The position numbers were made by a program, and so were the translations under genes. From positions 42,222,001-42,286,000 of the forward strand of contig OX597835.1 of NCBI GenBank assembly GCA_951406725.2: a stretch of DNA of 64,000 bases, written 5' to 3'. The DNA comes from Octopus vulgaris. Lineage: Eukaryota. The notes beneath the pieces are model-generated. The model was not told the origin of the DNA. It did not search any database and worked only from the letters and a program-made list of their open reading frames with translations. Positions 1 through 64,000 of the stretch are shown one piece after another. Numbering within the stretch: position 1 is the stretch's first letter; every line of letters begins with the position of its first letter.

Positions 1-516
1 ACGCGCGCGCACACACACATACCGTACCATGCACACAGACACGGACACGTATGCACACACACACTACCATGCACACACTCACGTATGTAAGTATACATAA
101 TTATGTGTATGTGTGTGTGTGTGTGTGTGTGTATACATATATATATATATATATACATACACATAAACCCACTCACAAACATATACATATCAACACTAAC
201 ACACACACACACACACAAATCTACATAAATATGCACATAAATGTGCACACACAAACACACTAACAACAGACGTGAATATACATAAACACACACACACACA
301 CACACCTTGCATTCTTCCATTAAACCAAGCCTTGGTTCTCATAAGTATTTCGTAGATAAATGTTTTCATTTTCGAATACAACTTGTTCTTCTGTTTGCAA
401 AAGTCGCTCAGACATCAGTCAGTCCACTCACACACACCTCCGCCAAAGCACTCCCCCTACATCAAACAATTATCTATAATTAACAAAATATTCAAATATT
501 TGTTAATGAAAACTCG

Positions 517-585
<69 letters not shown>

Positions 586-1010
586 TGTATATCGCATTGC
601 ATATTTGAACAGTAAGCTCGTTGGCTCGCCTTAGCTTCTTTCTCTCTCTCTCTCTTATTTTTTTCTGATTATTTTTCTTCTCCTCTTAATATTGGTGGCT
701 ACTTCAGTATATCTTAAAAGTGCTTGCTTCCTCTCAATTTCCTCAACAGTCAGCTGGCTTTACAAAATGACTCAGCTATCAAACTTGAGTAATCATGACG
801 ATGTTAGCAATGGTGATGATGATGATGATGATGATGATGGTGATGGTGGTGATGATGATGATGGTGGTGGTGGTGGTGGTGATGATGATGATGTTTTCTG
901 TACAAATTTCACTTTATGCTTGTTCAGTAAAAGTCTTAAATAAAACTAGTGTCATGTTTCTGTTTACACCCACCCCCGCTCTCTTTCCGTCTCGTGCGCG
1001 CGCGCGTGTA

Positions 1011-1049
<39 letters not shown>

Positions 1050-1354
1050 GTACATGTGTGTGTGTATGTATATATATATATGTATATGTGTGTGTGTGTA
1101 TAGATGATGTATGCATGTATCTGGGTACGTCTAATGTATATATATTTATACAGTATAATATATATATATATATGTATGTGTATGTATATATATATATATG
1201 TGTGTATATATATGTGTATGTATATATATGTGTGTGTGTGTGTTTATATATGTATTTATATGTATATAGGAGAGAAATAACAAAAAGAAAAGACGAAGAC
1301 AGGTGGTGTAGACAACAGATGTACATATGTATGTTTATATATGTAGTTATATAC

Positions 1355-1387
<33 letters not shown>

Positions 1388-2356
1388 TATATGTGTATCT
1401 GTATACGTATATATCTAAGTACACACATTGTTTCACTTTCTCTTTCTCCAATTCTTTTCTTCTTTCAATATTTGCCAAAACACTAAACCTCACCACAACA
1501 ATAACTCCTTTCTCTTCGAAAATATCTTTCGGCCAAGTTTCGTAATAGCTGTTACTTCCTCCTGGGAAAGGAAAATGGCAAAGTATCGTGGGTGGGGACA
1601 GAGTTTACTTTCTCTCTCCTTTTTTCTTCACTTTTTTATGTATTTATTTTAAATTTAATTTATATATATATATACGTGGTAAGTAGCTTGCTTACCAACC
1701 ACATGGTTCCGAGTTCAGTCCCACTGCGTGGCACCTTGACCAAATGGCTTCCACTATAGCCATGGGAGTGGATTTGGTAGACGGAAACTGAAAGAAGCCC
1801 GTCGTGTGTGTGTTTGTGTTTGTCCCCGTAACTTAGGGGCTTGGCAAAAGAGACTGATACTATAAGTACCAGGCTTACAAAGAATAAGTCCTGAGGTCAA
1901 TTTGTTCGATTAAAAGGTAGTACTCCAGTATGGCCGCAGCCAAATGACTGAAACAAATAAAAATAGTTTTTATTTCTCTGTTTCATACAACAGAGATTAC
2001 GATTCTGAAAGATTTTTTTTTAACCAAAATTAAAAATTTTTTAAAGGCACATTTTTAACCCCTCCCTCCACTTCTTTCAATTTTTGTGAACATGCAGTTT
2101 TAGCATCGTAAAAAAAGTGAAAGTAAATTTTGCCAGAAAAGACGATAGTAAAATCCCATAATTTCATAAATTCATGCATCGAAAATATCATTTGGACAAA
2201 CGGCAAAAAGGGAATTTGCTGTCGATTTCTTTTCAACTGGATTAACATGTCTCGTGGACATCCTGCTGCTCTTCGTTTTACTGTGAATCCCAACGAAAGA
2301 ATTAGAGATCAGCAGATAACACTAGGCAACAAAATGTTTTGCTATTATCAGATGCA

Positions 2357-2703
2357 GAAGTGGCTGTGGTAGGTAGCTTGTTTTACCAACCACATGGTTC
2401 CGGGTTCAGTCCCTCTGCGTGGCACTTTGGGCAAGTGTCTTCTACTATAGCCTTGGACCGACCAAAGCCTTGTGAGTGGATTTGGTAGACGGAAACTGAA
2501 AGAAGCCCGTCGTATATATGTGTGTGTGTTTATGTTTGAAATTGATGTTGGTGTGTTTACATCATCATAACTTAGCACTTCGGCAAAAGAGACTGATAGG
2601 ATAAGTACTAGGCTTACAAAGAATAAGTACTGCTGTCGATTTGTTCGACTAAAGGCAGTGCTCCACTATGGCCATAGACAAATGACTAAAACAAATAAAA
2701 GAA
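2357..2703 (+). mobile_element. SINE family A copy
   Basis: Colinear with 22297-22688. Confidence 0.85.
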
Positions 2704-3372
2704 TAACAATTTACTTTCATTTTTTTTTATGACCCTAAAGATTACTTTAACCTGTACAATATTTGGTGCCACTTGATCATGCTGTCTACCTGCCCATTTA
2801 TGCTTTTAGTGTGCACTTTCACACGTGGTCTAACCTTAACCCCTAACCCTCAACCAGTTCAGATCATTCCACAGCACTGACTACCCATACTGCAGTTGAC
2901 CCCTTGGTAAAGCTGTTCCCGGTATTCTTTCTACATTGCACTTGTTCTCTATGAGAGTGAGTTCGGCCAAATGAAACCTGGTTCAACAAAATTCCTCGGA
3001 AAAAAAATAATAAAAAGAAGCCTTTGACGGTTCAAAACCTCTAACGATAATTAAAGTCTGAGGAAGAAAATAATTACTTCCTGCTGGAAGTGACGTAACT
3101 GAAAAACTATGTCGGGAAGGTCAGGGCCGCCGACCTTTTGAAGGCACACCCAGATGGGTGGGATAGATAAAGCTGATACCCAGCCCCCTGAATAATCTCT
3201 CTGTAAAGGTCGGTTTCGAGAGGGAAGGGGAACCAAGGTGTGGGTTGAGGGGACCTTTACTAAAGGTACTTTGAGTATCAGGTGTAGTGGTGATGGATGC
3301 ATGTTGTTTAGCTCAGGTTTAGTTGGCATATGATTAAAGGCTTTCCTTCCATGACCATCCTGTGTTTTTTTT

Positions 3373-3413
<41 letters not shown>

Positions 3414-3530
3414 TAGATAGATAGATAGATAGATATAAGACTACATTGGCTTATATATACTTTTGATAAAGTTTGACGTGAAAGATTTTCGGGAGGTTTG
3501 GCTGTTATTTCTAGTAAGTGGGAAAATACC

Positions 3531-3611
<81 letters not shown>

Positions 3612-4034
3612 AAATGATGTGCAACATCAGGTCGATATGATGTAGCCAACTACCAAATGTAGTGTGTAGATGTAACGCTTGAAGGTTCTCGCAGTGGAGT
3701 AACCAGTGAAGAACATCAAAGAATCAAGACCAAGAAGGAAGAAATATTGTTTACATATGTTTATCCTTTTGCCTGACAGGTGGTTAAAGAGACAGTAGAA
3801 ATTCTAGTGATAGTGATGACAAGGATGGCTCACTGGTTAGTAGTTGATAGTGTAGAAAATGGTTGTCTGTCAGTCAAGAGTGAAAGAGTAAGAAATGCAC
3901 GGTGCTGACTAGAAGGAAAGACAGGATAAAAGTGGTATTGTCTTTCTTGCAGCCAATTTGTATATTGAGCTAAGGGCCAAAGGAAAGTGTTGCAGGTTGC
4001 TCCTTGGCCTGGCTGACACAAAAAAGGGGAAGAC

Positions 4035-4220
4035 AGAAAATGCTCTCTGTTATATAAACTATGGTCAGTAATGTAGGTCAAACCCTAAATAAAGCATTGA
4101 CCTTTCCTTGACCAACACACTTGACCGCCAAGGACCTGTGTTGGTCAAGGAAAGGTCAGTCCTTTGTTTAGGGTTTGACCTACATTACTGACCATAGTTT
4201 ATATAACAGAGCATTTTTCT
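4035..4220. repeat. Long near-perfect inverted repeat (arms ~85 bp, 17-nt loop)
   Basis: 4035-4119 is the reverse complement of 4137-4220 with few mismatches. Confidence 0.9.
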
Positions 4221-4785
4221 TTTAAAAAATAATAAGTAGGTATAAACACATGAACAAAATAAACAAAAACAAATTACAGGAATATGTATAAACAGGAGAT
4301 ACAAATATTACAGGCACTCCCCCACCCCCACTAACTAAACATAGACACACATAGGGGTATTATGCATGAGCAAATAAAGACACAATAAGAATACAAAATA
4401 CAAAATGGTTGACTGTTAGTAAGGAGAGACACACAAATAAAAAGAAGAAAGCAAAGGACCACTGATGAGGTCACAGAAGCGTGACGAAAAAACTCTGGCC
4501 AAAATAAAATTAAAATAAATAAAGCTGAAGCAAATTAACACCAAATATATATTGTGTATGTTTTTATTGGCTAAACTGGCAACATGACCATTCCATAATA
4601 CAACAATATATACATACGTATATACAACGGGCTTCTTTCAGTTTCCATCTACCAAATCTACTCACAAGGCTTTGGTTGGCCTGAAGCTATAATAGAAGAC
4701 ACTTGCCCAAGGTGCCATGCAGTGGTACTGAACCCGGAACCATGTGGTTGGTAAGCAAGCTACTTACCACACAGCCACTCCTACG

Positions 4786-4867
<82 letters not shown>

Positions 4868-5585
4868 ATATTTTGCACACCGTTATTTACATGGAGCTAT
4901 TGAAGGTAGGCAGGTGGGAATGATGCCAGCATGTATTTCACATCTTTAAATGTTTTTCTTCATCCTTTACGATCATAGTTTGGACCGAAGCATACTGGTC
5001 ATTTGGGCGGAGGTAAAGAAAAGGCACACCACCCGTTTTCCACACAACCCTAACCTTAAACCCTGGCTGTGTGTATTCTTTACCTTCGCTGTTCGTTTGT
5101 CATTCAAACATTTGTCAACCTGTAAAATACAGGAATTATTTATTTATTTACTTTTCTTTTGTCGCCCTGTATTGAGTGCGGATGTTTGCTCTCTCACTCT
5201 CACCTTCCTTGCGCTCGCGTCTTTGGTTTAATTGCTTATCATTGATAAGCAAATTATCGAAAGAAGATGATTGCAATTATTGATAAGTTATCTCTAATTA
5301 CAACGATCTCCTTTTGATAATTTGCTGAGATGTCTAGAACCATTTAACTCTTCACGAACTGTTATCCCCCCCCCCCCGCCATCTCTCTCTCCACGACTGC
5401 AGTATTTTCAAGAAGCAAAGGAACCTCATTCTTTCTTCCAAGCTGTGTATCCCTTTTACAAACTCCCTCTCCCGCCATATCACTGTGACCTTTGAAGGCA
5501 ATGATCGTAAAACAAATTATCTAATTACACACGGAGACATAATTATCTTGTAAAAACCATTCATACAACTTCAATCATGCAACAC

Positions 5586-5639
<54 letters not shown>

Positions 5640-6881
5640 TGCTTTCTTGGGTTGTTTCTTAATTTGGTACCAATGTTTTGACACGCCTATATAAATTCTT
5701 AAGAGGTTTCTTTAAAGTCGCAGAGGAGTGGTGGTGGTGGTGGTGTGTGATTATGGTTGTTGTTGTTGTGGTGGTGGTGGTGGTAATGGTGTTTGATCTT
5801 GCTGTTTAGAAACGTTAGGATCTGGGGGCAAATGGGTTTGATAGATAGGCAGGGACGTTGGATTCTTCTTCGCGATGTTTTTCGAAAGTTTTGGAAAGCC
5901 TTGTGTGGAATCCTTCAAAAGTTAGTTTCTGGTTTAAACGTTAAGTAAGGTCCTAGGTAAACGAAAGGGGTTGGGGGCATGCGCAAAAGGTGGTGGGGGA
6001 TGTACGGTGTTGATATTAAACGGGTGGGGGGGGGGGCAGCGGGAGGAGTTGTATAAATGTTATTTTCTAAAACAATGATACGCTTATTTCACATCTGCCC
6101 TCCCTGTTGTTATCTTAAGAGGATTAAGAGACAATAATAATAATAATAATAATAATAATGATGATGATGATAATTCTCATTGATATAATAAAACCCCTTT
6201 ATTTTAGTAGATGTTTTGACTTATCAATTAGATTTTGGGTATTGAAAGATGAGCAGTCAGTGGGGGTTGGTAGGGGAGAAGACTGAAGAAGATAAAGATG
6301 AAGGAGAAGATGATGAAGAAGGATGGAGAAGGAGAAAAAGATGACTGAAGAAGGAAGAGGGGGATGAAGAGGAAGAAATGGAAGAAGAAAAGAAGTCGTG
6401 GAAGAAGAAGATGTTATTGTTCCCTATTTTCGTTTACTGTTTCCTTTATCGTGTCTTTGACAAAATTATGAATTATTTACCATTTCTTGCTCCCTCACCG
6501 GAATTTCTCTTGTTTTAGCCTCTGTTTTATTATTATTATTAGTAACATCGTCATCATCATCATCATCACCATTGCTATTATGGAACAGCAAACACGTATT
6601 CCTTGCCAAAATATCCACCCTGCCCCACCCTGTCCTGCCAGAAGATGGCAATCTTGAGGAACAATGATAAAAAGATCCAGTGGAGGCAGGAGGCTGAAGG
6701 GGAGTAGCATGTATCAACAAAGTCTCCCTCCTCTACGATGATGACTATTTCCACAATCAAGATGATGGCATCTCATGGTACCCAACACCACTCACTCCTC
6801 TCCTTCTTCTGGCCTTCAATTCCTTTATCTTGGAATTCTCTCTCCTTTTCTTTACCTGTATTGCATGTGTGTGTGTTTGTT

Positions 6882-6932
<51 letters not shown>

Positions 6933-7107
6933 TTAAATACTTGGATTATTTTGCCATGGGTGGTAACATTTTAAGTGAGTTTTCTCTTCTGATATCATTT
7001 CAATCTTAATATATATTTTTTCTACCCCAAATATATTCTCAGAATATGCATATATTTATGAGGTGTGGGGATGCATATTTAGGAAGATACACACACACAC
7101 ACACACC

Positions 7108-7150
<43 letters not shown>

Positions 7151-7213
7151 AATACATACACACATGTACATGTGTGTGCACACACTTGCTTGCACACGTT
7201 TGTATGTTTGTAT

Positions 7214-7252
<39 letters not shown>

Positions 7253-7446
7253 TTTGTTTATTTATTTGTTTGTTTGTGTGTGTGTGTGTGTGTGTGTGTA
7301 ATAAATTCCATTTGTCTTATGTTCAAATCTAAAATCTAAAGGAGATTTTCAAAATGTTTAAAAACATCATACTAAAGAATTCAGTGAAACAAAAGAAATT
7401 CTAATAATAAATCTCTGGGCGAGATATAAACAGTAACTGCTCTATA

Positions 7447-7820
7447 ACATAAGAGGGATCAGCCATCTGAATGTGGCTAGGGTCAGGCCCAGAGATTTAT
7501 TATTGTTTTCGAACAGATTTTCTACGCCAGTGACTGTGATTACTGTGAAAATCTATATATATCCAGCCTGCAGAGGAAGTCCCTCAACGAAGAGCGGTGC
7601 TTACCATACGTTGACAAGAGGCAATAACCTCGAAACCGGTCCATGTGTAGTATCCGTATCTTCGGGGAGGCTGATCTCCCTTTGCTGGCTGGCAAGGACA
7701 CCGAGATGGTGTCAGCTCTTCTGGTGACGTCGATGTTCGCCTGGGGCTAAATGCATCAATAACACCCCCACCACCCTGCCCTGACCCTAGCCACATTCAG
7801 ATGGCTGATCCCTCTTATGT
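7447..7820. mobile_element. MITE with ~41-bp perfect TIRs and TA target duplication
   Basis: ACATAAGAGGGATCAGCCATCTGAATGTGGCTAGGGTCAGG at the left end and its exact reverse complement at the right end. TA at 7445-46 and 7821-22. Confidence 0.8.
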
Positions 7821-8128
7821 TAAAAGAAATTCTGTTCCTATCAAAAGCCATCATTTTTGTTGTTGTTTCTAATATTCTTTGCCATCGATGACTTCTTTTT
7901 ATGAAACCAACTAAAAACCTTAATTTTTGTTTTCCAAAATAACTGGAAGAATTATTAGAATCTAATAGCATTTGTGCAATGGAAAATTTATCGATTGCAT
8001 TTTTTAAAAATTTTATTCCTTGACATTTAGATCTGAAAGTGGATCAAATGAATTAAATTCTGTTAATCTTAAATTAGTTGAAAATTCTCAGAAAAGATGA
8101 ACTTTGAGTTGCTGAAGGCAGGAACTAT

Positions 8129-8353
8129 ATACAGGAAGGTGGGGTTCCAGGTTTCTTAGGATGTCTGGAACACACCTGAGTTCTCAGCGAATTGAACCAG
8201 AAGGCCAAGGGAAGCAAAGACAACTCGACAACAGTCTGGCTAGATCTGGTGGACACATACTGATCAATTTTCCATGCCTTTGTATGTGCAGCCCTTGACT
8301 TCTACCATATCCCTCTGCACATCGAGGGAATAATCAACAGCTACTTTTAGGGG
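8129..8353 (+). mobile_element. Decayed reverse transcriptase fragment of an R2-group (HERO-like) non-LTR retrotransposon
   Basis: Translates IQEGGVPGFLGCLEHT*VLS...TTVWLDLVDTY*SIFH...ALDFYHIP, matching the GGxPGFxGCLEH...WLDLxNAYGSIPH pattern, with in-frame stops. Confidence 0.75.
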
Positions 8354-8476
8354 CATCATCATCATCACCATAATAAATGATAACAAAAATCTCTTACCAA
8401 ATATTTTATAATGTAATGTGTGTATGAAGTCATATATTTAATGATTGTTAATTAATATCTCGTTTGTCTGTTGCAG

Positions 8477-8547
8477 ATCAAGCCGACTCAAGCTCAGAAG
8501 CCAGCCGCACTTGGTATAAAGCTGAACGAGTAGTTATGATGTACAAG
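8477..8547 (+). CDS. MACF1: Coding exon A (phase 1 to 0): (x)QADSSSEASRTWYKAERVVMMYK
   Basis: Acceptor tttgtctgttgcag, donor AAG|gtgag. Only one frame is open and its end phase matches exon B. No recognisable domain. Confidence 0.65.
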
Positions 8548-9689
8548 GTGAGAGGCACAAGACATTATAAATTGAAGCTGTTTAACTGAATAAAACATCT
8601 TCATGTCCCCTGGGGGTAGATACTGGTTTAAAATTTTGGTACATCATCATCATTGTTTAATGTCTGTTTTCCATGCTAGCATGGGTTGGACGGTTCGACC
8701 GGGGTCTGGGAAGCCAGGAGGCTGCGCCAGGCTCCAGTCTGATCTGGCAGTGTTTCTACAGCTGGATACCCTTCCTAACGCCAACCACTCCAAGAATGTA
8801 ATGGGTGCTTTTTACGTGCTACTGGCACAGGTGCCAGGCGAGGCTGGCATCGGCCACGATCGGTTGGTGCTTTTTACGTGCCACCGGCAGTGGTATCACA
8901 ACTACAATTTCTATTAATTTTAGGCCAGCAATTTAGGGGAAGGAACTTAGTTGGTTACCTTCAACCCCCATTGTCTTACTGGTATTATTTTATTGATCCC
9001 AAAAAGACGAAAGACAAAATCGACCTTGGTGGAATTTGAACTCAGAACATAAAGATGGAAAAAATTCTGCTAAGCATCTCCTCTGGCCTGCTAACGATTT
9101 TATGAGCTTACCACCCTTCTGGGGGTATAGGTTGAGTGTGGGTGTTGAGTGGTCAGTGGGGAAATATACACTGCGGTATATAACAAATGAATGGGTGGAG
9201 GTGACTGGAACCGTAGGGTATATAAACAGGGAGGGTGATGGGTGACAATGAGGGTGGTGGATGGTGCTGAAAGTAGTGAGTGGCATTTTGGGTGGGGGAT
9301 GGAAATTGAGGATTGGGGGTATGGTAGGGACTGTATGGTATATGAATGGGGAGGGGCTGGAACATCAGGATATAGTAATTAAAGAGGGGTGGGTGGATAT
9401 GAGCGTAGTGGGTGGGTGAAACATCAGGGTTTCAATCAGAGTGATGAGTGGTAGGAATAGCACAGAGTGGGAGCATAACATTTAATTTTGTCTTCTTACA
9501 TTCTGGGTTCAAATTCTGCTGAGGTTGACTTTGTCGTTTATCCTTCTGGGGTAAATAAAATAAAATACCATCTAAATAGTGAAGGCAATGCCATTGACTA
9601 AGCCCCACTCCCACTTAATTTTAGGCTCGGACATTGGGCAAAATGTCTTGTGGAATTTGTTACAGGTTCTTACATTCTGAGTTCAAATC

Positions 9690-10106
9690 CCTTGTCTTAT
9701 GAAGAAAGGCTGAAGACGCTCGACCTTTATTCTCTAGAAAAATGCCGCTGCCGTGGAGATCTCATTCTTGCTCACAACATCATAAGTGGAAAGTATGACC
9801 TCTCGAAAGAGCTGTTCTTCACTCCTGCTCCAGATCGTCGGCTGCGGGCTCACTCCGAAAAGCTCTATCTGCGACGATTTCATCTCAGTCGAAGGAGAGG
9901 GGCTTTCTCCGTCAAGTTTGCGGATCCGTGGAATAAGCTGCCAGACGAGATGGTGAAGATGCCGACGACCGCTTGGTTCAAAGTCTCCCTTGACCTCAAG
10001 TGGCCTGAACTCTTTACATGAACACCACCCTGTACATAACTCCATGTCCCCCTACATGACCTTGCTTTTTGCTTTTTGAGCAAAAAAATTAACTAACTAA
10101 CTAACT
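9690..10106 (+). mobile_element. 5'-truncated CR1/L2-clade LINE 3' end
   Basis: LSYEERLKTLDLYSLE..RGDLI...RLRAHSEKL...FS.....WNKLP....FK..LD is the conserved CR1-type ORF2 C-terminus. It is followed by a short UTR and an (AACT)n tail. Confidence 0.85.
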
Positions 10107-10817
10107 TTACCTTTCAATCTTTTGGGGGCCAGTAAAACAAGGTCCAAGTTGAGTTCTGGAATCAATGGTACTGACTGACCGCTCCCCACATGTTTCAGGC
10201 ATTGTGACTATGCTAAGGGTTAACTGAGTGAGGTGTGAATATCATGTTGAGGTCAGAGGGCTAACTGAGTCAGATGTATAGGGTTAACATGTAAATTAGG
10301 GAGAGAGGGTTAATTGATGAGGTGTGAATATCATGTAGGTTGAAATCAGAGGGTTAACTGGGTCAGACGTACAGAGTTAACATGTAAATTGGGGAGAGAG
10401 GGTTAACTGGATGTTTGTGGATAATATGTATAATTGGACAGAGGGTTAATTGGGTGAGATGTGTATTGATTATATGTAGACGGAGAAAGAGGGTTAACTT
10501 GGTGTGATGTGTGTTGATAATGTGAAGTTGAAACTGCTGTTGGAAGTCAGTGGTTTGAAGCAAAAATGTTGCCGTTTGGTATGGAGTCTAAAAAAGAGCA
10601 GAGTGTTGAAGTGTTGAAGTGTTCAGCACAGACTGAAGAGTGGGGGGGGGGGGGAGAAAGAAAGAGAGAAGAAATGGAGGGATATACACAGACAGCAAGT
10701 GGGAAAAGGCAAATAGAGAGAGAGAGAGAGAGAAAGTGTGAGACACACAGTAAAGGAGAGTGAGGCAGAGGAAGTGAGATGATAGAGAGAGAGAAAGACA
10801 GTAAGGCAAAAAGAGAT

Positions 10818-10849
<32 letters not shown>

Positions 10850-10938
10850 GTGAGGGGCAGAGTCTGAAATGGAATTTAATCGTTTTGTTATTCTCAGTGT
10901 TCACTTGGGGAATTTTCCTGATCCCAAAACAAAGTTTA

Positions 10939-11020
<82 letters not shown>

Positions 11021-11193
11021 CCCACAAGTTACAAGCATTTCGTATCTCATATCTTAGATTATTCTCCTTGGTTCCATTAACATCAACCTGTTTATGCTGC
11101 TGGGCTTCTTATTTTTAGGGTGTCTAAATATGGCACGTTTGGTTTCATCATCCGTGAAGTCACGTGGCGGAAAATCAATCTGTTGAATAACAG

Positions 11194-11224
<31 letters not shown>

Positions 11225-11756
11225 TCAATGTCCATTTTCCAAGCTGGCATGGATTGGACGGTTTGACAGGAACAGACAAGTCAGAAAACATACACCAAGA
11301 TCTGCTGTCTGTTTTGGTTTCCTATGGCTGGGTGCTCTTCCTAATGCCAACCACTTCACAGAGTGTAATGGGTGGTCCTTTTGAAGTGGCACCAGCACTG
11401 GGGTCAATCTAATCGACTGGCCTCCTCCCCCAAAATTTTGGGCCTTGTGCCATATAGTAGAAACGAATATAAGAGCTGTATAATTGCTACAAATTTTGAC
11501 ACAAAGCCTGAAAATTTCATGCCACAGATCCCAGTATTTATGGTATTTCATGGCATATAAGACATATTTTTGCAACAAGAATCATCATCATCATCATCAT
11601 CATCATTGTTTAACATCCATTTTCCATGTTGGCATGGGTTGGACAGTTTGACTGAGGACTAGCAAGCAGTAGGCTGCACCAGGCTCCATTCTGATCTAGC
11701 AAGGTTTCTACAGCTGGATACCTTTCCTAATGCCAACCACTCCGAGAGTGTAGTGG

Positions 11757-12308
11757 GTGGTTTTTTTGTGCCACCGGCACAGGAGCCAGTCAGGTAGGCC
11801 TGGCATCAATCATGCTCAGATAGTGCTTTTTCCATGCCACCGGCACAGGAGCCAGTCAGGTGGGCCTGGCATCAACCATGTTCAGATAGTGCTTTTTCCA
11901 TGCCACCGGCACAGGAGCCAGTCAGGTGGACCTGGCATCAACCATGTTCAGATAGTGCTTTTTATGTGCCACCGGCACGGGAGCCAGTCAGGAGGTACTG
12001 GCATTGGCCATGTTCAGATAGTGCTTTTTATGTGCCACCGGCACGGGAGCCAGTCAGGAGGTACTGGCATTGGCCATGTTCAGATAGTGCTTTTTATGTG
12101 CCACCGGCACGGGAGCCAGTCAGGAGGTACTGGCATTGGCCATGTTCAGATAGTGCTTTTTATGTGCCACCGGCACGGGAGCCAGTCAGGAGGTACTGGC
12201 ATTGGCCATGTTCAGATAGTGCTTTTTATGTGCCACCGGCACGGGAGCCAGTCAGGAGGTACTGGCATTGGCCATGTTCAGATGGTGCTTTTTACATGCC
12301 ACTGGCAG
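11757..12308. repeat. 66-bp minisatellite, 8 full units plus a partial unit, inside a family C element
   Basis: Unit starts at 11757, 11823, 11889, 11955, 12021, 12087, 12153, 12219 and 12285. Confidence 0.95.
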
Positions 12309-12366
12309 GTTTTAAAAAAATCACCTTGGGTCCCATATGTGAAGTTGGGCTTCCCATAATCTTTAT

Positions 12367-12745
12367 CCCTTTAGCATCTAGATTACTCTATTAAATGTAA
12401 CCCTTATTTATTCTCATTGTTTTGAATTAATCATGCATTACTTTTGTCGGTTTGAAATTTTGATGATGTGATTGTGTATTTTTGGAATGGCATTGTAGGG
12501 TAGGTGTGAAAGGCTGGACTTGGCCAGTTTGAACATAAAACAAGTAGAATATTTGTTCGGCTTATTTATTCACAGTGTTTTGAATTAATCATGCATTATC
12601 TCACAGCTTTGAGATTTTGATGATGTGATTGTTTATTTTTAGAATGACAATGTAGGATGTGTGTAAGCAGCCAGATCCGGCTGGTTTGAACATATAAACC
12701 AGGAGAATATTTTGGTCTGATGTGGTCAGTTTAAATGCTAAAGGG
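12367..12745. mobile_element. piggyBac-like MITE with an internal duplication; second copy at about 53380-53593
   Basis: Termini CCCTTTAGCAT...ATGCTAAAGGG, followed by TTAA on the right. Confidence 0.65.
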
Positions 12746-13643
12746 TTAATGGATTATAAGGATTTTTTCCTGAATATGTGCTGCTAAAATTTGGGTGTGT
12801 CTCATATGCTCGTGTGCCTTTTAGCCATCAAATAGGGTAACTGGTATTTTATTTTGTTAACCTTACAGAGATGAAAGTCTAAATTGACCCTGGTAGCATT
12901 TGAACCTGAAGAAATACTTCAAAGCAATTTTGTTTGTTTGTTTGTTTGTTTGTGTGTATGTGTGTGTGACCCAGGAAGATGTGGGATGAGGTGATGGAAT
13001 AAGATCTTCAGTTGTTGAGTCTCATGGAGGTGATGACAAGTGACTGAGCATTTTGGCAATTTGCTGTGCTTGAGAAGATATGTCAAATGAAATGGAATGG
13101 TAGCCATTGCCAGTGCTGGTGACATGTGAAAAGCACCTGTTCTGGTGACATGTGAAGGGCACCTGTGCTAGTAACACATATAAGACACCTATGCTGGTGA
13201 CATGTAAGAGGCACCTGTGCCACTGACATATATACGGCACATGTGCCAGTGACATGTTAAAGGCACAGGTGCCTTTAGCATGTAAAAGACACCCAGTATA
13301 CTCTGTGGAGTGGTTGGCTCTAGGAAGAGCATCCAGCTGTAGAAACCAAGCCAAAATCAGACTGGAGCCTGGCACAGCTTACCAGTTCCAGTCAAACCAT
13401 TCCACCCATTCCAGCATGAAAAACAGTTGTTAAATGATGATGAGGATGATGATGATGGTGAAAAGCAATGTATTTCATGAGAAATATGATTACAAAAGTG
13501 TTAAATTGATTTAAATTAAACTGTCCCATCAAAATTTTTTGTTACTTCAGTTTCTGAACATCAGGTTAGTTACACAAAAATTATTTTAGTATATCCTTTA
13601 TTATTTTCAAAATTAATCAGAACAAAGGCAGATTACTTCTACA

Positions 13644-13752
13644 GAAATAGGGTAACAAAAGGGTTAAAAGGTTGATAATGAAATAGGGTAACAAAAGGGT
13701 TAAAAGGTTAATAATGAAATAGGGTAACAAAAGAGTTAAAAGGTTAATAATG
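13644..13752. repeat. 36-bp tandem repeat, 3 copies
   Basis: GAAATAGGGTAACAAAAGGGTTAAAAGGTTRATAAT at 13644, 13680 and 13716. Confidence 0.9.
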
Positions 13753-14480
13753 ATGGCTTTGACTTAAAAAGAATAACTTTGCCTTTCACCCTTCTGCAGG
13801 TCTATAAAATAAGGTATCACTCAAATACTGGTATGAACTCAATCACCGAACCCTCTTTCAATCATAGTTCCAACATTGTGCCATTTAGAGAAACAGTTGT
13901 ATGAAATTCTCTTTGGAATATCAGAATCTCAGTGGACATTTATTCTTGAAGACTCTGACACTTTCTCCTTTCTAGCACAAACAGGACACGCCTATAGAAT
14001 GGTTTAGTTGTTTTGTTTAACATAATATGGCAGAATATCTCTAACATATCGGGTTTAGTATTTCACAAAGACATTATTTAGGACTAAATATAGCATTGCC
14101 GTTGCTGGGTGTTGACAGGAAAACGAAAACTGTTATTTGCGAGTCGTGATGACTTTGTGGTAGATACCATGTTTTAGGTGTTTGTGGAGACATGAGCTGA
14201 CACAAGCATCCTCTTGCTCCTCCTACTCTTGATCTAGTGGAGCATCCAGAATGTGATGGATGGAGAAAATAAGGATTGGAGGCGGAGAAGACTGGATGAA
14301 ACGAGGGCTGGAGCAAGAGAGGGCTGCTCAAATACTTGGCCTTTACTCATTAATGATTGAGTGCCTTGCTCAAGGACATAAGTGTGCTGCCTGCTCCAGG
14401 ATATGAACCCATTACCTTATGATTATGAGCAGAACATTCTAACCACTTGGCCATTTGGTATCACGGGGCAAGTGTTGTGG

Positions 14481-14517
<37 letters not shown>

Positions 14518-16732
14518 TGTGTGTCTGTGTGTGTGTGTATGTATGTATGTATGTATGTATATATCAGGAGTGTGCGGTGATCTTTCCGACTGGGGAAGCA
14601 ATGACCCAAATTTTCTGTCGCATAGATATTTGAATCAAATTGACACGTTCATATTATAGAGCTATTTTTAAAATAGAAAAAAAAACCCACAATTAAAACT
14701 TCCACGCTTTATTTAAATGTTAATCCCGTCCTTCTCCCTTTCTTGTTGAAATTGTTAAGACATCATTGTAGAACATAGTGTTCTTAATACTTGTTAAAAT
14801 GGCTTTTTCTTCTATGCCAATCAGAGCTTTATTGTTCAACCCTTCTTGTCCCTGCGAATTTCTTGTATAATTATGAATTTTCCTCAGGTATGAAAAGGAG
14901 CGCTCCTCCATAGTGCTTGTTGCTGGTAGTGTTAATATTAATTAAAAAAGTTGTTTTTTTTAAAATTAATATTAATTCATGCGTATGATTTTTCTGTGAG
15001 TTTTAGTGGTTTGGTTAAACTGTTGATTCACACACTGAAGTGTGTGCATCTATTCGCATAAGAATCTCACCTGGAGAATTTCTGGATTGTCTTACAAACC
15101 TTCTTCACTGTGCCACTAATAGACTGGATTTGAAGAATCCTTATCAGTTTCTTTTGCTGTTTCTCTGTGAAGTATGTATGTATTCATGAATGACGGAAGG
15201 AAGGATTTTTCTGTGAGTTTTATTTAAGTTTTTCTTGAGAGGGTTCAAGCCGGTCGCTAACAAAGCAGCAAAACTTCTTGAGTTAAGAGAGACTCCGGTG
15301 TTTGTAAATATCTTGTTGAGTTGGTGTGTTGGTTGAACTGCCAATGCATACATCCAAGTGTTTGCTGCTATCCACCTAAAGAATTGCAGATGGAGAATTT
15401 TTTCAGTGTCTTACAGATCTTCATTGTGCCACTAATAGAATGAATTTGGAGAATCTGCATCAGTTCCTTTTGCTGTTTCTCCTTGAAGTATGTATGTATG
15501 CATGAATGAATGAATAATTTTTCTTTGAGTTTTATTTAAGTTCTTCTTGAGTCAGTCTTCTTCAAGCCACTCGCTAACAGAGCAACAGGAAGTATGTATG
15601 TACGTGTGTGTGTGTGCATATGTATGTATGCATGTGTATGACAGGCTTCCTTACATGTTTACCTTTTTCTGTATTCACTGACAAAACACTGGTCCGTTCT
15701 TGGTTCCTGGAGAAGGCACTAACCCAAGGTGCCATGCAGCGGGACCGAACACAAGATCGCATGGTAACTAAGCAAGCCCCGTACCCACTTAGCCACGAAT
15801 AGATACAGAAATAAAAGGCAGAAAAGTAAAGCAAAACTATGATGGCTGATGACATAAAAATGGTGATTTTTTGGGGTGAATAATTGAATGAAATGTTGGA
15901 TTGTTTTGAGGTAGAATTGAGAGATTATTTGCAGTAGTTGTTAGCTTGTGAGATGGCGTTTGTTGTGTTAGTCTGGTTGTCATCAAAATGAGATGTTCTG
16001 ATTAAGGGGATAAGAAAATAATGAGATGAAGAGGCCACATCATCAGTGATGGTGAATGGAGATAGTGCTCTTGTAAATAGGGTTGGAAGGGTGAAGATAT
16101 GATGGCGAGTATTAATAGTGAAGGTGGTGGTGGTGGCAGTTGTGGTGGTGGAGGTAGTGGCTGAATGTGGTTCTGAAGATCTAACAATGAGACCATAATT
16201 CTTTGTTAAATATAATGTACTTAAGAGATATGTTTTTTTAATTTTTAATTTTATTTTATTTTAGCGGAGAATATTAATAATGCTGGAATTTACTCTAACA
16301 AGGAATCAAAATTGTATTCATTTGAAAGAAATTTATCTGTGTGTATGTGGGAGAGAGAAGGAAAGAGTGTGTGTGTGTTTAGTCTTGAAATAAACTCGTT
16401 TTGTCTAATTCTGCCCCACTTCCTCTACTTTTTGGCTCTACACCCTAACCACTATGCCAAGTTCTTTCTCCACCATAACGTTGTCCCTCTGGAATTTTCA
16501 CCTTGCCAATCATATCTCCCCTGCAGATATTGACCTGCAAATGTTTGAACCGAACATAATTAGTACAAAGCTCACCTGTCTCAGAGAGTGGCCTGCAGAA
16601 ATCATAGGCACCAACTGTTCCTTCAGGTTCAGCAAGCATAAAATAAAAACAAAAAAGGGACTTAACCTTTTTATTTACCATATTTCTAATAAAATAAAGA
16701 ATTTATTAAAATAACTTTGCCATTATATTTAT

Positions 16733-17080
16733 GGGTGAAGGTACGTGGCTCAGTGGTTAGAGCACCGGGCTCACAATCATGAGGTAGTGAGTTTGATTCC
16801 CAGACCAGGTTGTGTGTTGTCTTCTTGAACAAGACACTTAATTTTCATGTTGCTTCAGTTCACTCAGCTGTAGAAATGAGTTGCGATGTCACCGGTGCTA
16901 AGCTGTATCAGCCTTTACCTTTCTCTTGGATAATATCTGTGGCATGGAGAGGGGAGGCTTGTACGCATGGGGGACCGCTGGTCTTCCATAAACAACCTTG
17001 CCCAGACTTCTGCCTCAGAGGGGAACCTTCTAGGTGCAATCCCATGGTCATTCATGACCGATGGGAGTCTTTACCCTTTA
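16733..17080 (+). mobile_element. SINE family D (tRNA-derived, CORE-like); representative copy
   Basis: TGGCTCAGTGGTTAGAGC A-box, GTTTGATTCC B-box, TTCTTGAACAAGACACTT CORE-like segment. Related copies at about 18160-18435+, 18686-18915+, 38535-38778-, 54418-54570+. Confidence 0.8.
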
Positions 17081-17087
17081 TATATAT

Positions 17088-17320
17088 ATCATCATCATCA
17101 TCATCATCATCGTTTAACGTCCGTTTTCCGCGCTAGCACGGGTTGGACGGTTTCGACCGGGGTCTGGGGAGCTAGGGACTGCCCCAGGCTCCAGTCTGGT
17201 CTGGCAGTGTTTCTACAGCTGGATGCCCTTCCTAACGCCAACCACTCCGCGAGTGTAGTGGGTGCTTTTTACGTGCCACCTGCACAGGTGCCAGAGGGGT
17301 CTGGCATCGGCCACGATCGG
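17088..17320 (-). mobile_element. SINE-like family C with a (GAT)n tail; representative copy
   Basis: Shared GGCGTTAGGAAGGGCATCCAGCTGTAGAAAC...GGACGTTAAACGATGATG block. Copies at about 8642-8895-, 11208-11400-, 11581-12310-, 13100-13455+, 20570-20720+, 51150-51360+, 58050-58230+, 63500-63700+. Confidence 0.75.
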
Positions 17321-19932
17321 GTATTGCCTTTTTTCGTTGCATTGCGGCAGGGGGAGGTTTCCGGCAGAGAGAAGAGAGGGAGAGAAAGTGGGGGGGGTGC
17401 ATGTAATATAGGGGAGCACCAGTGGGAAGGTTTGGGGTAAAGAGAAACGATGACAGGTAGGGTTGGTGGCAGGTTCTAGACAGAATGAAAAGTAGGAAGT
17501 AAAAACGTAGGATATCACGAGTGGGGGAGGGGGCTGGAAGGAGATAGCCGGTTGAGGCAGTGACACATTTCAAAACAGGAGGAACATAGGATAACAGGTT
17601 AAGTGAGACGTTTGATGAGCTGCGGCGCTAGCTGCTTCTGTCCAGGGGGAGAGAGGCAGGGGTAAATATACAGTGAGGAAGTATATTGAGGGGGAGGGGT
17701 AGGAGGAACAGACACACGTAGTGGTGACGGTGGTAGAGGGGATATCCGGTGAGGATGGTGTAAACAGAGTGTTCTCCGGTATGGGTGGTGGGGGTGGGTA
17801 GGGCGGGCGAACCGCGAATGGCGGGCGGCGAAGATTTTTGATTGGGGACAGTAGTGATAAAGACTTAAGTTGGTACCGAGGGGGTTAGACAAATTAAAGG
17901 GTTATATTTTAAGAACAAGCAGAATTAGTGAATAGATTCGAACATTTAAGGGTTAGCGGAAGAAATGAAATGAAATGAGAATTCTTAGCTTGCTTGCTGT
18001 GATCATTGCTGTGTGGTCAAGAAAGGGTGAATGAAAGAGAAGCAGGGAAGCACGAGGGGATAATTCACCGGGAGTGGGTTGGAAAGACGGAAGTTTTGAT
18101 TGAAGACAGGACAGTACGGTAATGGCGGAGGACGAACGAAATATCTATATATATATATATTTCTGGACCAGGTTGTGCGTTGTGTTCTTGAATAAGACAC
18201 TTTATTTTCATGTTGCTCCAGCTCACTCAGCTGTAGGAATGAGTTTCGATGTCACTGGCGCCAAGCCGTACCAGCCGTTGCCTTTCCCTTGGATAACATT
18301 GGTGGTGTGGAGAGGAGAGGGTGGTATGCATGGGCGACTGCTGGTCTTCATTGCTTGGACCTGTGCCTTGGAAGGGAACATTCTAGGTGCAATCCCATGG
18401 TCATTTATGACTGAAGGGGGTCTTTACCCTTTACTCTATATTTCTGGATATATTTGTGCTGGAAGCACAAGGTTCAGGTGGACTTACACTGAAGCAGGTC
18501 AACTTCAAGTATTTTGGTGCTGTTTTCAAGGCTGATGGAAAATAGGAAGTAGAATTAAGCGCAAGAATTGCAGGAGTTGGTGCATTACTGCACCAGCTTC
18601 AACATTTGGTCAACAGAAAGGGGGGGGGAGAAGTGAAAAGCCAACTCACTGTTTTCAGTTTGGGGTCTGTGCCTGCCCTTAATTGTGGAGGTGTGTAGCT
18701 TAGTGGTTAGGGTTTTGGAATCATGATTGTAAAATTGTGGTTTCAATTCCTAGACTGGGTGACACGTGTTGTTGAGCAAAACAGTTCATTTCACGTTGCT
18801 CCAGTTCACTCAGCTGGCAAAAAGAAGTAATCCTGCGGTGGACTGGCATCCCATCCTGGTGGGGATTATATATGCAATGAAACTGGTAATTAGGCCGTTT
18901 TGAGTTGGCATGACTTGAAAAGGTAATTTTACCGTTTCTTACTTTACTTACCTTAATTATGGCCTTGAATCTTGGGTAATGACTGAAAGAATATAATTGT
19001 GAAGACAAGTGGTCAAGATGGGATTCTTCTGATGGGTCTTTGGAATCAAGTTTCTTGATAGAGTGCTCCACTCAGAGATCAGAGAGGCACTTCAGGTAGA
19101 GCCACTACTTCTCCAAATTAAGCGATCTCAGCTCTGATACGATGGACATGTGCTAGGAATGTCCCAGAAAATATTGCTGAATAGGTTTTACAGGAAAAAC
19201 CAACTGGCAAGAGACTCAGGGGTAGACTGAAAGCAAGATGTTTGGGCAGCATCTGTAAGTCTGATTGGGCTTGCATGGTGATCCAGCCAGATCAACTGGA
19301 GACGAGTGCTTCTGGCAGGACCCAATGGAAGGTGCGTGCTTGAGGTTTCTGGCTCCCATGACCCTCCAAGGAATAAGTAGGCTAAGAAGGTGAGATGAGA
19401 TGACATGAACTTTGCCATTATTAACCTGGCAGAATTGTTAAGGCGGCGAGCTGGCAGAAATGTTAGCATGCCAGGCAAAATGCTTAGCGGTATTTCGTCT
19501 GCCGCTACGTTTTGAGTTCAAATTCTGCTGAGGTTGACTTTGCCTTTCATCCTTTCGGGGTTGATAAATTAAGTACCAGTTACGCACTGGGGTCGATATA
19601 ATCTACTTAATCCATTTGTCTGTCCTTGTTTGTCCCCTCTATATAAATATATATGTGTTTGTGTGTGTGAGTGTGTGTGTGTACATGTGCGCATGTGTTT
19701 GTCTCGCCCCCATCACTTGACAACTGATGTTGGTGTGTTTATGTCCCCATAACTTAGTGGTTTGGCTTACAGAGAATAAGTCCTGGGGTCAATTTCTTCA
19801 ACTGAAAAAAAAACCACCTTTTAGGCAGTGCTCCAGCATGGCCGCAGTCAGATGACTGAAACAAAAGTATAAAAGAATAAATTATATATGTATTTATTTT
19901 TATATTTTGTGTTTTCCTTTGTCTTTTGGCAG

Positions 19933-20054
19933 AACTTGAAGTTGTACAGTAGCAACTATGAAGAAACAGTCAAGTCCTCAACGGAACAGCAACAGGTCAT
20001 GCTACAGCTAACGAACCCTCCACTTACCTACACATCTAAAGCATATTTCGAGAA
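19933..20054 (+). CDS. MACF1: Coding exon B (phase 0 to 2): NLKLYSSNYEETVKSSTEQQQVMLQLTNPPLTYTSKAYFE(K)
   Basis: Acceptor ttttcctttgtcttttggcag, donor AA|gtaagt. Open frame; phase 2 matches exon C. Confidence 0.78.
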
Positions 20055-20822
20055 GTAAGTTTCTTGGTTTTTAAAAAAATCTTTTTTTGTTGTATTTCTG
20101 TCGGTTGCTCTTTACAAAAACAACAACAACAACAGCAGCAACAACAATAATAACTGCCATCACCTCCACAACCATTACCACAACTGCCACTACTACAACT
20201 TATACCACCACCACCGCCACTGCTGCCCACACTAGCATCACTGCCGTGGCCACCACCACCACCACCACCACCATTGCCATCACCATCAAAACCTCTGCCA
20301 CTAACACCAACATCATCATCACCACCACCACTACCACCACAGTCAACACCATCTCCATCACCACTACCACAATTAACATCTCCCACCACCACCACCACCA
20401 CCACCACAATCAGCACCGTCTCCACCACAACCACCACCACCACCACAACCACCACCACAATCAACACCATCTCTCACACCTACCCTACAATGTCTTTCTT
20501 TAAATGAATAATCACATCAGTATCATCTTGAAGCTTTGAGAGAATGCCTGATTCGCCATGCCCTTCCTAATGCGTTAGGAAGGGCATCCAGCTGCAGAGA
20601 CTCTGCCAGATCAGATTGGAGTCTGGTGCAGCCATCTGGTTTGCCAGACCTCAGTCAAAATCATCCAACCCATGCTAGCATGGAAAGCGGACGTTAAACG
20701 ATGATGATGATGATGATGATGATTGATTGATTGAAAATAATGTGAATAGGTAAGTATTGCCTTTGACAGAATAATCTGAATGCTAGAAGGTTAAATATTC
20801 TGATGACATTGTGTTTTTGCAG

Positions 20823-21307
20823 AGCAAAACCCATAGAAATCAACCAAGACACAAGTAAATCTTCAAATTTTACAGTAAAGGCTGAGATCTACATCTCAGA
20901 ACGCTTCTCCTCCAGCAAGCAGACGAATGACAGAATTGACAAGCTGAAATCAGGAAATGGGAGTTTGACGAAGGCATACGACGACGACGTCGATGGATGT
21001 CTGCTGGCAGCAACTAAGAACAAAGAAAACCACCAAATGAAACCTTTTGCCATCACTGGAGTCCTTGACCATCAGAATCGACCCATAAGTCTTCTTAAAG
21101 CTTTTACAGAAGGCATTTTGGATCAAGTCCGTGGTACGTACACCAACCCCAAAACGGGGGCAGTCATATCCATTCCTGAAGCAATAAGTCGAGGTCTTAT
21201 TGTTGTTAATTACAAAGACGAACTTGGTGACAATAAAGAGAAAGCTCAGTCAAATGGCATTGGTACACCTGCAAATCATATCGACAGCAGTTCAATCCTT
21301 GCATCAG
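20823..21307 (+). CDS. MACF1: Coding exon C (phase 2 to 1), contains the first plakin repeats
   Basis: Acceptor gtgtttttgcag, donor G|gtaaga. Encodes GVLDHQNRPISLLKAFTEGILDQVRGTYTNPKTGAVISIPEAISRGLI, a plectin-repeat pattern. Confidence 0.9.
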
Positions 21308-22296
21308 GTAAGATATTAGATTTCATATTGATAACTTTGTTTTTATTGAAATTTCATTGATTGATTGATTGATTGATTGCTGTTGGTCTTGAGGGGAAAT
21401 AGCAATTGAGAGTATTTTCAAAGATTGGACTTGCCCAACATAAAAAAAATACAGGACTGAGACAATGAGAAGTTCTGATATTTCAAGTTTATTGAACCTA
21501 TTCGTATGGAAAAATTGACATTAGATTATTTCTCTCCCTCTTTCTTCATGTACCATTTCTACAGGCACCGGCAATCATGGAACCTTCGTGCCAAAGTCTG
21601 AAGATTCATAATTTTTCATGGGAAAGATGCAACAGTAATTTCCCATCGCTTTCCGTCAATTTTTTAAAAGTTCATTCTGCTCATCTCCTATTCTTCCACA
21701 CTTTCTCTTGAGGTACAGGGTCCATTTAATTAACCCTTACGTAGGGGGAGGACGGGTGAGTCACATGATATCAACAACAACAAATAAAACAAATGTTAAT
21801 TCTTTTTGCTTTTACCATGGAGAATTTATTGGAATTAATGCTTAGCTAAAGTTTATTTAGCAGTACGCATGGCTGTGTGGTTAAGAAGTTTGCTTCCCAA
21901 CCACATGGTTCCGGGTTCAATCCATTGCATAGCAAGTTGTCTTCTGCTATAGCCTCGGGCCAATGAAAGTCTTGAGAGTGGATTTGGTGGATGGAAACTG
22001 AAAGAAGCTCATTGTATGTGTGTGTGTGTTTGTGTCTCCTTCTCTTGACATCAAGTGACAGCTGTAAACAAGTGTCATTGTCATGCAAGCAGTGTAATTT
22101 ATTTCCAATCTTCCATGAAAACATGTCCGGCCTCAGGGAAATATTGCTTTGCTTTGAAACAGGTGAGGGTTGATGACAGGAAGGGCATCTGTCATAAGGA
22201 ATCTGCCTTGATAAATTCTGTGCAACCCATGCAAACATGGAAAAGTGGATGTTAGAATGAAAAAAAATGATGATGAATAAATAGATGGAATAGCAA

Positions 22297-22688
22297 GGAG
22301 TGGCTGTGTGGTAAGTAGCTTGCTTACCAACCACATGGTTCCGGGTTCAGTCCCACTGCATGGCATCTTGGGCAAGTGTCTTCTACTATAGCCCCGGGCC
22401 GACCAAAGCCTTGTGAGTGGATTTGGTAGACGGAAACTGAAAGAAGCTCGTCGTATATATGTATATATATATGTATGTGTGTGTGTGTTTGTGTGTCTGT
22501 GTTTGTCCCCCCACCCCTGAACATCGCTTGACAACCGATGCTGGTGTGTTTACGTCCCCATAACTTAGCGGTTCGGCAAAAGAGACCGATAGAATAAGTA
22601 CTAGGCTTACAAAGAATAAGTCCTGGGGTCGATTTGCTCTAGCATGGTCTCAGTCAAATGACTGAAACAAGTAAAAGAGTAAAGAGTA
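22297..22688 (+). mobile_element. SINE family A (tRNA-derived head, CORE-like segment, internal (TA/TG)n); representative near full-length copy
   Basis: A/B-box-like TGGCTGTGTGGT and GGTTCAGTCCC. About 20 copies or fragments in the window, e.g. 1675-1962+, 2357-2703+, 4625-4788-, 25346-25672+, 25690-26025-, 28322-28670-, 40486-40780-, 41020-41400-, 49249-49675+, 51375-51695-, 62420-62748-, 62781-63153+ (ends approximate). Confidence 0.9.
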
Positions 22689-22771
22689 TTTGTCTGGATA
22701 AGATGTCAGGCTCCTTCCCTTCCTCTGTGTTGATGTTTCTAACGAAATCTATAATTTTAATCTTTTTTCAG

Positions 22772-24720
22772 GGATTGTCGATCCTCGAACTGGTGAAGTG
22801 ATGAGCATCAAGCAAGCAATTGCATCTGGCATTTTGAACATGACATCAGGTAAATACATAAATCCAATCACCAAGGAAGAAATGCCTCTTCTGGAAGCAG
22901 TTAAGACTGGATATGTCCAGATCAATCCGAGCGTTATCGAGGCTTTGTCAGAGCCAGGAGTTTACACCCAGTTTCAGCTTGGAGATGTCACGTATGTTGT
23001 GGACAACATCGTTGATCCTTCAACCAAGGCCAACATATCATTGAAGAGAGCCATCAGTGATAACATCATTGACTTGAACACAGGAACTTATCGTAACCCT
23101 GTGGATGGTGAAAGTATACCAGTGTCGGAAGCCGTTTCCAAAGGCTTAATTGCTATCCATCCATTGAACCCTAACATCGACAAAAACAACAACAACACAA
23201 TTTGTGTGAAAGAACTGCGAGTGAAACAAGAGCGATATATTGCAGCTCACACAGAGGCTGTGCTTTTAAATTGTGATAATGTAGATTCTTCACGTCCTGA
23301 TCCAAACGTTGCTATATATGAAAAACTCAGTAAAAAAGTTGATCTCAATTTGAAAGGAATCAAAGATCCAAACACATCAAAGTCTTTAACAATCGATGAA
23401 GCTTACCAAAAAGGCGTCTTGAACTTTGCAAAAATATCATATGATCAAATGGACGGAGAACTGATACCGTTGCCCGAGGCCACAGCCAAAGGCGTTGTAG
23501 AATCTAATGTTCTGAAAGAGATTCTCTCTGCGTATGAAGAATCCAGCGTTGGAGTGCTCATCGACAAAGGAGTATTTGATTCCGAAACAGGTTTGGTAAC
23601 TGATGTCAGTAATGGACAAACTGTATCCATTCATACTGCAGTTCAACAGGAAATTATTCATCCAGAAATGACGTATTTTTATGAAGTGCCTTCCAATCAG
23701 ATACTGAGTCTGTCAGGAGCGATCGAAAATGGCCGATATGATATAATCACAGGTAAATATGTGAAAGCCCACACGCACGAAGAAATGGATTTGAAGAAAG
23801 CCGCAGAGAAAGGGTTAATACGAACGCACATTGATCCCGAAGAAATTTCCAAAGTCTGTGAGTCGTTGAACCATCTTCGACATTACATGAACACCGATAT
23901 AAAGGGAGTGGTGATGCCAAACTCCAACGAAGTGGTCAGCATTGATGAGGCTGTCCGAGCTGGAGTTCTTGATTTGACGAAATGTCTTTATGTCAACGAG
24001 GCTCTTGGAGAGAAGATGCCATTAATCAAAGCTGTAAAATCAGAGAAAATCGAGGTGCCAGTAGCTCTTCAGTTGTTCAGTGCCTTAAATAAAATGTCTC
24101 TGTTCCAGCAGTTAATGGACAATAAAATCCACCCAGTCACCGGTTTGGTCAGTTTACCAAACTCTGCCACCACTCTAACGATCAAACAAGCTACAGAAGC
24201 CGGCTATCTTCAACCTGATCATCTATACTTTATTGATCAGACATCTGGTGAAATTGCTACGGTGGCATCGTACACAGATGAAGGAAAGTTCAATCCTGAG
24301 AATGGCACATTCTTGAACAACCAGACTGGCAAGTTTTGCACAATATCACAGGCTATTGAAGAAGGACTTATTGATGCTTCCGTCGCACCTGAAAAATACA
24401 TCGAAAATGCCCCGACGCTTCGAGAGTTGATTGACAAGCGTAAAATAAACCCAAGGAATTCCGTTTTCGTTGCACCGGAAGGTCAAGAAATCCCGTTGAG
24501 AAATGCGATGGCTGATGGCTTCCTCACGATGAATTCCAAAGTGAGGATAGATCAGAAAAATGGCTGTGTGACATTGGCATCAAACGAAGAGGTTGTGAAG
24601 GCATTGGTCCGCGTCAAAGAAAAGGCTGCATGGCTGTCGGAAGTGGAAAAATTGTTGGTTTCTCAAACAAAACCGAGCGAAAATCTGGAACATTTGAAGA
24701 AGCAACAAATTGAAACGAAG
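22772..24720 (+). CDS. MACF1: Large coding exon D (1949 nt, phase 1 to 0): plakin repeat domain and start of the spectrin rod
   Basis: Acceptor tcttttttcag, donor AAG|gtaaga. Many GIxDPxTG..(I/L)S(I/L)xxAIxxG repeats. Ends with the spectrin-like WLSEVEKLL...LEHLKKQQIETK. Confidence 0.95.
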
Positions 24721-24958
24721 GTAAGACTCGACAAAATAAAATTTTGGTTTTCTTTTCTATTTTACTTTTCGGAATTTATTGAGTTCAGAATTAATTTTTT
24801 CAAAAATATTTAAAATCACTTTTGAAGTTTTGTACATTTCATTCCATTGTGTCGTGTGTTCTGGGTCATGTGGTTGTTGTTTAGCCCTGGGTCAGCCCTG
24901 TTAAAGCAAACCTATGATCAAAGGCATTCCAGTTAGGGCTGCCCCGTCATTTCCTTCT

Positions 24959-25236
24959 GGGCATTCCTTCGGTATAACTCAACAAAATCAAAACATTTCA
25001 CTTGGGGTATTTCCGTGGGTTGTGGAGTATAGATTTAATGAAATTATGCCAGCAATGTCTCGTTTTAAACTTGAAGAAAAAAAAAAGCCTTGCATATTTG
25101 TTCTTACCTGTTTCAGGTGTGTATGTGAAATCCGTGAATTTCCAAGCAGAAAACAGAATCGGACTGTCGTTTGCTTCCACGGAAATACCCAAAGTGAAAT
25201 GTTTTGATTTTGTCGAGTTATATCGAAGGAATGCCC
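24959..25236. mobile_element. MITE with ~60-bp TIRs and a 6-bp TSD (CCTTCT)
   Basis: GGGCATTCCTTCGGTATAACTCAAC...GTATTTCCGTGG matches the reverse complement of 25177-25236. CCTTCT at 24953-58 and 25237-42. Confidence 0.8.
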
Positions 25237-26418
25237 CCTTCTGTACACGGAACACAGGAAAAAACATCCTAACATGTCCTTTCTTTTTTAAACCCCATGA
25301 TGTGCAAATACACACACATCTCTATTTTATATATTAGAAGATATAGGCCCAGGTGTGGCTGTGTGGTAAGAAGCTTGCTTCCCAACCACATGGTTCCGGG
25401 TTCAGTCCAATTACATGGCACTCTGGACAAGTGCCTTCTACTGTAGTCTCGGAAACTGAAAGAAGCCCGTCGCATATATATGTATTTGTCCCTCCACCAT
25501 CGCTTGACAACCGATGTTGGTGTGTTTACGTCACCGTAACTTAGCAGTTCGGCAAAAGAGACCGATAGAATAATCACCAGACTTACGAAGGATAAGTCCA
25601 GGGGTCGATTTCTTCGACTAAGATTTGGTGCTCCAGCATGGCTACAGTCAAATGACTGAAACAAGTAAAAGGATAAATATTATTCTTTTCTCATTTTGGT
25701 CATTACACTGCGGCCATGCTGGAGCATCACCTTGAAGGGTTTTAGTTAAATTCCCAGGAGTTATTTTTTAAAGCCTGGTACTTATTCTATCGATCCCTTT
25801 TTGTTGAACTGCTTAGTTGCAGTGACGCAAACATACTGGTTGTCAATCGATACTGCGAGACAAACACAAAGACACACACATGATGGGCTTCTTTCAGTTT
25901 CCGTCTACCAAATCCACTCACACGGCTTCGGTCGGCCCGAGGCTATAGTAGACGACACTTGCCCAAGGTGCCATGCAGTGGAACTGAACTCAGAACCATG
26001 TGGTTCAGAAGCAAGCTTCTTACCACGTGCACAAAATCTTATATGGACCCCTCCCCGCAAGGGCCACATGGACCCTGGTTGAGAGCCACTGCTCTACATG
26101 GTCATTTTACATGTTAGAAATAGCAGCCAAGTCTGCTTCCTCAGACCACACTACTTTCTTAAATAAAAGGCATGTTATATAAGATGGTCCCGGAAATACT
26201 CTGAAAACCCAGGGGTACCTCATGTTTACCCTGATATAATCTGGATTCAAATCCTGATTAGGACCACCTTGTATCAAACCAGATGAGCATTTTGATTGGG
26301 GTAGTGACAGGGGTAGTTACCCACATCAGAAAGGACAGTGGGAAATGTTTCCAAAGGTTCGAGTCTTCATGAAATAAATCTCCCATCATTTTTTTTCTCT
26401 TTATGGATAAACTATTTG

Positions 26419-26504
26419 TCATCATCACCACCACCATCATCATCATCATCATCTTCGTCATCACAACCACCACCACCATCATCATCATCTTCGTCATCAC
26501 AACC

Positions 26505-26537
<33 letters not shown>

Positions 26538-26549
26538 TTCGTCATCACC

Positions 26550-26580
<31 letters not shown>

Positions 26581-26659
26581 CCACCATCACCATCATCACC
26601 ACCACCATCATCATCATCATCAACATCATCACCATCATCATCACCACCATCACCATCAC

Positions 26660-26701
<42 letters not shown>
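26419..26701. repeat. (CAT)n/(CAC)n compound trinucleotide repeat
   Basis: Read directly. Similar tracts at 812-892, 20150-20470 and 34265-34610. Confidence 0.95.
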
Positions 26702-26902
26702 AACTGCAGTGGATTGGTAGAACTGCTTGAGCAATTTCGAAAGAAGCGGGTTAGTTGATACGATCGACCCCACCGCACCGTACCCCCACCCGAATACTAC
26801 TACTACTACTACAACACTTGCACTTTTACGTTATTTTTATCGCATCCTCCCCCATCTCCCCAACGAAAGAGAGAGAGGGAGAGAGAGAGGGAGAGAGAGA
26901 GA

Positions 26903-26944
<42 letters not shown>

Positions 26945-27159
26945 CAAAGATAAGATAGAGAGGCAAAGTCGACCTTGGCGGGATGTGAACTCGGGATATT
27001 TATTAAAAGCTCCGGAAGAGATACCATCTGCTGCACATAGTTGCGATGTTTTATGTGGGTGTGTTGTTGAGCACGAAGAATCAGAATGGTGATACGATAT
27101 GTTATGATCTACATACATGTCAATATACACACACACACGCATAGGTACGTGTGTGTGTG

Positions 27160-27193
<34 letters not shown>

Positions 27194-27574
27194 AACGATG
27201 GGCTTCTTTCAGTTTCCACTTTCAAGGCTTTGATCGGCCCGAGGCTATAGCAGACGACACTTGCCCAAGGTGCCACGCTGTGGAACTGAACCCAGAACCA
27301 CGTGGTTAGTAAGCAAGCTACTTTACCACACATATGTATCTATGTGTATAAGTGTACTATGTTGCCCATGTATGTATGTGTATGTCTACCTATGTTCAGT
27401 ATGCATGTAATCTGTGTTGTGCATGTGTATACACTTCTTGTGTGTATACAAGCAATCTATCTATATAGATACTGTATGTATACCTATGTATGAAGTCCAC
27501 GATATGTATGTATATAGTTTCTGAGTGTATATGTATCTAGGTTGTGTGTAAGTAATATATGAGGTATATACACA

Positions 27575-27778
27575 GGTGGCGAGCTGGCTGAAACGTTAGC
27601 ACGCCGGGCGAAATGCTTAGCGGTATTTCGTCTGTCGTTACATTCTGAGTTCAAATTCCGCCGAGGTCGACTTTGCCTTTCATCCTCACGGGGTCGATAA
27701 ATTAAGTACCAGTTACGCACTGGGGATCGATGTAATCGACTTAATCCGTTTGTCTGTCCTTGTTTGTCCCCTCTATGT
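27575..27778 (+). mobile_element. SINE family B (Nin/Deu-domain-like); representative copy
   Basis: GGCGAGCTGGC...GAGTTCAAATTCC head, then GCCTTTCATCCT..CGGGGTCGATAAATTAAGTACC resembling the Nin/Deu central domain. Other copies at about 8920-9115-, 19441-19640+, 43700-43915-, 44390-44650+, 58270-58485-, 58540-58740-, 59470-59675-, 61950-62145-, 62165-62378-. Confidence 0.8.
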
Positions 27779-28489
27779 TTCCAACCACATAGTTTCCGGG
27801 TTCAGTCCCACAGCATGGCACTCTGGGCAAATGACTTCTACAATAGCCTCGGGTCGACCAAAGCCCAGTGAGTGGATTTAGTAGATGGAAACTGAAAGAA
27901 GCCAGTCGTATGTATATATGGTGGGTAGTAAAGAAATATATATTTCGTCTAGCTTTACGTTCTGAGTTCAAATTCCTCTGAGGTCGACTTTGCCTTTCAT
28001 CCTCTCGGAGTCGATAAATTTAGTACCAGTTGTGTACTGAGGTCGATCTAATCGATTGGCCTCCTCCCCCAAAATTTCGGGACTTGTGCCCAGACTATAA
28101 TAGAATATTTATGTGGATGGAGGGATGTATTTTCAGTCATTAGATTGCGGCCATGCTCGGGCACCGCTTAGAATTTTTAGGCGAATGAATCGACCCCAAT
28201 TCTTATTTTTTAAAGCATGGTACTTACTCTATCCGCTAAGTTACGGGGACGCAAACACCCCAACACGGGTTGTCAAGCGGTGGTGGTGGTGGGGTGGGGG
28301 CAAACACAGACACACATAGTCTTTTATTCTTTCACTTGTTTCAATAATTTGACTGTGGCCATGCTGGAGCACCGCTTTTAGTCGAACAAATCGGACTTAT
28401 TCTTTGTAAGCCCAGTACTTATTCTATCGGTTTGTTTTGCCGAACTGCTAAGTTACGGGGACGTAAACACATCATCATCGGTTGTCAAG

Positions 28490-28521
<32 letters not shown>

Positions 28522-28996
28522 CGACTGGCTTCTTTCAGTTTCCATCTGGGATTTTGTCGGCCCGAGGCTATTGTAGAAGTCATTTGCCCAAGGTGCCATG
28601 CTGTGGGACTGAACCCGGAACCCATGTGATTGGAAAGTAAGCTTCTTACCACACAGCCAGTCCTGCGCCTATACACACACGACGGGCTTCTTTCAGTTTC
28701 CGTCTATTCTTGCATGTATGTACATACGTATCTCCCCACCTACCTATCTACCTCCGATAACTACTACGGGTAGATTTTGCCACCCAGCTGTGCGTCGAGT
28801 GTGGAGAGGCGACACTAGCAAAGCAACGTGGCTAACAAGTCAGTTTCACAACGACACCAGTCCGGGGTTCGATCCCACGACTTGTACCTTAACCTCTGAT
28901 TTGATAATACTTTGCGAACGACGGGTGTTTGTGTACCTTTATGCCTGTGAGTGTGCATGCATGCATATGTATGTGTGTGTATTTGTTTATATATTC

Positions 28997-29042
<46 letters not shown>

Positions 29043-29136
29043 ATATTTATATATATAATACACACACATGTATAAATATATATATTATAGATGTACATAC
29101 AAATGTGTGTGCGTGTGTATACTATGTACATATGTT

Positions 29137-29182
<46 letters not shown>

Positions 29183-29215
29183 TTTGTATGTACATATTTA
29201 TATATAGGATCAGCT

Positions 29216-29280
<65 letters not shown>

Positions 29281-29616
29281 GTATATATGTATGTATATAT
29301 GTATGTCTATATATATATATATATAAGATCAGTCAGGCCTCTACTAAGTCATACTCCATCTTAATAAGTAAAAACGACACATGAGGGCAATATCATGCAA
29401 CACACTCTGTGCCCGAAATAAACTGCAAACCAGGCAGTCACGACTGGCACTCCTCTTGCTCAAATGTAGGTCTGTTTTAGATCACAGCCGACCTTGGGTT
29501 AAACAGCAGCAACAAGTTAACAATTTATACCCGAAATCTCTCTCAACTCTTCTTCTTCTTCGTTGCTTTGTGCAACACCACACCATTAGACAGCCAACTG
29601 CACGAACCGTCAACTC

Positions 29617-29647
<31 letters not shown>

Positions 29648-30199
29648 CATATATATACACACATATATATACATGAGCGTGTGTGTGATGGAGGAGATAG
29701 ATTTTATTTTAACCTCTCTCTATGAAAGCAACAGTGTTCGATTGAACTGTTTCCAGACAGTTTTTTTAATTCAATCCTATTTCAGCACATTTAATCTTAT
29801 TATAGATATTTAGATAGGGAAAAAAAAAACAACAAAAAAAGATATATAAATAATAATAATAATAATGATAATAATCTGTCCGGTTGTACATCTTAACTTT
29901 TATTTTCCACCTCGCCAATCAACAGCACCACCACCACCACCACCCTGCAAATCATCTCCTTATTGCTACAAGCTTAAACAGTAGCTTGTTATAGCACATA
30001 AAAATTAAAAGTTAAGGTATGCGGTGCTTGTAACCCGTGCTAACCTATTCCTCAAACCTCTTAACTTTTCACCAATGGATTTGTCCGGCCGCGAAGGGCA
30101 AATATCTTATGGCCAGTGGAACACCTCAATGCCGGGTAAACCACAGTTTTATCTTCTTTAACAACATGTCTTCTCTCTCCTTGTCACTCACTCTCATTC

Positions 30200-30214
30200 C
30201 TATCTATCTATCTG

Positions 30215-30253
<39 letters not shown>

Positions 30254-30266
30254 GTCTGTCTATCTA

Positions 30267-30358
<92 letters not shown>

Positions 30359-30411
30359 CCTATCTATCTACCTACCTACCTACCTACCTACCTACCTACA
30401 TATCTACCTCC

Positions 30412-30478
<67 letters not shown>

Positions 30479-30530
30479 CCTACCTATCTACCTCCCTATC
30501 TATCTATCTATCTATCTACCTACCTATCTA
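30200..30530. repeat. (TCTA)n/(TCTG)n/(CCTA)n compound microsatellite
   Basis: Read directly from the sequence. Confidence 0.95.
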
Positions 30531-31854
30531 GTTTAGCGTTTAACTGTCAGGTAAAGATGAGAACTTAATCCCATACTCGAGATTATTAATATTATTTCGG
30601 TCGAGGTCAGTCTCTGGCTACTCTGAATTTCACCTGTTTTAGTGCACAAGGTATCCAGGTAAGTCATAACTTCACTGTGTACCCACCGAGGTAAAACTCA
30701 GAGTAGCAAAAGACCGACTCGGCCAATAAATACATACATACATAGTTATAGACTTTTTGTTATTCATTATAGCTTGTTGCTTGCTGCACGCCATTCCCCG
30801 CTGCGTTTATTTTAGTCTTAAAAGTATTTCGGCATTTCGACTACCCCGGGTAGCAATCATTTATTTCGTCAACACTTAAAGATAGATATAGACGTCAGCC
30901 CACCCTGGTTAAACGTTTATTTACTTTAACCCCTTCTCTCTCTATATATATCTCCCGTTTTCTCTTCTCTCTCTCTCTCCATCTTCTTCTCTTTTGTTCT
31001 ATCGTAGAAACAAAAGTCTGTCGGGATATTAATCAACAAGGCCTGCATCTACATAGATTCTCTTGGGTAGAAATCTGATACCCAAACCTCCCACTGCAAA
31101 AAAACAAAACTCCTGCCCCATCAGCCGGCAATTTTCTTTTCTCCCCCACATTCTTCTTTTTCTTCATTCTTCTATTGTCTTCACAGAGGTGAGTTCTGTA
31201 ATGTCTACGCCCTGCAGTCTCTTCTCTCTCTCTCTCTCGACTTCCAAGTTCATAGTTTATCAAATGCCGTTCCTAAATAAACGTAGCGACTCGGTTATTT
31301 TAGACTTTAAGTGTAATCTATCTTTTCAAATGATGTTCTTATTAAATGTTATTTTGATAAGCAAACATGTCTATATTAACCTTTTAGTTTTATCGATTTA
31401 GCTAAATATTAATTTCGGGAATTGACAGATGAGGAAAAGTAAATGAACTTTATTTCATGTAACAAACAAATAAATAAATAGATGATATATATATATATGA
31501 ATAAATAAAGGTCCCTAAATTAGGGATTTACTTAAGGAATGTGTGTATGTGTGTGTTTGTACGTTTCTTTTACTGTCTTGCGTGTGAATACCTTTCTCTG
31601 TGTGTGTGTATCTGTGTGCTTGAGTCCGTGTGTGTGTCTGAGAGGGAGTACCTGTGAGTGAGTATCTATTTGTGTGTGTGTGTGCGTACGAGTCCGTGTA
31701 TATGCATGTATCTGTTTATGTGTATGCACATCTAATGTCTGTGGCGTCTGTGTGAATACACGTGTATTAGTACATGTGTGTGTGTGTATGTACACACACA
31801 CACATAACACATTGTACACAGCTGTCTATATTAATTTTATCTATCATCTATCTA

Positions 31855-32005
31855 TATAATATATTATATAATATATATATATAATATATGTATATAATAT
31901 ATATATATATTATATGATATATTATATATAATATATATATATATTATATGATATATTATATATAATATATATATATATATTATATACATATATTATATGA
32001 TATAT

Positions 32006-32050
<45 letters not shown>

Positions 32051-32341
32051 TTATATGATATATTATATATAATATATGTATATAATATATATATATATTA
32101 TATGATATATTATATATAATATATATATATATATTATATACATATATTATATGATATATTATATATAATATATGTATATAATATATATATATATTATATG
32201 ATATATTATATATAATATATATATATATTATATACATATATATATATTATATAATATATTATATACATATATATATATTATATAATATATTATATATAAT
32301 ATATATATAATATATGTATATAATATATATATATATATATA
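31855..32341. repeat. Almost pure A/T complex (TA)n minisatellite
   Basis: About 490 bp with repeating TATTATATGATATATTATATATAATATAT units. Confidence 0.95.
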
Positions 32342-32665
32342 GTGAGAATTTACAAAAAGACAAAAGAAGAAGACGGGTGTGTAAACAACAGATGTATTAG
32401 TTTAACGCTCGGGGAGCAAGAAAGTCTTTTACGTTTCGAGCCTACGCTCTTCGACAGAAAGGAACACAGAAATAAACAGGGAGAGAAAATCGAAAAGGGT
32501 TTAGTGGCTAGCGTATACATACACACACATACATATAATACATACATACATATATAATACATACATACATATATATATAGTCAATGTATCATATATCCGA
32601 AAAAGAACCACACTTAAAAGCATAGAGCAGTACTGTGTTTGTAAGTGAAGTCTATGTCCAGTCAT

Positions 32666-32727
32666 GGAGTGACCTGTGGTTTCGCGTCCACAAAGGGCTC
32701 GGCCCCATTTACCGCTCGCCAGACTCT
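32666..32727 (-). ncRNA. Second, variant type I hammerhead motif on the opposite strand
   Basis: Minus strand reads AGAGT-CTGGCGA-GCG...(GGGC cga GCCC)...CGC-GAAA-CC aca GG-TC-ACTCC. GUC triplet; the core has an A6-to-G change. Confidence 0.5.
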
Positions 32728-32765
32728 AAAGCCGAAGAGATGAAGAGTTACATTTTCTTCGGCTT

Positions 32766-32811
32766 TAGAGTCTGACGAGACGTCCACGATGCGAAACCAT
32801 TGGTTACTCTA
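32766..32811 (+). ncRNA. Type I hammerhead ribozyme motif, sense to the host pre-mRNA
   Basis: TAGAGT-CTGACGA-G(A)CGTC cac GATGC-GAAA-CC att GG-TT-ACTCTA. Intact core, 6-bp stem I, stem II with one bulge, short stem III, GUU triplet (predicted cut after 32805). Activity untested. Confidence 0.6.
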
Positions 32812-33317
32812 TAACCAGACATAGACTTAACTACATAGAAATGAATACATACACACACACACATATATGTTTGCATTTGTGTGTGTGTGTGTGTATGTGT
32901 GTGTATGCACACACTCATATATCTTTAGAAAGTTGTTTGTCATGGCCGGGCAGAGAGCGACCATTGGTTTCTCCTCTTTAAAGAGCTTAGCTGTACAGGC
33001 GACTCGTCCGGTTCAAATGGCTGGAGGCCGGTGTGAAACTATTGATCACTCTTTCACCGGCCATAGCAACTACTCTAAACTGGCCATAACAACTACTCTA
33101 ATGTTTTAGAGCAGGCGCGGTCCCAGGAATTTTTCGAGGGGAGGACACAAGGTCAGATGGGAATACAATTTCAAGAGAAAAGGGGCGTCATAACATTATT
33201 TAGAAAGGTGCACTTCTTTTCTTAGGGGGGCGGGGAGCACGTGCCCCTCAGCTGCCCTATCCCAGGGTCTGCCTCTGTAGAGTGTGCTTCTTTTTCGGAT
33301 ATATGAATTACTGACCG

Positions 33318-33397
<80 letters not shown>

Positions 33398-33885
33398 TTG
33401 TGTGTGTGTGTGTGTATGAGTACTTGTGTGTACTTCTGGGCTCTGTTTCTGTGTATGCATCTGTATGTGTAATATATCTGTAAGTACCTGTTTGTCTCTG
33501 TAAAAGCCTCTCTCTCTGTGTGTGTGAGTAATCACACCTAATAACATTCAGGTAATAATGCATCACAGGTGCAAACTAATTTGCCTCTGATTGTTGTTGT
33601 TGTTGTTACAGCTCTTCCCTGACTTATGAAGTCCCTCCCTAACACAACCGACTCACTTCACAACATTGACTAGTGTTGTTGTTGTTATTATTATTATTAA
33701 ATTATCACTAAATAAACATTTTAGATTAATCTTCCGAAGTTTCTAGATGATAATATCTCTGTGTATGTCTGTCTGTCTGTCTCTCTCTCTCTATATATAT
33801 ATACACATACACACACATCTGTGTGTGTGTGAGCATACGTATATATATATATATATATGCATATACACGTCTATCTATACATATC

Positions 33886-33923
<38 letters not shown>

Positions 33924-33950
33924 TATACACGTCTATCTATACATATCTGT

Positions 33951-34005
<55 letters not shown>

Positions 34006-34977
34006 TATGTCTATATGGATCTATAAGCATGCATACATACATCTGTATATTTGTATACATAAATTTCTATTTATACATACCTATGCGTATGTATGTATCT
34101 AAGCAGCAGCAGCAGCTGTAGTATGTTTCATTCCACAAAGTCTTGCATGAAAGTTGAATCAGTTTTTTTTGTTTTTGTTTTCGTTTTTGTTTTGTTTCTT
34201 ATTGTGTGTTGAGTGCGTAATTGACGATGAATGGGCCAACGTTGTTACGTGTACTGGCAGAAAGTACACCACCACCACCACCACCTTCGTTTTTAACATC
34301 ATTAACAAGAACATCAGCAACGCAACCACCACCACCTTCTACATCATTATCAACTCTAACAACAGAAACGTAATCATCATCGTCAAGAACAACAACACAC
34401 CCATATACACCACCACCACCACCACCATCATTAACATCATCATCATCACCACCACCATCATCATCACGGTCTCATCATTATCTACACGAACAATCAACAA
34501 TTATTATTACCAGCACCACCGGTACAATTTCATCATCATCATCATCATCGCTAACAACAAGTATAACGCAGTTATCATCATCATCATCGTCGTCATCATC
34601 ATCATCACAATAACAGCTGTTATGATGAATATTAAACCAGCTCACCTCTACTAACGTCTATTACGCGAATTGTAGAGCAACCTCTGTCTGTCTCCCTTTC
34701 TAATTCTTTCTCTTCTCGCCCCGGGACACAACTGTATACTGCAGGAAGGGTTACAGGTACAAAAGCAGTAGTAACACACCTGGTTATGTTTATAAGCGAT
34801 TAAAAAACCAGCCAGCCGACCGACCGACCGAGCAACTAGCCGGCCAACCCGCCAACCAACCAGCCAGACATGGTTGCCCTCCTGACAACGAACACGCAAA
34901 ACGAAATGCAGTCCCCGATTGTTGTACAAAATTCAGGTTGACTTGCTATGCTGAAAGTCAATATTAACTATTTTCAG

Positions 34978-35142
34978 ACTATTCACCAAGATCTTGAGAG
35001 AGAACAGCCAGTTGTGAAGTCGACCCTCGCCGAGGCCGAGGAAATACTAGAAGCCAGGGAGATCTCGAAGAAGGCCGAGAAGGATCAGCAATACCAAAAA
35101 CTGCGTTACAATACATCGGATTTAAAGTTCCGCTTCGGAGCC
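34978..35142 (+). CDS. MACF1: Coding exon E (phase 0-0), spectrin repeat: TIHQDLEREQPVV...DLKFRFGA
   Basis: Acceptor tattttcag, donor GCC|gtaagt. 55 codons with an amphipathic helical pattern. Confidence 0.9.
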
Positions 35143-36224
35143 GTAAGTAAATCCATCGTTTTTCTTTTTGTTTTGTTTTGTATAGTTAATGAATTTTTTT
35201 TTTAATCGATTTTTTTTACTCGTTCAAAACTGTTCTTTTTTCTATTGAAGCTGTTTAAAAAAAAAATTATGAGGGTAATCTTTCAGTTTATGATTACAAA
35301 AATGAAAGTGAAGGGAATTATTGTAAATAATCGGGATTTTAAACTTTGGAAAAAAAAAAAATTGGTTTGTTTTTACTCGGAATTGTAATTTTGCTTTTAA
35401 ACGTAGAATTCCTTAAGAATTTTTTGGGGGTGGGGTGGGGGTGGGGAGTAAAAATAAATGAATAATAAAAAAAAAAATAAAAAGTTAAAAGCAAATAGTT
35501 TGGGGTGAAGTGTGGGTTGGGTAATTTAGAATTTGAAAAACTCTTTTTGTTATTATTGAATTAAATTAAATTAATTTATTTACAGAATCTATAATCTCTG
35601 TTTTTGAAAACAGGAATCCAAAGAAATTTTTGTTTATGAAATAACAAAATGTTTTCTTTTATTTCGAGGTGGGTCGGTGCCAATTTAATATAACTGTTTG
35701 TATGTTGTCATCAAATAGTATCACTGTTTCTCATTTCCATTTTCGTGATCATAAAACGAAAGAATACCAAATCTGATAAAACTAACGATGTTCTTTGTTG
35801 ACAAAATTCTACAAAAACTTGCCATAGTAGAATCTCTTCTTCTTCATGACAATTTATTCCAAAGGCCAAACTTTTTTCTTCATTTTGTTTCCTTATATTT
35901 TATGATTCATACCAAAACATTGGAAGACGAGTTCACAATTTCAAAAAGATGTTAAACTCAACTAACATGTCTTAGATTATTATTCTTATAAAGAAGTTGT
36001 CTTGTAGCATAAAAGATGATTGTCAGTCGGTTCATCTCAGGTTGGATCCATTGCGTGTATGGCCCCCCTCCTAGTTTTACAATTCTTCGTCCCATGAGGA
36101 ACTGGTTTTTTTCTTGTAGAGGACAAGATGGCTGAATAAGGTGCTGGTTTACCATCTCGTAGGTGTTGGTTCCGTTGTCTTTGGGCAGAACGTTATATTC
36201 TACATCCGTTAACCCAACTGCTCA

Positions 36225-37155
36225 CCTCTAGCTGTGGTCTGTCTGTATCTGCCCCTCCCACTAACTGCGGTCTGCTTGTACGGTCCCCTCCCTCCAGCTG
36301 TGAGCTTTGGCATGTGTTAGTATAGTTCCTCCCTCCAGACGTGGTCTATCGATAGCCACTCCTTCCTCGAGCTGTGGCCTAATGTTCAGGCCCTGCCCTC
36401 CAGCTGTGGCCTGCCTCTACCAGTTAGTCCTGTCTGTGCAAGCTTCTTCTTTCAGCTTTTATATGTCTGTATAGCCCCTCCTTCAACTGTGGTCTATCGA
36501 TAGCCGCTCCTTCCTCCAGCTGTGGTCTATGTGTTCAAGCCCTTCCCTCAAGCTCCGGCCTGCCTGTCAATACTACGCACTCCCTCTAGCTGTGGTCTGT
36601 CTCTACTCGCCTCTTCCTCCAGCTGTGATCTGTCTCTATCAGTTACTCCCTCTGTCGGTACCAGCTTTTGTGCGTGTGTATAGCCCCTGCCTTCAGATGT
36701 GGTCTATCGATAGCAGCCTCTTCCTCTAGCTGTGGCCTCTTTGTTCAAGCCCTTCTCTTCAGCTGTGGTCTATCTATACCAGCCCCGCCCTCCAGCTGTG
36801 GCTCGTCTGTCAATGCCACCAACTCCCGCTAGCCTCTCCCTCCAGCTGTTGTCTTCCAGTCTCTACCAGCCCTCTTCCTATGGCTGTGATGTTTGTATCT
36901 GTTCCTCCTTCCAGCTTTTGTATGTCTCTACAGCCCCTCCCTTCAGATGTGGTCTATATGACGCACTCCCTGTTAGCTGTGGTCTATCTATATTAGCCAC
37001 TGTCCCCAATTGTGGTCTATTCTTATCACACCTCTTCTAACTGTGATCAGTCTAGTTTAGCTCCACCCACTCCCGTAGTCTTTCTATATCATCCCCCGCT
37101 CCATCAGCGGTCTATCTTTTTTAGCCCTACCCCTACGGTGGTCTATCTCTATCAA
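36225..37155. repeat. Degenerate ~35-bp minisatellite, core CCTCCAGCTGTGGTCT
   Basis: The core recurs more than 20 times with variable linkers. Confidence 0.85.
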
Positions 37156-37420
37156 CCCATACGTCAATAAATTATAAAGCAATTTTTGTTCTCAGGTTTA
37201 AGTGAGAATCAACTTGAAGTGGATATTTTAACTGTTTTCTTTTTCTTCCAACAGAAATTTAATTAATTTGTCTGTTAATTATCTCCGCTTTCGTCACATC
37301 TCGTCTTTTGTTGTTAACTGATGTTTTGAGCTGCCTTTTTGAAATTAGTTTCTGATTTATTGAGCGAAAGCGGAGTTGTACTTACTTGTCTAGCATTTGA
37401 CTTGTTCCGAGTCTGTCTCT

Positions 37421-37808
37421 CTTTACTCTTTTACTTGTTTCAGTCATTTGACTGCGGCCATGCTGGAGCACCGCCTTTAGTCGAGCAACTCGACCCCGGG
37501 ACTTATTCTTTTTGTAAGCCCTGTACTTATTCTATCGGTCTCTTTTGCCGAACCGCTAAGTAACGGTGACATAAACACACCAGCATCGGTTGTCAAGCAA
37601 TGCTAGGGGGACAAACACAGACACACAAACGCATATATATATATATATACGACGGGCTTCTTTCAGTTTCCGTCTTCCAAATCCACTCACAAGGCTTTGG
37701 TCGGCCCGAGACTATAGTAGAAGACACTTGCCCAAGGTGCCACGCAGTGGGACTGAACCAGGAACCATGTGGTTGGTAAACAAGCTACTTACCACACAGC
37801 CACTCCTG
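37421..37808 (-). mobile_element. SINE family A copy
   Basis: Near full-length reverse complement of 22297-22688. Confidence 0.88.
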
Positions 37809-40800
37809 TCTCTGTGCTAAAACTAAAGCAGTTACACCACAGAGGATCCATTTGATAACACAAACCGTTGAATTTATTTCATGGGTTAAATTTTTGTGGC
37901 ACCCCTGCGGCCTGGTCACCGGCCCCGTTTCTACTGCGTTCTGCCGTGTTAGCAGTGAAGCTATACCAATGTCAGTCAATATTTCTGAAAAGGTGCTCTG
38001 AGTAAAATACGAATGCTTTAATTGTTAAAAATAAAAATTACAATGGAACAAATCATTTATATATGCTTACATCATAAGAATTTAGAAACTTCGAGAGAAC
38101 GTGAAATAATTCGTTTTTTTTTTTAAACAGTGGAACTTGAAGCAGATAAGGCTATGAATAATAGCGTGTAATTATTAGGTTTTTAAAAAATCTTTTTCGA
38201 TAAGAAACGTAATATACCGTGAGACTCGTACCCGTATTGTTTGAAAACAAGATGGGAGTTCTACCATTAGATCAAAGCAATCATTCAAATTTTTTCATCT
38301 AGTTTAGAAGTTTTTCTCTTACCACGGAGGATTGCATGTTGCTGAGGTCATAACAATTTAGGAACTTCGAGAGACGTGGAATAATTCGTTTTTAAAAGTG
38401 GAACTCGAAGCAGATAAAGCTATTGATAAAAGCGTGTAAATTTCGGGTTAAAAAGCCTTCTGGATAGGAAAAAATTGAAGGGCTCTTTAGCCCAATATTT
38501 ACGCACAATTAACTTAATAAATAAAATAAATGCGCCCTTTTAAAGCCTAGCCAAGCTCATGGGCCCGGTTTCCTGGTTTCAATGACGTATGTGTTCCCCA
38601 GCTGCACGGGATGCCAGTCCATCGCAGCTTTACTCATTTTTGCCAGCTGAGTGGACTGGAGCAACATGAAATGAAGTGTTTTGCTCAAGAACACAATGCA
38701 TTGCCCAGTCCAGGAATCGAAACCACAATTTTTCGATCATGATGCTGACGCCCTATCCACTAAGCCATGCGCCTCCACAAATTAATAACATAGACATATT
38801 TATTTCCAAAGATATTCTAACCATTTGGGGGACAGGAGAAAACACAGACAAACAACACCGGCAAGTTTTTATATGTTCAATTGGAATAGCCCTTACGAAA
38901 TACAATAAAATGAGGCCCGAAACTTTATTCTTGGTTTAACAGGGATCACGTCCCTAACCCAAATTTGGTTAACGACGATGCCATTTTATTCTACGTTATA
39001 TATTAATCTAAGAATCCATAAGTGAGGAAAAATAATATGCACTCGTATATTTGTCAATATAGTGGGTTGCTATCTCTGAAGAGTGCGTGGTGTTACTTGA
39101 TCGTGCTGTTAATATCCGGTTATGCAACAACCAGTGTGAAATGGATTGGTCGATCAGACGAAATTAATCTATAATACTCTGTATACTTTGATTAGCAAGC
39201 TTATGTATATTAACAACAGCTTAACTCAAATTTCATACGACTTGAAGTTGCGTGGACGCGAAGGACGAACCCTTCTCATCAAACATCAGGAGACCACACA
39301 CGAACACGGCCGACGCTAAGAAGTTCGTGGCCCATTTAGAGAATTATCGGTGGGGATCTCTTCTCTACAAAATCTGAAGTTTGATGTTTTATGCTTCGTT
39401 TACTACGCCGGGCCCAACCAAAAGGCGTTGAGGGCTTTAGGCTGCACTATTTTTCACAATGATATACTGAAATTCATCATAACGTTCTCCGCTCGAGCGT
39501 GTGCACGAGGCCCTCTCCTGACGCGGGGCCCGATTTCTTAAAAAATCTGTTTAATTGGCTTAAAACCGGCCCTGGACACACATACACACGCAAAGATAAA
39601 AAATAAGTTTCATAATATTAAACAGCTGAGACCCCTCAACAAAGTGATTATAAAACGATTAAATATTTTAATTGGTGATACGAGCCTTTACTGAATTTTC
39701 TTCTTAATTGTATGTTAAACAGAACATCGTTACTAATTGGCCAGCTGCTCTGTTTATTATTATTATTATTACTGCATCTGCCAATTTCTAAGAGATAATA
39801 AAGTCACTTACTTTTTTTTTATATTAATCCTTCCGCCTAAATTAGGAATCCCAGCTCTGCCTGTCAGAGTGTTAATTGTAAGTGTAGTCTTTAACAGTCG
39901 TTTATAACTCCCGGCTGTGATTAAGGCAAATTAATGCCCTAATTACTGCCTAACAACAGTGTTATTCCCTCAATCTTCTTTATTGTCTGATAAAATATTA
40001 AGATCTAATAGGTGCTGAATGTGAAAAAAAAAATGGATTAAAAATTCGGTTTAGTTCCAGATAGAAACCCTCAACCGCACTGAATATAAATCTTTCTTTG
40101 AAAACTTATATTTATTTAATTAACACTAATTTGCAATTGATGAATATAAGTGAAGTATGCACCTATTTTAGTATCGTTGTTTCATAATTATTGTAATTGG
40201 CACTCCGTCGGTTACGACGACGAGGTTTCTAGTTGATCCAGTCAACGGAACAGCCTGCTGCTCGCATATTAAACCCTTCGCTTGTCCTCTGTATCGATCA
40301 CATTTGATGCACAGGACATACGTCCTTGGCATCCGTGCATCATATTTGATATTCCAGTTTTGCTTCCAACCACCAGAGTAACTTGGGCCTTACCGAAAGG
40401 AAAGAAAAGCTTTATATTACTCGGAACACAGGGGACGTTTAGGGCAGTCTTATGAATATGCTTTGGCGGGCAAAGAGTTAATCTATACTCTTTTACTCGT
40501 TTCAGTCATTTGACTGTGGCCATGCTGGAGCACCGCCTTTAGTTGAGCAAACCGACCCCAGGACTTATTCTTTGTAATCCCTAGTACTTAATCTATCTGT
40601 CTCTTTTGCCGAACTGCTAAGTTACGGGGACGTAAACACACCAGCATCGGTTGTCAAGCGATGTTGGGGGGGGGGCAAAGACAGACACGCATACATACAT
40701 ACATATATACGACGGGCTTCTTTCAGTTTCCGTCTACCAAATCCACTCACAAGGCTTTGGTCGGCCCGAGGCTATAGTAAACACTGTTTACACAATTATT

Positions 40801-41759
40801 TTAGAAAGTTTCTGTCTAATTTCAGACGAATGTCTTTTAGTTAAGACACAAAAATAAATTGTCTGTCAGGAAGACAATTATTGAATAATTGAATTCTGCA
40901 AAATTCCCTCGAAAATTAGCAATTTCATAAACCCAGACCAATGCTTCTGTTAGTTTTGTTGATAACCCATACAACCTTCCAAAAAATTCCTTAGTAGTAT
41001 GTCCAAAAACATACTACCTTACTCTTTTACTCTTTTAATTGTTTCAGTCATTTGACTGTGGCCATGCTGGAGCACCGCCTTTAGACGAGCAAATCGACCC
41101 CGGGACTTATTCTTTGTAAGCCCAGTACTTATTCTATCGGTCTGTTTTGCCAAACCGCTAAGTTACGGAGACATAAACACACCAGCATCGGGGGGACAAA
41201 CACAGACACACACACACACACATATATATATACATATATACGACGGGCTTCTTTCAGTTTCCGTCTACCAAATCCACTCACAAGGCATTGGTTGGCCTGG
41301 GGCTATAGCAGAAGACACTTGCCCAAGATGCCACGCAGTGGGACTGAACCCGGAACCATGTGGTTGGTAAGCAAGCTACTTACCACACAGCCACTTCTGC
41401 ACCTATACCTTATTTGGAGTGATTTTACAGTGAAAGGTGGAATTAATTTTTACTCTTCCATAAATTCTGATTGGCGAACTTTCGGGACAGCTTATCGTTA
41501 TTACCTCATTGAGGAGGAAAAGGGCAAGAAATTGGATGGTTGTTTTGTGGTGAAAGAATTTTTCGTCCCCACCACCATTCCGTTAAATTTTTACTATCAC
41601 AACCGTCTCATGAGTCGGTTGTAAAGTTGTTGTTTTTTTTTTAATCTGAAAGATGTAACTTGGAAGATCTAGGACTCCTATATTTGTAAGCATACCAACA
41701 CAAATGTCCCTCCTCCCCCCGACTTTATTTCCTCATAACTTTCAAAAAAATGGATATTG

Positions 41760-42222
41760 GGATCTTTTCGGTTTGAACGGCAGTTTTTTCTAGCGGTGTC
41801 ATATGAAATTGTCACCCATAATTATGACCCTAGTATCGATCTATTGCATTTCAATCTGTTTTAGATTTAGGGTTAGAGTTAGGGGGGGTGGAGGAAGGGT
41901 ATCTTTTTTTCTTCACAAATGTAAATAAACCCAATCTGTTTCTTAAACGAGGGACATATTCATTCGGCACAGAATCTTTGGATCTTTTCACTTTCGTAGC
42001 CTAAGATCCGAATCTTTTCACCTCAATAGACGTCATTGATTGGTTGAAATTGCAGAATTGAAGAAAAAGCAACAACAAATATCTTACAAAATATAGAATT
42101 TTCTCAATAAAGCCAAGAGAAAAAGATGTTTTATAAACACATTCTCCCAGTATACGAAGTTTAAAAGTGTTTAGTTACGTGGAAATTATTTTTTAAAACT
42201 GCCGTTCAAACCGAAAAGATCC
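41760..42222. mobile_element. MITE with 28-bp TIRs nested in an older TIR element (about 41687-42348)
   Basis: GGATCTTTTCGGTTTGAACGGCAGTTTT and AAAACTGCCGTTCAAACCGAAAAGATCC. Outer imperfect TIRs TAAGCATACCAACACAAATGT / ACACTTGTGTCGGCATGCTTA. Confidence 0.8.
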
Positions 42223-45200
42223 GTAATCTACACTATTTGAAAGGGATGGGTAGAAAATTTCATCAGAAAGTAACTACGTTTCTGAAAGGTATGAGGAAAC
42301 AAAGTTCATGGTGGTGGTGATTAAGGCACACTTGTGTCGGCATGCTTATAATTTGTACTCGGTTCTCGTAAAACGTCGCTGATGCTAGAAACTTGCCGGA
42401 CATCACTTCTTCACCGTCGTCCATAACTTGAATCGTTGAAGGTCTGACCTCTTGATTGATAAGTTTTCATTTATGTTTAGCTGACGATGTTTTCCTTTAG
42501 GCTTGAGAAAACTGCAAAAATTTAATGTTCAGCTGATAAAGACGTTTCTATTTTTAATGTACCCCCGCCTCCCACAAAAACAAAAATCTTGTTGAGAACT
42601 GATAATATCAGATGATAGATGAATCATTTGAAGCCTTCTAACACCACAAAGCAGACATTCCCGTTGGTTTTCATCTCATTTCTTTCTCTCTCTCGTTGCG
42701 AATTAAACTGTTGGTTGACCGCCTCCTGCCTGTCATTGATTGTATACTAATTTAACCGACGTCTATATTTAGTACACCAAAAGCTTGTTTGACTCCCTAA
42801 CGTCTTTAAATATCCCACATCGGTTGGAAGAAAGCTGACTTCAAGTTACCGTCAACCTATATAAAAACAAAAAAATACAAATCAAGTGGGTTTTTTTTGT
42901 TATTATTTATATATTATTAATCAATTTAAACGTCCGTGTAAAAGCTGGGACGCCATGACAGATAGCGGAAGGTATATAAAACAACTCTGGTACAAAAGAA
43001 TAAACTAAAAACACAAAAACTCAGAAAGAACAACAACAAAGAGTTGGGGAGAGAAAGAGAGTAAGACAAACGAACAGTTAAATGTTTCTGTTGTAAATTG
43101 TTTTTGTAGCTTTCTTGAATTAGAAGATGTTATTTATGGTCGGTTGTTCTTTGAACAAAAAAGTTGGTTGAGATAATATTTAAGGGAAGATGATTCTCTT
43201 TGATACCAACTATTCAAACTACTTTGTTTCTTATGTAAAAAAAAGTGGGGAAGCTTTAGAAATAAATGGAGTGGTTTTGTCTATGTATTTTATATATATT
43301 TTTTTGTTTGATGTTTACGTCGAAAGGGGAGAGCGGTTGAGTTGGTAGCCAGCAAATAGTAACTCCGCGGGGGGCTTTTCGAGGTCACCTAAAATTAAAA
43401 GGGGCCTGGATTTGTATGAGTGACAAGAGGTCAACAGTTTAATGTTAGTAAGTACTTATAGCTGGTAACAGTCGCTTCTAAAACGCGGTTTTTTTATTTT
43501 GTAAGGATGTTACTAAGTAGCGTTAAGTAGGTGAGACAAACCCCCTCCTGGCTAGAACACTAGTCTCTTGAAAGTTAACTGACGTTTGTAATTATTTCCT
43601 GGATAGATGATAAATTCAACTTGCATGTTTTTTTTAGAGATAATTACTGGAATGAGAGAAATTTTGATTGGGTGTGTAGCACTTGCTTCGCTCCATCCCT
43701 ATTTCTTTACTGCCCACAAGGGGCTAAACATAGAGAGGACAAACAAGGACACACAAACGGATTACATCGACTCCAGTGCGTAACTGGTACTTAATTTATC
43801 GACCCCGAAAGGATGAAAGGCAAAGTCGACCTCGACGGAATTTGAACTCAGAACGTAACGGCAGACGAAATACGGCTACGCATTTCGTCCGGCGTGCTAA
43901 CGTTTCTGCCAGCTCGGTCGTCTCTTTCACATTCAAATTATAATACTAATTCTATACGTTAATCATCCCTCCAACATGGCTACATTATATACATCACACC
44001 TCCAGTACAGTTACACTGTTGTGTCTCTTTCAGCTTGAGTACATAATCACCCCTCCAACATGGCCGTATATTTTACACTCTCACCCAGTTGTAGTCTTCA
44101 ATGGATTTAAATGCAAGGGATACATGCTGGAGCTTCTATGCCGCTCGTTTCTCATTAGACCCGTTTCAAGATGGCACCTACTGCCAGATCCAATCACCCT
44201 CTAAATATCCTTTCACTGCATAAAAAGCCGAGCAACTGGCACAGGAGTTATTTCCCCTAGCTTTTGTATTTATCTTTTCTTTTTTTCGGCGCAACACCCT
44301 TCCCTCGTTATGGCTCTATATTCAACAAGGCATTACTGTCTGAAAGGCATGGAAGCACAGGTCTAGGAAACCAGTTCTGATCTATGAGGTTGATGTAACC
44401 GACTTAATCCGTTTGTCTGTCCTTGTTTGTCCTCTCTGTGTTTAGCCCCTTGTGGGTAGCAAAGAAATATGTATTTCGTCTGCCGTTACGTTCTGAGTTC
44501 AAATTCTGCCGAGGTCGAATTTGCCTTTCATCCTTTCGGGGTCGATCAAATAAGTACCAGTTGCGCACTGGGGGAGGGGTCGATGTAATCGACTTAATCC
44601 CTTTCTCTGACCTTGTTTGTCCCCCTCTTTGTTTAGCCTCCTGTGGGCAAATAGATAACTGACAGACCCGAACGAATTCAATCAATTCACCCTGCCAACA
44701 TAGCTTTATATGTCACAGACACCCCTCCAACATGGTTCAGTCCATAAACATCAAGAAATATCTCCATTAGTGTAAACTACAAACTGTTTTCACAAACTGT
44801 GTCTGTTCGTCTTCCTATGAGCGTTTCAACCAGAGCAGCAACTACTGTAAGTATGACAGCTGTCTCACAGCTGTCACAACGTGTTGCCTTGGTTTTTGAC
44901 ACCAATGTTGCTGTCCACCTTTTATATGTTTGAAGTGAACAGAGGACAGTTGTGTGTGTGTGTTATAGGATACTAGAAGGAGACAGACGTGAATATCGTT
45001 GGATATCTGAAGGAGACAAGGGACAGTCGTGTACGTTGTGAGATGGCTGAAGTAGATAGGAAACGAATAAGTTTGTCGATTCTTTATGTAAAATGGACCA
45101 CCGTTCGGGTTCTATCCCCTGGCGCAGCATGGTGGGTTCACCTGCCGCACAACACGGCCATTATATATATATGTGTGTGTATGTGTGTGTGTCTTTGCTA

Positions 45201-47610
45201 AAGTTGAAATTATGTTACGTTTAATCTTTCTCCTGTCCCAAAGCATTTCCACAACTTTGTCCCTGAACGTTCATGCTTGTTTTCATACTTTTTGCTAATC
45301 CTTGTTTCACACGTTGTCAGCGCGCATTTTTTTCGTCATATTCCTTTAATATACGATGCCTTACACCTGTTACACATATTCGTTTCCATTTTCCCCACCG
45401 GGTGCGGATCTAGATATAAACCATCTAAACTTACACCAATACACCAAATATGAAATCAATTGGAACAGAAATTGAAAAGTGGCTGCCAGGCAGAAAAGAT
45501 CTGGATCCGCTTTCTTTCCATAAGTCCTTAGTTACTCCGGTGACTGGAGGAAATTCGTCCTGCATCACGTGATTGCTATATTGGCCAAGCTAAGAGTTAA
45601 AGAAGAGAAAGGCTCAAACTCACACTATGCCTGGCTTCTATATAATTACGTCTACCCATCTACATGAAAAAGCGTTGAGAGACCCTAATAAGTTCAATAC
45701 ACAATTTCTTGTTTCCTTGTCATTTATATAATCCTTATACACACACACACACACAGAAGTGACTGATAGACCACGTATGTACGTTTCTTCCTTATGAGTC
45801 ACGATCCAAGTTGAGTCGCGAATACAAAATCGTTTACTGTTGAAATATTTCGTAAAATGTAAATAACGTTCCTGAATGTTTCCCAATGAGTCATATAAGG
45901 CATGAAGACGAACACATCGTGTTTATGACAAACAGAAAAAGAAAAGACCGAAAAAGAAAAAAGAATAATATTTATCCAAGATAAGAAAACTATCAACTAG
46001 TTGGGGGTGGGGTGGGGTTTAGTGTTGTATGGGGGTATTTAAGCGTAAAAGAGAGGGCACCCTTTTATTATTATTATTATTATTATGTAAGCCCTTGTGG
46101 CCAAAAGAAAAATTATAAGGGGTCGATAAAATAAGTTCCAGTCAAGTACTGGGGCGATATAATAGACTTACCCCTCCCCTCAAAAGTGCTGGTCGTGTGA
46201 CAAAATTTAAATTATTATTCAAATAAAAGAAATAATTGTTATTATCGTGTAGATATGTAATTATTAAATATCTAATTATGTAAATATATAAATTCTTATC
46301 TAAATATGAAAATAAAGGGGTCGTTTGAAAGCTTAACAATTTACCAAAATGGCTGGCAAAGGTAATAAGTTAAGGAACTGCTAGACGTAATGGTCAGTAG
46401 ATCGGTGGCTTACCTCTGATTGAATATCTGTGGTGGCTGGAGTAGACTGCTGTGTCTGGTTGTTACAAAGTGAAACAACAACAGTTGACAAGTTTGTACT
46501 AATTTCTTCTTGGCCAATATCAGAAGTCTTCAGTCGCTTGTGTTTGTTTAACATGTATAGAAGCAGTTGTAGAAAATTAAGCATGTTTTTACTCCGAATT
46601 TCAGTCGAGTTTGCTTTGTTTGTTTTTCTCTCTCTCTCTGTAACTAGTCCAACTGTATTTACGTAATGAGTTTCACTGTCGATTTAACGACGAGGCTGAG
46701 ATAAACTGTAGATAAATTAAACCGACTGACTTCTCACCATTCATTAATTTACCATTGTACTCAACAGAAGGGTCAACTTCTGGATGACTTCATTTAGAAG
46801 GTCGTTTAGAGAAACTTCCAACTTTTTTTTTCTTTTTGAGTATTTTTCAATGTTTATGGTATTAATATAATCCCTTTTCCTCTTTGCTGATGATACAATA
46901 ATTATCACCAAGGCATATTAAATAAGGATTATCATAATTTATTCAGCAGATGTGTGTGAGCTGTTCAACTTTATTATTAAGGTGCAGTCTTCCAATCTGT
47001 GCTAAATTTTTGTCAAACGAAAACTGTTCGTCGTCTGGAGTGAAAGAAAGGAAATTTAATTCGGCTGAATTACAAAGTTCTTTTCAACTATTGTCTGTGA
47101 AAGGCTAAACTTTAATTCCTCTTTCACTGTTTTGTTTTGTTTAAAACAACCATTTTACGGATGGCTGCCACGTTTCACACACTTCTCGCCTGTTGCAGAG
47201 CAGATAATTAGCAATTTCGACGGAAATACTTAACTATTTGCTATTGTTTAATAAACAAAAGGTGACCACTATCTCATTGGCCGTAAAAGTTATTAAAACC
47301 ACTTTTTATTATTATTATTTATTTTTTGTATACGTACATGTGTTTTTGTTAGTCTTTCTTGGACACCTGAATATCTCTCAAACCTGTCATGACGTCCTCA
47401 CTCTCTCTGAGATAAAATTCCTGGATTCGTCTTCATTTAAACCTTATCTTCTCCATTTCCTTAAGAACATGCCTCTTTGTTTGTGTCGCTTTCAATCAAA
47501 ACGGATGTTACCATCATTTATCGAACTCCTTTGGATATTATAACAAACAATTCTACATGAGGAATTATTCTCCCATGGGTCTATCTTTACCACTTTGTGT
47601 CTCCATCCAG

Positions 47611-47784
47611 GCCTCCAATGAAGCCGAGACGAGGACGAAGAAATTCGATGATCTTTATGAAGATCTCGAAGACTTTTACAATATTGTCGAAGACCTTGAC
47701 CAATGGATGGACACAGCTGTTGAGAAGGGACACGGTATTAAGGTCTCCCAGCAAGATCTCGAAGTCCAATACGGGATGCTCAAG
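47611..47784 (+). CDS. MACF1: Coding exon F (phase 0-0), spectrin repeat: ASNEAETRTKKF...LDQWMDTAVE...YGMLK
   Basis: Acceptor tgtgtctccatccag, donor AAG|gtaaac. 58 codons including the conserved spectrin-repeat Trp (LDQWM). Confidence 0.9.
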
Positions 47785-49405
47785 GTAAACCCTTTTTATG
47801 TTTTTAATCATTTGTAAATCAATGTTTTTTTTCTTCCAGAATTTAAATGTAATTTATTTTTTGATTAATTTTTAAAAAAATTGTTTTAAATTGATTGCTA
47901 AAGAATTTTTTGTTTTTGCGAATTGTTGAAATACTTGTAGATAAACGTAAGCTTTCTCTTTAATAGGCCACAGTATTTTAAACTGTGATCGTCTTTTAAA
48001 AGTCTGTAAATAAATAGTTGTGTGACTAAATTCATCACGCGAAATGAGTGGCTTCCAATTGGACCCCTCCTTTCACCGAATGACGTTTAACAAACACCCA
48101 CTCCTCGTGTTTTGGGGTGAGGAAGCAGGTCGTTTTAGGTCAAACAAGAATTTAGTTTTACGCAGTGAATTATCAATATTTTCGCATACCATTTCGTTCA
48201 GCACGCGCTTCTTTTTAAATATGTGCATAGACTAATTTTCCCTTATGGTAAAATTTTATAGTAATTACTAACGGTGACCGGGGCTTATATTAATGAAATT
48301 ACAGAGCGCCTTGATATATCACCAGTCACGTTTTCTGACCATTTACATATTAGGCAATCCCGACAAAGATGTTTTTGTTTGTTTTTCCTTTTGGATCTGG
48401 AGGAAGAGGCAGAACCCATGACTTTAGTAGGCTCCCTTCTGGGACTGGTAATATTGATGCCATTCATTTTCGATTCAAATAGTTGTAGGTCAACATTTGC
48501 AGGAAATGCATGAGCAGGGAGGAGATTCCAGTGGTGTGGAAGGACTGATTAATGGTTTGAGCAGGACCAAGGTGGTTGGACACAGCAAGGGTGACAGAGG
48601 TGGAGGGACAAGTAGGAGATAGGTCCAAAGACCAGAGACCATAACATATGTTGCTGTTTCATCTTGGGTCAGCTCTGAGCTACCAGACCTATGACCAAAG
48701 ATATTGTTAAGCCCAAAGTCAGCGTTGGTCCAACAGACTTGTGGTCAAAGATATTCCAGCCATGACCATTCTCCCTGTTCTTATTCTGTCATGCAAGTTA
48801 CACAACAACCTCACTAATGTTGGTGGCGGGAAAAATAAATTTACCCAATTACACTCTTCCACTCCTTCTCTTTCTCCTCTCTCTCTCTCTCTCCACCTGT
48901 TTCTGCCTCTCTGTCTCTTCATATATATATATATTTGGAACAAATGCAATAGAGGGCATTAAAACGTTTTGGCAGATAGACAACACAAAGGTGGACAAGA
49001 GAAACAACAATTAGAATATGTATGTATATGTCTGTGTTTGCCCCACCTACAATCACTTCACAACTGATGTTGGTTTGTTTACGTCTCCGTAACTTAGCAG
49101 TTCGGCAAAAGAGACTGATAGAATAAATACTAGGCTTACAAAAGAATAAGTCCTGGGGTTGATTTGTTCGACTAAAGGCGGTGCTCCAGCATGGCTGCAA
49201 AGAATAAGGATTGAAACAAGCAGGAAAAAAAAGATAAAAAAGTTTTGTAGGCATGGCTCTGTGGTAAGGAGCTTGCTTCCCAACCACATGGTTCTGGGTT
49301 CAGTCACACTGCATGGCACCTTGGTCAAGTCTCTTTTACTATTCCCTTGGGCCGACCAAAGCCTTGCAAGTGGATTTGGTAGGGGGAAACTGAAAGAAGC
49401 CCATC

Positions 49406-49451
<46 letters not shown>

Positions 49452-52314
49452 CTGTGTGTGTGTATTCTTGTGTCTGTGTTTGTCCTGCACCACTGCTTGA
49501 CAACCAGTGTTGGTGTGTTTACATCCCTGTAACTTTGTGGTTCAACAAAAGACACCGATAGAATCAGTGCCAGGCTTAACAAAATAAAAAAGTCAATTCA
49601 TTTGACTAAAAAAAAATTGCTCAAGGCAGTGCCCCAGCATGGCCGCAGTCGAATGACTGAAATAAGTGAAAAATAAAAGGCTGGTGGCGGTGGTAGTGAT
49701 GTGGTTATATTTTTAATAAGAGGAGAGCCTGGCTCACTAATCAAATGAATGACCTTTGGCAGCTTACTGACCTTTGACCTCATTGAGAGAGAGAGAGAGG
49801 AAAGCAGAAACACAATTTCTTGTTAAGTATCCTTGCTGTTGTTGAGGCCCAGGTCATCCCTGAAACAGCAGCCAGACCCCACATTCGAAGGTCAGTCCAG
49901 ACCTGATTTTACTAACATTTCTTCTGGAATAGTGCAGCTTGGCCTATATTATCCTATATGGCCTTTCGTAAGATGGTGGCGAGTGGTTTCAGGGAGATTC
50001 AGCTGTTATTTTTAGCAGGGTGAACGACCATGTAGAAGTTTCCTTGTTGTTACTTAGCTCCAGATCATTCTGGATCAAGCTGACATACCATGAAATGCTA
50101 TTCCAAGTATGATTAACCTTTCTTTTATTAAGGCATAATATATCTAAGAATACATTATCTGATGTGTTCTTTATTCCTGTTGTTGAAACCCAAGACAGCT
50201 AGGATGTATGTGTGTTTATGTGTGTATTGTAAATAGACACTAGAAAGGTGTGGTGAGTATATATATATAAATATATATATATATGTCTGGAGAGAGTTCA
50301 GGTAAAGTTGCGTCTGATGATGTAATGTTATGTAATGGATACAAATGCCTTGATATAAACTGATGCCAGTTTGTTGCCTCTTCGTACTTTTATTTGGCCA
50401 CATCTCTCCAGCTGAAACTAGTAAATAGGCGTAGGCAGGGCTGTGTGGGTGGTAAGAGGCTTGCTTCCCAGCTGCATGGCTCCAGGTTCAATCCCACTGC
50501 GTGGTACATTGGGCAAGTGTCTTCTCCTATGGCCTAAGGCTGATCAAAGCCTTGTGAGTGGATTTGGTATACGGAAACTGAAAGAAGTCCAGTTTAATGG
50601 ACTGCAGTCTAATGACTAAAACAAGATATATATATATATATATATATATATGCATGTGCGCGTGCACACACACACATGAGAGCTGTATTGTAGATACACA
50701 CTGCAAAGATGTGTGTATGTTGCCACACAACCCTTCATGAATGACAATCCTCCAGCATGGCCACAGTCAAATGACAGAAACAAGTAATAGATAAAGTATA
50801 CATTATAAACATGTGAAGTAGTATTTAAACATTGTTTTACAGATGGATGCTCTTGCTGTCATTAACTGTTACTTGTTGATGGGGAATTTCAACAGTGTCA
50901 CCCACCTCTTGGAGTTCGCAATATTTGGAGAATATGTTGACAAACATGCATGTGCCACACACATATGTATATGTACTGCGGGCTTCTTTCAGTTTCCTTC
51001 TACCAAATCCGTTCACAAGGCTTTGGTTTGGTTGAGACTTTAATAGAAGACACTTGCTCAAGGTGGCATGTAATAGGATTGAACTCAAAACAATGAATTT
51101 GCAACATACATAGAAACAAATGACCCAGCCCCTCTCATAATTCCTTGTCAGTAAAGTGGTTGACATCTGGAAAGGCATCCACCTGTAAAATTCATGTCAA
51201 AACTAACCTCACCTGTGCTAGTGCCATGTAAGAAGTGCAGGGTCCACTCTGCAGAGTGGTTGGTGTTAGGAAGGGCATCCAACTGTAAAAATCCCCGCCA
51301 AAATAGACACCGTAACACGGTGAACTGTCTTACCCATGCATGGAAGATGGACATTAAACAATACTCTTTTTATTCAAATTGACCCCAGGACTTATTCTTT
51401 GTAAGCCTAGTACTTATTCTATCAGCCTCTTTGCCGAAGCGCTAAGTTACGGGGGACGTAAACACACAGCAACATTGGTTGTCAAGCGATGTTGGGGGGG
51501 GCAAACAGAGACACACAAGCACACACACACACACACATATATACGACGGGCTTCTTTCAGTTTCCGTCTACCAAATCCACTCACAAAGCTTTGGTCGGCC
51601 CGAGGCTATAGTAGAAGACACTTGGCCAAGGTGCCATGCAGTGGGACTGAATCCGGAACCATGTGGTTGTTAAGCAAGCTACTTACCACACAGCCAATGA
51701 TGGTTTTATATATATATATATATATATCTATCTTCATCATTTAACATTTGTCTTCTCTGCTGGCATAGAGTGTATGGTTTTTGCAGGAGCTGGCTAATAC
51801 CAAGCTCTGTTGTCTGTTTTGGCATAGCTTCTATTGTTGGATGCCCTTCCTTATGCCAACCACTTTACAGTGTGTACCAGGTGCTTTTTGCATGGCACCA
51901 GCACTGGTGAGGTCACCAAGTGACTTGCAAGACCAACCCCTTCAACTGTGTGGTGGGAGGAGTGATATTGAAGGCCAGAAAAAGGAGTCTTACATTAGAG
52001 GGGAAAATATGGCTGCCTTAGATGGGGATGGTGTGGAGATGGAAGAGGGGAGTGATGGTGAGTGTGTGTTTGTTTGTTTGCTAGTGAAGGTGCGTAGCCT
52101 AGGGTGTTGCTCTGAATATCGTTAGAATGTGGGTTCGATCCCCAGGCCAGGTGGCACATTGTTTTCTCATGCTAAACACTTCGTTTCATGTTGCTCCTGT
52201 TTTCCTTTTGATCAGGGAGGAATGTTGACTTGCTCATGTAGCCAGTGTGGTGGCATTGTTGTGACCAGCAATGTATAACAACATTCAACTGTCCAGTCGA
52301 ATATATATATATAG

Positions 52315-52400
52315 AGGCAAGGAAAAATTATAAAAAGGTAGAATGCTAAATTGAAGGTAAATTTTAATGACAATGGGTGTATGGAAAATTTTAAAAAATA

Positions 52401-52431
<31 letters not shown>

Positions 52432-52661
52432 TCTAACCGGTTTTCTGCGCAATGCGGCAAAAAACAATGTAATTTTCTTTTTTCCCCCCTCCTCAATTAT
52501 AAAAAAATTTTCTTTTCACCTTAGAATTCTTGAAAAGTCGCATTGCGACGAAAACCAGTTAGAATTAATATATAATATTTTTTAAAATTTTCCATACACC
52601 CATTTTCATTAAAATTTACCTTCAATTTAGCATCCTACCTTTTTATAATTTTTCCTTGCCT
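52315..52661. mobile_element. Foldback element or MITE with ~125-145-bp inverted arms
   Basis: 52315-52458 is the reverse complement of 52537-52661, apart from a (TA)n expansion and a few substitutions. Confidence 0.85.
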
Positions 52662-53103
52662 ATCATTTCTCCACGTGCGGTCAACACAACCCCACCATTT
52701 ATTGATTTATATATATATATATATATATATAAAATTTGGCCTGCTTGTCTAACTAGTAGGGTGGCATTATTTGAGTGCTAAAATGGTGTAGAGTGCATTG
52801 TGTCCCGTGATATATAACAAAATCTGATAGTCTGGTTAGTCATGTGATCATATGATATATTTGCTAAAATGGTAAAGATGAGGTAAATGCTTAAGAAAAT
52901 TATTAATAAATCTTTTCAGACAATTTAAACATTTAACCTTATTTTATATGATCACAGTAAAACAGTAACTAACCAGGTGTGAATGGTCACCCACCTGATG
53001 TATTCTCAGGTATGCATAGCCAGTCACCTGGTGCTACAAACTTTGCTGAATTTATCTTTTGTTGGTATTATGATTATTAAAGCTTTATTTTTTTATTTTG
53101 CAG

Positions 53104-53187
53104 AAATATGTCGAAGAGCTGAAAGCGAAAGAAGGTGATATTTCAGCTTTGGTTAAACTTGCTGACAAATTCCGTGATGACACCCAG
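53104..53187 (+). CDS. MACF1: Coding exon G (phase 0-0): KYVEELKAKEGDISALVKLADKFRDDTQ (absent from the ORF track)
   Basis: Acceptor ttttttattttgcag, donor CAG|gtaaga. 28 codons resembling spectrin helix B. Confidence 0.88.
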
Positions 53188-54044
53188 GTAAGATATTGGT
53201 CAGAGCTAAACGTGTGCATGCGCGTGGGGTGGATTAGGGATAATTATGAATATGACTAATTAGTAAATGGTGGTCTCTTATTTAATGCATAGTGTTGTGT
53301 CAATTAGTGAATTTATTAATAAATACTGGTGTGTTAATTAGTAAACAATGATGCATTAATTAACATAGTGTTAATGAATCCCTTAGCATTCAGATTATCA
53401 AATGCAATGCTTATTTAATCACATTGCTTTGAGTTAATCCTGCATTATCTTATAACTTCAGGACTTCAGTGGTGTTTTTGTATATTTTTAGAGTGACATT
53501 GTAGGGTAGGTGTGAGAGGCTGGATCTGGTCGGTTTGAACATTAAACAGGGAGACTATTTTGGCTGGATACGGCCAGATTAAATGCTAAAGGATTAATAC
53601 ATCTTAGTGTTATTTAGCAAGCAGTGGTCTCTTAAATGATACACAGCAATCTCTTAATTAATACATTGTAGTGTTTTAATTAATACACAGTAGTGTATTA
53701 ATAAATTAAACAATAGTGTGTTAATTGATATACAGTGGTGTCTTAATACACACTGGTGTATAATTAATATCTCAGTTGTGTGTTGATTAATAAACAAAGC
53801 TATGTTAATTAATACACAATAGTATACCTGGTACACGATGTGTTGATTAATACATAGTTTATTAATTAGTAAACATTGATGTGTTAATTATTTCAGCTGT
53901 AATCTTTAAGGTGCAGTTACAATAATCTCAGTCCTTTAGTTGATCCACTTTGTTAATCTAATCTGTTGTCGACAGAGAATCTGAAGGAGATAACAGGGGG
54001 TTAGGGTTTTGTTGTTATTCTTGTATTAGGGAGCAACTACATCT

Positions 54045-54410
54045 TGACAGGGTATCGATACAGCTACACTACAACTCAACAATGTATAGTTTCGCAGTGT
54101 AACATCAACACTACACTACATTTGACAGTGTGACACACTACATTCAACAGTGTAACACACTACACTACGTTTGATAGTGTAACACATACTACACTGTTTG
54201 ACACTGTAGCACACACTACACTGCATTTGACAGTGTAACACATAGACTATGCTGTTTGACAGTGTAACACATACACTACATTATGCTTGACAGTGTAACA
54301 CATTACATCTAATAGTGTTACACTTCACTTCATCCGGCAGTGTAACACCACACTTACACTACAGTTGATAATGTACCAACATTTCACCATTACAGGTGAC
54401 AGTGTAAACC
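54045..54410. repeat. Degenerate ~25-30-bp minisatellite, core TTGACAGTGTAACAC
   Basis: Recurring GACAGTGTAACAC...ACACTAC units. Confidence 0.8.
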
Positions 54411-54787
54411 TTATAGTTAGTGAAGGTGCGTGGCCTAGCAGTTACAATGTGGCCCTCATGATTATTAGATTGTGGTTTCAATTCCTGGACCAGGCGGTGC
54501 ATTGTGTTCTTGAGCAAGACACTTCATTTCATGTTGGCCCATTCTAATCAGCTGTAACTGGGTAACCATGTGGCAGATAGAAATACGAAGGGGAGATGGT
54601 GACTCAAGAAGGACAGCCAAATGGAGGCCTCATGAGCCACATTTTGTATTCGGTGATCAAAAGGATGAAATAGTACAACCTGTCCTCTGAATCCTGATTG
54701 GTTAAGATTGGTTGTTTGACTACATTGAAGGATGATGATGAGGTAACACTTAACATTGCGCTACATAAGACACCTGTTTTATATATG

Positions 54788-55140
54788 GCTAGCGTTGCCG
54801 GGTCGTAGTGCTAGTGCATGCATATACAGCTGCGTGCGTGCGCACATACATGCGAGTACTGTCCAAATCTCCGACCAATCACATACAGCTAGCTGGCATT
54901 CGATTGGCGTATCAAGTTTCGGGCATTTTGATTGGGTTTTGGATAGAAAATTCACAAAAAAGTCACTTCTATTGCTTTTTTAATGGCTTTGTGGGGTGAC
55001 TGGGGAAATGTAAAGATGTGCACGACCACCCTTGGACGGTTTTGAATGACCATAGAAAGTACGAGCCCTCTAACTGAAAAATTGTGGATTTGTATAAAGG
55101 ACACACACACAGACATTTTGCCGTTTATTTATAGAGAGAT
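54788..55140. mobile_element. Possible non-autonomous Helitron fragments
   Basis: Minus strand begins ATCTCTCTATAAATAAACGGCAAAATGTCTGTGTGTG (Helitron-like 5' end). A GCGTTGCCGGGTC...CTAGT 3'-end-like motif lies at 54792-54815, but on the opposite strand. Confidence 0.35.
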
Positions 55141-55302
55141 TTGTGTATCAGATTGTCTTTTATAATCTTAGAATAACTGACATGGTTGCCGCCATTCTAG
55201 ATTATTGTTGTTGGTTGTTAATTAATTAAAGAATTTAATTAGAGCCTCCAATTATAAACTTAATTCTGCAACACATTCTTTGAATATTTTCTCTATTTGT
55301 AG

Positions 55303-56430
55303 GAATTTATGAATGGAGTTGACCGGTACCGTAAATGTGTCCACATTCTTCCAACCATCAAAGAAGAAACAGAAGAATCGGCAATGATTGATGATGAAAT
55401 CGAGGCCCTGGAGGGCAAATATCGATCGATTGTGCAAGAATCCGAACGTTATTTGGCAAAGTTGGCCTTCGCCCTAAAACATGACAAAAGCTTCCAAGAA
55501 CTTTCCAACAAACTCAATTCCAATTATTCTGATATAAAAGCCAAGTTTGATGGAATCACAGATGGTTCTGATGCCACGAGGGATTCCAGTGAAGCGTACC
55601 AACTTGAAAAGGTGAAGCAGTTGAAAGTTAATGTTTTGAATCAAGAGAAGCGAATACGAGACTTACAGCATGTCGGTACTAAGTTGGTCGACGAACTGAA
55701 TGAGCTGAACATGACACCAAAAGCCAACAGTGTGAAAGATGTGATGGAGGATAAGAAAGCCGTTCACAAAGATCTTTACCATGCCATCGAGAATAAAGAA
55801 GGAGTCTTGAATTCAGTATTGTCTGAATCTAAGAATGCGATAAAGCAGCTAGATAATCTTGGAGTACAGTTGTCTTCAATTGAAGATGAACTCATGAGAA
55901 ATCCAGAAATCTGTCTCGAGAAGCAAGGTTTGGAAGAACAGATCCACGAACAGAGAAGGATTCAAGCGGATCTGAGCACCAACAAAACCTTATTAGAGAA
56001 TCTGTTGAAGGAATCCTCAGACGTGAATGGTGCCAGAGAAAAAATCTTGGACTTGAACGAACGTATTGCAAACGTAGAGGCATTGTCAGAGAGACGGATT
56101 TTTGATCTGGAGGAGGTGATGGGTAACATCGAAGATTTGGAAGACAAAATCGGAGTGATGAAATCTTGGTTGACGTCTTCGATTGGCATGATTCAGCAGA
56201 ATGGTGAAGGACCGTCGCAGAACTTACATATGTTTAAATCGAAAATAGACGCTTTGTATGCTGAGAAGAAATCTAAAGAACCCGATATAAATGACATCAA
56301 GGACTTGGTAAAGCACATTGCTGGAAAGGAGAACGTGTCCAATGGATGCCATTTGAAAGAAGCTGCTGCTGATGTGCAAGAAGAATGGCATCAACTAACA
56401 GAATTATTGGTCCAGAAAGTTTCAGTCGAG
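55303..56430 (+). CDS. MACF1: Coding exon H (1128 nt, phase 0-0), several spectrin repeats
   Basis: Acceptor ttttctctatttgtag, donor GAG|gtaatt. 376 codons with motifs such as MKSWLTSS and VQEEWHQLTELL. Confidence 0.95.
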
Positions 56431-57357
56431 GTAATTTGCTTTCTCTTTTGTTTATTTTTGTACATTATGGCTGCGGAGTTAAGAAGCTTGCTTCCCAACC
56501 ACATGGTATTAGGTTCAATCCCACTGTATGGTATCTTGGGTGAATGTCTTCTACAGTAGCTGCTCCCCACCGACCCAACCATAAATGCTTTATGAGTGAC
56601 TTTGGTTGACAGTAATTATATAGTGTGTGTGTGTGTGGGGGGGGAGATGTGGTTAGAATGTGAAAGGAAAGATTCTTAAGACAGAGATTCTTGAAGCCAA
56701 GCCAACTGGCCAGAGACATGTTTAGACCAAGAATGAGATGGTTGGACAATGTCCATAGACTCAGCTGGTCACGCTTGGGAATCCGTTGGAGAGTGTAATG
56801 ATGGTGGCTTCTGATAGGATCCTATGGAAGAGGTTCCTGAAGACTCTACCCCCATGACCCTTTCAAGAATAGTGAATGGAAAAAGTGTCTGTGTGGAGAG
56901 TTGTGTGAATGTTTATATTTTGTGTGCTTCACTTGAAAAACTGTTGAGCAACAAAAGTGAAATTTTAGTGATTCCTATCAACAAATTTTCCTTTGGCCTT
57001 CTCAAGACGTATAGAATGAGGGACCTCTTACTTGAAATACAGATCATAGTTAGTGGCAGGAAGAGCATCCAGCTGTAATGCAATGCTGAATTATGTACAT
57101 TTGTCTAACCCCTGGTCTTGTGGGAAATTGGACATAAAAACACAAGACTAAATTTTTCTCTTTCTGATCAACATCACTTCAAGTTGTTACTCAGATATTC
57201 AAACAGTTTTAACGGTCACCAGGAGGAAGATCGAATTTCTTATCCTGTGTTTTACCTGTAGTCTTGAAACTGTTCTGAGTGGTCAAGAAAATGAATAAAG
57301 GATCGTGATTTTGGCCAAAAGGCCAGCAATTTTGAGGAAAAGCAGAACAGTTGAAAG

Positions 57358-57654
57358 CAGTGGTTTCCAACGTGAGGCATACACCCCCACCAGTGGGGCC
57401 TGGGAAAATTGTGGTGTGGCATTGTGCCATAGTCACCAAGCACAAGGATCTCACCAAAGTGATTCACTTAGTCAATAATGTACTTTTTTTTTGTACTCTG
57501 TACTTGACAAAAGAGTTACTGGGTTGATTCTTTTGTATTAAATAATTGTGATAAAATATTAAAAATTGTTTTTTTCCCAACCACCGGTGGGGCATAGATT
57601 TTTCTGGAAAGTTATAGTGGGGCCTGGGTGGGGAAATAGGTTGAGGAGACACTG
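57358..57654. mobile_element. hAT-like MITE inserted in a family B SINE
   Basis: Termini CAGTGGTTTCCAAC...GTTGAGGAGACACTG resemble hAT (Charlie-type) ends. No clear TSD. Confidence 0.5.
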
Positions 57655-58823
57655 GTTGGTCGTATTAACTCCAGTACATGACAGGTACTTTGTTTTACCA
57701 ACTCTGAAAGCATGAAAAATAAAGTTGGTCTCGACGGGATTTGAACTCAGAATGTAAAGAGCTGGAAGAAACATTGCTAGCATTGCCAGCCATGCAAGCA
57801 ATTTTGCTAGTTCACTACCTCCACCCTTTGCCTATCCAAAGCATTTTCTTAAGTTTGTCGTAAACATCCATACTGCTTTACAGATTTTTAGTTAGCCCTT
57901 GTTTTGTATGTTCTGATGTATATAAAATTTCCCTTTCACAAGTCCCCAGTTGCGTTGGTATCGAAGGAGGTGACTTTGCTCCCATCACATGATAGAAAGT
58001 CACCGCCCCACCAATATCACCCCTTCTCTCATTTGAGGGATCTTTGTCTTGTAAATTACTTGGTGACCTCACTGATGCTGGTGCCACATAAAATGCACCC
58101 AGTACACTCTGTAAAGTGGTTGGTATTAGGAAGGGCATCCAGCCATAGAAACGACACAGTCTTCTGGGTTGCCAACTCCTAAGTGTCTGACCCATGCCAG
58201 CCTAGAAAATGGATGTAAATGCTGATGAGGATAGTAATATCAATGGCAATAATAACAGTAATAATAATAATGGTTTCAAATTTTGCCACAAAGACAGCCA
58301 TTTTGGGGGAGGGGACCAGTTGATTACATTGACCCCAGTGTTTCACTGGTACTTGATTTATCGACCCTGAAAGGATGAAAGGCAAAGCCAACCTCGACAG
58401 AATTTGAACTCAGAATATAGTGGCAGACAAACTATCATTAAGCATCTCCCCTGGTGTGCTAATGATTCTGCCAGCTCACTACCTTAATAATGATATTGAT
58501 GATGATGATGATAATAATAATAATAATAATTTCTGCTATAGGCACAAGGCCTGAAATTTGGGGGAGGGGACTAGGCTACTACATTTACCTCAGTACTCAA
58601 TTGGTACTTAATTTATCAACCCTGAAAGGATGAAAGGCGAAGTTGACCTTGGCGGAATTCGAACTCAGAACATAGTGACAGGTGAAATATCGCTAAGCAT
58701 TTCATCCAGCATGCTAATGATTCTGCCAGCTTGCTACCTTCTTAATAATAATAATAATAATGATAATAATAATGATGATGATGATGATTATGGCATTGAT
58801 GATGATGGTAATTTGTGTTTCAG

Positions 58824-58943
58824 GCTTTGACCGAAATTGAAAGTATGTTGAAATACATGGATAAAGCTGAGAATGAGATCAATACAGCTGAGTCTGTGAG
58901 TTCTGATCCTGACACACTCACTGTTCAACTGAGGGACCACCAG
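58824..58943 (+). CDS. MACF1: Coding exon I (phase 0-0): ALTEIESMLKYMDKAENEINTAESVSSDPDTLTVQLRDHQ (absent from the ORF track)
   Basis: Acceptor atttgtgtttcag, donor CAG|gtaaga. VSSDPDTLxxQL resembles the MACF1/dystonin spectrin A-B loop. Confidence 0.9.
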
Positions 58944-61306
58944 GTAAGATAAATAATAATGGTTTTGAATTTTGGCATGAGGCCAGCAGTTTTGGGGGTT
59001 GGGGTTAAGTCAATTACACTGACCCTAATGCTAAACTGGTACTTTTTTTATTGTTCGAATCTCAGACAGGACGTTGTGTGTGTTTATGAGTGAAACACCT
59101 AAGCTCCACATGGCTCCGGCAGAAGGTAATGGAAAACTTCTGCTGACTCTTTCGCCACAACTTTCTCTCACTCTTTCCTCCTGCATCTTGCAGCTCACCT
59201 GCAACGGACCGACGTCCTGTCCAGGTGGGGAACCTATACGTCAAGAAACTGGGAAACCAGCACTTATGAGCCAGGTGTGGCTCAAGAAGGAACAAACAAC
59301 AAACAAAATTTTTTTTTATTGACCCTGAAAGGGATGAAAAGCAAAGTTGACTTTGGCAGAATTGGAACTTGCAGCGTAATGAGGGATGAAATATTGTTAA
59401 GGATTTTGCCCGGCATGCTAACGATTCTGCCAGGTTGATACTTTAACAACAACAACAATAATCCTTTCTATTATAGGTACAAGGCTTGAAATTTGGGGGA
59501 GGGGACTGGTTGATTACATTTACCCCAGTGTATTACTGGTTCTTAATTTATCAACTCTGAAAGGATAAAAAGCAAAGTCAACCTCGGCAGAATTTGACTC
59601 AGAACGTAAAGACAGATGAAATGCTGCTAAGCATTTTACCTGGTGTGCTAACCATTCTTGCTAGCTTGCTGCCTTAACAACGATAACAATAATAATAACA
59701 ATAATAATATTAGGAAGTACTGTTGGGATTTCTTAGGTATTGTTACCTAATTCTGTTGGATTTGTTTGGGGAAGGCATGAATGGCATTACCTCACAGTTT
59801 ACTTAATAAATATTGGTAAATACGGGAAAAGTGTGACAGCTGTAACGTTGCATGAGGGACGTCCGTAAATTATACAACAACCATGCATTAACTCAAGTGT
59901 TTCTTATAAGACTAATCTTCAGTAGAACCCAAAATACCAACTGGACATTGACCTGATAAAATTCCTCTGTTGGTCAATTCCATTGGCTTCTGGCTATTAA
60001 TGAGGTGGTGATGGTAAAAGTGCTAAGAACTACATTAACCCTTTTGGGATTTAAACTCTTAACTAAAAGACCCACCCGTATCATGGCCTGTTCTACTTAC
60101 CCTACACTGATCAATCAGTCAACAAGATCATTATCATGTTGATTATTTCCCAAAGGGGTTGATTGAACATTTTTGGAACCGGTTTCTGCTATCGAGAATA
60201 GTTATTGAAACATTTCATGATTTCTAGGAGTCAGAACAATGGATTAAAATTTCATTTTGCATAAATCTATGGTCTTTTGGTACAACAGAAAGAACAAAGG
60301 AAATTCTTCTTCATTCAGGTTACCAAAAACTTTGCGTTTTTGCCCATCTATAAAATGCGCTCTTGCATAGGATGCACTCTCACTTAAGATGTATTCTTGC
60401 CTAAGACATTCCGCCCCCCCCTATTTTACATGTATATATTTTGTGGAAAAATTTAGTGTTCCGTAATGCACACATTGAAAAATATATTATCCTGTGCATG
60501 TAAATGCAATACTGAGACAGTGTAATGGAATAAAGTATGAAACCACAAATTTATCATAAATGAACTGTCATGGGACTTCTGCGTCTCAAATTTATCTTGT
60601 TTCCGATCAACAGTATACTTGTTTATATTTTGGTCAAGAGAATTGCGATACAGCCCATGTTTTTAGCTCTGACATTTTGTGTTACTATGATCAGCTACCA
60701 GGGCGGTCTGTCACTGCTATGGGTTTACAAACAACTGGCAAGCAGATGGAGTTTAACATTCCTTTCTTATTCTTAGGGAGAATTTTCATTTAGATAATTT
60801 AAAAAAGTGCTTCTTAAAGGTAATACGGCATTAAATAATATAAGACACATATCAGGTGTGGGCTATTTATGCCAGGGAAGGAGATACAACATAATGTGAC
60901 CCCCCAACATGACTGCCAACATACCATAAACCATTTCTTGTAGATTTGTGCTAAGAGACTGAAATTTTGGCTTGTTTTCAATATTTCATTATTAGTAACA
61001 ATTATTGTACCTAGAAAACTTATGCTCAATCGGTTCCATAGCCTGTGACATTTAGTCTCTTATCTTTATTACAGTGACATTAGATGCAGGGCAGTTTTTT
61101 TTTTACAAAAGCACGTTTTATATGTTGGCAGATATGGTAATTGGTTAAGATCGTAAAACTGTTCCTTAAAGGTAATTAGTCATTAGATAATTAATGTAAG
61201 ACGCATATCAGGTGTGGGAAGGAAATATGACATAATGTGACCTCAGTATAGCTGCCAACGTACCATAAGCAAGAAAAGTAAAGAGAACCTTTTATTTTAT
61301 TTGCAG

Positions 61307-61633
61307 GTGTTCCATGACGATCTCAACATGAAGAGAAACTGTGTGAAAGACATAATCAACAAATGTAATCTTATGTTGCGAGAGACGACCAACACGCAAA
61401 CAGAAGCAATTAAATCCCGGCTGGACAGCATCCAGACCCAAGCAGATATTGTTTGTCAGCTTAGTTTGGATCGTTTGCAACACCTGGAAAGTGCCTTGCC
61501 CCTAGCGTCCCATTTTAGCGAGAACCAGGCGGAAATATCTGCTTGGCTTGAAGAAATGGAAGCAGAGCTTAAAACTCAAAACACATCTGGTGAAAACTTG
61601 GATCAAGTGAAAAAGCAGCTGGATAATTTGAAG
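61307..61633 (+). CDS. MACF1: Coding exon J (phase 0-0), spectrin repeats: VFHDDLNMKR...LESALPLASHF...ISAWLEEME...LDNLK
   Basis: Acceptor ttttattttatttgcag, donor AAG|gtaaga. 109 codons; LExALPLAxxF and WLEEME are spectraplakin-like. Confidence 0.93.
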
Positions 61634-62559
61634 GTAAGAATGGATAAATTACAGGTATGAATGGCTAATCTAAAAATGAGAATGGCTAAATTAAAAGTAA
61701 GAATAATTAATTAATGGTGAGAATGAAGAATTGTGGAGGTGATAATTTAAGAGTATGAACATCACTTAGGTTGACGAGGGAAGGATGACCTCCCTTTGCA
61801 AATACCATAAGGGCACAGAAAGTGTGCCTAAAGCCAGCTGGAGACGATGATCTCCTGGGGCTACAAGCTACAGTAACACCCACCCTTAGTGGTTAGCCAT
61901 ATTGAGATGGCTAGTATACCGAACAAATAATTGTTTTCTTATTTTAGTTCGAGGCTATCAATTATGAGGGGTTGGGAAATCAATTACATTGACCCCATTG
62001 CTTAACTGGTACTTATTTTATTGACCCCAAAAATGATTAAACGCAAACTCAACCTCAACAGAATTTGAACTCAGAATGTAAAGATGGACAAAATGCTGCT
62101 AAACATTTTGCCCAGAGCGGTAATCATTCTGCCAGCTCATTGCTTTAAATAGATTTAAAATTATGGATTTCAAATTTTGGCACCAGGCCAGCAATTCTGG
62201 GGGAGGGGATAAATTGATTACATCAACCCCAGTGTTCAACTGGTACTTATTTTATCGATCCTGAAGGGAAGAAAATCAAAGTCAACTATGGCAAGATTTG
62301 AACTCAGAACTTGAAGACAGATGAAATGCCGCTAAGCACCTTACCCAGTGTGTTAACGATTTTGTCTGATTGTCACTTAATTAATTTTATAATTATGAGC
62401 AATACATTTATATATTATTTTATTTTACTTGTTTTACTCATTTGACTGCAGCCATGCTAGAGCACTGCCGAATTATTGGTCTCTATTGTCGAGCTGCTAA
62501 GTTACGGGGGACATAAACACACCAACATCAGTTGTGAAGCAATGGTGGGGGGACAAACG

Positions 62560-62602
<43 letters not shown>

Positions 62603-62780
62603 ACATAAACAACGGGTTTCTTTTAGTTTCCGTTTACCAAATCCACTCTCAAGGCTTTGGTCAGCCCAAGGCTATAGTAGAAGACACTTGTCCAAGGTGC
62701 TACACGGTGGGACTGAACCCAGAACCATGTGGTTGGGAAGCAAACTTATTATATATACATATATTTTTTTTTTCACATGC

Positions 62781-63153
62781 ACAGGAGTGGCTGTGTGGTA
62801 AGTAGCTTGCATACCAACCACTTGGTACCAGGTTCAGTCCCACTGCGTGGCACCTTGGGCAAGTGTCTTCTACTATAGCCTCGGGCCGACCAAAGCCTTG
62901 TAAGTGGATTTGGTAGATAGAAACTGAAAGAAGCCTTTCATATATGTGTGTGTGTATGTTAGTATTTGTCCACCCCACCATTGCTTGACAACTGATGCTG
63001 GTGTGTTTACATCCCCATAACTTAGTGGTTCGGTAAAAGAGACCGACAGAATAAGTACTAGGCTTACAAAGAATAAGTCCCAGGGTCGATTTATTCAACT
63101 AAAGGCAGTGCTCCAGCATAGCCACAGTCAAATGACTGAAACAAATAAAAGAA
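62781..63153 (+). mobile_element. SINE family A copy, head-to-head with a minus copy at about 62420-62748
   Basis: Colinear with 22297-22688. Confidence 0.85.
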
Positions 63154-63967
63154 TACACACACGTATATACACAAGGATATCCAGTCGACTGGGAGTTCCA
63201 GTTTTGCTAGTTGGCTTACTTCACCACCTGAACAAGTCTTCCGGTAAAACTTGAATTTCCAGTCACCTTGATATTCTCAATAAATTTGGGTCTTCTCTCA
63301 GTAGAATCAAACCATAAATAAATGCATGTTATTTTTAAAAACTGCTTTAAAGATAAACATGCAGATATGTACATATATAATAGGTGGATAGATATTTGTT
63401 CATTTGTGTTGGTGCCATGAAAAGAGCAGTTGGTACACTTTGTAGAATTGAGCCGGGACAATGCTGGTCTGCTGTGGACAAGACAACTTCTTTAGTGCTG
63501 ATGCCACGTAAAAAAGAAAAAAGGCTACTGTACGCTCTGTAAAGTGGTTGGCATTAGGAAGGGCATCCAACCATAGAAACCATAACAAAACTGAAACATT
63601 GGAGCATGGTATGGTCCTCTGACTTGTCAGATTCTGCCAAATTGTTCAACTCGTGATAGTATGGAAAACAGAGATAAAATCATGATGGTGATGATGATGA
63701 TCACATCTCAGACATTTAACCAGCTTCAGTTAATATAGTTCTTCTGCCTAATTACGAAGTTGACATCAGTTCCACTCAGTACCCCACACTCCACGCTTCT
63801 TGGACCTATTTCTACTCTAAATCTGGCAATATTCCTTGATTTATTTCCTATTTTTTAAAATTTTCATTTTATTTTTTATTTTTACATCTGTTAATTATAA
63901 TCGAACTTTGAATATTCTTCAGAACTTCTTTTGTTCTTTTAATTCCATGTTCTTCTTTGTCTCTTAG

Positions 63968-64000
63968 GTTACTCAGAAGATCATTGAGGATCACAAGCCA
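63968..64000 (+). CDS. MACF1: Start of coding exon K (runs off the window): VTQKIIEDHKP
   Basis: Acceptor ttcttctttgtctcttag, phase 0. IxDHKP is typical of spectraplakin spectrin helix B. Confidence 0.85.

Follow-up and report, generated by a model that had tools for sequence, protein, structure and literature searches.

The closest described systems for the locus reported here are found among Penelope-like elements (PLEs) and their relatives. In PLE-related repeats of Schistosoma, hammerhead motifs occur in pairs which lie 100-700 bp apart on opposite strands, and a self-complementary helix III is the mark of dimer-type motifs (PMC4209133). Insertions of PLEs often include an inverted 5'-truncated copy, have the tail at one end and are located in a microsatellite target (PMC8557442). 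In vitro, a PLE protein was able to cut AT-rich DNA on both strands and to extend both of them, and its starts at internal sites account for the optional tail (PMC11167929). Octopus vulgaris has active Penelope-like families (PMC13282606), and animal retrozymes were proposed to be PLE derivatives (bioRxiv 10.64898/2026.07.22.740005). Both the opposite-strand hammerhead pairs (PMC4209133) and the inverted 5'-truncated PLE copies (PMC8557442) are already known.

We analyzed a window of 64,000 nucleotides (64 kb) from the genome of Octopus vulgaris, in which the initial annotation had described an intronic palindrome with a hammerhead motif on each strand. For the neighbouring exon, the best longer homologue is dystonin of Argonauta hians (83% identity). 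A tblastn search with this protein placed the palindrome in a dystonin-like gene on the + strand, between the upstream exon at 22762-24723 (+), which encodes plectin repeats and was assigned by protein homology to a dystonin/MACF1-like gene, and the next downstream exon at 34975-35148 (+), which bounds the intron. The intronic position was confirmed in this way. The + motif is sense and the motif on the - strand antisense relative to the host gene. The stretch 32641-32834 is predicted to fold into a single long hairpin (-106.6 kcal/mol, z -14.5) and none of 200 shuffles was equally stable, in agreement with the earlier description.

The right arm carries a type I motif on the + strand (32766-32811) with C3 at 32772, G12 at 32793, a 6-bp stem I, a bulged stem II, a 3-bp stem III and a GUU triplet, and the cut is predicted after 32805. 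This copy shows all type I features (CUGANGA, GAAA, NUH, G10.1-C11.1, their order and three stems). The left arm shows the same features on the - strand (32665-32728), except for A6G, with C3 at 32722, G12 at 32683, a GUC triplet and a predicted cut after 32671. A relaxed type I descriptor, set so that A6G passes, recovered exactly these two sites in 64 kb (100 shuffles: mean 0.12, maximum 1), which supports the claim of one hammerhead per strand; a stricter descriptor gave no site over the 64-kb window. GUU, the stem II bulge and the short stem III of the + copy and A6G of the - copy had been noted as caveats before, and all of them were seen again. In the left arm the motif is present, but its stem I is uninterrupted for four pairs only. 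The Rfam hammerhead model, proposed as a check, gave no match at the gathering score and none among the 57 matches up to E=1. The core and stem positions of the arms had been described as largely kept; the arms are identical at 23/24 positions of the inner part but only at 33/42 (79%) of the outer part. These 9 mismatches among the 42 outer sites and a length difference of 18 nt led us to reject a fold-back artefact of the assembly.

For characterization of the repeat to which the arms belong, contigs of 7 public runs (X1-X4, X7, X8 and X19, out of 24 listed) were surveyed, with the organism labels A to D (run X1 has label A, X4 label B, X8 label C and X7 label D). The 98-nt right arm matched 164 contigs in X1, 206 in X8 and 121 in X7. 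Run X4 behaved like X1 in the contig comparison, and X19 gave 0 contigs on the 98-nt right arm, which is no proof of absence. In X1 the summed depth on the 3' half was about 16,400 compared to 48.5 for the locus-specific contig, where depth is not to be read as copy number. The repeat family has many copies. Its 3' end is fixed, as 40, 41 and 58 contigs in X1, X2 and X4, respectively, run from 33315 into (TA)n. Run X3, which is RNA only by guess, contains one exact 162-nt contig (33021-33182, depth 3.6), and contigs of this kind cannot reveal level, strand or ends. At the other side, loose contig ends and joint letters, with X8 among the sources, indicate that the family sequence runs on upstream through the 'loop' of the hairpin and past it; the reads extend only about 30-40 letters upstream. 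Since the family continues through the 'loop', the right-arm copy starts at about 32736 and the left-arm copy ends at 32738, with an overlap of 3 letters. Comparison of the family upstream sequence with the window thus places the head-to-head junction at 32736-32738, where AGA is common to the 5' ends of both copies. The 'loop', which had been taken as the centre, consists of forward family sequence.

The element is larger than first described. According to the alignment it reaches from about 32580 to 33318 and comprises four related copies, which form two head-to-head pairs, 70 nt apart, on either side of a (CA)n/(TG)n microsatellite (32843-32904). The stem III pattern occurs 3 times in 64 kb, always inside 32672-32971 (expected 0.39). 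Copy 1 (32580-32738, - strand) is the left arm. It is 5'-truncated and consists of the hammerhead and a complete 3' tail up to (TA)n, the tail being recognized by its homology to 33281-33310. Besides A6G and GUC, it has a degraded 32-nt stem II and has lost the self-complementarity of the stem III loop. Copy 2 (32736-32841, + strand), which includes the right arm and the 'loop', was delimited by alignment and is also 5'-truncated; the core is intact, stem III is self-complementary, the triplet is GUU, stem II has an 18-nt deletion and the 3' tail is incomplete. Copy 3 (32905-33029, - strand) belongs to a second subfamily, as judged from the alignment and the letters of its relatives. Its hammerhead is degenerate (U4G and C11.1A, with a 32-nt stem II and GUC at 32959), and the last ~28 nt of the tail are missing. 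Copy 4 (33030-33318, + strand), delimited by alignment and loose contig ends, is truncated inside stem II and retains only the 3' half of the hammerhead, followed by a complete tail up to (TA)n. Hammerhead cores are damaged in three of the four copies. Copies 1 and 4 have the same tail abutting (TA)n and copies 2 and 3 have short tails; one arm per pair is complete and the other is short by ~28 nt (copy 3) or ~60 nt (copy 2). The short ends of the two pairs are not at one common site. The flanks of the element, where a target-site duplication was sought, are microsatellite.

A dimer ribozyme of copies 2 and 4 was rejected by inspection, because there are mismatches in the stem III partner and the 5' core is absent from copy 4. 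The tail of copy 4 contains a high-copy MITE-like insertion (33112-33277), which has short inverted ends, is flanked by TAGAG at either side, as seen in contigs and sequence, and is a later, unrelated insertion. Its contig depth is up to 24,500 in run X1. A near-identical contig of the locus (32918/32926-33166; X2 and X4) has 23-25 gap letters around 33126-33148, which suggests that an indel, either polymorphic or species-specific, is located close to copy 4 or to the start of the MITE. Another repeat in the same microsatellite tract (32340-32515, - strand), which recurs in part at 1257-1323, includes a minimal hammerhead-like motif at 32426-32461. This motif has U at core position 6, an extra base after A9, a palindromic ACGT and a stem I and stem II of 4 bp each; its fold is no better than that of shuffles (z -0.12). 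The microsatellite tract looks like an insertion hot spot.

In the relatives the stem II segment is 32 nt long, compared to 14 nt in copy 2 and 32 nt in copy 1. Therefore, 18 nt were lost in copy 2, and copy 1 represents the full length in a degraded form. With stem II pairs numbered from G10.1, U5-A29 and C7-G27 are found in the majority subfamily, compared to C5-G29 and U7-A27 in that of copies 3 and 4 (loose end of X3 before 33030, rows 32974-32978, copy 3). Two pairs, 5-29 and 7-27, were thus changed in a compensatory manner between the subfamilies. In the initial annotation, stem covariation among family copies was one of the signs that would tell the ribozyme reading from its alternative, an ordinary DNA-transposon terminal inverted repeat. 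The compensatory changes between the subfamilies argue against this alternative, but the three window copies alone gave no covariation above that of shuffles (166/500). Further stem II variants are A-to-G opposite U, and copy 1 (32684-32715, - strand) and relatives are rich in them. This excess may stem from drift that wobble pairing tolerates, or from A-to-I editing (by ADAR) of an RNA intermediate, fixed by reverse transcription. Stem III is self-complementary in copies 2 and 3, as in dimer-type hammerheads, and the self-duplex was calculated as -8.9 (copy 2), -8.2 (copy 3) and -3.9 kcal/mol (copy 1).

Conservation of the core in the family is mixed. No variant among the relatives reaches 2% at C3-A6, A9, A13-A15.1 and U16.1, where seed bias is possible. 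Changes of G12 (G12U) make up 0-2.3% of depth, and its CpG partner C11.1 is U in 4.5-12%, which is a tolerated wobble. G8A, which should inactivate the hammerhead, accounts for 5.7% (1 contig), 19.6% (6 contigs) and 9.5% (3 contigs) of depth, and a C3U partner is missing. Copies 1 and 3 carry GUC. Among the relatives there is no T>C row at 32805, and therefore GUU seems to prevail over GUC in the family and not to be a private defect of copy 2. The seeds of the alignment may hide GUC copies and mask variants at 32794-32834. The GUC consensus assumed before is not supported for the majority subfamily. Cleavage at GUU would be slower than at GUC. Judged from the sequence, the hammerhead is probably real at the level of the family and decayed at this locus.

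The topology of type I, the dispersed copies in sequence families, the long bulged helix II (compare the D. virilis variant), the small palindromic helix III suited to dimers and the opposite-strand pairs at 100-700 bp all resemble the hammerheads of metazoan PLEs (PMC4209133). In contrast to the minimal PLE motifs, helix I is 6 bp long and includes a closing stem, helix III consists of 3 bp and there is no extra base between A9 and G10.1. The 6-bp helix I and the lack of an extra base after A9 are more like the motifs of retrozymes.

The hairpin had been expected to compete with the catalytic fold in the host pre-mRNA, and the folding calculations agree with this. Calculated from secondary structure only, without tertiary contacts, the active fold imposed on copy 2 as a constraint has a probability of about 1e-4 alone and 5e-32 in the hairpin, where it is disfavoured by 44 kcal/mol; the values for copy 1 are 2e-5 and 4e-30. 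In the host pre-mRNA the left arm would be made first and would pair with the right arm, and therefore the + ribozyme is predicted to be unable to fold. At this locus the ribozymes are thus predicted to show no catalysis, and cleavage is unlikely. The locus is most likely a fossil.

Joints of a minus-strand copy followed by a plus-strand copy were found at 7 other breakpoints, and each of these joints is present in two or three of the 4 runs. Six of them are among 15 joints listed of 27 (32606/32758, 32607/33278, 32613/32788, 32631/32756, 32696/32794 and 32738/32795), and the seventh, 32665/32756, comes from a separate table; one further opposite-strand joint occurs in the right-arm contig set. 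The sides of the joints are mostly 20-25 letters long with undefined middles, and two joints have 40-41 letters. At the window's own junction (32716-32741) the depth is 200-250, compared to 9,000-16,000 on the 3' half. Thus, head-to-head joining recurs in the family at variable places, and the palindrome is a junction of two family copies and not a fixed unit. The locus had been proposed to be an undescribed foldback mobile element. It is part of a mobile non-coding repeat with genuine type I hammerhead motifs, but a dedicated foldback is not supported, as the breakpoints vary among copies.

We consider it probable that the palindrome consists of two short copies of the multi-copy hammerhead repeat which were copied in trans by a PLE enzyme from two RNAs, joined head-to-head and are now silent. 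Here we infer the PLE as the mobilising enzyme, the two templates and the dimer-type cleavage. An intact family RNA would cleave as a dimer through its self-complementary stem III. The PLE enzyme would reverse-transcribe family RNAs in trans, with priming at both ends of a cut in the TA/CA microsatellite on two different RNAs, and the truncated 5' ends of both cDNAs would be joined via the 3-nt overlap as microhomology. Such a two-ended insertion would have taken place twice within the same microsatellite tract.

Several traits of PLEs were observed in the repeat. An inverted 5'-truncated copy adjoins at the 5' end with variable breakpoints (two pairs in the window and the seven other breakpoints), the target is a microsatellite and the 3' end is fixed (loose ends behind 33314/33315). 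In copy 1 the predicted cut is about 90 nt from the end of the tail, which places the hammerhead near the 3' end of the element. The inverted truncated copy and the microsatellite target are also described for insertions of EN+ PLEs (PMC8557442, PMC11167929), and the tail, which is complete in one arm of each pair, may correspond to their tail at one end only. Unlike the complex insertions of EN+ PLEs, both arms are only 100-290 nt long and non-coding. No RT/GIY-YIG frame was found in 65 of the 74 candidate frames, which were scanned at 26-42 kb. Together with the short upstream reach of the reads, this makes the link to an autonomous PLE indirect; the repeat is probably a non-autonomous PLE derivative and not itself a PLE.

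The number of templates can be judged from the differences between the arms. Over 32789-32816 they differ at 7 sites, and over 32794-32816 the right arm is without an alternative letter of the relatives at 2% or more. This one-sided divergence (7 vs 0) has p=0.016 under equal decay for the variant rows listed, with the caveat that some relatives do differ at 32790. It therefore favours two templates over a single snap-back event, in which one cDNA would have folded back at the AGA/TCT overlap and copied its own strand, so that both arms share a single template, with divergence or conversion at a later stage. The 3-nt overlap together with a short adjacent stem, a small intrinsic hairpin, would be a natural snap-back primer, and the inner 23/24 letters shared by the arms also fit such an origin. 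However, the contrast in identity between inner and outer part is not significant (p=0.08) and the inner stretch is conserved in the relatives too. We regard a snap-back as unlikely.

A smaller chance is left for a non-PLE retroelement of a LINE-type clade, of which the repeat would be the 3' end or which would be its mobiliser, with the inversion caused by twin priming or by two successive insertions. No PLE open reading frame was present in the 65 frames scanned, and in Octopus vulgaris no other repeats are as abundant as LINEs and SINEs (PMC13282606), which would suit a mobiliser of this kind. The repeat is, however, without a poly(A) tail, and it shows traits of PLEs, namely the head-to-head pairs, both 3' ends pointing outward and a type I hammerhead close to the 3' end.

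Still less probable is a dedicated foldback or MITE-like DNA element with hammerhead-derived inverted repeats that moves as a whole palindrome. The long stable hairpin would agree with it, and the complete, outward-facing tails at 32580 and 33318 resemble terminal inverted repeats. Against it, breakpoints differ among copies, and the same arms and centre were not found in many copies, as neither a listed joint nor the high depth of the 3' half covers the centre. In addition, the arms are only 79% alike in the outer part, and changes of the G.U type as well as compensatory ones suit an RNA structure.

An endogenous viroid-like or retrozyme unit had also been suggested. Like metazoan non-LTR retrozymes, the repeat is non-coding, carries a type I hammerhead and occurs in a mollusc, and it also shares with them the monomeric dispersed copies, the intronic position which is common for such copies and the proposed dependence on PLEs (PMC7229834, bioRxiv 10.64898/2026.07.22.740005). 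In contrast to these retrozymes, no head-to-tail tandem units of 170-400 nt are present at the locus or among 15 joints listed of 27. A rod-like fold with hammerheads in both polarities is shared with Avsunviroidae and viroid-like infectious circular RNAs (PMC7761336), here with both ribozymes impaired. Unlike Avsunviroidae, the locus is a junction of chromosomal multi-copy repeats with two homologous ribozymes of one family and without unit-length redundancy. The rod with a motif on each strand follows from the inversion of one family. In viral (49 loci) and metagenome (at least 120 loci) contigs, 0 of 169 listed motif matches had a stem I of at least 4 together with a stem II of at least 3 pairs, and BLAST of the listed loci gave chance matches of 14-27 letters and no relative. 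An endogenised circular RNA with ribozymes in both polarities which still forms circles is thus the least probable explanation: no head-to-tail unit was seen, the cores of three of four copies are damaged, the active fold is predicted at ~1e-30 or less in context, none of the 169 listed loci is a relative, the depth on the motif is only 6-9 in the RNA-guessed run of the same organism label, which is a weak point, and a genomic family with many copies, four organism labels and variable junctions is not a discrete unit-length replicon.

The locus adds a cephalopod hammerhead repeat family, which we did not find in any paper in a search of the literature, as opposed to the repeat libraries Repbase and Dfam; the family may already be contained in the supplements of PMC4209133 or PMC13282606. 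It also shows a clear footprint of the way in which Penelope-type enzymes seem to act on small non-coding RNAs, with copying from either side of a cut. Two questions are raised by the locus for the genome as a whole, namely whether sense intronic hammerheads are kept mainly when they are dead or when an inverted partner masks them, and whether ambisense ribozyme circles can arise from such inversions. As a distant speculation, head-to-head PLE insertion could create viroid-like rods de novo, young versions of which would release ambisense circles in cephalopods, while the inverted partner would mask intronic ribozymes. If this were true, adjacent pairs would place two cut sites of the same strand 240-290 nt apart around an antisense ribozyme, and the inverted partner would let sense-strand intronic ribozymes persist in genes.

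Some further features were observed in the window. A frame of 139 aa at 9602-10021 (+) has no Pfam match; it resembles the C terminus of the reverse transcriptase ORF of LINEs. At 11691-12350 there is a 66-nt tandem repeat of about 10 units with open frames on the + strand. The dystonin introns (4586-62768) contain several SINE-like families (D12-D19) with a length of 100-230 nt. Each family has 5-9 copies, which occur in both orientations and are a potential source of long-range dsRNA.
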